From Syncephalis fuscata S228 (taxonomy: Eukaryota; Fungi; Zoopagomycota), in NCBI GenBank assembly GCA_025786725.1, contig JAHLTZ010000013.1, positions 310,001-374,000 on the forward strand: a DNA stretch of 64,000 nt, in the 5' to 3' direction. The translations under genes and the position numbers were made by a program. The first letter of the stretch is position 1; each line of letters begins with the position of its first letter. A model generated the notes under the pieces. It saw only the letters and a program-made list of their open reading frames with translations, did no database searches and was not told the DNA's origin. This document shows positions 1 through 64,000 of this stretch, piece after piece.

Positions 1-781
1 AGTAGCAACAACAACAACAACAACAACAATGGACAAGGTTTGGCTGACACAATTAGGAGATCAAGGATAGTGTGTGAAACAATGCACGGATGAGAGGATA
101 CATAAACGCACACACGCACATACGTTGTTCCGAATTAAAGGGAGCGAAGGATCTGCATCATGTATTGAATCTACATAAAAAACAACAATGCCACCAGTTT
201 TACGCACAGCAAATAGAGCGTCAAATTACAAAGAGCCCATTGACACATCAGTACAATTTTCTCGGCTTCAAAGTCACACTCTTTGTCTGTCAAGGTATGC
301 GAATGTCAAACACTATGGCTTTTTCTCTCCCCTCTTCCATTCTGAAATCCTTTATGTTATTTTTAACTGGCATGTTCAAGGTCATTTCGGGTTATTTTGG
401 CGACATTATTTAATAAATAAAAGCGCAGAAACCGACGATATGTCATTACCTATTGTGTAAAAGAACAGCTATACTAGAAATCTAAAACATTGGTTGTAAC
501 AATAATAGCTAAACGGCACAGTTATTCAAAGGCCATTGGTGGCACAACGACCCTGCAAGCTACAGCTTTGTAGTATATTAAATTCAGGTAACTTGCCACT
601 TAGAAGCAACAAAAGGAGAAAAATCTGGCTACAACGCATAGTTTAATACAGTTTGATACAAGTATCAATTATCTTAATATTGATTGCCTGATAACATTGT
701 TTATTATCTGTTTGTTTGTTACAAAAGACTAAATGCGAACTAGATTACCATCATATGTAGAATCACGGTGCATTGAGCCAA

Positions 782-2228
782 TTATCCAGGGCGCTGCCCC
801 GTGTATACATAGTATCTTACATATGGCTTGGTTATCTCTATCTCTTTTTCCCATTCCTCAACCAATGACGGAACTTCGTTTGGTCCAAAAAGACCCGCTT
901 GAATTGCACCAGGAGCAATGACACTGGCAATAGATTTGACATCCAATAGCATTTGCTGACCTATTTTCCCGCCCCAGAGGCCTAAAGGTACGTCATACGC
1001 CCGCGTAGTCACCTGCATAAACCCGGCGTCGGTCAATTTTCCGTCTAGCTGCTGAATTTTGGTTGGATCGCAGTTCCGCATAGCAAGCAGTTTTCGTGCT
1101 ACATCAGTCATTCGGTTACTGATTGGACCGCCTTGTCGATAGAAAGCATCCCATTCGACTATTTCAATCCAGCCTCCAGGACAAGTGACACGGTAAACTT
1201 CTAATAGCAAGGTTTGCCATTTGTTCGTTGGAATAAATGCCAACTGGAAGCGGATGTGCACATAATCAAAAAGCTCAGATGCACAGTTAAGTCCTGTAAA
1301 TAAACAGTGTTAAATATGCCAAAATAGTATAACTTTTTCTATACCTTCGAGTATGTTCATAGACTCAAATCGACAATTAGGGGGCATTGTACTTTGCGGA
1401 TAGCATGCTTCTGAATCTACTCCAAGAAATAATGTGTTTGGAAAATCGGTCGCCATTTCCTATTAATGACCATTAGTAAATCAAAACTTTAGCTACAATA
1501 GCCTACCAGTGCCCAAACACCAGTGCCAGTGTTAATATCCAATGCACGCTTTACATTGTCGAATGGTACAAAATAATTGCGTCCAAATATTGTGTTCATT
1601 AGATAATGTTTATTGCTTTCACTATAATGCATTAAATTTAGATATTGCTCCAGTGTTATTATTAAATAGAAAAGCGTAATTACCGTGCCATTTCATCCTG
1701 AGTTCTTGGTACAAGTACGCCGTTTTCTGCTATAGAGCGTAGGATACTTGTATCGTCTAATGGAGTTTGCCCATGGCCTTCATCTAGTTCCGTATCTATC
1801 TCGTAATTTGTTGATGCCGAACTCTTTCGTCGAGGTGTTGCTGGTACTGAATAGGCACTTGCCCTTGGCGAACCAATAAAATGCTCTAACGATCGTGTTT
1901 TTCGGTGTATAAAATTGTAGAATTTTGACTTGTTTGGCCTATATAAATCATCTTTATGATCTCTTCTTTCTTGTTCTTCTGGAATATCACCTCGATCGTC
2001 CAACCATGCTTGCAAGCTAATGCGGGTCTCAGGACTTGAATATCGTCGTGATCTAGTTGTTGTACCTGGATTTTGAGGCTGTATGTCCAGTGCCGAGGTA
2101 TCATCCGAGTTATATCGTCGCTTAATTCTTGCTAGAGAGCTACTAAAAGATCCACGCCGAGCAACTACGGGCTCGCTTTGTGTTGAAGATTGACTTTTGC
2201 GACGTGCTTTTGAATGGGGTGCGCCCAT
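782..2228 (-). CDS. LaeA-like class I SAM-dependent methyltransferase with long disordered N-terminus (multi-exon)
   Basis: Spliced exons give MGAPHSK..., RALDINTGTGVWAL (motif I), EMATDFPNTLFLGVDS, FDYVHIRFQLAFIP..W..LLLEVYRVTCPGGWIEIVEWD and VPLGLWGGKIG. GT-AG introns link ORFs 1680-2228 and 782-1261. Confidence 0.85.
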
Positions 2229-3093
2229 GTTAACACAAATAGGCTATGCTTTTTAGTGAGCAAAATGCAAAAAGGTTTGTAGAGTACAACGTTAGTTTGA
2301 TTGTATTATTAAAGCGACAGTGTAAGTTACGTAGTAAAGAAAAGAAGCAATGAAGTGTTTCACATCTGTTTATAAAGCTACTTGCATATGAAACCGTCGT
2401 CGATCAACTGGTACACAAAAGAGAAACCATAAGTTCCGAATGCCGCTCAGTTGAGGCCGGTGTAATTACCACCCCATAATGCAAATATAATAATTATTCG
2501 GTCGTCACCATGCTGTAAATAATGGTAATTGCATTAAGCTATGGGCAGCACTACTAGGAATCTATTGCCAATATATTTATACTATGTTCTTATAGTCGAG
2601 TAGCTATGAATTGTTGTATGATTATTTAAAATAAACAATTTAAACCATTATTTATTTACTTAATTATTTTATCCAACGCTCGTCTTATAGCAATAATTTC
2701 TATTTAATATGATACATCATATCAACTAATTACTGGTCTGATATATAATATTGCAATGTATCGTCATTGACAAGAAACTAAAGACATAAATGGCAGTGAA
2801 AATTATTATGTCTGCATATGTATCTATGTGCTTAATGAAAAAAAGAAATAGACTAAATTGAGCTACACAGTAAATATAGATAACAATAAACAGCTAGTTT
2901 TTACAAATAAATTATACTAAAATATTGATAAAATATTTATCATTGGTGCAATGTTAAGATGATTAGATAAAGAAGCTGAGTAAAATGGTTAATTTAGTTG
3001 TAGTCTTATTAAGTTTAATTTTTTAATGTTTGCAAAAAAGCTATGTTTATTTAAATAATAAAATGATGCATAAATGATAATATGATGTTACAA

Positions 3094-4433
3094 AACAAAT
3101 GACTAAATGACGTACCGTAATTCTATTCTTGTTGGATACAAGTATTTTTGAATATATATTTATTAAAGTATTCCATGTAAACTGTACGAGCAAACAAATA
3201 GTGAAAATAATGCTTGCTGCGTATCTACATTGCTAAATACTCGGAATGGCCGTCAGACATAATTATAAATTGCAATAGCACTGTACCATTACGCATAAAA
3301 CACGCAGCACTGATATTTACAAATTATTTAGCCAACCACATGTATTGCTAGTTTACTCCGCACAGCCATGGAGACAGTATGTATATGTTGGTTTGTATAA
3401 ATCATCTGCAGTTCCATGCAGCATCCAACTAGTGAAAGCTGTATAAACAATACTCGATTTACCACCACATCCACATCACCTCGGATATAAACAACATACC
3501 AATTGCAATTCCTATGCTATCCATACACCAGACAATTATCAATGCAATTATACAGATAAACACCTAGAAAACACCATATTCATTAAACAGAACACTAGTC
3601 AGCTATGTGCAGTCTAACATCATTTGCAGCATGTATTCAACATGCCACAAAACCATATAGTATCTAGCTGACTATATATCTGTAAGTACTCGCATGGTAA
3701 AAGACACAAATGCACTACACTTCACATGGCAATTTACTTAATTTAATTGTGTTAAACTGTAGGCAGTAATAATCTTGTAATTTCCAAGTGTATAACAATA
3801 TAAAATATAGTAAGCAATAGATAATGGCAAGAGAAGATAAAAGCATAATGCTTGGTTTAAAAACAACAACAAAGCTGGCTTATATTGTGGCAATAACGAA
3901 ACTTTTACAACAAAACATGACACCTAATACCACCCAAGATAAATGTACTACGCAATTGGTCTTCAACATGAATAGCTATAGACAATATTTGATAAATCAT
4001 ATGTTTTTTCCGTTGAAAGACTCCTTGTTTATTTGTAATACAGATCATATTTACTGCTATCTTCCATATCAGCCGCACATCAGTGCTAGCAATATTTGTA
4101 TAGTATAATAAACTGGTCAATAGCATTTGTACTATATGATTCTGCCGATTAAGCATAAAAGATGATCCATACTAAACTTGTATGCACAGCATAGTAGATA
4201 GCTTTGTTTCCCTAGTAATGCCAATTATAATATTATTTAAATTAATGCCGATCATTTAAACAATATGCAGCATAATTCACCGGCACTAGCCTTCATTTAG
4301 TGTTGCCTGTAAACATTTATAATACATCTTGATAATCTATTTGTTGCATAATAATACAATTTATTTAAATGTTTTTATACCAAGTTGTATCTATCCAAAT
4401 TTATTTAACACAACTAAAAACATTAATAAATGT
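3094..4433 (+). repeat. Repeat A (~1.34 kb), near-identical inverted copy at 23643-24978
   Basis: Reverse-complement match read by eye. Identical short ORFs appear on opposite strands (3824-4108 vs 23963-24247; 3905-4156 vs 23915-24166). Confidence 0.95.
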
Positions 4434-5707
4434 ACTGACAACTCAGCTTGACTTTCTACTTCATTAAAATAACTGACATCATTTGCTTTATTATTCCTGA
4501 CCTGTATTAGACGTTTCACAATACCATAATGTTGGTTTTTTTATATAGCCTTAAACAATATATAAATCTTTCACTGCGTAACATTTACATCAAAGTAATG
4601 AGAAGATAACTTTATAAATGTTACCAATTTTATTTTCATATTATAACTTCATTTAATTTTAAAATTCTATTGTTTTGGCAAAAGCTAGTAGAACAAATCT
4701 AAAATTATTCAAAATTATGTCAAGCTAATTATAGAGCAATAAAACTTAACCATGTTGTTTCCCATTATAGATAATAAATAAAGCAAAGCTTTTTGTAAAA
4801 TTTAAACTAGCCAATAATATTTGGCATTAATGTTATTGCCGTTTTTAGCTATATTCTCATGAGGCATTTCACACGACTAGCAATGGCTAATGATTCACAT
4901 GATGCTCAAGTATAGCTATTAAACATGTTTGTTAGTGTTATTATTTAATATAAATTAAGGCACATAGCATTGAATTGTTATAAAAAATATTGATTTGAAT
5001 ATTACGTATATTTTATATGCTTTATAGCATTTAAACCCAATGTCTGACTTTTTAAGCTTATTCTACAACATGTAAATATGAAATTTTGTCATTTGTCTTT
5101 TTAATGCTAGGTTGTATTTGGTATTTAATTAAACAACATTTATATTTAAAAAGCAGCCAAGCCCTGTGCGACCGTGCAGCTGATCGGAAATGGAAATAGA
5201 AAAACCAGCTAAATTATTGGTAAAGAAAATAATTTTATTTTATTGAACTTGCCAGTACTTTGTCTTTTTGGAGCTATTGCCAGGAGACAATTGAATGTGG
5301 TATAAAATTATTTTATATAGTAAATAAAAATTAAATAAACACAATACTTTTGTGCAGTATATGTGTATAGTAGCAACAATAATAAATTTTATACGATCCG
5401 GCTACTAATTAATAATTCAGTTATCTGATTTGGAATATTGGAATAGGATAAACTTTTGAACAATAAAGGCATTTTTCCAACGCATTTTCTATCGTCTGAT
5501 AGGAAAGTCCAATTTTATACATGCCATTTTTGTATAGATCTATTTGCGCATCAACAGCGTAGATATAGCGCAGCTACAATATAAATAAGTTTATTTTTTG
5601 CTGTAGTCAAAGTAACTCATCACAAAAACCAAGCTCTTTATCTAACACACTGTTAATAATTGTATCCAAGCACATAATTGTTTATTTTAATTTAACCAGC
5701 AATCACT

Positions 5708-5896
5708 ATGAAGTTCTCCGCCGCTATCTTTGCCATCGCTGCTCTCTTGGCCGTTACCGTCTCGATCGAGGCCGCTCCAGGATTTACTAAACCACCTACT
5801 GCTGGGGCACCATGCGTTATTGGCACGCCACCCGTTGGACAACTTGAGTGCAAGGATAATGGCGATGGCACCGGCAACTGGGGCTGGCATTACTAA
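5708..5896 (+). CDS. Small secreted 62-aa peptide (signal peptide plus ~40-aa Gly/Pro-rich, two-Cys mature peptide)
   Basis: MKFSAAIFAIAALLAVTVSIEA|APGFTKPPTAGAPCVIGTPPVGQLECKDNGDGTGNWGWHY*. GC-rich island with coding-like codon usage in AT-rich flanks; TATAAATA about 125 bp upstream. Confidence 0.8.
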   Translation: MKFSAAIFAIAALLAVTVSIEAAPGFTKPPTAGAPCVIGTPPVGQLECKDNGDGTGNWGWHY

Positions 5897-6283
5897 ATGG
5901 TTGCTGTAAACTGCCCTTGCAATAGTTTACTGACCATTAAATAATGCTCAAGGTCAATCCATATATAAGCAATGTCTATACTTGACTATAAAATCTTAGT
6001 TTTAATAATAAATTGCTTGTATTTTCTATAAATATACTACTACCACTATCTCTTTAATGGCTATTGTTTTGTTTAAACTTACTCGCCTTATCTAAACGTT
6101 AGCGATTATTTGGTAATTGCTTACTTCAATAAAACATAAAGGCGATGCTATTATAAAGTAAATAATAAATATCTATTTTTTTAATTATTAATCATTGCAG
6201 TTAACCTTTTAATAACTGAATAGCACTTGTAATTATTTTTTTTAAAAATAAATATAAAACTAAAAATAAGATGATGTTTATTA

Positions 6284-7084
6284 TTATTTAAATAATTTAG
6301 TAGCAATATATATGTATATATGTATAAAACTTGTTGAATAGTGCCATACTACAAATACTGACGACAATTTACACCATGTTCACTACTATTGGCAATACTA
6401 TTATTGGCATATCTACTAGAACATATAAATGATATGCTGCAAAACAAAGTGACAAATAGAAGTTTGTGGATAGTGTTGCTGAAACTACAGTGTGCACGAC
6501 TCTTTGAACAAAACGAGTGATAAGAGTTGAGATTTGCAATTAATAAAAACAGTATCAAATAAACAGCGGTTTTAAACAAAGCAGTATTATTTAGACATAG
6601 GATGGCATAGAGAGTGGCCAATAAGCAAAGCAGTGTATGAATAGTGGTGTTAGCATTATAGTGTGCTTATATGTATAAGCCAATGAACGGATGAGTCGAG
6701 ATTTACAGATTATAAAGCTAGAACAAGCGAACAACTGTAATAATTAGCGCGTATTTACCAGACAATAAAATAATATACATATAATGAATATGCAATACTG
6801 AATAACAATTAGCGTTATTAAAGTTATTGGGCATATGTGCATGAGCAGACTACTGATATTGGTTAAAATTTACTAAGAGTAAAGATAGAACAAAGTAAAA
6901 GCAGTATTGGATAGGGGAAGGCTAGGAGAATATACAATGGGAAGAGTATGACAAGTAATGTTGGTGTTATAGTGCATATAAAATAATGAGTAGAGTAAGC
7001 AAATTATATTGTAGCATATAATAAATAGAATGTATCTAGTATAATATAGAATAATATAGATAAATAGACTATATATGCATACTG
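6284..7084 (+). repeat. Repeat B (~0.8 kb), near-identical inverted copy at 26854-27654
   Basis: Reverse-complement match; identical 90-aa ORF at 6349-6621(-) and 27317-27589(+). Confidence 0.95.
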
Positions 7085-7142
7085 CATTAAATACTTTAAA
7101 GTTTTTTATTTATAGAAAAATGGTCTTGTATAAATAATTTAG

Positions 7143-7222
7143 CACAAGCACTATTTGACACCGTAGACTGCAGTCAACTAAAAATAATTGACTTTAATAT
7201 ATAATGGCAAATAGTGCTTGTG
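7143..7222. repeat. 80-bp foldback with perfect 15-bp inverted arms
   Basis: CACAAGCACTATTTG (7143-7157) pairs with CAAATAGTGCTTGTG (7208-7222); inner AGTCAA/TTGACT pair. Confidence 0.75.
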
Positions 7223-7346
7223 GCAAAAAATTGCCATAAATTCTTAATCGTTTTTTAATATAAATATAGCTGTAACCAGTCTACCACACAGACAAACGCC
7301 TCATAGTACAATGATACTTTTTTAGTGTAATTTTCTCGCTGACTAT

Positions 7347-8757
7347 TTACCGATGAGCGGTATGAATAAAAACATTACCGTAGCATCGACTAGTATCAAC
7401 TTCATTTTGCCACTCAGTTATGAGCAGCGTGAAATCAATTTCATTAGTTAGACCTATATCGAGCAGTAATGGTTTTAACATAGCCAATTGAGCAAGAAAA
7501 TCGCTTTGAAAGAGCCGGCCCACATGACCGCCCCAATCACCGCATGGCAACGAAACAGTAATGCAATTAACGCCAAAAAATCCGGCCTGAGTAAGCATGT
7601 CAGTTAGTCGATGTTTCGCATCAACATCTATACCGATATAGTCAGCCAATCCGCCCAATAACTGATTTATTTGGTGACCGGCCGGTCCCACCGATTCTAA
7701 TTGAAATGCAAATTCGGTCATTTGTAATACACCCTCTACCGCAGTCGTTGCCAATAGATCACGGCAAACAGATGACCACGACTCGGCTGGCATACTAGTA
7801 GCAAGAAATCGACAGTGAACAAAATCAAATGATGTTGCTAAAGCACTTAGACCCGGCTCTATGATTACCAGTAATTAATAGTCAGTTAAACAATTATTAT
7901 TGACACTTATCCTGACAAAGTGCACCTACCTTCGGCAATATCTAGGACATAAAACGTGCAGTTTTTTGGCATTACCGTTGTTGGAAACTGTGACGATTTG
8001 TCGATACCAACACATGCAGCATCAGGCCATTCCATGGCAACTTCCTAAGAATCCACATGAACACGCATAGACACCATTGCTGTATTAGTAAGCTGTTATA
8101 ACTATTCTCCCTGTCCACCACCATGATCGCTATTACTACACAAATATACACCACACGTATATATATATACTTATATCACACTTACCATTAACCAAGTGCC
8201 AGCACCAGTGCCAACATCCAAAATCGACCTTGGTTTACCAAGTGGCACAATATAGTTATTGCCGATAACATAGCGCAATGTAGCATGCATGCGATTAACC
8301 AAATCCAATTCATCCTCGTCGGGTAAAATATGTTGTGACGACCGTTTACTCGATGATGACAGGTGCTGGCCGGTAACACAGAGACAATGTGCTTTGTTGT
8401 TGGATCCTCCATGCCATTCGTCCTTTTTTTACCACCACCATCATGGCTCGCCTTTTCTTCCTCCTCCTCCGCCTCCTCTGCCCCCTCCGCCTCCTCTTTT
8501 AGACTCGTTGCCGTGTTGGCACGAGGTCGTGTCATTAAGCTGCCGGTTGAACGATGCCGAACCACCGTAGCTGTTGCGCCACCTGACCCCTTTAGATACC
8601 AATGTTCCAAGCTACTATGGCGACGCAATGTAGCGGTGGCTGGTCCAACATCGCTTGATGATTTTTGTAATCGATGGGATCTAATAAAACTCGATACGGG
8701 ACTTGACTCGCCGTAGACATCAGAGTCTCGCTTAAATCTGCCATGCTTGTTCCCCAT
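7347..8757 (-). CDS. LaeA-like SAM-dependent methyltransferase, paralog 2 (one apparent frameshift near 8350)
   Basis: MGNKHGRFKR..., LPDEDELDLVNRMHATLRYVIGNNY..PRSILDVGTGAGTW, EVAMEWPDAACVGID, FDFVHCRFLAS, LPCGDWGGHVG. Confidence 0.85.
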
Positions 8758-9578
8758 GAATATGGGCGGTGTTCAGTCTACTATATAAATAATGTATGTA
8801 TGATATAGGTGTATATGGGTGTATATTTTTATAAGTGGTAATAGATAAATGATAAGTGTGATAATGGTATCTTCTTTACGGCTTAGAAAATTGTAAGACA
8901 ACGCTGATTTCCTGTAATTGATTACTTTACTCATCAATAGTAAATAAAATTGAAACGGTAACAATGATGAATTGATGATAATAGTGACAATGATAATGAT
9001 GCTGCTGCTGCTAGTTGTAGTTGTAGTTGTAGGTGTTCGTGTTAGTATTGTTAGTTGCTACGACGACTCTTATTGCTATTATGTTAGCTACAAAAAAGAA
9101 GAAAAAGAAGACAAAAGTAAATTGATGTTTATTGAGGTGTAATATGTGACAATTCGCCATGCTATTGGCAATCGATCTATGAGAGCACATGTGTGGATGT
9201 GTGCAGTGTGTGTGTGTGGTGTGTCTCAAGTTCATGGCTACACAAACGCAAAGTGCAATATTTGCCGTCGCATGATCACATCTGTCACACGGCTCGCCTT
9301 GGCCACACGTCATAATACGGCCCAATAGAAGGTCTATTGGCCAGTGTTGTTATTGTAGTATCTATCCATACACGCACACATATCAGGTGCCCTCCTACAA
9401 TAAAAAGTCAACTTGAGTTATCCACTTGTTTATTTGTGTTTAATAAAGGATCATCTATGACATCATTAGTCACATGAATGAGCACGTTGTCGATCATGAT
9501 ATAGTTCGAGGAATGAATGGAAGAAGAAAAATACAACTGTAACAACAGCACTATTACTGAGCGATAAAAGAAATAGAA

Positions 9579-12500
9579 TTAACTCGTTTCAGTCGCCAGA
9601 TCAGCATCTAGACCAGTTCCATTGATTTCAGGTATTAATGGTGTATCGGTGGTGGTTACAGAAGTAGCATGATGGCTATTATCATCTGACAACTTGTTGT
9701 TTGGTATACTGTCCATGGATGGTCTATCCAAGTCTAATGGCACTATGTCCTCCTCCTTGTTCTTCTCATGTTCAAAGTTAGTCTGTATTAGAGAAGATGA
9801 AGACAAAGTTGATGTTGTTGATGATGGTGCAGGTGACAATGTGGCCATGTCCATACTCGGTGGTGATTGCATGTCAAGAACAGCTCTAGACTTGTAATGA
9901 CATCAGGTTCACCCACTTTCCAATTACGTCGCCATCCTTCGGCATAGATTTCCTCAAGGACTGGCTTGAATATGCCTTTTTGTGTCAATTCCAAGTATTT
10001 CTTGTACAACAACAATGCCTATTATCCATAACCCATATTAGTAATAATTAGTATTAATAAGTGTTACTTACGGTCCGTGCATCTTCAATACTGTCGTGAC
10101 TACTTGTTTGAATGGTTTCACCTAACAAGTACCAAGCTAGAAATCGCAATGATATTTTACGTTGTCTATTCTTTAGATGGAATAAATCAACTGTATCAAT
10201 GACTTGTTCAGATGGTACAAGCATATTAATGATACGGAAATCCTTTTTTAATCCATGTCCCACAAATATACAGCCCATATCAAGTAGCAAGCGTAACTTC
10301 TTATAAGCTGTCTTTAACGATACTAGATTGTGACGTGACAGTGTGGGATCAAGATCATTTGGCTCAATGCCTGAGAATTCAGTTAAATAATCGACTACTG
10401 GTTCAATGGAGGCTATATAGTCATCGATGAATGGAATGCCCTCCAGATCACCTTCACCGCGTACCACACTGACACGGGCTAGACTTAATCGACTTGGACG
10501 TACTACAACGCGTACACCTTCCACGTTTAATTCCGTCTTTTCCTATTTAATACAATTCCATTAATTAGTCAATAAATAGCTTTGCTTATTCACCTAGGTC
10601 ATGATTACCTGAGAAAGTGACACGAATTCAGCATCAATGGCACATAAAGTACCAGCCTTTATTTGTTCGTTTTCACCCAATGTTTGATGCTTCTTTACAG
10701 CAGGATCTGTATGTCTAATTCATTTAATTTATTCATTAATAATCGGATATAGTAGTAATGGTGGTGGCAATACTTACTTCGATATAGATATATCGTGGTA
10801 TAGAATAGACGTATTTCCATGTCGTGGTACATAAATGGGCACTAGAATGTCATCTACTGTTTCCCTCACGTAACATAAGACAGATGGTAACTATTAATAA
10901 TTAGTATCAATATCTTATTAGGCACAGCTATTTAATTTACCTTCCAACTTGGATATAAATCAAGTACTTGGTCTTTGGGGATATTCTTGACTAAAAAGTC
11001 ATTAAATAAATACCAACTGTCCTGTCCATCCACTGATACTATAATAAAGTTATTAACATAACGATGTTTATAGTGATTATTATTACGTACTTTTAATCTG
11101 TGCTACCAAATGAGGTAGTTCCTTTTCCGGTTGAATTTGACTAATAACAGACTAATATACGTAATAATTAATTAATTAATTAATTAATAATAATATTTTT
11201 TAATCTGTTAATCTATTAATTTATTTGAATACTTACTGATAGATTAAATATACTACATGTTTCATAGAGTGTCTCATCTGGATCCAATGTGGCATCTGTC
11301 ACATCTCGTACTTCTAATTCACCATCCTTTCTCATACCAATAAATAATCTATAATAAATTATATATATATACATATTAATACATATTAATACACAATGAG
11401 TGTCAATGTATGTAATCACTTACCGAGTGGGTAACCATCGATCTTGTTCATTGCCGGTATGACATCGCCAATAACTACGATCTTCTCGTTTATATAACGA
11501 TGAATTAATATTAAGTATTAATGGGAGACCACGTAAGCGTTTCCATTGTTTAGATGGTTGGTATTGGCCACATTCATCGCACCAAGCACGGGTTGTTTGT
11601 TTTCGACCAAGCTTTCACTAATGGCTTGTGTAAAGTAGCGACCCGTATCCTAATCATAAATAAAATAAATATAATGGCCAATCAACAAATTCACTCCATC
11701 ATCTACCTTGGATGAATACGATAGATCAAGTGTGAATGGCGTAGAATCCCTTTGCGTTATATGATTACATTGGCACTGACTCTGTGTCGTCATTGATATG
11801 CCAAATAATTGCTGTATAGGTGACAGATTTGTATTAGCTCGTATAATAGATAGCGATGTATCGCATTCTTGATGTAATTGTTCAAGAATAAATCGATTAA
11901 AGTTTTGAATTAAAGCGGCATAGGATGTACGAGGTTCAGGCGTTTCTGGTTCGAATAAGCCCAATGCTGATGCTATAGACATATAAAATATTAAGCATTA
12001 TAATTTATAATTGATGGTTCATTTACCTTGAGGAATAGTACTAAAAGCACGTAAGAAATTATTTGCTTGACAATTCAATCCATTAGATGCTTCTAGCATT
12101 TTTAGTAAAAAGCCAAGTTCACAACAAAGACAGTCCTGTTTAGTACATGGCTGATTAATGTGTAATTTGGCCACCGAATGAAGACCAGGCAGAAAGCGTA
12201 ATAATTGTAATTCGGCATTACAATATGAATTGGTGATATGTGTTTCAAGTCCACCAAATGAAGTACGATTATAGTATCTATTATATAATAAATTAGAAAT
12301 AGTACTCTATACTTGTAGTAATACTTACTCAAAATCAAAGTCTTCAACACCAAATTTACTGTATTTTATTTCTACTTTACGGTAATAATCAGGTATGTCA
12401 CCTAGTCCTGATCGAGTAGGCCATTCTTCCCAGCCATAACGAGCCATTCTCTGTCGCTCCTCTTCATCCATCTCGTGTAGTTGTTCAATGTCACGTGCCG

Positions 12501-14306
12501 ATTCCACACTCATTCCCTATTTAATTACTAGTTAATCATAGCAGCACAATAATATCCTTACTAAATACTTACCATTGGATTTAGCGTTGAATTGGCTCGT
12601 TTCCTATCACGTTCTGATCGAAATCGAGGTGTATCTGTCGTACGATACTTACGGTACGAGCTTGATACTTGATTACGTAGTCGTGTACCAGGATTAGGTG
12701 CATATCCAACAAAATCAACCATCTTCATGGTATCCAGCACTTCAGGATCAAGTGATTCATTGGGTCGACCCACTTCAAATACCATATGACTTGGCCAAGC
12801 TGATAAAAGTGATTCATCGTAATATGGCATACCAACAAGCGAGAATGGACTATATATATATATATAGTGTATAGAATGTATAAGCACTAAATTAACACTT
12901 AAATTACACACCTACCTATCACCGTAAATATTAATATTGGGTAATGGTGTCGCTACAGAATCGGCCATTTCAGGCATTTCATTAGCAGCATTGACTTGTG
13001 GTTCTTTACCACGTCCCCATAAACTAACAACCGATTCAGCATCACCAAAACTAGCCAGACTACCAGATGGTGCAACATCAAATGCCGTTACAAAACTATT
13101 TGTCGACTCCTAAATAAATCCATTACTATCAATGATCCACTCTATTCTCTATTACTTACCCGATAGTATTGAAGATTGACTGAAGATGGATTATTCACAT
13201 CACACCATTGGAATTGTCCATCCTGTGCCACCATAATCATTTGACTCGATCCATTTGGATCCAGTTTAAGAAATGAAGGACCAGCAGAAAATGAAATAGG
13301 CATTAAAGACTCATTGTACGGATGTCATACACTTTAACCAGTGGATCAATAATTAAATCACCATGTCTAGTAAACAATAGTATTATAATTAGTCAATAGC
13401 TGTATTATAACAGTATAATACTTACCGTTCAGAGAATCCACAGGTCATAATTAGATTCTCTGTTACAGCAATATCCGATAGAGCACCTGTATGTGCTTGT
13501 ACAGCATGTTCTACTCTAAATGTACGTGGATCACGTAACATTACTTCACCCGATGCAGTGCCACAACAAACTAGACGGGATCGACGCAATACAACGATGT
13601 CACTGTCACAGTCAAACTAATAAAACAACTAGTAATCAATAACCCTTTACGTATCTATTATTAACCTCTACCATAGTCTATATTTACCTTGCGTGTAATA
13701 GTACCACGATCAATATTAACCAGCAATGCAGGGCGTTGTCGGCCAGCTACAATAACATCCGAGTGTCGTAGTGTACTCGTGGTCATACAGTATAGATCTT
13801 GAGTTAAATGTGGATCACTATATACAAATGAATGAATTGATTCATTGTAAGTTTACTATGTCAACTATTTCATTAAATAGCTATGAATACAGCTATAACC
13901 TATCTATCTATCTATTACCTAATAGTCCATTGAACAAGACCGCGTCGATGTGTTAACCGTATACTATTTGGTCCAACAGATAGTATACCGGCGGCCATCG
14001 ACATAAGTTGACGTACCGGTCCTGCATGGGCTCTAAAACTAGTATATTTATGGATGCTATTGCCGACATAGGACGTGACCCGGCCCTTTTAATTATACGA
14101 ATCCCATATCCCATGTATCATACAAAAAGATAAGCTTTCTTTGAACTCTAGATTACAGACTAGCTTACTCGTTCGTTGCCCATCCATAGCAGTTCTTGGT
14201 CGTAGTCGAAGGCCGCAGCCGTCACTGCTACTGGCGTCATAGTAGCGGACGGTCCCGTTACATCGGCATCGCACACGGACGCCAGTTGGGTCCACCCGTC
14301 TGCCAT
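9579..14306 (-). CDS. PAN2: PAN2 deadenylase catalytic subunit (WD40, pseudo-UCH and DEDD exonuclease domains)
   Basis: MADGWTQL..AFDYDQELLWMGNE start; KVEIKYSKFGVEDFDF; LCAIDAEFVSL; SLARVSVVRGEG; VDYLTEFSGI; FVGHGLKKDFRIIN; HDSIEDART. Many short introns. Confidence 0.95.
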
Positions 14307-15476
14307 AAGTAGCAAAAAATAATATGTTTTTTTTGGCTATTTAACTAAAGTATTTAAGACAAATGAAAAGCGTGATATAGTTATCGTGCATGCATGCCAA
14401 AAAAACAAGGAGTAATAAGTAGTACTATTGTAGTAAATAGAGATGGTGAATGTGGTGTGTGTATATATATTATGTGTGTGTATATTATGTATATCTATTA
14501 TGTAGCCAACCTATTACTTTGTATCACGTGATTTAATCAAGACTGATTGTAGTTAATTGTGTTGTATTCTATAATCGCTATCATTATAGATATATAATAA
14601 AACTATTTATAATAGACTGCCATTTATTAATTACTGTATGGTTTGCCATATTAAATATAGATTACAATTATACTTTTATTTTAAATATGCAGTTATGAAA
14701 TATAGATAAAGCATCAATAATAATGGTATGTAGTCTATCTATTTGATCAACCCCTATGTATATAATAGTATAGTTAGTATAGATTAACTAACCAATCATA
14801 AGTGTTTCTTAATTTAGATCCCAACTATTTTATTATATGAATAGAAGAGAGAGAGAGAGAGAAGAGAGAGAGAATTACACTAAATGAATTGATTCTTTAA
14901 TAGACACACACACACATTGCTGTTAAAAACACCGCCCTAACTGGAAATGAATAGAGTGTGAGTAATAAGGGCGAATAATGATGAGCGCCCACTTTAACTT
15001 TCTTTTCTACTTTTCTTTACGTACATGCACTGCATGTAGTCTTATTTAAGCTTATTGATTGCTATTAATATACACTATTTAAAGGTAAGTAGGCTATAGG
15101 TATCTAATAAAGAGAATGTAGTAGGTATTTTGAGTAGGTGATGTGTATAGCGTATACTATATGAATTGCGCGTATATACACGTAAATACAGTGACAACAG
15201 CTATTTATATCCATAAATAGTATAACAAAGTAATACAGCTACTAAATAGTTGTTAATAACACTAGTAGAATGAATAGGCGTCATTTATATTATGCAGGTT
15301 TTGGATGAGAATATAAAACTTTTTTGTTTTGGTTTAATTTTAATAGATTTTTTACACTTTATATATTATATACTAACATTATTCTATAAATTACTAGGCC
15401 ATATCATTATTCTATATTATTATTACGTATTATCTGTTACTATCTGTTACTATCTATTACTATCTATTAATACAGG

Positions 15477-17724
15477 ATGCCTACACCTGATTTGAATAGT
15501 GATAACAGCAATACAGCTGATCATCAACATAATAATAATAATAATAATAACAATAATATATATAGTAGTAACAGTCATAGTAATCGTAGTACATCAACTA
15601 CCACGACTACAGTAAAACAACATAGTGTTGTTTTTTATGAAGAAGAGGAAGAAGAAGTTGAAGTGGCTACAACCCAACAATTATTACCAACAACAACAAC
15701 AACACAACAACAACAACAGCTATATTGGCTAATCCATTTGCCACTGATCAATCTATAGTGACTTCTAATGGATCAATGAACATGAATCGATCTAGTCAAA
15801 GTAAAGATGTAGTATTTAATCATCGCTTAATGGATAATGCTCACACTTATCCAACAAATCAAATGGAACAAGAAAACGATAGTGATGACTATGATTATGG
15901 AGAGGGCACTTTTCATCCACCAAGACAGTATAATCCATTAACTACCAATAATGATGGATCTAATAGGAAAGGATCATCACAGACCCAGTATAAATCATTA
16001 ACCCTATGGCCCATTCCATTAGCCACTCGTTATGCACTGCTTATAACGGTTATTGTATCAACATTGGCAGCCTTTAATCTAATTCATGTTTACTGTTCTG
16101 CTCCCTCTTATGTTATCTATCATGAAGATATTGGGCCATTGTTACTATCACCCTGGTATACACCACTACATCTATCATCGCTACTAGTCACCATAACTAA
16201 TTTTATATTATTGGCTATATTCGAAAAGTCATTAACTCAGTTATTGGGTGGCACACGTCGCTTAATTGTCTACTGGCTATTAATGTTGGTATGCATTCTA
16301 AGCCTACGACAATTACTAGGCTATTTATTCTGTCGTGGTACGGGATGGGCCTTCCCTGCACTTTTCTTTAATGATTCAGTGCACGAATGTAGCTATGGAC
16401 TTGCCCCTCTACTGGCTGCATCACTTATGCTACAAGCATTACGGATTCGTGATAAATATATCATTTATTATGGTCGACAATCCCATCAATACTTTACTAT
16501 ATACAAGCTGTTATTACAACTCTCGCTACTATTTCTCAACTACTTTACACGTAATATTCTATGGTGGTCGATAACTGGTTTAATTATCGGTCTATTTGCC
16601 GCATTGATTGTACATCCACTCTATATGCGTCGATCGCAAAACCGACCCACCTATACGAAGAGGATAACGATGAATATGCTATGGAAATAGGTGTTATTCA
16701 TAACAATACATCTAATGGCAATAGTAATGGTAATGGTAATAGACCAGCTTCTAAATCATCCACAGTGAAGAACACAAGTTGTCGTCAATGTCTATATGCA
16801 TTAATGCAAGGATTAAGAGTGGCCACACTCACGATGATTTTATTACTAATCAGCAATGCTATTTATACCCATCAGCCACCAGTTAATACAGTGGCATTGG
16901 GTAAATTCAGTGAAGATCCATACTTTTTATCTTTGGTTGTGTTATCGGCCCCACGTCGTACCGATCCAGACTTTCTTCTTCGTACGCTTAAATCATTTCT
17001 TGCCCCATTACCGGATGAACCAGCGTCGAATTCATTCTATACCCGTATACGTATTGTTGTGTATACCCATTTCTCCAACCATTCGATCTATGATCGGGCC
17101 CGCCGTGAAATAGGCGACACACCCAAGGGACGTCGCTATATTAAATGGCTACGCGAGGAAGGATCGACACGTGATCAGCGATTACATATGTCACGGGCCC
17201 TTGATTTAGTGGCCACTGATAAAGATGGATTCAGTGAATATATCGGACTGGTTGAGGATGATTTTCCTCTTTGTGGCGATGATGCTTGGCAGTTATTGTT
17301 ACGTGTATTATGGGAAGCCAATGTACAACGACCCAATCATTGTGGTGTATTTGTCGGTACAGGTGGTACTGGATTGATTATGCACCGTAAAGTGGCCATC
17401 CGTTCGGCGAAGTTATTACAAAATCCGGATTTTGCTGTTATTCCACCCGATGTACTGCTACAAGACTGTCTACTCGGTCGTAATCCTTTGTGTAGTTTCT
17501 GTAATCGTACATTGACCATTTCACGTACTATACTTATGCAGCATCTTGGATATAATACAAGTACGAGTAATGTACGCTCTTATGGCAAGGAAATGTACCA
17601 GTGTGGTTGGCGACATCCATTTGTAAGTTATTATAAATATTTATATGTTCTAATTGACACTATTGACTAATTTATTAATTTAATTGTTTAATAGAATGGT
17701 GATCCAGATATTCTTACTATTTAA
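15477..17724 (+). CDS. Multi-pass membrane protein fused to a C-terminal GT-A-type glycosyltransferase-like domain (two apparent frameshifts; probable 5' UTR intron 15085-15475)
   Basis: Overlapping ORFs 15477-15758, 15725-16690 and 16561-17670 join into one protein. About 6-7 hydrophobic helices, then LSLVVLSAPRRTDPDFLLRTLKS, YIGLVEDDFPLCG, QHLGYNTS and CGWRHPF|NGDPDILTI* after an intron. Confidence 0.7.
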
Positions 17725-17909
17725 ATTGACTGATTAGTTGATTGATTGATTGATTAAATCAATAATGAATAAGTAGGCTGTGATGCTTTCTTTATTAGTT
17801 TTATACTTTTGCGTATAAATGCTGTGCGTATTCCTTTTAGTATTAAATAATTTTAGACTAAAATTTCATGTTTATTTATATAATATATATATACTATATA
17901 TAATCATTA

Positions 17910-18661
17910 TTACTCAATATTCTCTGTCTTAATTGAGGTTGTAGCTGTAGTTGTAGTAGTGGTGGCTATGTCATCTTGGTCAATTTGCATGGCATCAGTA
18001 TCGTCTTTCTTCTCTTGTTCCTCATTAACTTCACTTTTCTTGATCTCTTCTGTTGTATTTAACACTGGTGTTGTAACTGTTGTTGTTTCTGTTACTTGTT
18101 GTGATGATGACACTTCAGTAGTTATTGGTATTGCTTCTTTCAATGGTTCCATTATTACATCCTTTTCTTCGTTAATAATTGCTCCTTCCTCCTCCACTTC
18201 TTTATCATTATTGTTGTTAGTATTATCCTTGGTGTTAGCATTTTCTTCTGATTGTTTTTCTTCTTGTGGCTCCGTTTCTTTTGTTACACCTTCCATTTCT
18301 CCTTCTTCTTCTTCTTCAGCCTTAACAGATAGACTACGTACAATAGCTCTACCCGATGCATCTTGTACAATAGTCATGGCAGATGCATCTCCAAGTGTAG
18401 CTACTGGTGGTGTAGTATTTAATGTAGATGCTGATAACAATGGTGAAGTACTAGATCCACCAATTGACTCTAGTTTACTTGACAATGACTTGGTTTTATC
18501 TTCTGTTGATTCTTTCTTTGATTCGCGTGTTGTTCTATAACTTTGATGATCTCGTCGATTGTCACCTTCATCTTCAGAATCTGATAATTCATTATCAGGT
18601 ACAATACGAATATCTCGCATACGATCTATAAATACAATAAATAGTAATATAAACATATTGT

Positions 18662-18698
<37 letters not shown>

Positions 18699-20554
18699 GT
18701 AATAATAATAGCTTACCAGTAATACGAATATCTGGATTCTCCTTCTCCTCATCGTCTTCTTCATCTCGTGGTATGTCTTGCATTTGAGCTGATGGTGCGT
18801 GCGGCATACTTCTTAAATGGTCTATAATCTTTGATCTAATAGAATATAACGCTGTAAACAGCTATTTAATTAAAACATTACTAATAAACTTACTTGAGTT
18901 CATTTAAGTATTTGGGTGAATTTTGATTATCCATATTATTGGATGGCACTTCTAATCGATACTCGGGTCCATAGAATTCAAAATAGTCATTATATGGCAG
19001 TTCTATTTCTTTTAGTATAATTTCAATAAATAAATGACTAATCAACTTACGTTCATTCAATTCAACGCCGCATAAAATAGATGTTTCATATGTCCAGGCC
19101 CTGGCCACATTACGAATTGTGTATCCACCACCACCCACTACCATTAATGGCACGTTAAATGATTCATATACTCTACACAGGCCGCATGACCTAAAATAGA
19201 TAATTGATTGTTTGTTTGGTTTGTTTGTTTTGTTAATAATACAATTATTGTTTAATTCTATCTAAAGAACATCAATTCTAATTACCTTTCATTGAAAGAT
19301 TAAAACAGCCTAGTCGATCACCAGCCAATGAATCAGCACCGCATTGTAGTACAACAGCACCAGGTCGATACCATTCCATAATATGTGAAATAATTGATTG
19401 AAATAAATCACGATATGAATCATCGTTCATACCATCCCGCAATGGAACATTAACAGCGTAGTATTTGCCTTTATCCAAACCAATATCCTAATAAATAGAT
19501 TAAAACAGCCTATTTAATGCAATAACATTGCCAAAGATGGACTTACATCGATATCACCAGTACCAGGGAAATATTCACCATGTTTATGGAAAGAACAAGT
19601 CATAACACGGTCAGTAGTATAAAAGGCCTCCTCGACACCATCGCCATGATGAATATCAATATCAATATATAAAACACGCTGGTGATATCTACCCATTGTT
19701 TATTTAATATACATATATACATACACATATATCATATAATATTTAAATTACTAACCTTAGCAATTCTAGGATAGCCAGTACAATATCGTTAACATAGCAA
19801 AATCCAGAGGCTTCCATTCGTTTAGCATGATGCAAACCACCGGCCCAATTAACAGCAATGTCGCACTCATTGCTATTCAGCTTACGCGCACTTCCTAATA
19901 GTCCATTATAAGTCGTATAGTTTTAAACATTATATTGCTGTAAATGTTCTCACCAATAGAACCACCGGCTGAAATACTACAAAATTCAAACAATCCATCG
20001 AAAATTGGACAATCTTCACCGACATTAACTATACAATTGTTAATAGATTGTTAAATATACGTATAGTACGAACATCGAGCCTGTTGAACAATGAAATTAT
20101 CGGCAGTTTCCGGTGTAACACGTTGTAGAAAATCAATATATTCATCAGTGTGGAAACGAGTCATTTGACGGGCTGAGGCTCTTTCCGGTCTCTATACAAG
20201 GATGGTTAATATCAACAGACATTTAAAGTATACATACTGTAACCTACAACAATACTCATTTTCTTGTAAAGTCCATAGTTGACAACAAGATTATGCACCA
20301 TACGAACGCGATGAGGCTTCATAGGATGACCTAAAGCCAATGAGTAAGCATATAATTGTATTGAGTATTTAGCACCGATCTCAAGGTATTTTGTCGGTTA
20401 TTTTACCTGGACAATAGGTATAGTTTCCTACATCGTCTGTATATAGAACAATTGTTGTCAGTGTTAAATGCATATAGTGTTATTGTTGTACCAATATTCT
20501 ACTTACGATCGTAAAAATAGGAAATACGCGGTTGTGAGTGAGAGAAGAAGTCAT
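17910..20554 (-). CDS. RPD3: Class I histone deacetylase (Rpd3/HDAC1) with acidic C-terminal tail
   Basis: [111 protein letters not shown]. Confidence 0.95.
18663..18710. repeat. (AAT)n microsatellite in an RPD3 intron
   Basis: About 15 AAT units; source of the poly-Tyr in ORF 17910-18764. Confidence 0.9.
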
Positions 20555-21054
20555 TGAAGAATAATTTTAACAAATAGTTTCAAATAAAGCGGATAATCCT
20601 TGTATAAGGTTATAATAAAGAAATATAACGACAAGTATGCTTATGTTAACAAGTTGGTCCTGGAAAAATGAAAGAAGAAAGCAACGTAGCGCTACGAGCA
20701 AGTAAGAAGGAGGGAACCGACACGTGCCTGTCAATTTATCTCATAGGCCAGATGAATAAGTCTAGCGCAAAGTGTCATCAATTGATAGTTAACCAGATCA
20801 ATCCACATTGGTTCAATTGTTATGTTCTCGTTCAAGCCAAACTAGATCGATATAGATTGGACTAGTTAATTATCAATCGATGACGCATAACAGCGGACTT
20901 GTTCATATAGCATGTGGGATAAGCGTATGCACTACAACACGCTATCCCTCTTTATTCCAGTTACTCATCCAGTGCTCAGTACTACAGTTATACTTTTATA
21001 GCACATTGAAAAGCGTATACACATCTACGTCTTATATCTTTCTACACGGTCAGC

Positions 21055-23369
21055 ATGACGGTTATTCCTGGTAAGTATTGCAATGGCGACAGTAGATATA
21101 AACAGTCTTGACGCCTAACGTTCTATCTATTTGCCACCTATCCTTTCTCTGCTCTATCGCTTGCCAATGATAGTCGTAGTAAAATGGAGTGGGAAAAAGT
21201 TTGATGTCGACATGGAGGTGAATGAGCCTGCCATGGTATTCAAGGCGCAATTGTTTGCTTTGTCGGGTGTAGAGCCCGATCGCCAAAAGATTATGATTAA
21301 AGGAGGACTGATGAAGGTAGGCAGTGCACAAGTCGGCCGATGAGTCCACTTGAAGGCTCTCTAATCGCACTGCATAAATAGAACGATACCGACTTGAGCA
21401 AATTAAGTATAAAGCCGGGACATATTTTCATGATGATGGGAACTGCCGGCGAGATTCCAAAAGCACCTGAAAAGCCCGTGGTGTTTCTAGAAGATTTGGA
21501 CGACAAGCAAATGGCAAAATCGGTGAGTTATTATGACTAATTTAAATTTGTTAAAAAAAGTCACTAATGATTTTATTAGTTTGATATTCCTACAGGATTG
21601 GAAAATTTGGGCAATACTTGTTATATGGTAAATGAAGCCATGTCAGGATTAGTAATTATTGGATCTGACTTTAAGTTATAGAATGCCACTCTACAGTGCT
21701 TAAATGTTATTCCCGAGTTAAATCAATCGCTTAATTCGTAAGTAGCTGAATATAATAAAATGTAACATATTACTTATACCAATCTAGGTATAGCGGGTCT
21801 GGTGGTGGTGGCGCTGCTACAGATCGACTATTAACAACGGGTTTACGTGAGCTATTTAGAAAGCTAAAGTCAGAAGGTGAAAGCTATGCGCCAGGTCCTT
21901 TTGTTCAGGTTCGCATAATATATGTTGATTGTACAGTGATTAACTTGTATCCACATAGACATTACGTCAAGCCTATCCAAGATTTGCACAAATGGAACGC
22001 GGTGGATATGCACAGCAAGATGCTGAAGAATGCTGGGGTGTTATTATGTCAGCACTAAGGAATACACTATCAGTGGATCGTGCAGCCACGTCAGATGCAC
22101 CAGCCGCTAGTCAACAAAAGTTTATTAATCAGTATATGACGGGTGAATTAGTAAGCACGTAGGTTGTTACTTATTATGCGACAATTAGCCCGTAGTTAAT
22201 TGTATTATTACGATTTAGATTAAAGTGCGATGAAGCAGAGTCTGAAGAAGCAACTGTAACGACAGATGAGTTTATTAGACTCACGTGTCATATCTCTCGT
22301 GGTAAATAGGCCATTGATGATTGAATATAGACGTTAATTATATATATGTGTGTGTATGTAAATTTATTTATAGATGTCAATTACATGAGCAGTGGTATAA
22401 AAGAGGTATGTATAGTATATTCGATATGTATCACCTTCTAATATTATTGTAGAGCTTGGAGGAGCAAATTGAGAAAATATCTCCTACATTGGATAGACAA
22501 GCCGTGTATACAAAAACATCATGTATCAATCGTCTACCAGCATATCTTACAGTAAATTTTGTTCGTTTTTATTGGAAAACTACTGAACAAATCAAGGCTA
22601 AAATTTTAAGAGTAAGTAGACATTATTCAAAATTGTTTGCGCCATGCTAAATTATTTGATGAAACACCTGAAGAAAGTTAAATTTCCGTTGGAACTGGAT
22701 ATGTACGAATTCTGCACGCCAGAACTTAAGGAAAAGCTACGTGGCGGTCGCGACAAGTTGCGTGAAATTGACGATGAACGTGCCTTGGCAGCAGTGAGTA
22801 GCTAAACTATTGAGTGGTGAATAAACTACAACCACTTACGCCTATCTGTTTTTAGCGCAAGGCCAAAATAGATGCCAATAAAGAAAAAGACAATGGAAAT
22901 ACCGATGCTATGGATACAGATTCGACCGAACAAGCACCAATTGATATTAGCTCTGCAGTACATCCGGATTTGTTGGCCGATACTGGTTGTAGCACTACCG
23001 GCTTGTACGAATTATGCGCAGTGCTTACGCATATTGGTCGATCAGCGGATTCTGGCCATTACATTGCCTGGGTCCGACGCAAAAATACCGGTAAGTAGTA
23101 AAGCTAGCTAAAATGCTTGGCTTTTAGTCTGTGTAGTATTTAATATAGCAACAACTTTTATTTCTAATTATTTATTAGACGATTGGTTCAAGTTTGACGA
23201 TGACACAGTTTCTATCGTAACAAGCGAGGATGTACTTAAGCTGGATGGTGGCGGTATGTATTTATTATTATTATTGCTGACAATAGCGTGTCAATTATAA
23301 CTAACATTATGCATAGGTGACTGGCACGTGGCTTACATCTGTATGTATCGCACTCGAGGATCTGCCTAA
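21055..23369 (+). CDS. UBP6: Proteasome-associated deubiquitinase Ubp6/USP14 (UBL plus USP domain)
   Basis: MTVIP|VVVKWSGKK..FKAQLFALSGVEPDRQKIMIKGG; Cys box GLENLGNTCYMNATLQC; QQDAEECW; His box LTHIGRSADSGHYIAW; WFKFDDD; GGGDWHVAY. Confidence 0.95.
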
Positions 23370-23642
23370 GCTATTGGACATCTTTTATATAAACAAACAG
23401 TTAAAATCTTTTTATTGTTGTAGAATAATGATATGCTTTTGTCTAAACAGTGTTATTGTACGAATACAAAATGATGAAGATTTAAAATTACAATAGCTAC
23501 AACTTTAACGGTTTATTAATTTTAATTATATTAAAATATAATATTTATATTTATTCTATAATAATTCTATAATGCTTTGTAGCTACTCAGACATAGGAAC
23601 AAAGTATAGGCACGTTAGTGATAGAATTAACAATAGTACTGA

Positions 23643-24978
23643 ACATTTATTAATGTTTTTAATTGTGTTAAATAAATTTGATAGATACAATTGTATAAAA
23701 CATTTAAATAATTGTATTATTATGCAACAAATAGATTATCAAGATGTATTATAAATGTTTACAGGCAACACTAAATGAAGGCTAGTGCCGGTGAATTATG
23801 CTGCATATTGTTTAAATGATCGGCATTAATTTAAATAATATTATAATTGGCATTACTAGGGAAACAAAGCTATCTACTATGCTGTGCATACAAGTTTAGT
23901 ATGGATCATCTTCTATGCTTAATCGGCAGAATCATATAGTACAAATGCTATTGACCAGTTTATTATACTATACAAATATTGCTAGCACTGATGTGCGGCT
24001 GATATGGAAGATAGCAGTAAATATGATCTGTATTACAAATAAACAAGGAGTCTTTCAACGGAAAAAACATATGATTTATCAAATATTGTCTATAGCTATT
24101 CATGTTGAAGACCAATTGCGTAGTACATTTATCTTGGGTGGTATTAGGTGTCATGTTTTGTTGTAAAAGTTTCGTTATTGCCACAATATAAGCCAGCTTT
24201 GTTGTTGTTTTTAAACCAAGCATTATGCTTTTATCTTCTCTTGCCATTATCTATTGCTTACTATATTTTATATTGTTATACACTTGGAAATTACAAGATT
24301 ATTACTGCCTACAGTTTAACACAATTAAATTAAGTAAATTGCCATGTGAAGTGTAGTGCATTTGTGTCTTTTACCATGCGAGTACTTACAGATATATAGT
24401 CAGCTAGATACTATATGGTTTTGTGGCATGTTGAATACATGCTGCAAATGATGTTAGACTGCACATAGCTGACTAGTGTTCTGTTTAATGAATATGGTGT
24501 TTTCTAGGTGTTTATCTGTATAATTGCATTGATAATTGTCTGGTGTATGGATAGCATAGGAATTGCAATTGGTATGTTGTTTATATCCGAGGTGATGTGG
24601 ATGTGGTGGTAAATCGAGTATTGTTTATACAGCTTTCACTAGTTGGATGCTGCATGGAACTGCAGATGATTTATACAAACCAACATATACATACTGTCTC
24701 CATGGCTGTGCGGAGTAAGACTAGCAATACATGTGGTTGGCTAAATAATTTGTAAATATCAGTGCTGCGTGTTTTATGCGTAATGGTACAGTGCTATTGC
24801 AATTTATAATTATGTCTGACGGCCATTCCGAGTATTTAGCAATGTAGATAGGCAGCAAGCATTATTTCCACTATTTGTTTGCTCGTACAGTTTACATGGA
24901 ATACTTTAATAAATATATATTCAAAAACACTTGTATCCAACAAGAATAGAATTACGGTACGTCATTTAGTCATTTGTT
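23643..24978 (-). repeat. Repeat A' (inverted copy of 3094-4433)
   Basis: Reverse complement of repeat A with only a handful of differences. Confidence 0.95.
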
Positions 24979-25525
24979 CAAGTAGCAACTTAATAACTGT
25001 ACCAAATAGCAAAAAAAATAGAAAAAAGTGATATAATATTATCAATTAAACATAAATAATTTATTCAATTCATTTAGTGAATATGATGATCAGTAGTAAA
25101 TGGCATCAAAGTTTAAAATACTCATCATCGTAGATTTATTATTCAGTAATATTTTCTATTTACTTATATTAATTCCATTAATATCTACGCTGCCATATAT
25201 TATTTTATTATATATTATACACGTTTTATTTATTGTGTAACCAAAACCATTTATTTTTAAACAAGAGAAACGAGTAAGACAAGTCATACATATCTTCTTA
25301 TAACCCAACATCTGCTATTATATGTAGTTAGTATACAATTCGCCACATGTATAAAACATAACTAATTTTACTTCCAAATGACACAATATGTTATCGCTAT
25401 CTAAGACATAAAATTAGTCAGCGTTTTCAATATATTAGTAAGCGTGCGCGATGTTTTTACTACTACAAAAGGCGGCCTGTTGAATTAACATCTACTCAAC
25501 ATTACACATTTTTATCTTTATTACA

Positions 25526-26619
25526 ATGTCTCCTCTATCGTTCAAATTGAATACCGGCGCTTTGATCCCCGCTGTGGGCCTGGGAACATGTATGTGAAGC
25601 ACCATGTTTGATTATTAATTGCTACATTATCTGTGCAACAGACGATATAGCACCCAATGAGGTAACTGATGTCATTAACACGGCATTTGAGGCCGGATAT
25701 CGCCACTTAGATGGTGCTGCCATCTATGGACAAGAAGATGCCATTGGTGAAGCGCTAAAACAAGCGAAATTGCCACGAAGCGAATACTTGTCACGTCCAA
25801 GTTATGGAATAACAAGCATCACCCAGACGATGTTGAAGAAGCCTTGGACAAGACGCTTAAGGATCTGCAACTGGACTATCTCGATCTCTACTTGATGCAC
25901 TTCCCACAGTCTTTTCAGCGAGGTGGAGACGCTGTACCAAAAGATGCCGACGGCAATATACTTATGGCCGATATCGATTTTTGTGACACCTGGCGCGCCA
26001 TGGAGGTAAGCCATAGGCTAGATGATCGATGCAAGTAAACTGACTCGTATTACAAAGGCGCTTGTGAAAAAGGGCAAAGTTAAGGCGATTGGCGTATCAA
26101 ACTTTACTATTGAAGATCTCCAGCGCTTGATCAAGGAAACAGCAACAGTGCCGGCGGTTAATCAGTTTGAAGCACATCCTTACTATCCTCGAAGTGAGCT
26201 TGTCAAGTTTTGCCAAGATAATGGTATTCATGTCACTGCATACCGCTCGTTTGGGTTTCTTAAGGAGCCACGGCTACTGGATGATCCAACAGTAAGATTA
26301 GCAAATTACTATACGCTGCTTTGCTAACACGTATTTGGCAATAGATCCGTGAAGTTTCCGAAAGAAATCAAAAAACACCAGCACAAACCCTTCTAAGCTG
26401 GGCGATCCAGCACGGTGCTTCCGGTAAGTTATACAGTGAGTTTTAAGTTGCTTTGCTAACAAAAGACAACCAGTGGTTCCAAAGTCTAGCAATCCCAAGA
26501 GACTCAATGAAAATATTCAAGTATATACCATTCCTGAATCAGATTTTGCTAAGCTTAATCAAATTACCATAAGACACGTATACAATCTACATCCATGGAT
26601 GCCTGCTGCATATGAATAA
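25526..26619 (+). CDS. Aldo-keto reductase (AKR1/Gcy1/Ypr1-like), with apparent frameshifts
   Basis: [82 protein letters not shown]. Confidence 0.9.
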
Positions 26620-26759
26620 TTACTTGTCTTTTAAATAAAAATGATATTTACCAATACTTGTTAATGGCAATAGTTATCTAGTTAATTATCGATGCGTTTT
26701 GTTAATGCTATTGCATTACTATTAAATAGCTTTTAAAATCTATTGTAATTCGGTGTAAG

Positions 26760-26868
26760 TTGACTGCATTGAATAACATCCAACCTATTGAACATGATGA
26801 TGAGTGGTGAGTGACATTAATCATCAAATACTCATCATTGTAGATTCGTTATCCAGTATGCATATATA
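26760..26868 (+). repeat. Repeat C (~110 bp), contiguous with B'; inverted copy at 51615-51720 and degenerate direct copy near 25075-25150
   Basis: AATAACATCCAACCTATTGAACATGATGATGAGTGGTGAGTGACATTAATCATCAAATACTCATCATTGTAGATT matches the reverse complement of about 51635-51710. Confidence 0.85.
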
Positions 26869-27654
26869 ATCTATTTATCTATATTATTCTATAATATACT
26901 AGATACATTCTATTTATTATATGCTACAATACAATTTGCTTAGTCTACTCATTATTTTATATGCACTATAGCACCAACATTACTTGTCATACTCTTCCCA
27001 TTGTATATTCTCCTAGCCTTCCCCTATCCAATACTGCTTTTACTTTGTTCTATCTTTACTCTTAGTAAATTTTAACCAATATCAGTAGTCTGCTCATGCA
27101 CATATGCCCAATAACTTTAATAACGCTAATTGTTATTCAGTATTGCATATTCATTATATGTATATTATTTTATTGTCTGGTAAATACGCGCTAATTATTA
27201 CAGTTGTTCGCTTGTTCTAGCTTTATAATCTGTAAATCTCGACTCATCCGTTCATTGGCTTATACATATAAGCACACTATAATGCTAACACCACTATTCA
27301 TACACTGCTTTGCTTATTGGCCACTCTCTATGCCATCCTATGTCTAAATAATACTGCTTTGTTTAAAACCGCTGTTTATTTGATACTGTTTTTATTAATT
27401 GCAAATCTCAACTCTTATCACTCGTTTTGTTCAAAGAGTCGTGCACACTGTAGTTTCAGCAACACTATCCACAAACTTCTATTTGTCACTTTATTTTGCA
27501 GCATATCATTTATATGTTCTAGTAGATATGCCAATAATAGTATTGCCAATAGTAGTGAACATGGTGTAAATTGTCGTCAGTATTTATAGTATGGTACTAT
27601 TCAACAAGTTTTATACATATATACATATATATTGCTACTAAATTATTTAAATAA
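26854..27654 (-). repeat. Repeat B' (inverted copy of 6284-7084)
   Basis: Reverse complement of repeat B with few substitutions. Confidence 0.95.
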
Positions 27655-27828
27655 AAACTAGGCTGTTCTAATATTATATATTTATTTATTATTAGTATAT
27701 TCAGGTAATGTGGTCACAAAGTGTATTAACAAAGTGTAAAATATACGAACTGCATATGTTGAAAAATCAAATCATTTGAATAAAAATGTAACTTTTCGCG
27801 TTATTTTTATCTAACTATTATTGCAACT

Positions 27829-28795
27829 ATGGAAGATTACTACGATATTGATAGCATTCTTTCAGAACAGCAGGTATAGTTATAGTTTCTGTGTAGTATA
27901 ACAGCCTTTACTGAACCTATTATTGTTTAACAAATGCTTATAGAGAATTCCTTGTGAGATGATAATTGAAGGAACCCAACTTGGCTTTCTTGACAACAAT
28001 CCAGGCGAGGACGTGAGTATTGAGCGTTGTATCAACAATATATTCGCCTGAACCTGTTCTATATAGATACCTAAAGGGTCATTGGTGGAATTACCACTAT
28101 GGCTGGCTGGTATATTAGTTATGAGGTGGGTGAATGTTTGCACTGCTAAACGAATACTGACAATAGCACAATATTAAGCGAGCAAGTCGATATTAACATG
28201 CCCAAAGCTTACGGAAACTCCGTGCGTAGCAGCATGAAAGCATCAACGGCCAACATTGACCTACAACGACTTGGTCCTTATTATTATCTATTTGGTGGCA
28301 AGTTAACCAACATGTATCCTTACTATAAGCAATGGTCGCTATTACATTAGTAGATGATTAGATAGATAGATTTATTAGAGTAATTGATTTAATTCGAATT
28401 TATTACTATTAGTATAGATGACGTGGATCTACAGAAACTATTGGCAAACACCTTTCGTGAACGTCTTGGTTTAATTATGGACTATGCTCATGGCCGTATG
28501 GGAGCCGAACAAATGGCCATGTTTACACGGATGGATCACACAGAACGCGATTGTAAGTAACATTATTATTATTAATAACAATATACCGCCTTCTATTACT
28601 ATTAATACTAATGCTATAATGGACAGTGTATCGTATTGGACAACACAGTGCCAATTTATTCCAGCGATGGCATCGACGTGAATTAGATCACGAAGAGGGA
28701 TTGGAAGGATCGGCCATTTCAACAGCACTGGTAACAACACCACTCAAGCGACCAGCTTCTATGATGTAACACCGTCAGAATATGCTATTCAGTAG
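27829..28795 (+). CDS. PSF3: GINS complex subunit Psf3
   Basis: MEDYYDIDSILSEQQ|RIPCE..GFLDNNPGED|IPKGSLVELPLWLA, ANIDLQRLGPYYYLFG, LANTFRERL, MDHTERDLYRIG..FQRW. Built from small exons that the ORF track misses. Confidence 0.9.
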
Positions 28796-29053
28796 AAGTG
28801 AAGGAAAAAGTATGGTCTTTTGTATAGTTATAAAATAGCCAACATGGGTGAGACCCTTGTCAAATTAGAATAAATAGGCCATTAGTTGGTGGTAATTATT
28901 TTTGCTTTTTATCTTTTCTTTCTCTTCTTCTTTACTATTATCGTTTTTACTTGTACCTATATCTATATCTATTCTGTTACTTTTGCCGTCTATTAACAAA
29001 GACTATGTTGTGTAAGTCCCCTGCTGCTGGTTTATGCTATGATTGTTTATGTC

Positions 29054-29142
29054 GATGGCTACGATGATTAAAATACATTTCAAACTAGAGTATCTGATGG
29101 GCTACCATGCCTTTTGATTACTTTTTTTTCTACTGAGCCATC
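29054..29142 (+). ncRNA. snR78: Box C/D snoRNA snR78 (25S Um2421 equivalent)
   Basis: Terminal stem GATGGC/GCCATC; box C ACGATGA; guide TCAAACTAGAGT complementary to LSU ACUCUAGUUUGA; D' CTGA 29094 places +5 on the U of GAC-U-CUAG; box D CTGA 29133. Confidence 0.9.
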
Positions 29143-29300
29143 TACATCATCATATCATTTGATTTGTATATGTGCAAGATTGCTAACAACTGTTACTATT
29201 GACTATAGATCTCTATCTGAATGTATGATGGTCAATGGTCTTCCATGGTGTCTATAATGTAAGTTATTGTAACTATATGCATGCGTTTTGCCATTCTATC

Positions 29301-29385
29301 TGTCATATGATGATTTATCAATCTAAGTTGGAATTACCGTCCGAAATTGTTATGAGGATATGATTGCGGCTGATAACTGATGACA
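29301..29385 (+). ncRNA. snR77: Box C/D snoRNA snR77 (18S Um578 equivalent)
   Basis: Stem TGTCA/TGACA; box C ATGATGA; guide TGGAATTACCG complementary to SSU CGGUAAUUCCA; D' CCGA 29341 places +5 on the U after G577; box D CTGA 29377. Confidence 0.92.
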
Positions 29386-29551
29386 TTTGTTGTATTCACT
29401 TCTGTGTGTATGTCATTGAACAATTTACTAATTGAAGATGTTTATAGTAGTCCAAGATATGCCTTATGGTCTTTTTATACATGCTACTTTGTATATAATG
29501 ATGGTAGGTACCTGTTGAGTGTGCATGTATGGCTGTGTATATAAGAGAATA

Positions 29552-29644
29552 TGAAAATGATGACCAGCACTGGGCACTGAATAACAGTGATGCCAAAATG
29601 TGTTATGCCACCAACACTTTGACATTATGGTGGTTCCTGATTCA
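29552..29644 (+). ncRNA. snR76: Box C/D snoRNA snR76 (25S Cm2197 equivalent)
   Basis: Box C ATGATGA 29557; guide AGCACTGGGCA complementary to LSU UGCCCAGUGCU; D' CTGA 29577; C' GTGATGC; extra element CACTTTGACATT complementary to AAUGUCAAAGUG; box D CTGA 29637; extended stem AAGAGAA/TTCTCTT. Confidence 0.93.
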
Positions 29645-29812
29645 CATTTTCTCTTAAACTGTCAAATCGGTTATTGTTGAATAGTAATAATAGCATTTAT
29701 GCTAACCATTTACTATGTTGTAGATATACACTATGGCTGTAGCCATCGTCTGCTGGATCAATTAATACACTATGGTGGTAAGTAACTAGTCTATTGTATT
29801 GCTTTTTCTTTT

Positions 29813-29904
29813 TGGATGTGATGAGCCTTTAGATGACGAGTCTGATTTGAGCTTCTCAATGATTACTCCACTTTTATTTTACATTCATGCAACCTTCTGA
29901 TCCA
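29813..29904 (+). ncRNA. snR75: Box C/D snoRNA snR75 (25S Gm2288 equivalent)
   Basis: Stem TGGA/TCCA; box C GTGATGA; guide TTAGATGACGAG complementary to LSU CUCGUCAUCUAA; D' CTGA 29842; extra element CATTCATGC complementary to GCAUGAAUG; box D CTGA 29897. Confidence 0.93.
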
Positions 29905-30052
29905 TTTACAACTATCTCTTTATTCTGTATTGCTCTACCGTAATCAGTTATACTAATGAATGTTTTCTAGATGTATTATGACATGCCATGCTGGCTATCA
30001 AGTAAATTGGTTTAATTACTTGGTAAGTAGACATTCGGTCATACTTGTAAAC

Positions 30053-30128
30053 ATGTGCAGATGATGTATTTCTATTTGACAAGCATATATCTGCATCTAT
30101 TGTGGACAATAAATAGTCTGATGCGCAT
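30053..30128 (+). ncRNA. snR74: Box C/D snoRNA snR74 (18S Am28 equivalent)
   Basis: Stem ATGTGCA/TGCGCAT; variant box C ATGATGT; guide GACAAGCATAT complementary to SSU AUAUGCUUGUC; variant D' CTGC 30091 places +5 on A28; box D CTGA 30118. Confidence 0.88.
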
Positions 30129-30288
30129 TGTTTTGCATGTAACCTTTTAAATATTAGCTTTGTTGCTAACACTGGCTTTATAGCTGTAACAATGATGCTC
30201 TTTATGATGACACCGAAAGTGGACTGGCCGCTATTATACAGGGTAAGTATCGAGTGGACTGTACAAACAAGAGATAATATATAAAAGT

Positions 30289-30371
30289 TGGAATGATGAG
30301 CTCTTTATTCACGACGGTCTTATGATAAACATAATTATGATTCAATGGCCTGTTTGGCATTTTCTGATCCA
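30289..30371 (+). ncRNA. snR73: Box C/D snoRNA snR73 (25S Cm2959 equivalent)
   Basis: Stem TGGA/TCCA; box C ATGATGA 30293; guide TCACGACGGTCT complementary to LSU AGACCGUCGUGA; D' ATGA 30322 places +5 on the first C of GACC; box D CTGA 30364. Confidence 0.92.
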
Positions 30372-30525
30372 TCTTTTATAGATTAAAAGATTAAGAAATG
30401 ATATGGATGTGTGTGTGTGGGATGGCTATTGTTTTATTAATAGTATACTAACCAACACTCATTGGCAATTATTAGTGTGTGCAAGCTATTTTATTATTAA
30501 ATTATTATATTCACTATTTTCTTGT

Positions 30526-31901
30526 CTACTGTGTATTTTCTTCAGCTTCTTCAGCTCTTATTTTAGCCTCTAATCTGGCTCGTTCTGCTTGTCGCATGCG
30601 CATAAGTGTTAATGTTTCATAGTCGTTAGATGATAGTTTTGGTGCACTTGTAAATGAGAATGACTGCAATGGTACAAAATGTCAATTAAATTGTTGCTGA
30701 TGATAAGTACTATTGTATGTATTTATCACATATCTTACCTTGACTCCTGTTGTTTTGTTGCTTTCACCTGATTCCTTTGGCAAACCAGAAGCAGGTGGCG
30801 TTTGCTTTAGTTGTTGTACCAATGCTGGTTCCTCGCCACCAGCCCAACTTAATGTAAATGGCTCCAAGGGTGAATCTGGTAGATCTGCTTTGGTCATAGC
30901 GGCATGCTAAAGTTGTTATACAGATTAGCTTACAATTGCTAATACGTGTGCCATCCATTACTAACCGCTCCGTTGATTGTTTTAAATGCAACTAAAGCAC
31001 TTTTCTTCTTTTTTGTCGATATTAATACATGTTCTAGTTCGCCGTAATGTCCAAACAACTTGGTCAAACTCTCCTCTGTAAATAATTGTTTTTTTAATTT
31101 ACAACGCACTTTTAGCGTTGTATCAGTATCCTCTAACCATCATTGTTGTTATGTGGCAATACATTATTATATACTCGTTCACTTACTGGATGCTACCGTT
31201 TCCGACGCTGCTGCTTTATTAGCTGCAGCTACTCTAGCCGATTCTTCCCGTTCATGCTGTTCCCGTTCTAGTCTTGCCGCATCAGCCTGTAGTCTCGCAA
31301 CCTAATAAACCATTACATTTTGCTATAAATGCTGTATTACTATATAATATAGCTACACTACTTACCTCGGCCCACATACGAGCTTCCTCTTGTTTCGCTT
31401 CAGTTTTTTGCCGCTTTACATCTTCTTCTCGTTCTTCCAGCTCTGTAATCGTGCTGTGTTAGTCACTATTCTAAAAAGTCTTTGCAAACAAAGTAAACAA
31501 ACCTCTTTCATACGCTGTCGCTCTGAATCCATAGCAGCCGTGCGCTGCGTTCGTTTGTGCCGAGCGGCATGAATGTTTAGATATTTTCGACGTGTTTCCG
31601 GATCCTTTAGTGCCTCGTAGGCCTTGGTCAGCTTTAGAAATATCTTAGCTACTCAGCAAATGTGCAATCATGCACAGTAGTTGGTTAGTTGTATTGAAAT
31701 GCTAAGCAGGCGTGCTGATAGCACTAAGTGTGTGGCCGTACGATAACAGCATTGAATTCGTAACTTACCCGCTGCATGATCATTCGGATTCTTGTCAGGA
31801 TGATACCGCAGAGCTTTACTGCGGTAGGCGCTACGTATAGCACGCTCATCCGCGTCCGCCGTCACCTCCAGTAAAGCAAAGTAATCACAGGTCTCCTCCA
31901 T
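30526..31901 (-). CDS. CWC23: J-domain plus RRM spliceosomal co-chaperone Cwc23/DNAJC17
   Basis: DYFALLEV..IRSAYRSKALRYHPDKNP (HPD motif), coiled-coil, TLKVRCKLK..LTKLFGHYGELEHVL (RRM-like), C-terminal DYETLTLMRMRQAERARL. Confidence 0.85.
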
Positions 31902-32697
31902 GTAAGTAGATGTAACAAGAATGTGAAAAAAAACATATTGTATTTGTTCTATTTCAGTTTTTTGTCTTTATTAAATACATGCACGAAACATGCCATTAGA
32001 ATATGACTAATTAACATACAGCGTCACTTGTCAATTATTATTGTTGATTTTTTAAATAAACAACACATTTAATTATATGGCAGTAATGGGTATTTGACAG
32101 AAAGAAAAGCTTAGTGGTGATATCATCATCTAGTTGTATTAAATATACAAATCATTCACTTTTATGAATATGCTAATAACACAAACAGAATGTATTATAT
32201 GTGCTATGTATATCAGTAGATTAGTGAGATAATCTACAATCTAATAATCATTTCAATGTACTTGTATTTAAATCAATAGTATTTTAGTGGTTACGATAAG
32301 ATTTGATAGGTTGTAAAACTTATTATAAAAGCATATAGCTATACTCTTTTAACATTGAATTAATAGGTTTTAATGATCAACTAGTATTTTCTTTCTTTGC
32401 TGCTTCTATTTATCATTTTATTTGGTTACACAATGCTAAAAGAAAACCTAAACAGAGAAATACAAATACATATGGACATTAATTAATAATAAATGAGAAT
32501 TGGTAATTTTACATTCTATTCTTATTCGCTTTAATAGTATAATATCCATAACAGTTAATAATAATAATCAAATTGCAATAAAATTATATTAGGTTAAAAA
32601 CCAATATTTGTTAATTGTTAGTTCTATGTATGAAACTAATTTATTAGTACTTTTATGATAAAAATAACAATTACTACCTAGCAATGGATGGCAGACG

Positions 32698-33809
32698 TTA
32701 GCCAGAAGACGAGTTAAAAACTTCGTATGAAGGTAGACTTTCTGGTACGTATGGAGGAGGGTTTCCTGGTATGTATAAAGGAAGGTTTTTTGGTACGTAT
32801 TTCAGGCGATGGCATTCATCCAATAAATATGAATAGTATGCATAAGTATTTAGACCACCAATTCTATAAAAATATTTGACTATTTTTTCAACATTGCGAT
32901 TAACATGTCTTATAAAATTTTCAAATTTTGGATTGACTTGTCCAAACTAGGAATAGCTTCTGTCTTATAAAAATATGGCAACAAAATATTTCCTTTTACA
33001 TCCACACATACAGCTAGTAGTTTGTCATTATTAGAATATAATCTATTGTTTGTAGTTTATAACTTACTTTCGTCATAGAAATTGTACATCCAACCTTTGG
33101 CTTTTAAATATCGTAAAGCTAGATGGTGACGTCAGTATGTATTAAATACGTAGTTGTTACTATTACCTGAAATAAACTGTTTTGCTGCTTTGAAAGCCAG
33201 CTCTTCTTCATCTATTTTATCTTTGATTTTTTGTCCAAATTCATAATAGTTCATGGCACAACGTGACATGCTAACATAGCAATGCATATTATGTATGGGG
33301 AAATCATGTACAGCATGGGCCACATATTGTTTTCCTCTGGCTGCTTTTGAATCCATAAACCTGGATTCATATTTAAAACTCTAAATATTATATAGTATTA
33401 GTGGATATCAATGATGTTAATGTAAATTTTTCACCTGGTAAACAACATGAATGATTTTAAGATCTTGGGATGCCGTAGCTGGATTTGTTGTTACACATGT
33501 AAGCAAAGCTTTCTCTTTCTTGTACAATACTTCCGCATAGCCGATGTCTGAGTCTTGGCTGATTACGTGTTCAAGTTTAATATCAGATTGATTAAATAGA
33601 GCCTTTGCTTTTTTTGACTGGCCATAAAAATGTTCCACTGGTGCTTTTATTTACAAAAAAACATCAGCTTGTAATTGTAACAATACAGCAGACTACTTAC
33701 CTTTAGAAAAGCCAAACAAACCGGGACCTGCTGTGGCAGTGTGCGCAGTCGACACTAGTAATAGTGCGCCGGTAGCTGCAAGAATGAGCGTATTAATCTT
33801 GAAAAACAT
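32698..33809 (-). CDS. Secreted protein with degenerate protein-kinase-like fold (pseudokinase); 3' end interrupted by frameshifts
   Basis: Signal peptide MFFKINTLILAATGALLLVSTAHTATA. Spliced core includes AKQFISALRYLKAKGWMYNFYDETVCVDVKGKYFVAIFYK, which resembles kinase subdomains VIa-VII without HRD or DFG. In-frame stop at 32910; a downstream frame ends ...LPLYIPGNPPPYVPESLPSYEVFNSSSG*. Confidence 0.65.
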
Positions 33810-35946
33810 GAGAAAATGTAATTCAAGTATTGCAAGACAAGTAGGTCGTTAAAAAACGTAAAATTTGATGTATGGGGATGGTGTATAGCTAAATTTTGTT
33901 CAAATACAATGGCAATTGTTTGTAGTAGTTTATGCCAACAATATCAAATGCAGCTTGCATAGAATAATAAATCTTAATATTGATTTTATATTGATTTATG
34001 TCATACGAGTAAATTGCGTGTTTGATGCTTATGCCATTGTAAATACAAAACAAAAACAAATTTTTAAATTTTCGTCAAAATTGTCTAAGTCCTATTGAAC
34101 TTTAAATATAAACGTGTTAAATTACTTTTATTATCTTTTCTTATTAAACTAAAAATAAATTGCTTAGAACATTCTAGAAACACTAAATTTAAGGGCGTTC
34201 TAGCACATGTAGCAAATACTTATACATATTAGGAATAAGAACATTCTGTTTTTAAAAGTAACATGCTTTCAAAATAGTACAGAAAATTAAACTAGCAATT
34301 GACAGAACCATGGAAACAAAAAAAATCTTTTTAGAATTTGCAATTACAAAACTTAATCCTGCATAGTACGGATAACTATTAAAGATTACTATATGACAAT
34401 ATTTCAAATAAACCAATTTAACTAAATATTTTTATTATTATTTAAATGTGCGTGCATTTTATATTGTTATGGCGACTTATTTTTAGAAACGTATAGTCGC
34501 ACAAAGTATAAAAAGATAAATGAATAAAAAGATACCAATAGAAATAGAGCATCCAGGTATAGTTTGGCAGGCTTTAAAACGAAAGCATTTGTAACGGGTA
34601 AATGTTCACTTTTCTATACTAGCTATCAATGGTCTATTATTCAGTATGCTAAATTATTGCGTTTTTCTAGTACCATGCTGCATTTTAGCCGTTAAAACAG
34701 CACTTGAGCTAGTGTTTAAACAATTTATACCGCGTCTAACATAGAAGGTGTGCTATGTTAACTTTTCTGCATTTAATAGATTTCCAATAGCTTATAATTT
34801 TTTTAGTTTTTTTGTTACTTTTTTAAACTTGCTACCAATAGACAGCCTGTTTAGTAACCATGTGTATTATTTTGCCAACAATTGTTGTTAGTTATCGCCG
34901 CACCACTATGTAGTTTAATTTTGAGACTTACTCTATCATTATGCTTACTTATTCTACGCTGTCAAAACTACTATGCTTAATAACTGGCCTTTAATAAAGC
35001 GCGTATATAAACTACATCCAAACTTGCTGGATTGTGTATTTTATAAAAAAGCTAAGTGTTTTTATGGCTTCTTTGTTTATGTTGCCATAATTTGATTTTT
35101 GGTTTGCACTATAATCATGTTTAGCATTTGACGCAATAATATAAGCTATGTCAAGTGCTGTTTATTTACATATAGTTTATCGTTGAATGCTAATTCACGC
35201 ATGACATTTCAATTCCGTTTGATGTGCTCGTAGACAAGTACCGGTTATAATGATCGATATCGAATATAAATGAATACATTTCCTATTTTGTCCAATGGTT
35301 TCAATAACAGGTTATAAGACGTTACAAATTTAATAATCGGGTCTGCCATTAGCTGGTATTTGGGGATATATATTGTGATACTCTGAAGTTGTTTTAACAT
35401 CCTTGTTTCGAAACTTGTTGAAGCTGCAAGAGACTTTGCTAGCTGGGTGTGTGTAGTAAATAGTTGTTGGTTTACAACTGGTTTAGTGTTTGAAATGGAT
35501 TTCTGTTTTGAATTAGTTAGAAATAGCTACTTTTCATTTGATAGTCTCAGCTATTGTTATTTAATATTATTATTTTAGTATAAGCAATGGCAATATCAAC
35601 ACTATTTGCCGTGCTTAAGCATCAAGCACAAAGAATAATATCAAATGAAGCCTTACAAGATGGCACAAGAAAGAACGGTGGATGGTGTATCGGATTAACA
35701 CAAAAGATCATTGCAACTTCAAACCACCCTATTGTTTCAAACTTGCTACGTTGTCCAGCATTCAGTATAAATATTTCGTCAGGCAAGTAACTAATGTCCA
35801 CGTACTACAAATCATCATCTTTTTGTTTAATTGCTGGCATTTAGGCATTTTATTGTGTTATCACTTGGTTATCGCTATTATCACAGACACTTATTTTTTT
35901 AATTTCTTGCCATTTTATTATTCTCATTAGCTGCGCTACTAACAAG

Positions 35947-36563
35947 ATGCAATTCAAAATTCGTACTATCATTACCGCCATTTTAATAGGCATTTTGAAA
36001 CCTTTTGCTGTTTAATTTTAGTTTGTGGAAGGCAGCGAGTTTGCCACTGCCGACTCACCCGATTTAAGTAGCCCACAATGCCAAGCTGCTATCAAACAAC
36101 TGGATCAAGATTTCAATATGTTGGAAACTTGCTATCCGATGCAATCACTTTTTCATCAAACTATTCCATATCTCTGCGACACACCGTGCTTCGACACCAC
36201 TGTCAGAGCCTCTAAAGCTCTGATAAATGCTTGTGGTATTACTATGGACTCTTCCCCCGGTGTTATCCTTACTATCTTTGGAGCCATCACCGTGCTGCTT
36301 CCGCCGTTTGCTCCAAAGATACCCAGGACGACTTTTGCATGAATGTTCTATTCCGCGTAGCAACCAATCTATCATTCCATAATTTGTCAACTAACAAAAA
36401 CAAAACAATGGTGGAGCTTCTAGAATGCAACAATCCTTGCATTGGTAGAATCTACCGAAGTGTTCGCGGCGACAGCAAACGTGTACCATATGTATACTTT
36501 AATATGATTACTGAGCATGAAGCTCTATTTCAAGCCATTGATACATACTGCTATATGGAATAA
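35947..36563 (+). CDS. Secreted cysteine-rich protein of about 200 aa (two apparent frameshifts)
   Basis: Hydrophobic leader MQFKIRTIITAILIG, then ORFs 36025-36342 and 36231-36563: SPQCQAAI..ETCYP..LCDTPCFD..INACG / AVCSKD..FCMN..LECNNPCIG..TYCYME* (about 10 Cys). Confidence 0.6.
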
Positions 36564-36928
36564 TAATGCTTATTAGTGTTTATTTAGTTCTTTATCCTAA
36601 TCAATTTTTAAGAAATAATACATATAAAATTTACATGTAATTCTGGTCGAGTCACACAAACAATAACTAATGTTTTTGGGACAACTATTATAATAAATAT
36701 AAAAATACAGCATACTTATTCTGCGCAAAAATGATCAATGTAGTTAATAAACATTACTAGAGTGTCAACATTAATATTTGATTAATTTTATTATACCATT
36801 CAAATTTAATAAAACAGCTATTAGCTATTTAAAAAAATGTCATTGTATTCATTATTTCAAAAACATATATAAATCTATCTATATTTATTCAGCATTTATG
36901 TTTACCATCTACTATTGTATTTTTCATT

Positions 36929-39017
36929 CTATTTGCCAATACAAAACTCGCGAAAGATAACATCAAGTACTTCTTCAACATCGACACGACCAGTAATTCG
37001 TCCAAGCGCATGAGCAGCATGTCGAAGATCTTCTGCTGCCAAAACAATGTCATGTGGCGATTTCTCTATAACACTCGTTAGTATTACCATTGGCAATGGG
37101 TGCCAACCTAGTAGTATTACCTAGAAATGTAGCCAGTGCATTTATACAGGCCTGAAGATTTGTACGTGCCTTGCTTGAGTAATAAGTATATTATTACCAG
37201 CATTGATATCAAATCTAAAATACAAACAATAACCACACTTAGTATGTAGTTTAAACAATTTTAACCGAACAAAGGTTACCTAGATGCTAAATAGCGCTGA
37301 AACCAGAGAAAAAACTTAGAAATGCCACTTTCTGTCTGACAAGAAATAACATGTATATTTTCAAGAGGTAGACGAGTAGCTAGTATTGCTTGACATTCTT
37401 GTGTAATTTGTTCTACATTATTTTCCAACAGCAAATCCGACTTATTTAAAAGAATAATAGTATCAGATGATATGGCCTCCATAACGATCTTGTCTATGCT
37501 TAAAGCTGCTTTCTGCATTTGTTTATGCATATCGGTAATATCCAGTAAACATAGCTTTATATCACCCGATGTAATACTAATAACGTAGTGTCACATAATC
37601 AAGACGCTAATTAGTTCCATTGATACATATCACTGTAATCGATAAACACTTACCGTTCATGAGCCCGTCGAATACCCTCCATTTCAATGGTGTCATTTGA
37701 CACGCGTAATCCTGCTGTATCACCCACCACTAGTGGGTATCCACCAATATTGATTGTACACTCGACAATATCGCGAGTAGTACCAGGAATAGGCGATACA
37801 ATGGCCGCTTGTCGACGTGCTAAATAATATATCAGTATAGTGATATATAAATAAACAATAAATGGCTATTCTTTAACTGCGCTGTATCACTAATAACTTA
37901 CCAAGTAAATTTAATAAGCTACTTTTACCCGCATTAGGAGGTCCAAATATTGTTAAATGAATACCTGCACGTAATATTTCTCCACGACGATGATCATCCA
38001 ACTGTTTACGTATAGCATCCATCATATTCTGTACCTTTACCGTCACTATCCTCGTTATCCGTCAAATATTACTATAATTATTACAGCTATGGCCATAACT
38101 CATCTACCTTGTTCGTAAATGCCCTCTTCAATGCCTTCATCTTCACCAAAATCAATAATAGCTTCAATAAGTGCTTGTGACTCAATAATCCTTTGACGCC
38201 ATTGATCAAGCTGACTACGCAACGCTCCCTAACCCATATCCATCATAGTCAATTAACAGCTACTAGTAATCGTCATTCTATTTACCCCTGCTTGTCGTAA
38301 TGCTAATCGACGCTGTGCTTCTGTTTCGGCATTAATTAAATCAGCCAATCCTTCAATTTCAGTAAGATCAAGTTTATTATTTTCAAATGCTCTAATACAC
38401 AAAACACCACCCTATAGTTATCCACCTATTTAATGGTTATTATTCATGTCCTCCACCTACCGTTGGGCAAATTCACCGCGTTCTGCTACTCTAAACTGTT
38501 TTAGTGTAGACAGCGCATCTAATACACCACTCATTACGGCATTACCACCATGAACATGCAATTCCACCGTATCTTCACCGGTAAAACTTTTAGGACGAGG
38601 AAACCAAAGTAAAAGACTGCGATCCAATAGTTCTTTAGTTGTGGGATGTCGCAGTTTACAGAAAATCGCTTTACGCGGCTCTACACTAGCCCGACCACCT
38701 ATTGTTTCTATAACCTAACATTGACATCCATATATCCATATATTCATATATATATTAGTATTGTTATTTATAATTTACAGAATAATTGCTACCTTATTTG
38801 CTTCTGGTCCTGAGACACGAATTACCGCTACACCTGCCTTACTAGCACCAGAAGATAACGCGTAAACAGTATCAGTAGTGGCATGGGCCGTTGAATAGTA
38901 TTGCTTCAAGTAATTACGACTACTATATCGATGATAGTAATGGGCCGTATTATTTAATATACTCTTCGGTAATCTACCAAGTGTCAATAGTATTACAGGT
39001 GTCTTCAAGTGGGACAT
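36929..39017 (-). CDS. MSS1: Mitochondrial tRNA-modification GTPase MnmE/Mss1/GTPBP3
   Basis: [85 protein letters not shown]-terminal FREFCIGK*. Confidence 0.95.
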
Positions 39018-39153
39018 GATGTATTAAAATAAAGAATGATATAGATTTAATTTTGTTTTCACTCCATCAACAGTGTGATTAATTCTCGTCTTTTTTCTTT
39101 TACAACACTTTTGCATTGATCTGCTCACTCTAGTGGACAACAACGACGACACG

Positions 39154-39494
39154 ATGACACAGAAACTTAAATATTTACGTGTACGTCCACGTAAGATGAT
39201 TCAAGGCAGTCCATGTGTTGCTGAAATGGTTGCCATGCTTAATTGCTGGGGAGTAAGCGCACCAGACGATCCAAAGTGTGCTCATACTGCCAAAGCACTA
39301 GCTATTTGTATGGAGAATCTGGCAAGTAGTTTTATATTAAATAACGCGTTTTATTAACTAATTACTACGGATTCATACATATATATGTATATATGTATGT
39401 ATGTATTTCTAATATATATAATATATAGCCCAAGACATCAAAAAAGACCAGTTCAATTAATTATCATCTGGCACGATTGGGCAAACTATTATAG
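39154..39494 (+). CDS. MRP10: Mitochondrial ribosomal protein mS37 (Mrp10, twin CX9C); GC-AG intron 39322-39428
   Basis: MTQKLKYLRVRPRKMIQGSPCVAEMVAMLNCW..DPKCAHTAKALAICMENL|PKTSKKTSSINYHLARLGKLL*. Confidence 0.88.
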
Positions 39495-39618
39495 AAGAAA
39501 CAAGGATGGATCAATGATTAAAACACAATATAAAACTGTTAATTCACTATTTAATCCTATTATAATGTATTTACTAATAATAATAATAATAATAATATGA
39601 ATATGAATAGTGTATATA

Positions 39619-41338
39619 TTAAGATAGACCAGCAAAGAATGATGATTCAGCCACGGGTTTATTCTTCTTTGGCTTCTTTAATTGAACATTCTTTAGCTTT
39701 TTACGACCACGCTTCTTTTTCTTCTTTGTACTCTCGTCATCACTCTCGTCATCACTATCCTCTTCATCGTCATTGTCATCATCTTTATGATCATTGTCTT
39801 TAGTTTTAGTATCTAGTTTACTAGAACGAGCGTCTATTTCATCATCATCATCATCTGTAGTTTCAGCTGTTTCCTTGATATTGTTACTATCCTCTTCATC
39901 TTGCTCAGTATCATCAAAGTCATTGTCTTCATCTTCATCTTCATCTTCATCCATAAGTGCATTTAATCCTGCTTCTACATCCCAGAATCGAATAGTTTGG
40001 TCATGAGAACAACTACCAAGAAAACGACGATCATGCGATAAAGCAATCTGTTCCACTGGAAAGTGGTCATGTTCTCCGATACATCCAATAAATTTATTGG
40101 GCAGTATTTGACATACTCTAATTAATAAATAGCCTATTAATGATGGTGTTAATATAATATATAGTAATCACTACCTAATAAGCCCATCACTTGATCCTGT
40201 AAATATTGTATTGTCATCCCATGTACAAATTGAATCAATTGAAGATGGATGTCCAGGCATACGATCTTTAATGTCACCCCAATCATCCCAATGGAATAGA
40301 TTAAGTATGCCATCCTGTGTACCACACACCAATTTAGTGCCATTCTATAATTAGATATGAATTATATATCAATTAGATATATGTCATTGTGTAATCATTG
40401 ATTTACCTTTACCAAGGCCAATGACAATAATTCATCTTCAATATTATCAGATCTGGCAACAATATCTGGTCGACGTACATCGAATACAGATAGATAGCCA
40501 TCACCTCTATTTAATATGATCTATATTAATCATAGACAAATATACTCTATGATATACTTACCCGGCTACTAATAGACGCTTCTTATCGGGTACATAGAGC
40601 ATGTCGGCAATAAAATCTTCATTATCTTCGTATTTCTGTACAACCTTTTCCATTCTACTGTCCCAAATCTATTAATAGTGTTATTGTTACTATTATAGTA
40701 CAGAAACGATAACTATTTAGTCTATTTACCTTGACACGACCCAAATCATCACCAGTAGCCACCCAATTGTAGGATATTGAGTGGACACAATTAATAGCAA
40801 TACTAGTTATATTATATAGCAATTAATATACAACTACTATAATCTATCTGTTAACCTACCCGTGAGCCTTTTCTTTTTGGAATAGTAACTTTCCAGTTTC
40901 AACATCAACTGAGGCAAATGATTTATCGCGTGATACAGTAAATAAGGCTATATTATACTATAAGTATTTATGGTATACTAGTTTTATTAGATGGTCTATT
41001 ACCTGTGCCATCTATGTTAAATTTAATATCGCGAACTGATTTGCGATGATGTTCCATAAACAATAATTCCTCATACTCTTCGGCCTCTGTATCTTCTTCG
41101 TTCATATTATACTGGAAACTGTATATTGTTAGTTTTACTCAATAAAATAGAGAGTAGCTTACCAGTGAGCCATGCCATTGACCAAACAGGCCGCTACCAG
41201 TGAATCACTAGGATGAAAGTCAAGTCCAAGTACATGGGCGTCCAATTTAATAGGGCTTGGTGCACTTTCACTCGATGCCACTGTTATTTATATAGTTGGG
41301 CGTTAATATATAATAGTATTTATTATCTATGACTTACT
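39619..41338 (-). CDS. JIP5: WD40 ribosome-biogenesis protein WDR55/Jip5
   Basis: LGLDFHPS, HHRKSVRDIKF, VATGDDLGRV, LLVAG|GDGYLSVFDVR, SDNIEDELLS, WDDWGDIKDRMPGHP, LGSCSHDQTIRFWD, acidic tail ending FFAGLS*. Confidence 0.85.
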
Positions 41339-41536
41339 TGTTACTGACGTCTTCGTTTGTTGTTCGTAATTAGGAGTAAGAGTGAGAGGGTGAGAGAGAA
41401 AGTGAATTAGTCAATTAAAGGTGAATAGTAATTTTTTTCTTTTTTTTCTTTTTAACACCACTTTAGCTGCTTTGCTTTATACTGGCCATATCCTATTATT
41501 TGTTATTAGCAAGTACTGTTATACTATTAGTTTGCT

Positions 41537-43203
41537 ATGAAGAATCAAGTGAAGTTATTTGAGTTGGAGAAGTATCGATCAGCTGCTACAGTAGTGATGG
41601 TATGTAATAATTATCAAGTAATTCAAATATATATATTTACTAACTAATACTATGAATATAGCGGCGTTAAACCAAGTATTGTCGTTGGTTCAACCGGGTA
41701 TCAGTGTGTTATCACTCTGTCAAGCGGGTGATCAGGCCATTCAACAACTTGTAAGTCATTATTATTAATAACTGGTATTAATAGAAGGGGTTGTCGTATT
41801 AACACGTAATATACCAATAATATTGATGTAGGTGAATGGAGTACATCGCAAAGTGAAGCGTGCCGATAAAGGTGTGGCCTGGCCTACTTGTGTATCGGTT
41901 AACCATGCTGTTCAACATGTATCTCCATTGGCTGATGACACTGATGCATTGGCTACTCAGGTACTCGTACCAGGCGATCTAGTTAAAATGTAAGTAAACT
42001 GGTTAAAAGATGTAGAATGATGGTTAACAGTGAAAATGAATCATGATTAGTGATATGGCGGCCCATATTGATGGCTATATTGCAACTGCTGCTCATACAA
42101 CAGTTACACCTACTGGCATTCCTGAACCTACTAATGGTATAGTTTATTGATAATTACTATTGGTAATTGATATAAATACTAATACGTTGTAATGCTATTT
42201 AGGACCATCGGCTGATGCAGTATGTGCTGCTTATTATGGTGCTGAGGTGGCATTGCGACACATTCGTCCTGGACAATCGGTAATTACTTTTGCTATTATT
42301 CTATTGGCTTTTGATGACTGACAAGTATACAAATAGAGCAAAGCAGTTATTGAAGCCATCCAACAAGTGGCCGACTGCTTTAAATGTAATCCTGTTGAAG
42401 GCACAGCATCACATCTACTGCAGCGATATGTGTTTAATGATGGTCAACATGTAATGCCATTTAGTTATATACCGCTATTCAACTATACTAATGATAGACG
42501 TATATTTTATGTTTTTTATTTATATATTTATATATAGGTTATTCCTAATTATGTTGATGCTGATAACGAAGTTAATGAATTTGAATTTGAAGCAAATCAA
42601 ATCTACTCTATTAATATTGTTATGAGTTCGGGTCAAGGATTAGTGCGAGAGCATCCAATGAAAACGGGTATTTATCAGCGTAATCTTAATGTGAATTATC
42701 AATTACGACTTCAGTCATCGCGTGCTCTGTACACTCATGTAACTCAACAACACCCAGTATTTCCATTTGCTTATCGGTAAGACCCTTTGGTTATCGGCGT
42801 TACGTTGTAATAATATCTAACATTACATTGTACTATGTAGCACTATTGAAGATATTCGTTTAAGAGCAGGTTTGAATGAATGTTTAAGCCATGATCTTTT
42901 GGTGCCATATGTTGCTCTATGCGAGAAATCTGGTAAGTTACTATTTAATTGTTACTAACACAAATAACTAATGTATATTTAGGAGGCATGGTGGCACAAT
43001 ATAAATTAACTGTAGTCTGTACACCAGATGGACCGGTGCGATTAACGACAAGCACTCACGCGCTACCCTATGTTCACTCGGCATGGAATCTAGATACATT
43101 GCCGGAATTGGCTGCACTGATCCAAACACCGGTAACAGAGACAAAAAATGATTCTGCGGCTATTGAAGCGGCAGAGGGAGCAGCAATGGATATGGATCTT
43201 TAA
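41537..43203 (+). CDS. Peptidase M24-fold, probably non-catalytic PA2G4/Ebp1/Arx1-family protein
   Basis: LEKYRSAA, LSLCQAGD, KGVAWPTCVSVNH, GDLVKIDMAAHIDGYIATAAHT, CNPVEGTASH, EFEANQIYSINI, YQLRLQSSR, PVFPFAYR, LVPYVALCEK. Confidence 0.85.
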
Positions 43204-44369
43204 TAATATAGAAATTATTATATGACTCAATGTTATTGAATATAAGTGTTTATGTTTATATTGTTGTAATATGGTTGTTATAAGTGTTGGTAGAGAAGAT
43301 GGTTTGTATGAATGTTATTGCCAAGTAATTGAATAAAAAATGACAAATTTAGTTAATAATGAAAGTAAAGCCAAGTTTTAAGCTTATGCTAGGAATGCTC
43401 ACACCAGTTTGTATAATCTTGTCTGTACTTGCTATGAACATACTCAGCTTAATAAAATATAACAATATTTGCTTAACAAACAAAAGTGGTGCCTTTTAAA
43501 TATAGACTAATATAACGTATAGCTATAAAGTATACAACCAACAGCTAGTTGCAAATTTTACTGGTAAATATGGTACACAGGTTAGTAAAAATAGTGTGAT
43601 AATGAGAAGGTCGATACAACTTTGTAAGTCATAATTGGCTACACAGCAGAAAGAATATTAGCATGGAAGACGCAGGAGAAATAGAGAAGAAAGTAACAAT
43701 ATTAATGATCAAAGTGATGATGATTTGTAAAAGGTCAGATTACAAAACAGCAATGCAAGAGAGTAATGTAAATAGTGTTTGTACTTGACTAGTAGTCAGT
43801 CAACTACTGACACTATCTAGTTAGCATATATAGAGTATACAAGTATATGTAGTGGATATATGTTATCAAGTGTAAAGAAAGAGAAAAAGAATGTGATGAC
43901 GTAGATTGTGAGATGTGAGTCTGTCAGTCAATATTTATAAACAGCCGAGTTTAATTGATTAATAAATGGAGTGTAAATAATAAAAGTCAATCTACCCAAC
44001 ATGTCAGTACATCATAGAACAGATTGATAGTAAATGCATTAAGAACAAGTCATTTAACCACCAAAACTACTCATTATCATAGAACATATATTCAGTATAA
44101 TAGCAAATACAATAAAAAACCAATTAAAGAATAAAGGCAATTTACACCATAGATTATTATTATAAAACATACCAATTCTCCTCATATTATAAAAATAAAA
44201 TTCGTTAAACCATTCAATTTGGTTAAGTAATAACGTGTTAGTAAACTAAGATTAACAATATTTATTCATGATATAAAAACACAAGCTTTATTAAATAATT
44301 AATATTATGGTTTGCGTAATTGTTAGCAAGTACTCACCTTTTATAAAATGGGTATTTAGTAAGGCGGGC

Positions 44370-47001
44370 TTATTGAAAAGGCTGCACCCGTATGGCAGAA
44401 TCTTGACGCTTGTATTTAGACTTGCACTGACGCGATGGGCATCGACGTAGACGATCAAGCGCTTGCCGCTGAACTCTTCTTGCTGCTGGTCCTCCAAGTG
44501 CTGTTGGACCTATCGCTGCTGTTAGTGTCGCTGCTGCTGCTAACACTGGCACAGTTGATGCAACTGGTGCTACCGGTGTTACTGCAGCAGCTGGCACCAC
44601 AGGCGCAATAATTGTAGGCGTTCCAGTTGGCAGTGGTGGAGGAGCAACTGTTGTTGTTGTTGCAGTTGATGACGATGCAGTTGCTGATACTGGTGGTGGT
44701 GGTGCTACTAGAGCTGATGCAGCTGATGTAGCTTGCGCTAACGCTGTCAACATTGCCACCCTTGCTGCTGCTGCTGCTAATGCTGTAGCAGAAAGTGGCG
44801 CAGGTGGTGTAAATAGGGATGGTGCCCGTGGCGCTACTGGTGTTTGTGTTCCGGCAGCAGCAGCAGCTAATGCGGCCGCCTCTGCTAGCGCTGTTGGTGT
44901 TGATTCTGCTGGCATTGCCGGTATCGCTAGTGCTGGTAACGCCAGTGCTGCTAATTCTCCTAATGCCGGTAGTGCAGCAGCAACAGCTAAGCTTACTGTT
45001 GCTTCTAGTACATCTGGTCCTACTGATTCTGTTTCACTTAAGCCTGAACTGGGAGGTCGTGGCCCTATACCCATTATCCCTGACACACCATCAAACCAGG
45101 GAGAGCTTAGCGCCTGAGCCGCTGTATACCGCGTGCTGCTGTCAATGTCAAGTAGACCCGTTATTAAACGGATAACTACGCAATGTTAGTTATTGTCAAT
45201 AAACAAATATTTAACTACTTTCATCATCGATCTGACCCGGTGGTCCAAAATTAAGCGGTGTTTGGAATATATCTTTTATATAACCAAAATACCCATTTTG
45301 GTAATCATAAGGATAGAAACCTAATTACAGTATAGAATAATTAGTCAATATTGTGTTTTGATTTTTTGTTTGTACTTATTAATGCTTCATAAAGTATTAC
45401 TCCCAAACTCCACCTGTCGATGGGTGTATCATACCCACGGATATTTAATGGAGGTGAAGTTAGATGATTGTAGATTACTTGATCTTTCTCAGCTCTGGCG
45501 GCTGCCGGTATATTCACACCTATGCTTGATGATAACAGCACTTCAGGTGCCATATATGGCATAGTGCCACAAAGAACATGTGTCATGGATGGTCTTATAA
45601 ATTGAGCCATATCGAAATTCGTATATGCGACATCAGGAAGTTTAATATTGTTCCATAGTAATATATTATTGGGCTAGTTAGTTGTTAATAATTATGCTTA
45701 ATAATAAATAAATAAATAAATTAACTTACCGCCATGTACAATATTCATACTATGCAAAAATAGTACAACGTTAGTAATTTAGTTACTAGTTATAATAATA
45801 CTTACTTTAATATCTTCAAATGATTGCTTGAAGATATGTTTTAAATCATCCACTGAAAGTGGATAGCGATGGCCAAGATAGCTAGTCAGATTATCACCCT
45901 GCAAGTAATCAAGAACCGAATAGACTTTGTAGAAAGTACATATTCCTTTTATCAGATTTACAAAGTGTCTGTCGCTTTTTACTGCCTTTAAAACATCAAT
46001 TTCGTTTTCAATTGATATGTCTTTAGCAGCATTGCGCTTTTTCAAATCAAATCCTAAGCGTACTCTGCTAAAGCTACCTTTGTTATAACTCATTAGTTAT
46101 TTAGTTATTACAATTAGTCTAGATACTTACTGGCCAACATATTTATCGGTGAGTGTATAGCGTCTATCAATTTTCTACGATAGCAATAAATAAGTTATTT
46201 TAGTATCAAACTAAACTTATAAACTTACATCTATATACTCTTGTGTATACTCCTTTAATCTAATGTTAACGAGGCCAAGTTTGTGAACAGTAAGCGTTGT
46301 TGCAGTTTATGGGTAAAAATGATAATAATGAACATTTGCTTCTTACTTTTACGTTCAGATATTTTTATAAAACAAGTATCTGCATGTTGAATGGCTCCAT
46401 GTTGAGACACACTATGATTATTGACTAAATTAAATATTAATAACCTAATTATTGTTATTTATTCGAACTAACCAAATAAAATTGATAATCCAATATTCTA
46501 ATTAATAGTTAGTAAAAGTTGTTAAATAATTATTTACTTACTGTAAATGTAATAGTTTGACGGTTCTATGTTAATTCATAATTAATAACCGCTTATTAAA
46601 ACGTATAATGTACTTACTGCTGATATTGTAAAACAAACTTGCGGCATGCCAGTCACTTTTAAAATACAAGAACTGTTTGCCATATGCTATATAATTAGTT
46701 TAATATTATATATAAATGCCATTTATACTTACCATTATCGGCTAGCACCAACAGTAAACTCTTGACTATCTAGCGAGATAAATTTTAGACGCTTATTATT
46801 TAGATAGATTTATATTTAGCATTAATTTGATATACCTTGAGCTCTCCGACCAAACATCTCAACCCAGCCAACAGCATTATCGCGCTCATTTTGCGCCAAA
46901 TTGTCCCAGCAGCTTGGGACTTTTTCATGAAAAACATCACCACTTCTTAATTGGCTTGACGATAATGTAGCGGTAGATTATTGTATGTTTAAAAGATTCA
47001 T
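44370..47001 (-). pseudogene. Degenerate FHA-like plus CAMK/Chk2-type kinase gene with Ala/Pro-rich C-terminal tract
   Basis: GSFSRVRLG, ENEIDVLKAV, VLDYLQGDNL, FLHSMNIVHG, PNNILL, NFDMAQ (in place of DFG), LCGTMPYMAPEVL, GYDTPIDRWSLGVILYE. In-frame stops and missing segments in the N-terminal part. Confidence 0.65.
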
Positions 47002-49080
47002 GGTGTCAAAATAAAGTAGAATTTGTGACAGCAAATTGTTGCTTGAGGTAAAGAAGCAAAGGTTGAGATTGAGTAGCTGTTTGAAGTAAAGAAACATAAG
47101 TTGATGGTGAAATACTAGCAGTATTTAAGCTAAAATAAACTTATAACTTATTTTAGAGCAATTACGTTTATTGGTTAAAAACAATTAGAGCAAAGCAATA
47201 TGTATAAAGAAACAATATAATTATATTGTTCTAAATGCATTATGATGTTTTGAGCATCAATGCTTAGAAGCTTTGATGCTATAAATAAATGTTGAAAATA
47301 TTTAGCACAAAATAGGTATGATTTATGCAGGATTATGCTTGTTTGTTAACTGAAACAATCAGAACAAATACGAGGTGTAAAGAACAATGCATTTTTATTT
47401 TCTAGCTGCATTGCAACACTTTGAACACTAGTATTGAAGCTTCTAGTGTCATACACACATACTGAATAAACAGGTACAAAGATTGGCATATGTACTTCCG
47501 TTGAATAACTGCACCAACGTGCTGCATAAATGTAAACGAATGGACAATGTTACAGTGCTATTTGGAGTTCAAATAATAAAGCCGCAATACTATTTTATTA
47601 TACAACTATTCTAATGTAGTATTTTGTACTATATTTTGTTACTGATATTACAGTTGTTTTTACAAATTGTAAAATAAACTATTTCAGCCATCAGTATTTT
47701 GAATAGCCATTTTGCCTGCATGTATGTACAATATTATTATGTTACATATTGACAATGAACTAATAAAATCACATGTTCAACATTGTTTTCATCCAGTCAG
47801 TTTCAACACGCCTTTGTTATGCAGTGTACGTGTTCTATTTATATCTCTACTTAACAATGTTAAAACTTAATGGACAAATCATGTGTTAGAATCTATAAGC
47901 TTTGCCAAAAAGCGCAATTTACAATGTGCTCAATGACATACTTTGTGAAAGGCAAATAGAGACAAAGAAATATAGAAATTGATTGTATTTTATTGCTGTA
48001 GTCGATAATCACGGTAAACTAACAAAAGTAATAATAATGAAATCGTTATTGCAATATTATACTGCACCAATAAATAAACAATTTCAATTGATAATTAAAT
48101 ATTATTAGGCAGTATAATGATGTATAATATGATAAATATACAATGTAAGAAATATGAATGGCAATGTTGAAGCTGGAATGTAAGTGGTACAATAAATAGA
48201 ATAAGCAAAATAAATTGTAACTTACAATCAATAAAGCAAATATCATACATTTTTTTTAATAATAAATGAATATTGTACAATAAAATTGTATATAGTAGAA
48301 CGAATATATGATGAGAAATAATAAATAGATAAGACAAAATCAGTGCACTATTCATAGAAAGACTATGGATATATCAAGTGTCACCAAGTGAATGACATCC
48401 AGGTTATCCTATGACAATAAAGCTTTTATAGGAATAGCTATTGATTAATTACAATGATTGTGCGACAAGAGAATGTTATTGACATATAAATAGCATTACG
48501 ATTATCTTGCTGCTGCTACAAATAAATGCAAAACAATATCACCATGGTATATAAATAACAGTATTGATATAGTGTTTATATAATATTGTTTATTGACTAT
48601 ATTATTTATGTGCTATCTTCGCTAAAAATCATATTAGTTGTGCCATATACTGATTTATGGCAAAGAAAGTGGCAATGTAGTCATACACATTGTTATAAAT
48701 CTATAAATTGCTCAAAATATATTATTTTATATTAAAAAATACATAAAGTATAATGTAAGAAAATAATGTTTTTTAAAATTTTAGTCTATAGCCAAGTATC
48801 CGGTATAAGTAAAAAATGATGTAAAATAGTATTGCTTCACGTACATAAACTATGTAGGACCAAATATTTGGCAATGGTCATACCGGGACATGATACTATT
48901 GAGTAAATGATATAATATAATGTGGTAATTAAGTTACAACAAAAACCATATTATTCATATAAATACTTAGCAATAGGAAATAATAAAGAGCTTGCTCAAC
49001 TCCAATTTATTAAATAACTGTTGTCAAATTTATTATTGTTTTTATTGTAATGATAATCTAACAATAGTTATTTAGTAAGT

Positions 49081-50671
49081 TTAAACCAGTTCAGGTACAA
49101 AGCTTGTAACGAGCGTTGTCTCATTATTAGTCAATAACATATGGCCAAATGCAAATATACGATGCTGTACATTTGATATTGGAAACTGGTGGATATTTAC
49201 ACTTTCTGTTACAAAATCAATAACATAATAATGTTTTGCAAAATAATTATAACAGACAATTTTTGTATTAATAAAATGCTGAAAAAAACAAAGCCTGTCG
49301 ACTGAGGTCATTATAGCAATGTTGTGAATAATTTCTCCATTTAATAGTGAAATAACAATTAACAATGAGTTGTTATCCAAGTGGAATGCGGCCAAATTGT
49401 ATGCTGAAATTAAAATTGAATATTCATAATTTTTACTGAATAAATGCGTTCAAAAATAATTTCTTTGTTTAAAGATATTACTCGAATGTAGCGTTAATGA
49501 TTCCTTATGTTGCTGTTCAATGTTTAACTGCTTAAGCAAAAATTGCAATAAGCCAATATTCAATCACAGTCAACTGAATAAATTCCACATTTCATTGTTC
49601 AGTGAAATTGGAGAATATTATATGATCCGAAATAATTGTAGTCATTTGTGAAATGTAATGTTTAATTATTTTCGAATTTATACCAGTCTTTAATGGAATG
49701 CAGACTACTTTGTAGCTAAGTTTGCATTTTCCATAAAGGTATCGTATAATAATTGTGTCATTATTGTTTGTTGTATGTAATTTGTTATTGTAGGAGTCGC
49801 TGGGATTGGGAAAGATAATGGATTGAGGTTTGTACGACTGTGATGTCGAGTCAATGCTATAGATTAGTCGAGTATAGTAGGATAGTTGTGAATTGTTGGA
49901 TAAATCAATAATCTGTGAACAAGAAAACAACAAAGATGCAACTATAATTCTACCATCCCAATAACCTTTAATATCGATTGAATTCAATAATTGACGATTA
50001 TTTGCGTTCCATATTTAAAGTACTTCAATGGTGGTTCTAACATATACTAAATGTATAATTAAATGCATATTTGCATCGGTGTCAGCTACTTGCTGTCGAC
50101 ATCGATAAAACTCCATATTTTCTATCAAGTTAGAAGTATATTTTTTCAAATTTAGTGAATGCACTTTCACTGTATTTTTTATTGAGAGCTTAATCAAATC
50201 AACAGAGGAATGATCGTAATCTGTTATTGCAATCCATCCAGGATAGCTTGCTCTAGTTTCAGCTCTATTACCTAATAATAATTTATCTATTATAGGGGAT
50301 CTTATATAAGTTGTTGATATTGGTTTATTCTTCTGCCAATTTATGCCCATGGTGATACGTTGACCATATTGCTTAAACCAAATTAAGCTTGCTGTAATTC
50401 TATTCTCCACATCAGCTGCTGCTTCTGCTATTTCTGGTTTCTGTTCCAGCTGCCATTGTAACCAGTCAATATCGGTATCGGTATCCCAAGGGGAATGTTG
50501 CTGGTATAGTATCTGCCAAAAGCCAACACATTTGATAATTGAGTTATACAATACTTTGCAAGTGCGTGCCAAAGCTACTGTGGTAGTTACCCCACTAAAC
50601 TTAGATACATAATGAACTATCTCGGTGACTAACCATATATTTGGCAAAGTGTTATTATTCTGTGTTGACAT
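49081..50671 (-). pseudogene. F-box-like protein, fragmented
   Basis: LPNIWLVTEIVHYVSKFSGVTTTVALARTCKVLYNSI...FWQILY is F-box-like; WFKQYGQRITMGINWQK follows. Continues through three broken ORFs. Confidence 0.6.
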
Positions 50672-51614
50672 TATGGAAACAAAACTGAGCAAAAAGAAAT
50701 GCTTACTTGTAGCAAGCAAAGCCTTTGGACTAAATAGGATGACGTATTAAACTGTAAATAGCGTCACTCAAATTAAATATTTTGACGTAAACAGTTACTT
50801 TTTTGTAAAATAGCTTAACTTTATATACACGCTTTAATTCAATTTTATTAATTGTACTTGAAATTTCTTTCTCGCCATCTATTGTATAGTATAGCTATTA
50901 TTAGAGTTTTGACAGTATTATAAATATGTAATACTGTCACTCAATAATAATAAAGGCAACTTTTTTATAGCCAATTCATTTAGCTTATTATCAAGTTTAG
51001 ACAGTTGGAATTTCTGTAATAAATTACTGATTCAACCTATTGATGGGCACTAAAGCTGCTAAAATATTAATTACATAATCTTTATTGATTTAGTATTTAA
51101 TTGTATGACTGCTATTTTTCTCTTTTTTTCTTTAGTTGTTTGGCCGACGTTACGCCATAATATTCTGATGTTGAATACAAGCAATAGAAGCGTTTAACTC
51201 ATAATCAGTTAACGTTGAAATTGTATATTAATACTGTAAAAGTATTTATTTATTATTTTGACAACTCGCTTATCCATAATTATTTGAATTATCGTTCGAA
51301 ATTATTAAAAAATAAAACAAAAATTTAGTCATGCTTTATTTAAGCGATTTTAAATGTATGAGTATTTTGAATTTAATAATTTATTAAAATGTGTAGTAGA
51401 TTAAGTATTATTAACTAATTATAATTGGCTTAATTAGTGTCCGTTAATTATAACTTCAATGGTATCCAAGTAAGCGATAAGGTATTTATAGGAATAGCAA
51501 TTTAAAAATAAAGAAGTCGATGTAAAAATAAAATGTAATATAAACAAGTGAGGTACAAATAGCAATAGTATAATATTGTGAAAATATGATGATATTATGA
51601 ACACATGCATATGA

Positions 51615-51720
51615 ATATATGCGTATTGGATAATAATCTACAATGATGAGTATTTGATGATTGATGTCACTCACCACCCATCATTATGTTCAATAGATTG
51701 GATGTTATTAAATGTTAGTC
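51615..51720 (-). repeat. Repeat C' (inverted copy of 26760-26868), with a partial echo at about 51770-51798
   Basis: Reverse-complement match with scattered substitutions. Confidence 0.85.
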
Positions 51721-51849
51721 ACTTGTCCCCCAAACAAACAAACAATGTGATAATGTGATGATTAAATAAAACTCACCACTTGTCCCCATGTTCAATAGAA
51801 CAAAAATGTAGTTTAACTACGCGAATGTTACAAAAAAAAGTCATTTGAC

Positions 51850-54256
51850 CCCAAATCACACTAAGCAATAAACGATTTTAGTTAAAAAAAAGCTATAGTG
51901 TGATATATAGTGATATATAGTGGTATATAGTGATATATAGTGGTATATAATTCTATATACCGCCTTATACCGCCCTATACCGGTATATTGATAATTAAAT
52001 AAAATAAAAATTAAGGTTAATAGAATTAGTATAAAAAGGTCGTTTATTAAATAATTACTTCCCCTATAACCAATCTGACTAAATAAATGGCATTTTGAAC
52101 AATTAATTAACTATCTAATTAACTATTTAATCAACTATTTATCTATATAATTAACTATCTAACTAATTAACTATTCAACTATTTAATTAAATATTTAATC
52201 GAATAATTAGCTAATAAGAAATAATTTATTGGGTCAAAATAAGAAAAGTAATTTTTAAATTTTGTTTCAATTATAATAAATAGTAACATTTGTGCATTTT
52301 TAACACAAAGTGTTAATATTAACGTATTTTTAACATCAAATGTCAAAGCTTTACACTTTAATAATATTAAGTAACAATAACCTGTATTATGTTAACTACA
52401 ATCATATTAACACTTTGTATCAAAAATAAATAAATCTACATTACAGTCATAGTTATTATAAATAATAAAAATCATATAAATACTTTATTTAGATGGTGAG
52501 GATGATCATAGAAAAGTAAAAGTAAAATGTGCGTGTAACCAAAACAAATACATTAAATATTTTATCTAAAACAACAGCTATCTTAGATGAAGGTAAGTTG
52601 GTGGTAAAAATACTGTGCAACCAGATGTAATTATCTAGAATTATAGGCATATTCAATTGAAATTATAGTAAAAATAGCAGGGTTTTTTTTACCAATTATG
52701 TTCTATATAACTAAAAGATAGCAAAAGATCACCGGATTTGAGTCCTTCATGCTTAGTTGTAATGACTGGTATAAGATTTAGAAGAAGAATTTTTGCAAAA
52801 AAAGTTGGCCAAAAACGCAATTTACGTATTTTTAATTTAGTTTAAAAGCACGAATATTACTGGGTATAACTTTACGTATAATCAAGCAAATTGCATGATA
52901 TTTTGCATGAATATACGTATGCTATATATACGACTATTGGTGAAGTATATTGTGGCTGCATTGTGTGATGGCGTAGTTATAGTGATAATACACCAATAAA
53001 TATGCAAAAATAGCAGATTTTTAGCAATCATGGCCTATATAGCCGAAAGATAGCAAAATGATTGCCGGATTCAAGTTCCCCATGCTTAGTTATAAGGAAT
53101 GGTATAGAATTTAGAACAAATTTTTTTGCAAAAAAAGGCCAAAAAAATTGTGTAAATTGATTACGAGTAAAATTTAGTATATATATATTATATTATATTG
53201 TTTTATAATGGTAAACAAAGCATAATATCAAGCTGAGATGTAGAAATATTGATGTACAGTGGCGATTTATGTCATATACAAAAAGGTGTCACGTGATGCA
53301 ACAGTGACAATATACCGTTATTGTACGCATGCCGGCCTTTCAATATTAGCGATAATTGTGCCGGCTATGGTCTATACTATACAAGAGAGCGAGTAGAATA
53401 CATTTGAATGCAGATAGAGTGTATTGCGGCGATAGTCTGTGTGCTAGAGGGGGGTAGTTGTGTATAAAAAGTGCATGTATAAACATAGTGTGTAAAAGGA
53501 GTAAAAGGATAAAAGTTTAGCACGTTAATTATCGGTTGTTTATTTTGTTATATATATATTGTAATTAATAGATAGAATTGGGCTATATCGCTATAGATGG
53601 CCATACAGCCATAATAATGCAGGTAAATGGACTGTATTATGTGGTAGAGATAGTAGTGTGGGAAGATGCGTGAAGCATTATACTAACTGATTGCACAGCG
53701 GCAACATTGGATAGGTAGCGTATTTGCATGCTTCTAGCCATCGTAGATGAGCAACTGTTCAGCTAAGTGTCCAGTTATAGTCACGTGACATACACATTAA
53801 GGCAATTGTGAGTTGAATGGCAGTATTTTGATGGGAAAAATGTGAAACGGCCTAGTTTGCGTAAAAGTAGGCGAAGTTCGTAAATATTGCAACAAGTGGT
53901 GGAGAATAGACGGGAAGGCCCCCGGACTGGCGCAGTGCAATGCGGCGGAATCGGTCGGAAATTAGCAGGCCATCCTGTAAAGGTACGATGATGCGGCGGT
54001 CAAAGCGGTATAAGGCTGTAGGAGCTCGGGATAGTATGACCGGTATCGATGGATAGCGCTTGCAAAAAACGTTACAGATGACTGGGCCGTTTGGCATTTG
54101 ATTACATATCCGTTAGGTAACTGGCTGTTGAGTGTAATCGTGTAAAATTGCCACCGTATTTATTGATGCAAATTATTAGCATAAATTTGGACAAGACTGT
54201 CACATTTTTGGTTAGCCGTCCTAATCCAATTTCCAGCCTGTGCTGTGTGATTTGGG
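51850..54256. mobile_element. Putative non-autonomous DNA element (~2.4 kb) with 12-bp inverted ends and internal subrepeats
   Basis: CCCAAATCACAC (51850) / GTGTGATTTGGG (54245); 10-bp tandem TGRTATATAG (about 51900-51950); about 12-bp TAATTAACTATY units (about 52100-52200); ~100-bp direct repeats at 52714 and 53046; no credible ORF. Confidence 0.4.
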
Positions 54257-54370
54257 ACCCCCCAAACGACCCTTTCTACTCAAAAAACACCCCTTTGATA
54301 AGTATGTAGAAAGGACATAACAAAACAGATTGGTGAAAACCGATCAGTGATGACTTGACTTTTCTCAACA

Positions 54371-54515
54371 AACATTTATGTTTAATTGATGATCTTTATT
54401 GTCTGATTCAGTTCGGACGACGATAATTGTCTATATAATATTTATGTTTGCTATAACATTTATGTTTAATTGACGATCTTTATTGTCTGATTCAGTTCGG
54501 ACGACGATAATTGTC
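54371..54515 (+). repeat. 61-bp near-tandem duplication
   Basis: 54371-54431 and 54455-54515 differ at one base. Confidence 0.9.
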
Positions 54516-56199
54516 GCTAATAACGTTCATGCTTATGTTTAATATATACAACTGTGTATATCCGCCCCAATTACATTCGTCGATACACGTATTGTGTTTG
54601 TATATGAGGGATATTTGACCACGGTGTTAATCATGTCCAACTCTTGGCTAGATTACAACCGAAGTCAATGGTGCTTACACTTGCTTATAACACGGTACTA
54701 GTGTGCATCAGTCATTGTATCGGGCCTTTTGGTCGAATCAAAAGATGAAGCTGGTGTATTATTGTTACCAAATGTTGGTATAAATAACACCTGGACAGTC
54801 TCTCGATGTATGTCGTCGACAGTCCAAGCTCCATTATTTCAACTCGCCAGTACCGCAACAAACGGTGTTGCATATTTATATGTGATGCGCTGTGCGTTGT
54901 AGGTCGGCATGTTTCACGCAGATCTTTATGCCGTGTTTAATTGATATCTATATGACACACATTGATGTTGTTTAGTATTCGATTAGACCGTCGTATAGCA
55001 TTTGTGACGAAAAAGGTTGAAAGACTAGCAATAAGCAAATGCTACTATTATATTACAATCAAAATTAAGAAATAGGGGCGTATTTTTAAAGCAATATTTT
55101 TATTGTTGCAAGTTAGACTAAAATCTAATTGGCCACATTGTTTTAAAAAATACAATATTTTTATATTCAAAATATTGTATAACACGTCTTCAATATGCAC
55201 AAATGGCTGCTTATCTTTCAACAAAACATTAATTTCAAGGTTAGTAGTATTTTATTATTATTTAAGCGTTATCAAAATAAAAATAGTTTAAAGTTCTAGC
55301 AGTAATTAAAAAGCTATGTATAAAATAAAGTTTTATTTTTTATTTTAAGGCATAACATTTAAATAATATGTTTTATATTGTAAATTAGTGCACTGTCGTT
55401 ATTTTTACAACAATGGTCAATTTGCTGGTTGGATAAGACACCAAATAAAAGATAAAATCAAAGTTGGAGTAGAGTCAATACTAATACTGATACTAATACA
55501 CATGTTTTTATTATTGATTACTGATTTTAAGTACTTATATTGTGGAGTAGCGAGTTACTGGTCGCGTGCGGACTTAGTGTTGCCTTCCGCTTTAGTAATG
55601 ATCGACATTACTAGGAAAGAAAAAAGAGCCAGTGTTAAAAGTGTTACAATATAATTAATTAAATAATATTTTATTAAAATTCAAGATATGCTTTTAAATT
55701 ATAGTATTTGGTCAAATAAATGTGACATTTAAACATTTTGAATGTGTTTTATCTGTTAAAAAATATAATACTGGCATCTACCAAAACAAAAAATGATACA
55801 CCTTAATAATACAAAGTATTAATATTAATACATTTATTGTTAACTTTAAATAGTAATTGTAACAATGTAAATATGCACAAAGTAAGAGGAAAAAACGTTA
55901 AATTTTATTTAATAAACCAAAATAATTATATATTTATGTAACTAAAACTTTTTATAACTGAGTGTTTAAGCAATTGTTAGTAAATCTAGCATTGTAAATG
56001 TTACAGCAACATTAATGCATTTTTAATACCAATTAATATAGTCAATACATTTTCAACAATACTGGGAAAGAATGCTTTGGACGTTCACGTCGTCTTTCCT
56101 GTGAGTAGTAGATCTTAGGAAGATCTACGAAACTAACACAAAGCAAAATTAGATAGTGGTCTGACTAGCCGTTACTCTGGTCTGTAGAGGAGTTGATTG

Positions 56200-56403
56200 A
56201 ATGTAGCCTGGAGAACTACAAAATATAAAATAAAATACATAACTAATGGGAAATTTTTAAAAGAATTTCATTGTGATCATATTACAGTGTTTTTTAAATA
56301 ATAAGTTTTTGGAAAAAGAAATAGATGATATAATAACTGGAGGAGTAATAGAATTATCGAATAGCCCCTGGTAATTTCCAATAGTGTTAGCTAAAAAGAA
56401 ATA
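56200..56403 (+). mobile_element. Ty3/Gypsy pol remnant (N-terminal part of reverse transcriptase)
   Basis: FLEKEIDDIITGGVIELSNSPW*FPIVLAKKK matches the Gypsy motif EIxxMLxxGIIEPSxSPWxSPxVLVxKK; contains an in-frame stop. Confidence 0.7.
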
Positions 56404-57672
56404 TACACATGCAAGGCTGTTTGTAAAAGCACTTTACTTGAAAACATACTTAAAAGCACTAGTAAATAATCCCTTTAAGCATAGAAAGAGAACATGAATA
56501 ACCAACACACTTACTATGCGTGTAGTGCATCAACTGTCATATTGGCTATGTTTCATATCAACAGCGCTAATTACAATAAATGCGTGGCAAATGATGGTTT
56601 ATTCAGCAGGGGTATAGTTATTTAATCTGGATTCAATTGCAATTGTCTAACGGCTTAAAGTGACTTGCTATGTGTAATCATAAAATATAGTTGTTATAGT
56701 TATACGGTTTTTACCATTATAAGAATTCAAAATTCACTTACTAACTGTTCTAAATGTTGATATGTTATTACACAAAAACACTATATAAAAAATATTAAAT
56801 ACTATAAATAAAGAAATACACTCTTTTAATCCCTTACATTCCTAACCACTTTGTTAAGTTTCCTAAAACTATTATACTGTTATTGCTTAACCAAATTATA
56901 TGATTCAATGAAATTTAATTTAAGCTTCGTTGTACGTAAATTAAAGTTTTCTCGTCAGGGTCCTTTGCCTGACTCTGCATTTTAACTGCCGACAGTATCA
57001 TAAATACTTAATGCCGTGGGCCAAACATTAAATAAATAACTTTTTCTACTTCCAATTACTTTTAGCTTATTTTTAAGTTCATACAGTTGCGACTTCTGTG
57101 TAAATTACTGAATAAAGCTATTTATTGATAATAAGAGTTGTTAAGCTATTAATTAATAATATTTATTGATTTAAATAATTAACAATTGACTAAGCTACCT
57201 TCATTACTCTTTCTCTTTTATTCAAATTGCTTAGCAAACATTACAAAATCATAAACCTAGTTGTGTAATAACATAACAATCGCTGCGCCATGCACTGATT
57301 TATGATTAAAATAAAATGGACAGTATAAACATTACATTGTTTATAGATGTTATAGCATACGGTTAAAGTGTTCATAGTACATTGCAACAATTACGTATAA
57401 ATTTCGTAATTAAACATGTGTGAGACATGCATGCGAGATTTACAATACCATTCACTATTAGCCTTATTATCAGTATCTAGTAGTAACATTTTAATAAACG
57501 ACATGTTTTTCTGTTTAAAATTTATATTTGTTTCACCACGTATACAAACCATTATCCATAAATCCCCCGTATTAAATGAATGTAAATTACGACAGGAATT
57601 TTACAATATATTAATAAATACACGACTCAAAATTAAAAAAGATAAATTTAGATTTATAGCACGTAATCATAT

Positions 57673-58375
57673 TGTTATTGTTCTATAAATTTAGATACAG
57701 CAACATTTGGCGAGCGCACCAGGACCGACTTAAACCATATTTTCCGCCATGGTTGAGCATGAGGACGCACTCTAATCTAATGCGAGGGAATGTTAATGTT
57801 TTATAATTGTCAGGCAAATAAGAACATGACAAAGCCACACGAATATTATCATCATCAATTAGCGGGTGACGATGATAATGCTGTTATTATTACTAACATT
57901 GTCATCATCACCATCATCATCATTGTTATTACTATTAATATCAATACCTTTTATTTATAAAATAAATGTATATAAATCACTTGATAAGTCATCCAAGTGA
58001 TGACCGGTCACTTGAACCTAATTGAAAATCACCTGAGCTATCCTTTCTTCCTCTCAATTACAATATATATTAGGCCCACTATTAAATAACAAAATAAAAA
58101 TTATTTGTTTTATTCTTAATTTTAGTTTTATTTAGAATTTTTTCAGTTTACAAATTATATAAACTGTGCCAATACGCTAAATAACTTTCAATTGATTATT
58201 TTAATTTTATTAACACTACTTGACTAACACAAGACCAATACTGACCAAGTATTTGAGTTATCAAGATAAGGTGAGCAATTCTTGTACAACTAACTTGTTA
58301 TTTAGGTACACAGTCAAGATTAGATGTTGTTTAGTCAATTTGTTGCTGTATCTAAATTTATAAAATAATAATAAC
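57673..58375. mobile_element. MITE-like element (~700 bp)
   Basis: Perfect 22-bp inverted repeat TATAAATTTAGATACAGCAACA (57684-57705) / TGTTGCTGTATCTAAATTTATA (58341-58362), extending imperfectly outward; non-coding interior. Confidence 0.7.
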
Positions 58376-58974
58376 ATAATATTGGGAATAAAAATAGACA
58401 ATGCTTTATTATGTGTGTGTGTGTATTGTTAAGCTATTTTATAGCTGCAATATTTTTTGGTAAATGTATTGTGCTAACAATGCTAAATATGTAATTTTCA
58501 TATTAAAATAGTCAGGGATCGTCAGGGTCCGTCAGGGATTATTGGCTACATACCAATATTATTCATATAAGTGTAATGAAGGTGCTGTAATTAATATTGG
58601 CATACTTTTAACACTTGGTTTGTCGTAACAAAAGAGTTGTTACTACTCAACTTGTTACACGTGTATTCAATCTAAATAGCAAGTAACATTAGAGATCACA
58701 AGGTTAAATATACAATTATATTGCATTATATTACGAATAATTATTGTTTTAAAACATAATAATGTAGTTTATTACGTGCGTAAAAAGAAACTCATACAAA
58801 AGGACGAGCGTCTATTTTTAATTCAAGAAAATGCATGTATGCAAAAAGGGAGTGCTTGCGCGATCCTATAGTTGAAAAGAAACAAAAACAGAGAGAGAGA
58901 GAAAGGAAAGAAACGAGAAAAGGAAATAAAGCAAGTCTTGAAAGACTTGTAGTCTATGCAGTGTATACACGCGT

Positions 58975-60583
58975 CTATGCAGGTTTCCGACCGGTAATGA
59001 TAAGTACATCGATACTGGCGTCGAAGGCCGCCACTTCTTCTTCTAGCGCTTTAACTGCCCATGCAAGCTGTTCGGCTGTCACGCCCAGATGTTCAACGCT
59101 TGCTTGGTAGCCTTGAACAAGAGCCTGGCGAACTCGCAGTGCCTGTTGACTATGCACACCATCCTTAGGATTAAGCGTAAAGCGCAAACGTAGACAGGTG
59201 ACCTGTTCAAAACGTGCGTTTCGATACTCTGTTTGCTCGAAGATGGTCGAGGCGTATTCGCTTTTAGTGTCGTCTTCGTGTGCGGCATCATTATTATGGT
59301 TACTGTTATTCGACGCAAGACTAATAGCGGTAGAGCTGCTTGAAGAACGTGTGTGTCCATCGTTGTTGCCGTTACCACCACTGCCACTACTGCTTCGATT
59401 ATTGAGCCGACTTGATTTGCGTGAAATTGGCTTATCGGCCTGTGAGAGTAGCATGTCGCAAATGGCCGAAGCAGATACTGCATTATTTACACCATCAGCC
59501 TCTGCGTTGGCATAGGCAACTGCATAGTCTACCGGTCGCATAATATCAACTTCGGTTGTTCCAGAATCGCCAACCATAAGACCGGCTAGATTCTCCACCA
59601 TGGCAACATCGACACCGCGTTTCTCTAGTACGCGCATGTGCCAGTCATTAAGCAGTTTACAGATGGGACCGCCACCATGAATAAGATTGTCAGTTACGAC
59701 TAGTTCGACACTGCCACCAGGGGCACAGACGCGACGCAGCTCATCAAGTAATAGTGGCCATTCGTCAGAGGGAACACCCATTTCCAAAAATCGCTGATAA
59801 ACAAAGTCAAACGATGCATCTGAGTAGGGAAGACCTGAATAAAACAATAGATATAGCGTTAATTATTTGATCATTCCAGTGTAATGTAATGCTTGCTTAC
59901 CTTTTAATACATCGCCTAGATCAAATTGGCAATTTTTTGGAATAATATCACGTGGCTGTACATCGCTAATATCAATACCAACACATCGAGTGTTTGGAAA
60001 TTCACTGGCCATTTCCTAATAAATTGCATAGTCGCGATTAGCTGATGTGGTAAATATTACAGCTCGTGTTCTACTTACCAATAGCCAGGCGCCAGACCCG
60101 GTGCCTACATCAAGAACGGAACTGGGCTTTTTCAGTTTCGTTACATAGTTGTTGTGTAAAATCTGCTTTAAATGAAAATGCATTTGATCCATACTAAATT
60201 GCTAAATTAATTTAAAATCTATTAATAGCTGTTATTACTTACACTTCTAGCTGCTCATTATCGCTAGGAAGGGGGTAAGGCGTGGCTAACAAAGTTCTTT
60301 CCAATAATTGGTTATATGATTGTGACCGAAAGCGTGGCGAAAATGGAACGTGTTGCTGCAGCCAATTGGCAATGGAAGGCTGGCTGGATGGGGTGCGAGG
60401 ACTTTTGAGCTCATGATACGGCTGATGATCTGCATTGCAGTTGCCCAGGCAGCATTCTGATGAAAAACTGCTAGTGTCGTCGATGGGCCCGTGAATACAT
60501 TTGCCGAATGATTCAACCGCAGATTTTGAGCTACCACTGTTGCCAGAAAGGATAGAAAGTACGCCGCGAAATTTCATAATCAA
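58975..60583 (-). CDS. LaeA-like SAM-dependent methyltransferase, paralog 3, with a long Ser/Asn-rich insertion
   Basis: PYPLPSDNEQLE, MDQMHFHLKQILHNNY, SVLDVGTGSGAWL, EMASEFPNTRCVGIDIS, GLPYSDASFDFVYQRFL..W..LLDELRRVCAPGGSVEL. Confidence 0.88.
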
Positions 60584-63500
60584 TATGTTATTGTTGTCGA
60601 AGATAAATTTAATATCAAAAAGTTGGGCGCAGTTGATTCTAAGTTCGCCTTAGCAGATACAGCTGTCTAACAACATAAAAGGGTACTGATGAAAAAGAAA
60701 AGAAAGATAAGAATACGACACAGTGGCGATAATTGAAAACGCCAGCAGATAATCGCAAATAAAATCGATAGACGCGCTAATAATAAGAAACGAAGAAGCT
60801 GGAATGGCGAAAGATGCCGTGTTTACGCATACTATATAAAGAATACAATATGGCTGGCGGAGTTTAAAATCAATCTCCGTGACTTGTGAGGCGAGACCAA
60901 TGCGGTTGGCCTGGGCGATACCAAGCGGCAACACTGACAATGGTAAAAAAGAACACCAAGCCTTGCCAAAAAATTTTGCATTAACTTGCATCTGAGACAA
61001 AGGGGATGTTCGTGCGTGTGCACAAATAATCAGCATCCATCAATCTTGCGTCGTCTGATCATGGCCAGCATGGCTACAACGTGCACGACCCGCCATCATT
61101 TTGTCTGGTGCCTGTTTGTTCTCTATGGCGAACATCACTTATCTCTTAAACACTGCCATGCAGCCAAAAAGTATCATATGACATGAGGCCCATTCAGTTT
61201 GTGCGCCCAGAAACTAGTTGGCAGCTCGTTGGAGGTTGCTATAAAATGATTTAGGAGTAAATCAGACAATAGATACTCAGTGTGCAATACACGTGTAGAA
61301 TGAAAAAACATTCCGCTATTGGCCGAGGCCAAGGCGCTGCTACAACAGGTTATGCCACACTGATTGTTCGGCGGTAATTCGACCGCTGCATACCTATTTT
61401 CAGCAACGGCTGATGCATGCCATTCTAATTTAATACACGGCACTATTACATGATCTGACGGCAGAATCGGACAATTATACATTTGACACTTTGTAATAGA
61501 TATCGCACAAGGAACCAAGCAGCCAAGTAATTAAAAATACACTGACTTGCGGTGCACATAAGTATACAGGGCCTATTGCACGTCATCATAGGCATGTGAC
61601 GTGCTCGGCCAGGATCGTCGCTACTGCTACACAGCGGTGGTGTATTGCCGCCAGCGAGTAAAGCGTGTGTTGGGTAATGTCAAATGATAGTGACACCTGT
61701 TTTCGTATTGGGCAAATGATGCATGGACCAAAAAGCAATCTGGTAATATTCCAATGTAGCATTTTTTGTCTGGGACCAACAGGAATCACTTCAAGGTAGT
61801 ACAAATGAAAATGGCGCTATCTTTTTTCTGTTAAGGCGAACATTCTATCAACCAATCAATAGAAATCAGCAATAAAGATGCAATTAAATCAATACTCGTT
61901 AAGTGAACCAGGTGAAACACTACAACAGTCTCAAGCCATACGTTTCATTATTCGGCTTCATATGGTGTCTCAAGATTGCTTGTTTATGAGTTAGGAGGAA
62001 ATGGACAGCGTGACAAATTAATATTTAACAACAGTTTGCTAATGCCGGCCATTCCGCTCGCTCAGCTGAAATAATACCATGATTTAATTTTACTCGTCCC
62101 AATATAGGCAAAATATGATTTTACGGATGCACAAAGCACAGAGTATTTAATACTAAGGCCACAACGATAAATTTTAAAAATTACAGCTTCTAAATAAAAA
62201 CTGTTTGCCTTTAACCTTTATAGTGCTGTTTCACCAACATAGCATTTTATTCTTTTTAGAAAATATAAGCCTCCATTTAACGGAAAAACTATAAAAATTT
62301 TAATAAGCAATTGGATATGAAACACATGGCATCAACAACAATGTTATGTATTCTTTAAAAATATCGTTTTCACATGGGAGTATTGCTTGTCATGCAATGT
62401 TGACTTGGCACCTTACAATGTATTTTGAAAAAAACAGGCAAAACAGTTAAACTAAACAACGGAAGCTCACAAAGCAACAAAAACTAAAACTATTATCATT
62501 TAATAAAAATAAACCCAATAAGTGATAACTCATGCGAATAACTATGATACTTGGCTTTGTATTAATTATATGAACTATTGAGAATATTCGTTATATAGTT
62601 ATTGTGCCATTTTTAATTTTGAAATGCCAGAAGTAATGAACAAGCAATACTTTAGTGTTGCAATAGCTCATAATTCAAGTTGTTTGTTGCAACAAAAATT
62701 TAAAATAGGCCTTGTACCAATTAAATGCCCTATCAGTCAAAACAATAGCAAAATGATTGTGCTACATTATTGCCGTGTTACGAAAACACTTCATTCATTC
62801 TACATGACATGGTCGAACCGTGTAATAATATAGCATAAATTGATATGTAGATTTCTACTGTGTACATGTGGGATTATTGATAGTATAGTGTTATCTATAT
62901 AAATAGTAAGTATACTGGGGCAATCATTAAACTGTATATTACCTACACTACGAAGACACTAATAATAATAATTTAGTCATGTGATTTTTAATATATCTTT
63001 ATTACCATATATGGCAATAATAATTAATATTGCATATAATCACGTGACCAAATTACACACAACATTGATGTAGCCATCACCTAGCACGCGACTCAGTATC
63101 CCAACTAACATACTTAGTAAATAACCAGGACCTTTAAAAGGGCTCTGCCACTTTTATTCCAACATTCAATACATTAAACAAGTACTAGTTTACATTAAGT
63201 AAATCAATGCTCATATTCTACATCAAAAAGAAGAAATGAACAAGTTCTTCCTTTATAAATGTTTCTCAATGCAGCTTATTTTAGTATAAAAAACATTATT
63301 TGTTATTATCTTAAATAAAAATTATCAGTTACTTTATTTTATTTTATATTAGTTTTATTACAAGTGCTATCTAATTTATTATTAAGACTAGCGTAGTCAT
63401 GATTACTTAAGGATTATTATTGTCTTTACAAAATTACAATTGATCAAGTAAGCTACTGGTTATAACATTAATCTATTAATATACATTAAAATTAGACATG

Positions 63501-64000
63501 TCAGACCTTGAAAATCTACCTAACTAACCACACAACACCCATCCCAACAACTGGTGATATTTGCCACCACTTACACTTTTTACCGCATGAATAGTCATAT
63601 GGATTATTCAACTATATGATTAATCTTATGACAACTCATATAAACAATATCACCTGAGCTCATGACAATTAAGATCGTCAACATCATTAGCGACGTCATA
63701 TTATTATCATTATTATCATTATTATGATTATTATTGCACTAATATACTAACTATTTGTTTAGTATATGAACCAACATATTTTGTCAATCAAATAAACATG
63801 ATCTTACATCCAATCGTTCACTTTCCTATCTACAATACATATTTTGTTGCTAAAATACTACGATAGTTTGAAAATAGTGACTTTGACAACAACATAGCAT
63901 ATATAATATATTCTGTTTGTGTTATTAGTATATTCATAAAAGTGAATGATTTGTATATTTAATACAACTAGATGATGATATCATTACTACACTTTTCTTT

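Follow-up and report, generated by a model that had tools for sequence, protein, structure and literature searches.

A putative spliced host gene for six box C/D snoRNAs in snR78-to-snR73 order in the early-diverging fungus Syncephalis fuscata

We analysed a window of 64,000 nucleotides from Syncephalis fuscata S228 (Zoopagomycota; contig JAHLTZ010000013.1, positions 310,001 to 374,000 of the forward strand). Within positions 28982-30560 of this window, six box C/D snoRNAs of 76–93 nt each follow one another on the plus strand, at a locus that is single-copy in the S. fuscata genome. They fall in a 1.6 kb "intergenic" stretch which protein-centred annotation would leave empty. A first-pass annotation, made from the sequence alone, had described six snoRNAs and six predicted introns in this stretch, and all of them are present in the sequence at the places described. 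The features are the following.

28982-29011, plus strand: exon 1; 5' end uncertain, the RNA contig starting at 28982; the joint 29011->29209 has 30 nt on its short side
29012-29208 (197 nt), plus strand: intron 1, GTAAGT...TGCTAAC...TAG; a GT..AG RNA joint skips 197 nt
29054-29142, plus strand: sno1, candidate counterpart of snR78/U52/snoZ157; C box ACGATGA, D' box CTGA at 29094, D box CTGA at 29133, 6-bp stem; Rfam snoZ157, 28.1 bits, clan CL00063
29209-29258 (50 nt), plus strand: exon 2, in an RNA contig; stop codons in three frames
29259-29447 (189 nt), plus strand: intron 2, GTAAGT...TACTAAT...TAG; a GT..AG RNA joint skips 189 nt
29301-29385, plus strand: sno2, candidate counterpart of snR77/snoR77Y; C box ATGATGA, D' box CCGA at 29341, D box CTGA at 29377, 5-bp stem; Rfam snoR77Y, 47.6 bits, E 1.8e-07, clan CL00057
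29448-29503 (56 nt), plus strand: exon 3, in an RNA contig
29504-29723 (220 nt), plus strand: intron 3, GTAGGT...TGCTAAC...TAG; an RNA joint skips 220 nt, and an unspliced contig spans 29538-29738
29552-29644, plus strand: sno3, candidate counterpart of snR76/SNORD88; C box ATGATGA, D' box CTGA at 29577, D box CTGA at 29637; Rfam SNORD88, 34.5 bits, clan CL00071
29724-29777 (54 nt), plus strand: exon 4, in an RNA contig
29778-29970 (193 nt), plus strand: intron 4, GTAAGT...TACTAAT...TAG; an RNA joint skips 193 nt, and an unspliced contig spans 29761-29980
29813-29904, plus strand: sno4, snR75/U15 family member; C box GTGATGA, D' box CTGA at 29842, D box CTGA at 29897; Rfam RF01185 snR75, 58.8 bits
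29971-30022 (52 nt), plus strand: exon 5, in an RNA contig
30023-30183 (161 nt), plus strand: intron 5, GTAAGT...TGCTAAC...TAG; an RNA joint skips 161 nt
30053-30128, plus strand: sno5, candidate counterpart of snR74/U27; C box ATGATGT, D' box CTGC at 30091, D box CTGA at 30118, 7-bp stem; Rfam SNORD27, 28.3 bits, and SNORD121A, 29.6 bits
30184-30242 (59 nt), plus strand: exon 6; a contig piece begins at 30183/30184, after joint 5
30243-30475 (233 nt), plus strand: predicted intron 6, from its sequence signals GTAAGT...TACTAAC...TAG
30289-30371, plus strand: sno6, candidate counterpart of snR73/U35; C box ATGATGA, non-consensus D' box ATGA at 30322, D box CTGA at 30364, 4-bp stem; Rfam SNORD35, 20.5 bits (weak), clan CL00056
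30476-30560, plus strand: predicted last exon, overlapping the 3' UTR and the end of the coding sequence of a convergent minus-strand DnaJ/RRM gene

The RNA evidence comes from one small public run of long RNA kept as assembled contigs, which carry no strand, transcript ends or rare isoforms. One transcript contig of 1216 nt contains five exact GT..AG joints, those of introns 1–5; the exons of 50–59 nt, first proposed from sequence, are joined in RNA exactly at the predicted borders of these canonical introns. Branch sites reading TGCTAAC, TACTAAT or TACTAAC are found 14–24 nt upstream of the TAG acceptor. No unspliced contig lies over introns 1, 2 and 5, while introns 3 and 4 are each covered by one, at about one quarter of the depth. 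The contig that joins exons 1–6 continues through the sno6 interval, which points to co-transcription, although contigs cannot prove a single end-to-end molecule.

The exons had also been taken to be non-coding, and an exon-by-exon reading agrees with this: exon 2 has stop codons in every frame, and no frame-tracked open stretch exceeds about 50–65 codons. We considered the alternative that there is no separate gene here, either because the upstream PSF3-like gene has a long 3' UTR that includes the snoRNA introns, or because a small protein is encoded in the spliced RNA. The PSF3-like gene does lie on the same strand and ends about 120–220 nt upstream, but no contig bridges 28860-28981 and an AATAAA follows the PSF3 stop at 28869. 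The open stretches given above would speak for a small protein; against it stand the closed frames of exon 2 and the lack of conservation of the host exons, which have no similarity by blastn to any of 80 related environmental (metagenome) loci that we collected with the snR75 guide. In either form, we regard this alternative as very improbable.

Each predicted intron had been described as holding one C/D snoRNA with a terminal stem. In all six cases a C box is located near the 5' end, a CTGA D box near the 3' end, and the ends are closed by a terminal stem of 4–7 bp. When remeasured, the snoRNA 3' ends lie 55–104 nt before the 3' splice site, the same as originally reported, and 41–61 nt from the branch point. 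An Rfam search of the locus, suggested as a check in the first-pass annotation and read with the gathering score as threshold, identified a C/D family at six of six places on the plus strand; only snR75 scores above its gathering score (40), and the other five are below theirs. The hits fall in clans that include the yeast families; those matched by sno1 and sno6 belong to the same Rfam clans as snR78 and snR73, respectively (CL00063 and CL00056).

In S. cerevisiae, snR72-78 are processed from an unspliced precursor by RNase III (Rnt1). This precedent, together with the unspliced contigs that cover introns 3, 4 and 6, would favour a yeast-type polycistron, in which an Rnt1-like RNase III cuts the snoRNAs from an unspliced precursor and the observed splicing is incidental. 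Such a scheme is, however, difficult to reconcile with five precise GT..AG joints between the units in the dominant contig, with a single snoRNA in every intron, placed at a constant 41–61 nt from the branch point, and with terminal stems that are short (4–7 bp) and include no long Rnt1-type stem-loops. We therefore consider it highly unlikely that the snoRNAs are released in this way.

The targets of the guides were assessed on the organism's own rRNA. We located the rDNA in the S. fuscata genome, delimited the SSU at 1201-3179 and the LSU at 3968-7705 of the rDNA sequence, and searched the 5.9 kb of rRNA with each D' guide. All six guides form 11–13 Watson-Crick base pairs, in each case as the guide's best match in the 5.9 kb, and shuffled guides performed equally well in 1–7 of 500 trials per guide. 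The fifth nucleotide upstream of the D' box corresponds to the expected conserved methylation site for every guide, with the yeast site-to-guide assignments taken from PMC5199042. The guide of sno1 pairs at LSU U2751, the counterpart of yeast Um2421 (12 Watson-Crick bp); that of sno2 at SSU U589, the counterpart of Um578 (13 of 15 bp Watson-Crick); that of sno3 at LSU C2527, the counterpart of Cm2197 (11 bp); that of sno4 at LSU G2618, the counterpart of Gm2288 (12 bp); that of sno5 at SSU A28, the counterpart of Am28 (12 bp); and that of sno6 at LSU C3300, the counterpart of Cm2959 (12 bp). Thus the D'+5 rule, said earlier to land on these six yeast sites, selects the counterpart of each when pairing is sought in the fungus itself. 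The spacing of the LSU targets (2527/+91/+133) is that of yeast 2197/2288/2421.

Additional pairings extend this agreement. The accessory rRNA pairings of yeast snR76 and snR75, which have been shown experimentally (PMC3116282), are conserved in sno3 and sno4: a 12-nt element at 29615-29626 pairs with LSU 2537-2548 and a 9-nt element at 29882-29890 with LSU 2637-2645. A 7-nt accessory pairing is also present in sno2, between 29366-29372 and SSU 580-586. Judged from sequence, these results support the assignment of the six snoRNAs as putative functional counterparts of snR78, snR77, snR76, snR75, snR74 and snR73, in this 5'-3' order on one strand over about 1.5 kb; Rfam families or clans and guide targets agree on the order, as it was first proposed.

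We also looked for snR72, the guide for 25S Am876, as a seventh unit, and Rfam gave no hit beyond the six within 28500-31000. A second, snR72-like guide within sno1 was considered and rejected: the D-side element is a U-rich tract, and its rRNA matches are U-rich and full of G-U pairs.

The host gene had been proposed to be spliced as six introns, a description that the RNA joints bear out for introns 1–5; intron 6 has canonical signals and appears in RNA only as unspliced sequence. No joint between exon 6 and exon 7 occurs in the transcript contigs, and the sole contig there is uninterrupted from 30183 to 30663. Beyond the sno6 interval it continues into the exons of the DnaJ/RRM gene, whose introns read CT..AC and whose stop codon is at 30526-30528 on the minus strand. 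One possible explanation, which we hold as less likely than not, is that only five introns are functional and that the snR73 counterpart resides in a 3'-terminal exon or a retained intron. Splicing would then play no part in its release: endonucleolytic entry, or the formation of a 3' end, would open the way for exonucleases to trim it. The unbroken contig over 30243-30475 would fit this, by contrast with the absent or low-depth unspliced contigs of introns 1–5, as would the 104 nt between sno6 and its predicted 3' splice site (55–79 nt in the other five) and an ATTAAA at 30382, directly past sno6; an exonic snoRNA has a precedent in CD6 of Neurospora cluster III (PMC2780460). On the other hand, the splice signals of the interval are perfect, with GTAAGT as donor, TACTAAC as branch site and a TAG acceptor 24 nt past the branch A; the contigs would have lost a rare spliced isoform and carry no strand; and Luo et al. 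2013 (PMC3596301) describe every snoRNA of this cluster as lying within an intron in zygomycete, basidiomycete and euascomycete species. The last unit in Syncephalis may have left the splicing-dependent route, its interval being retained or terminal and overlapping the convergent gene.

Taken together, we interpret the locus, with a probability of roughly 0.88, as the S. fuscata copy of fungal snoRNA gene cluster I: a single-copy, RNA polymerase II-type, spliced non-coding host gene, UHG-like, whose introns each carry one C/D snoRNA in the order snR78-77-76-75-74-73. Work by Mitrovich et al. (2010, in Science) is reportedly also a source on the intronic form of this cluster. As the first-pass annotation recognized, the cluster itself is not new. 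It is published for Rhizopus oryzae, Basidiomycota and Euascomycetes, where it is all intronic (Luo et al. 2013, PMC3596301), and for Neurospora, where the intronic cluster was confirmed by RT-PCR (Liu et al. 2009, PMC2780460). The intron-hosted layout is therefore already known from other fungi and is now found in one more early-diverging lineage; the locus reveals no new mechanism.

In common with the published clusters, Syncephalis has the snoRNA families, their 5'-3' order and an overall span of about 1.5 kb. Its introns, the sixth of them predicted, likewise hold a single snoRNA each; its splice signals are canonical, and its internal exons are short and non-coding. It is without snR72, like most fungi, in which this snoRNA is absent from the cluster (Luo et al. 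2013, PMC3596301). According to the same study, snR76 is lacking in Rhizopus oryzae and Schizosaccharomyces species; unlike these, Syncephalis has it. Euascomycetes have a double guide, snR78/72, where sno1 is a single one, and, unlike published cluster I, the Syncephalis cluster has a last unit that is seen only unspliced and overlaps the 3' end of a convergent gene.

By analogy with known intronic C/D snoRNAs, the C/D motif of the pre-RNA would be the site where snoRNP proteins assemble, about 40–60 nt ahead of the branch point. Debranching of the excised lariat would follow, and exonucleases would trim it to the protein-protected snoRNA, leaving the spliced exon RNA as a by-product. The resulting snoRNPs are expected to 2'-O-methylate A28 and U589 of 18S and C2527, G2618, U2751 and C3300 of 25S rRNA (own numbering). 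Two routes of release are conceivable for sno6: slow splicing of a terminal intron, or liberation from the 3'-terminal portion of the transcript.

The environmental loci provide a wider comparison. The same snoRNA order was found in 34 of the 80, and the Syncephalis spacing is close to theirs. None of the 80 is a close relative of the locus when 28800-30700 is compared by blastn, the snR75 unit alone being aligned. A heuristic scan of the environmental clusters for splice signals around each snoRNA was not discriminating, the reverse strand giving almost as many acceptor-like signals. At the snR73 unit, both signals were found in 10 of 18 loci, compared with 3 of 18 for the control, which we take as a hint only. 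Low-GC loci were considered as possible early-diverging fungi and rejected: L045 is a budding-yeast-like cluster with 78–101 bits to yeast families, L084 and L040 are SNORD15-like, and the match in L023, a CRISPR array, is due to chance.

A literature search found no published report of a snoRNA cluster for Zoopagomycota (Zoopagales), and Canzler et al. (2018) reconstructed the cluster as arising at the Ascomycota root. The presence of the cluster in Zoopagomycota counts against that origin. The first-pass annotation had dated the layout and gene order to near the base of terrestrial fungi, provided that the DNA came from an early-diverging fungus. Its source, S. fuscata, is indeed one, as a member of Zoopagomycota (an ORF of the window is 98% identical to a protein of this species), but the inference had been largely pre-empted by the Rhizopus oryzae cluster of Luo et al. 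2013 (PMC3596301). What is new is a Zoopagomycota member with snR76, which the Rhizopus cluster lacks. The ancient origin of cluster I had rested on the single zygomycete Rhizopus oryzae, to which Syncephalis adds a second, independent early-diverging lineage and a verified snoRNA host gene for Zoopagomycota, with five RNA-confirmed introns and six guides checked against their own rRNA.

It is probable that the ancestor shared by Zoopagomycota, Mucoromycota and Dikarya already had the full snR78-77-76-75-74-73 order, with each snoRNA in its own intron of a non-coding host, the last unit of Syncephalis having perhaps since come off the splicing-dependent route. If so, the cluster was not formed at the Ascomycota root, snR76 belonged to the ancestral cluster and Rhizopus lost it secondarily. 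Among fungal non-coding genes, this would then be one of the oldest gene orders to have been conserved.

The S. cerevisiae SNR72-SNR78 cluster shares with Syncephalis its orthologous guides, their target sites and order, and the accessory pairings in the snR75 and snR76 counterparts. It is, however, intronless, processed by Rnt1 and exonucleases, and carries snR72 at its 3' end, whereas the Syncephalis units are separated by spliced exons.

The arrangement also resembles the vertebrate host genes UHG/SNHG1 and GAS5, in that the introns of a spliced non-coding host hold one C/D snoRNA each (splicing being seen for introns 1–5 in Syncephalis), about 40–60 nt upstream of the branch point. U27 (SNORD27) likewise lies within a multi-snoRNA non-coding host gene in vertebrates. 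The snoRNA set of UHG and GAS5 is different, and we know of no gene order shared between animals and the fungal cluster. As to a 5'TOP start, Syncephalis shows only a pyrimidine-rich tract, at 28890-28980, upstream of exon 1.

The non-coding host gene, predicted to span about 28982-30560 on the + strand, lies in 1.6 kb without a long ORF between a PSF3-like gene (+) and a convergent DnaJ/RRM gene (-), and occurs once in the assembly of 29.4 Mb.

Genes flanking the snoRNA host
27811-28768, + strand: PSF3 (GINS subunit)-like gene, stop near 28766, directly upstream of the host
30526-31901, - strand: J-domain and RRM gene, Cwc23/DNAJC17-like, stop 30526-30528, convergent to the host

A long pyrimidine-rich tract (28890-28980) just 5' of where host RNA is first seen is reminiscent of 5'TOP starts, a feature of vertebrate snoRNA host genes.

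Transcription was assessed with the assembled contigs of one public run covering the stretch, labelled merely as guessed RNA; since introns of genes on both strands are absent from its contigs, we conclude that the run is cDNA. The contigs define GT..AG introns in the PSF3-like gene at 27872-27941, 28013-28066, 28124-28176 and 28553-28626 (another probably lies near 28345-28440, a stretch closed in every frame) and bear out those of the DnaJ/RRM gene at 30664-30738, 30907-30965, 31133-31186 and 31300-31363. No contig of the run bridges 28860-28981, which fits a separate transcription unit starting shortly before 28982.

The first-pass annotation had proposed six introns, each with one C/D snoRNA. 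One 1216-nt contig carries the joints 29011/29209, 29258/29448, 29503/29724, 29777/29971 and 30022/30184, which coincide exactly with the borders predicted for introns 1-5, each of them GT..AG. By depth-table arithmetic on this run, no unspliced contig covers intron 1, 2 or 5, and those for intron 3 (29538-29738) and intron 4 (29761-29980) reach about a quarter of the depth. Predicted intron 6 (30243-30475), on the other hand, has the signals but was seen unspliced only: it is covered by the main contig alone, unbroken from 30183 to 30663, which past 30663 continues across the minus-strand gene with its four CT..AC introns. The 3' UTR of that gene and the host's predicted last exon overlap, and both transcripts were assembled as one contig. 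The exon 6-exon 7 joint is absent from the run's listed joints, which does not imply that intron 6 is never spliced, because the contigs are strandless and rare forms were dropped. Intron 6 is the one part of the first-pass model that stays a prediction. As regards coding potential, judged exon by exon, exon 2 is closed in all three frames and frame-tracked open stretches reach at most about 50-65 codons.

The six intervals are bordered by GTAAGT (GTAGGT once) and TAG, with branch sites TGCTAAC, TACTAAT or TACTAAC 14-24 nt 5' of the acceptor, and the internal exons measure 50, 56, 54, 52 and 59 nt. In introns 1-5 the distance from the snoRNA end to the 3' splice site is 55-79 nt, and to the branch A 41-61 nt; in predicted intron 6 the splice site is 104 nt away. 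A C box, a CUGA D box and a terminal stem of 4-7 bp are present in each unit (sno1-sno6, 76-93 nt); the D' boxes are, in order, CTGA, CCGA, CTGA, CTGA, CTGC and ATGA. For yeast snR73, a D' that departs from consensus yet is conserved is on record (PMC3116282).

The guides were matched, as the 20 nt upstream of D', against all own rRNA, taken from an rDNA locus of the same assembly (L004, in contig C187) and bounded by Rfam (SSU 1201-3179, 5.8S 3466-3618, LSU 3968-7705); at least three small contigs (C75, C187, C202) carry rDNA units. As had been claimed, all six guides land on yeast-equivalent sites: the best match of each is a single site, with 11-13 Watson-Crick pairs covering position 5.

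Own rRNA targets of the six guides
sno1: LSU U2751
sno2: SSU U589
sno3: LSU C2527
sno4: LSU G2618
sno5: SSU A28
sno6: LSU C3300

Shuffled guides reached an equal score in 1-7 of 500 trials per guide. The target spacings 2527 to 2618 (91 nt) and 2618 to 2751 (133 nt) equal those of yeast 2197, 2288 and 2421, and A28 carries the same number in both species. From local context in conserved rRNA sequence we take U589 to be yeast U578 and C3300 to be yeast C2959. These numbers are shifted because of insertions in the own rRNA genes (18S 1979 nt vs 1831 model positions; LSU 3738 nt). Sno3 (12 nt) and sno4 (9 nt) each carry an accessory element complementary to rRNA just downstream of their own target, and that of sno2 spans 7 nt. 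The 20 nt upstream of the sno3 D box (29617-29636) also form 11-bp G-U-rich duplexes with SSU C1098 and LSU C3301, probably chance matches and less likely a second target. In yeast, Am28 is assigned to snR74, Um578 to snR77, Cm2197 to snR76, Gm2288 to snR75, Um2421 to snR78 and Cm2959 to snR73 (PMC5199042), and the accessory pairings, which further support orthology, are those shown to stimulate methylation by yeast snR76 and snR75 (PMC3116282).

At gathering scores, snR75 was the sole Rfam family across the 64 kb of the window. A second scan of 28500-31000 with E-value reporting gave C/D family matches at six evenly spaced sites, every one on the + strand.

Rfam matches in the host gene
29052-29144, +: snoZ157, clan CL00063, 28.1 bits
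29301-29388, +: snoR77Y, clan CL00057, 47.6 bits
29549-29647, +: SNORD88, clan CL00071, 34.5 bits
29816-29902, +: snR75, clan CL00045, 58.8 bits
30056-30125, +: SNORD27, no clan, 28.3 bits
30049-30133, +: SNORD121A, no clan, 29.6 bits, same snoRNA as the SNORD27 match
30291-30348, +: SNORD35, clan CL00056, 20.5 bits

In an environmental cluster resembling that of yeast (L045), Rfam shows that yeast is represented in these very clans by snR78, snR77, snR76, snR75 and snR73, and that the snR74 position is matched by the SNORD27 family.

What the first-pass annotation had observed is confirmed, and its interpretation is supported. The analysis shows directly that introns 1-5 are spliced and that the guides pair with rRNA. 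The mechanism is the ordinary route of intronic C/D snoRNAs, in which snoRNP assembly, debranching, trimming and methylation would be the steps. The source is an early-diverging fungus, as the first-pass inference had presupposed: a 369-aa ORF of the window shares 98% identity with a protein of Syncephalis fuscata (next Basidiobolus, Mucorales and Glomeromycotina, 44-50%), and this species is placed in Zoopagomycota, order Zoopagales.

This kind of cluster is already known; what is new is a member in a new phylum, Zoopagomycota, with all six units kept, and our literature text search for snoRNA and Zoopagomycota found no paper on the cluster. 'snoRNA gene cluster I' (snR78-77-76-75-74-73-72) was described in nearly all fungi analysed by Luo et al. 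(2013), all intronic in non-coding hosts in Euascomycetes, Basidiomycota and the zygomycete Rhizopus oryzae; R. oryzae lacks snR76, and snR72 is absent from the cluster in most species (PMC3596301). In Neurospora, spliced UHG-like hosts were borne out by RT-PCR and another cluster has an exon-encoded snoRNA (Liu et al. 2009, PMC2780460). Canzler et al. (2018) placed cluster formation at the root of Ascomycota (PMC5824354); the Syncephalis locus, like that of Rhizopus, speaks against this origin.

Relatives were sought in metagenome contigs with the 16-nt snR75 guide plus D' box. Among the 80 loci returned, 34 contain further cluster guides in the order 78-77-(76)-75-74-73, spaced 200-300 nt as in S. 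fuscata; none is a close relative of the window, and the host exons resemble none of them. One locus (L023) is a chance 16-mer match, unrelated to snoRNAs, inside a CRISPR array of bacterial origin in which Rfam CRISPR-DR7 is repeated 20 times. Three related environmental contigs (L034, L044, L079) carry an snR76-type guide about 1.6 kb upstream of snR78, not between snR77 and snR75, which may reflect a rearranged cluster or a one-mismatch chance match.
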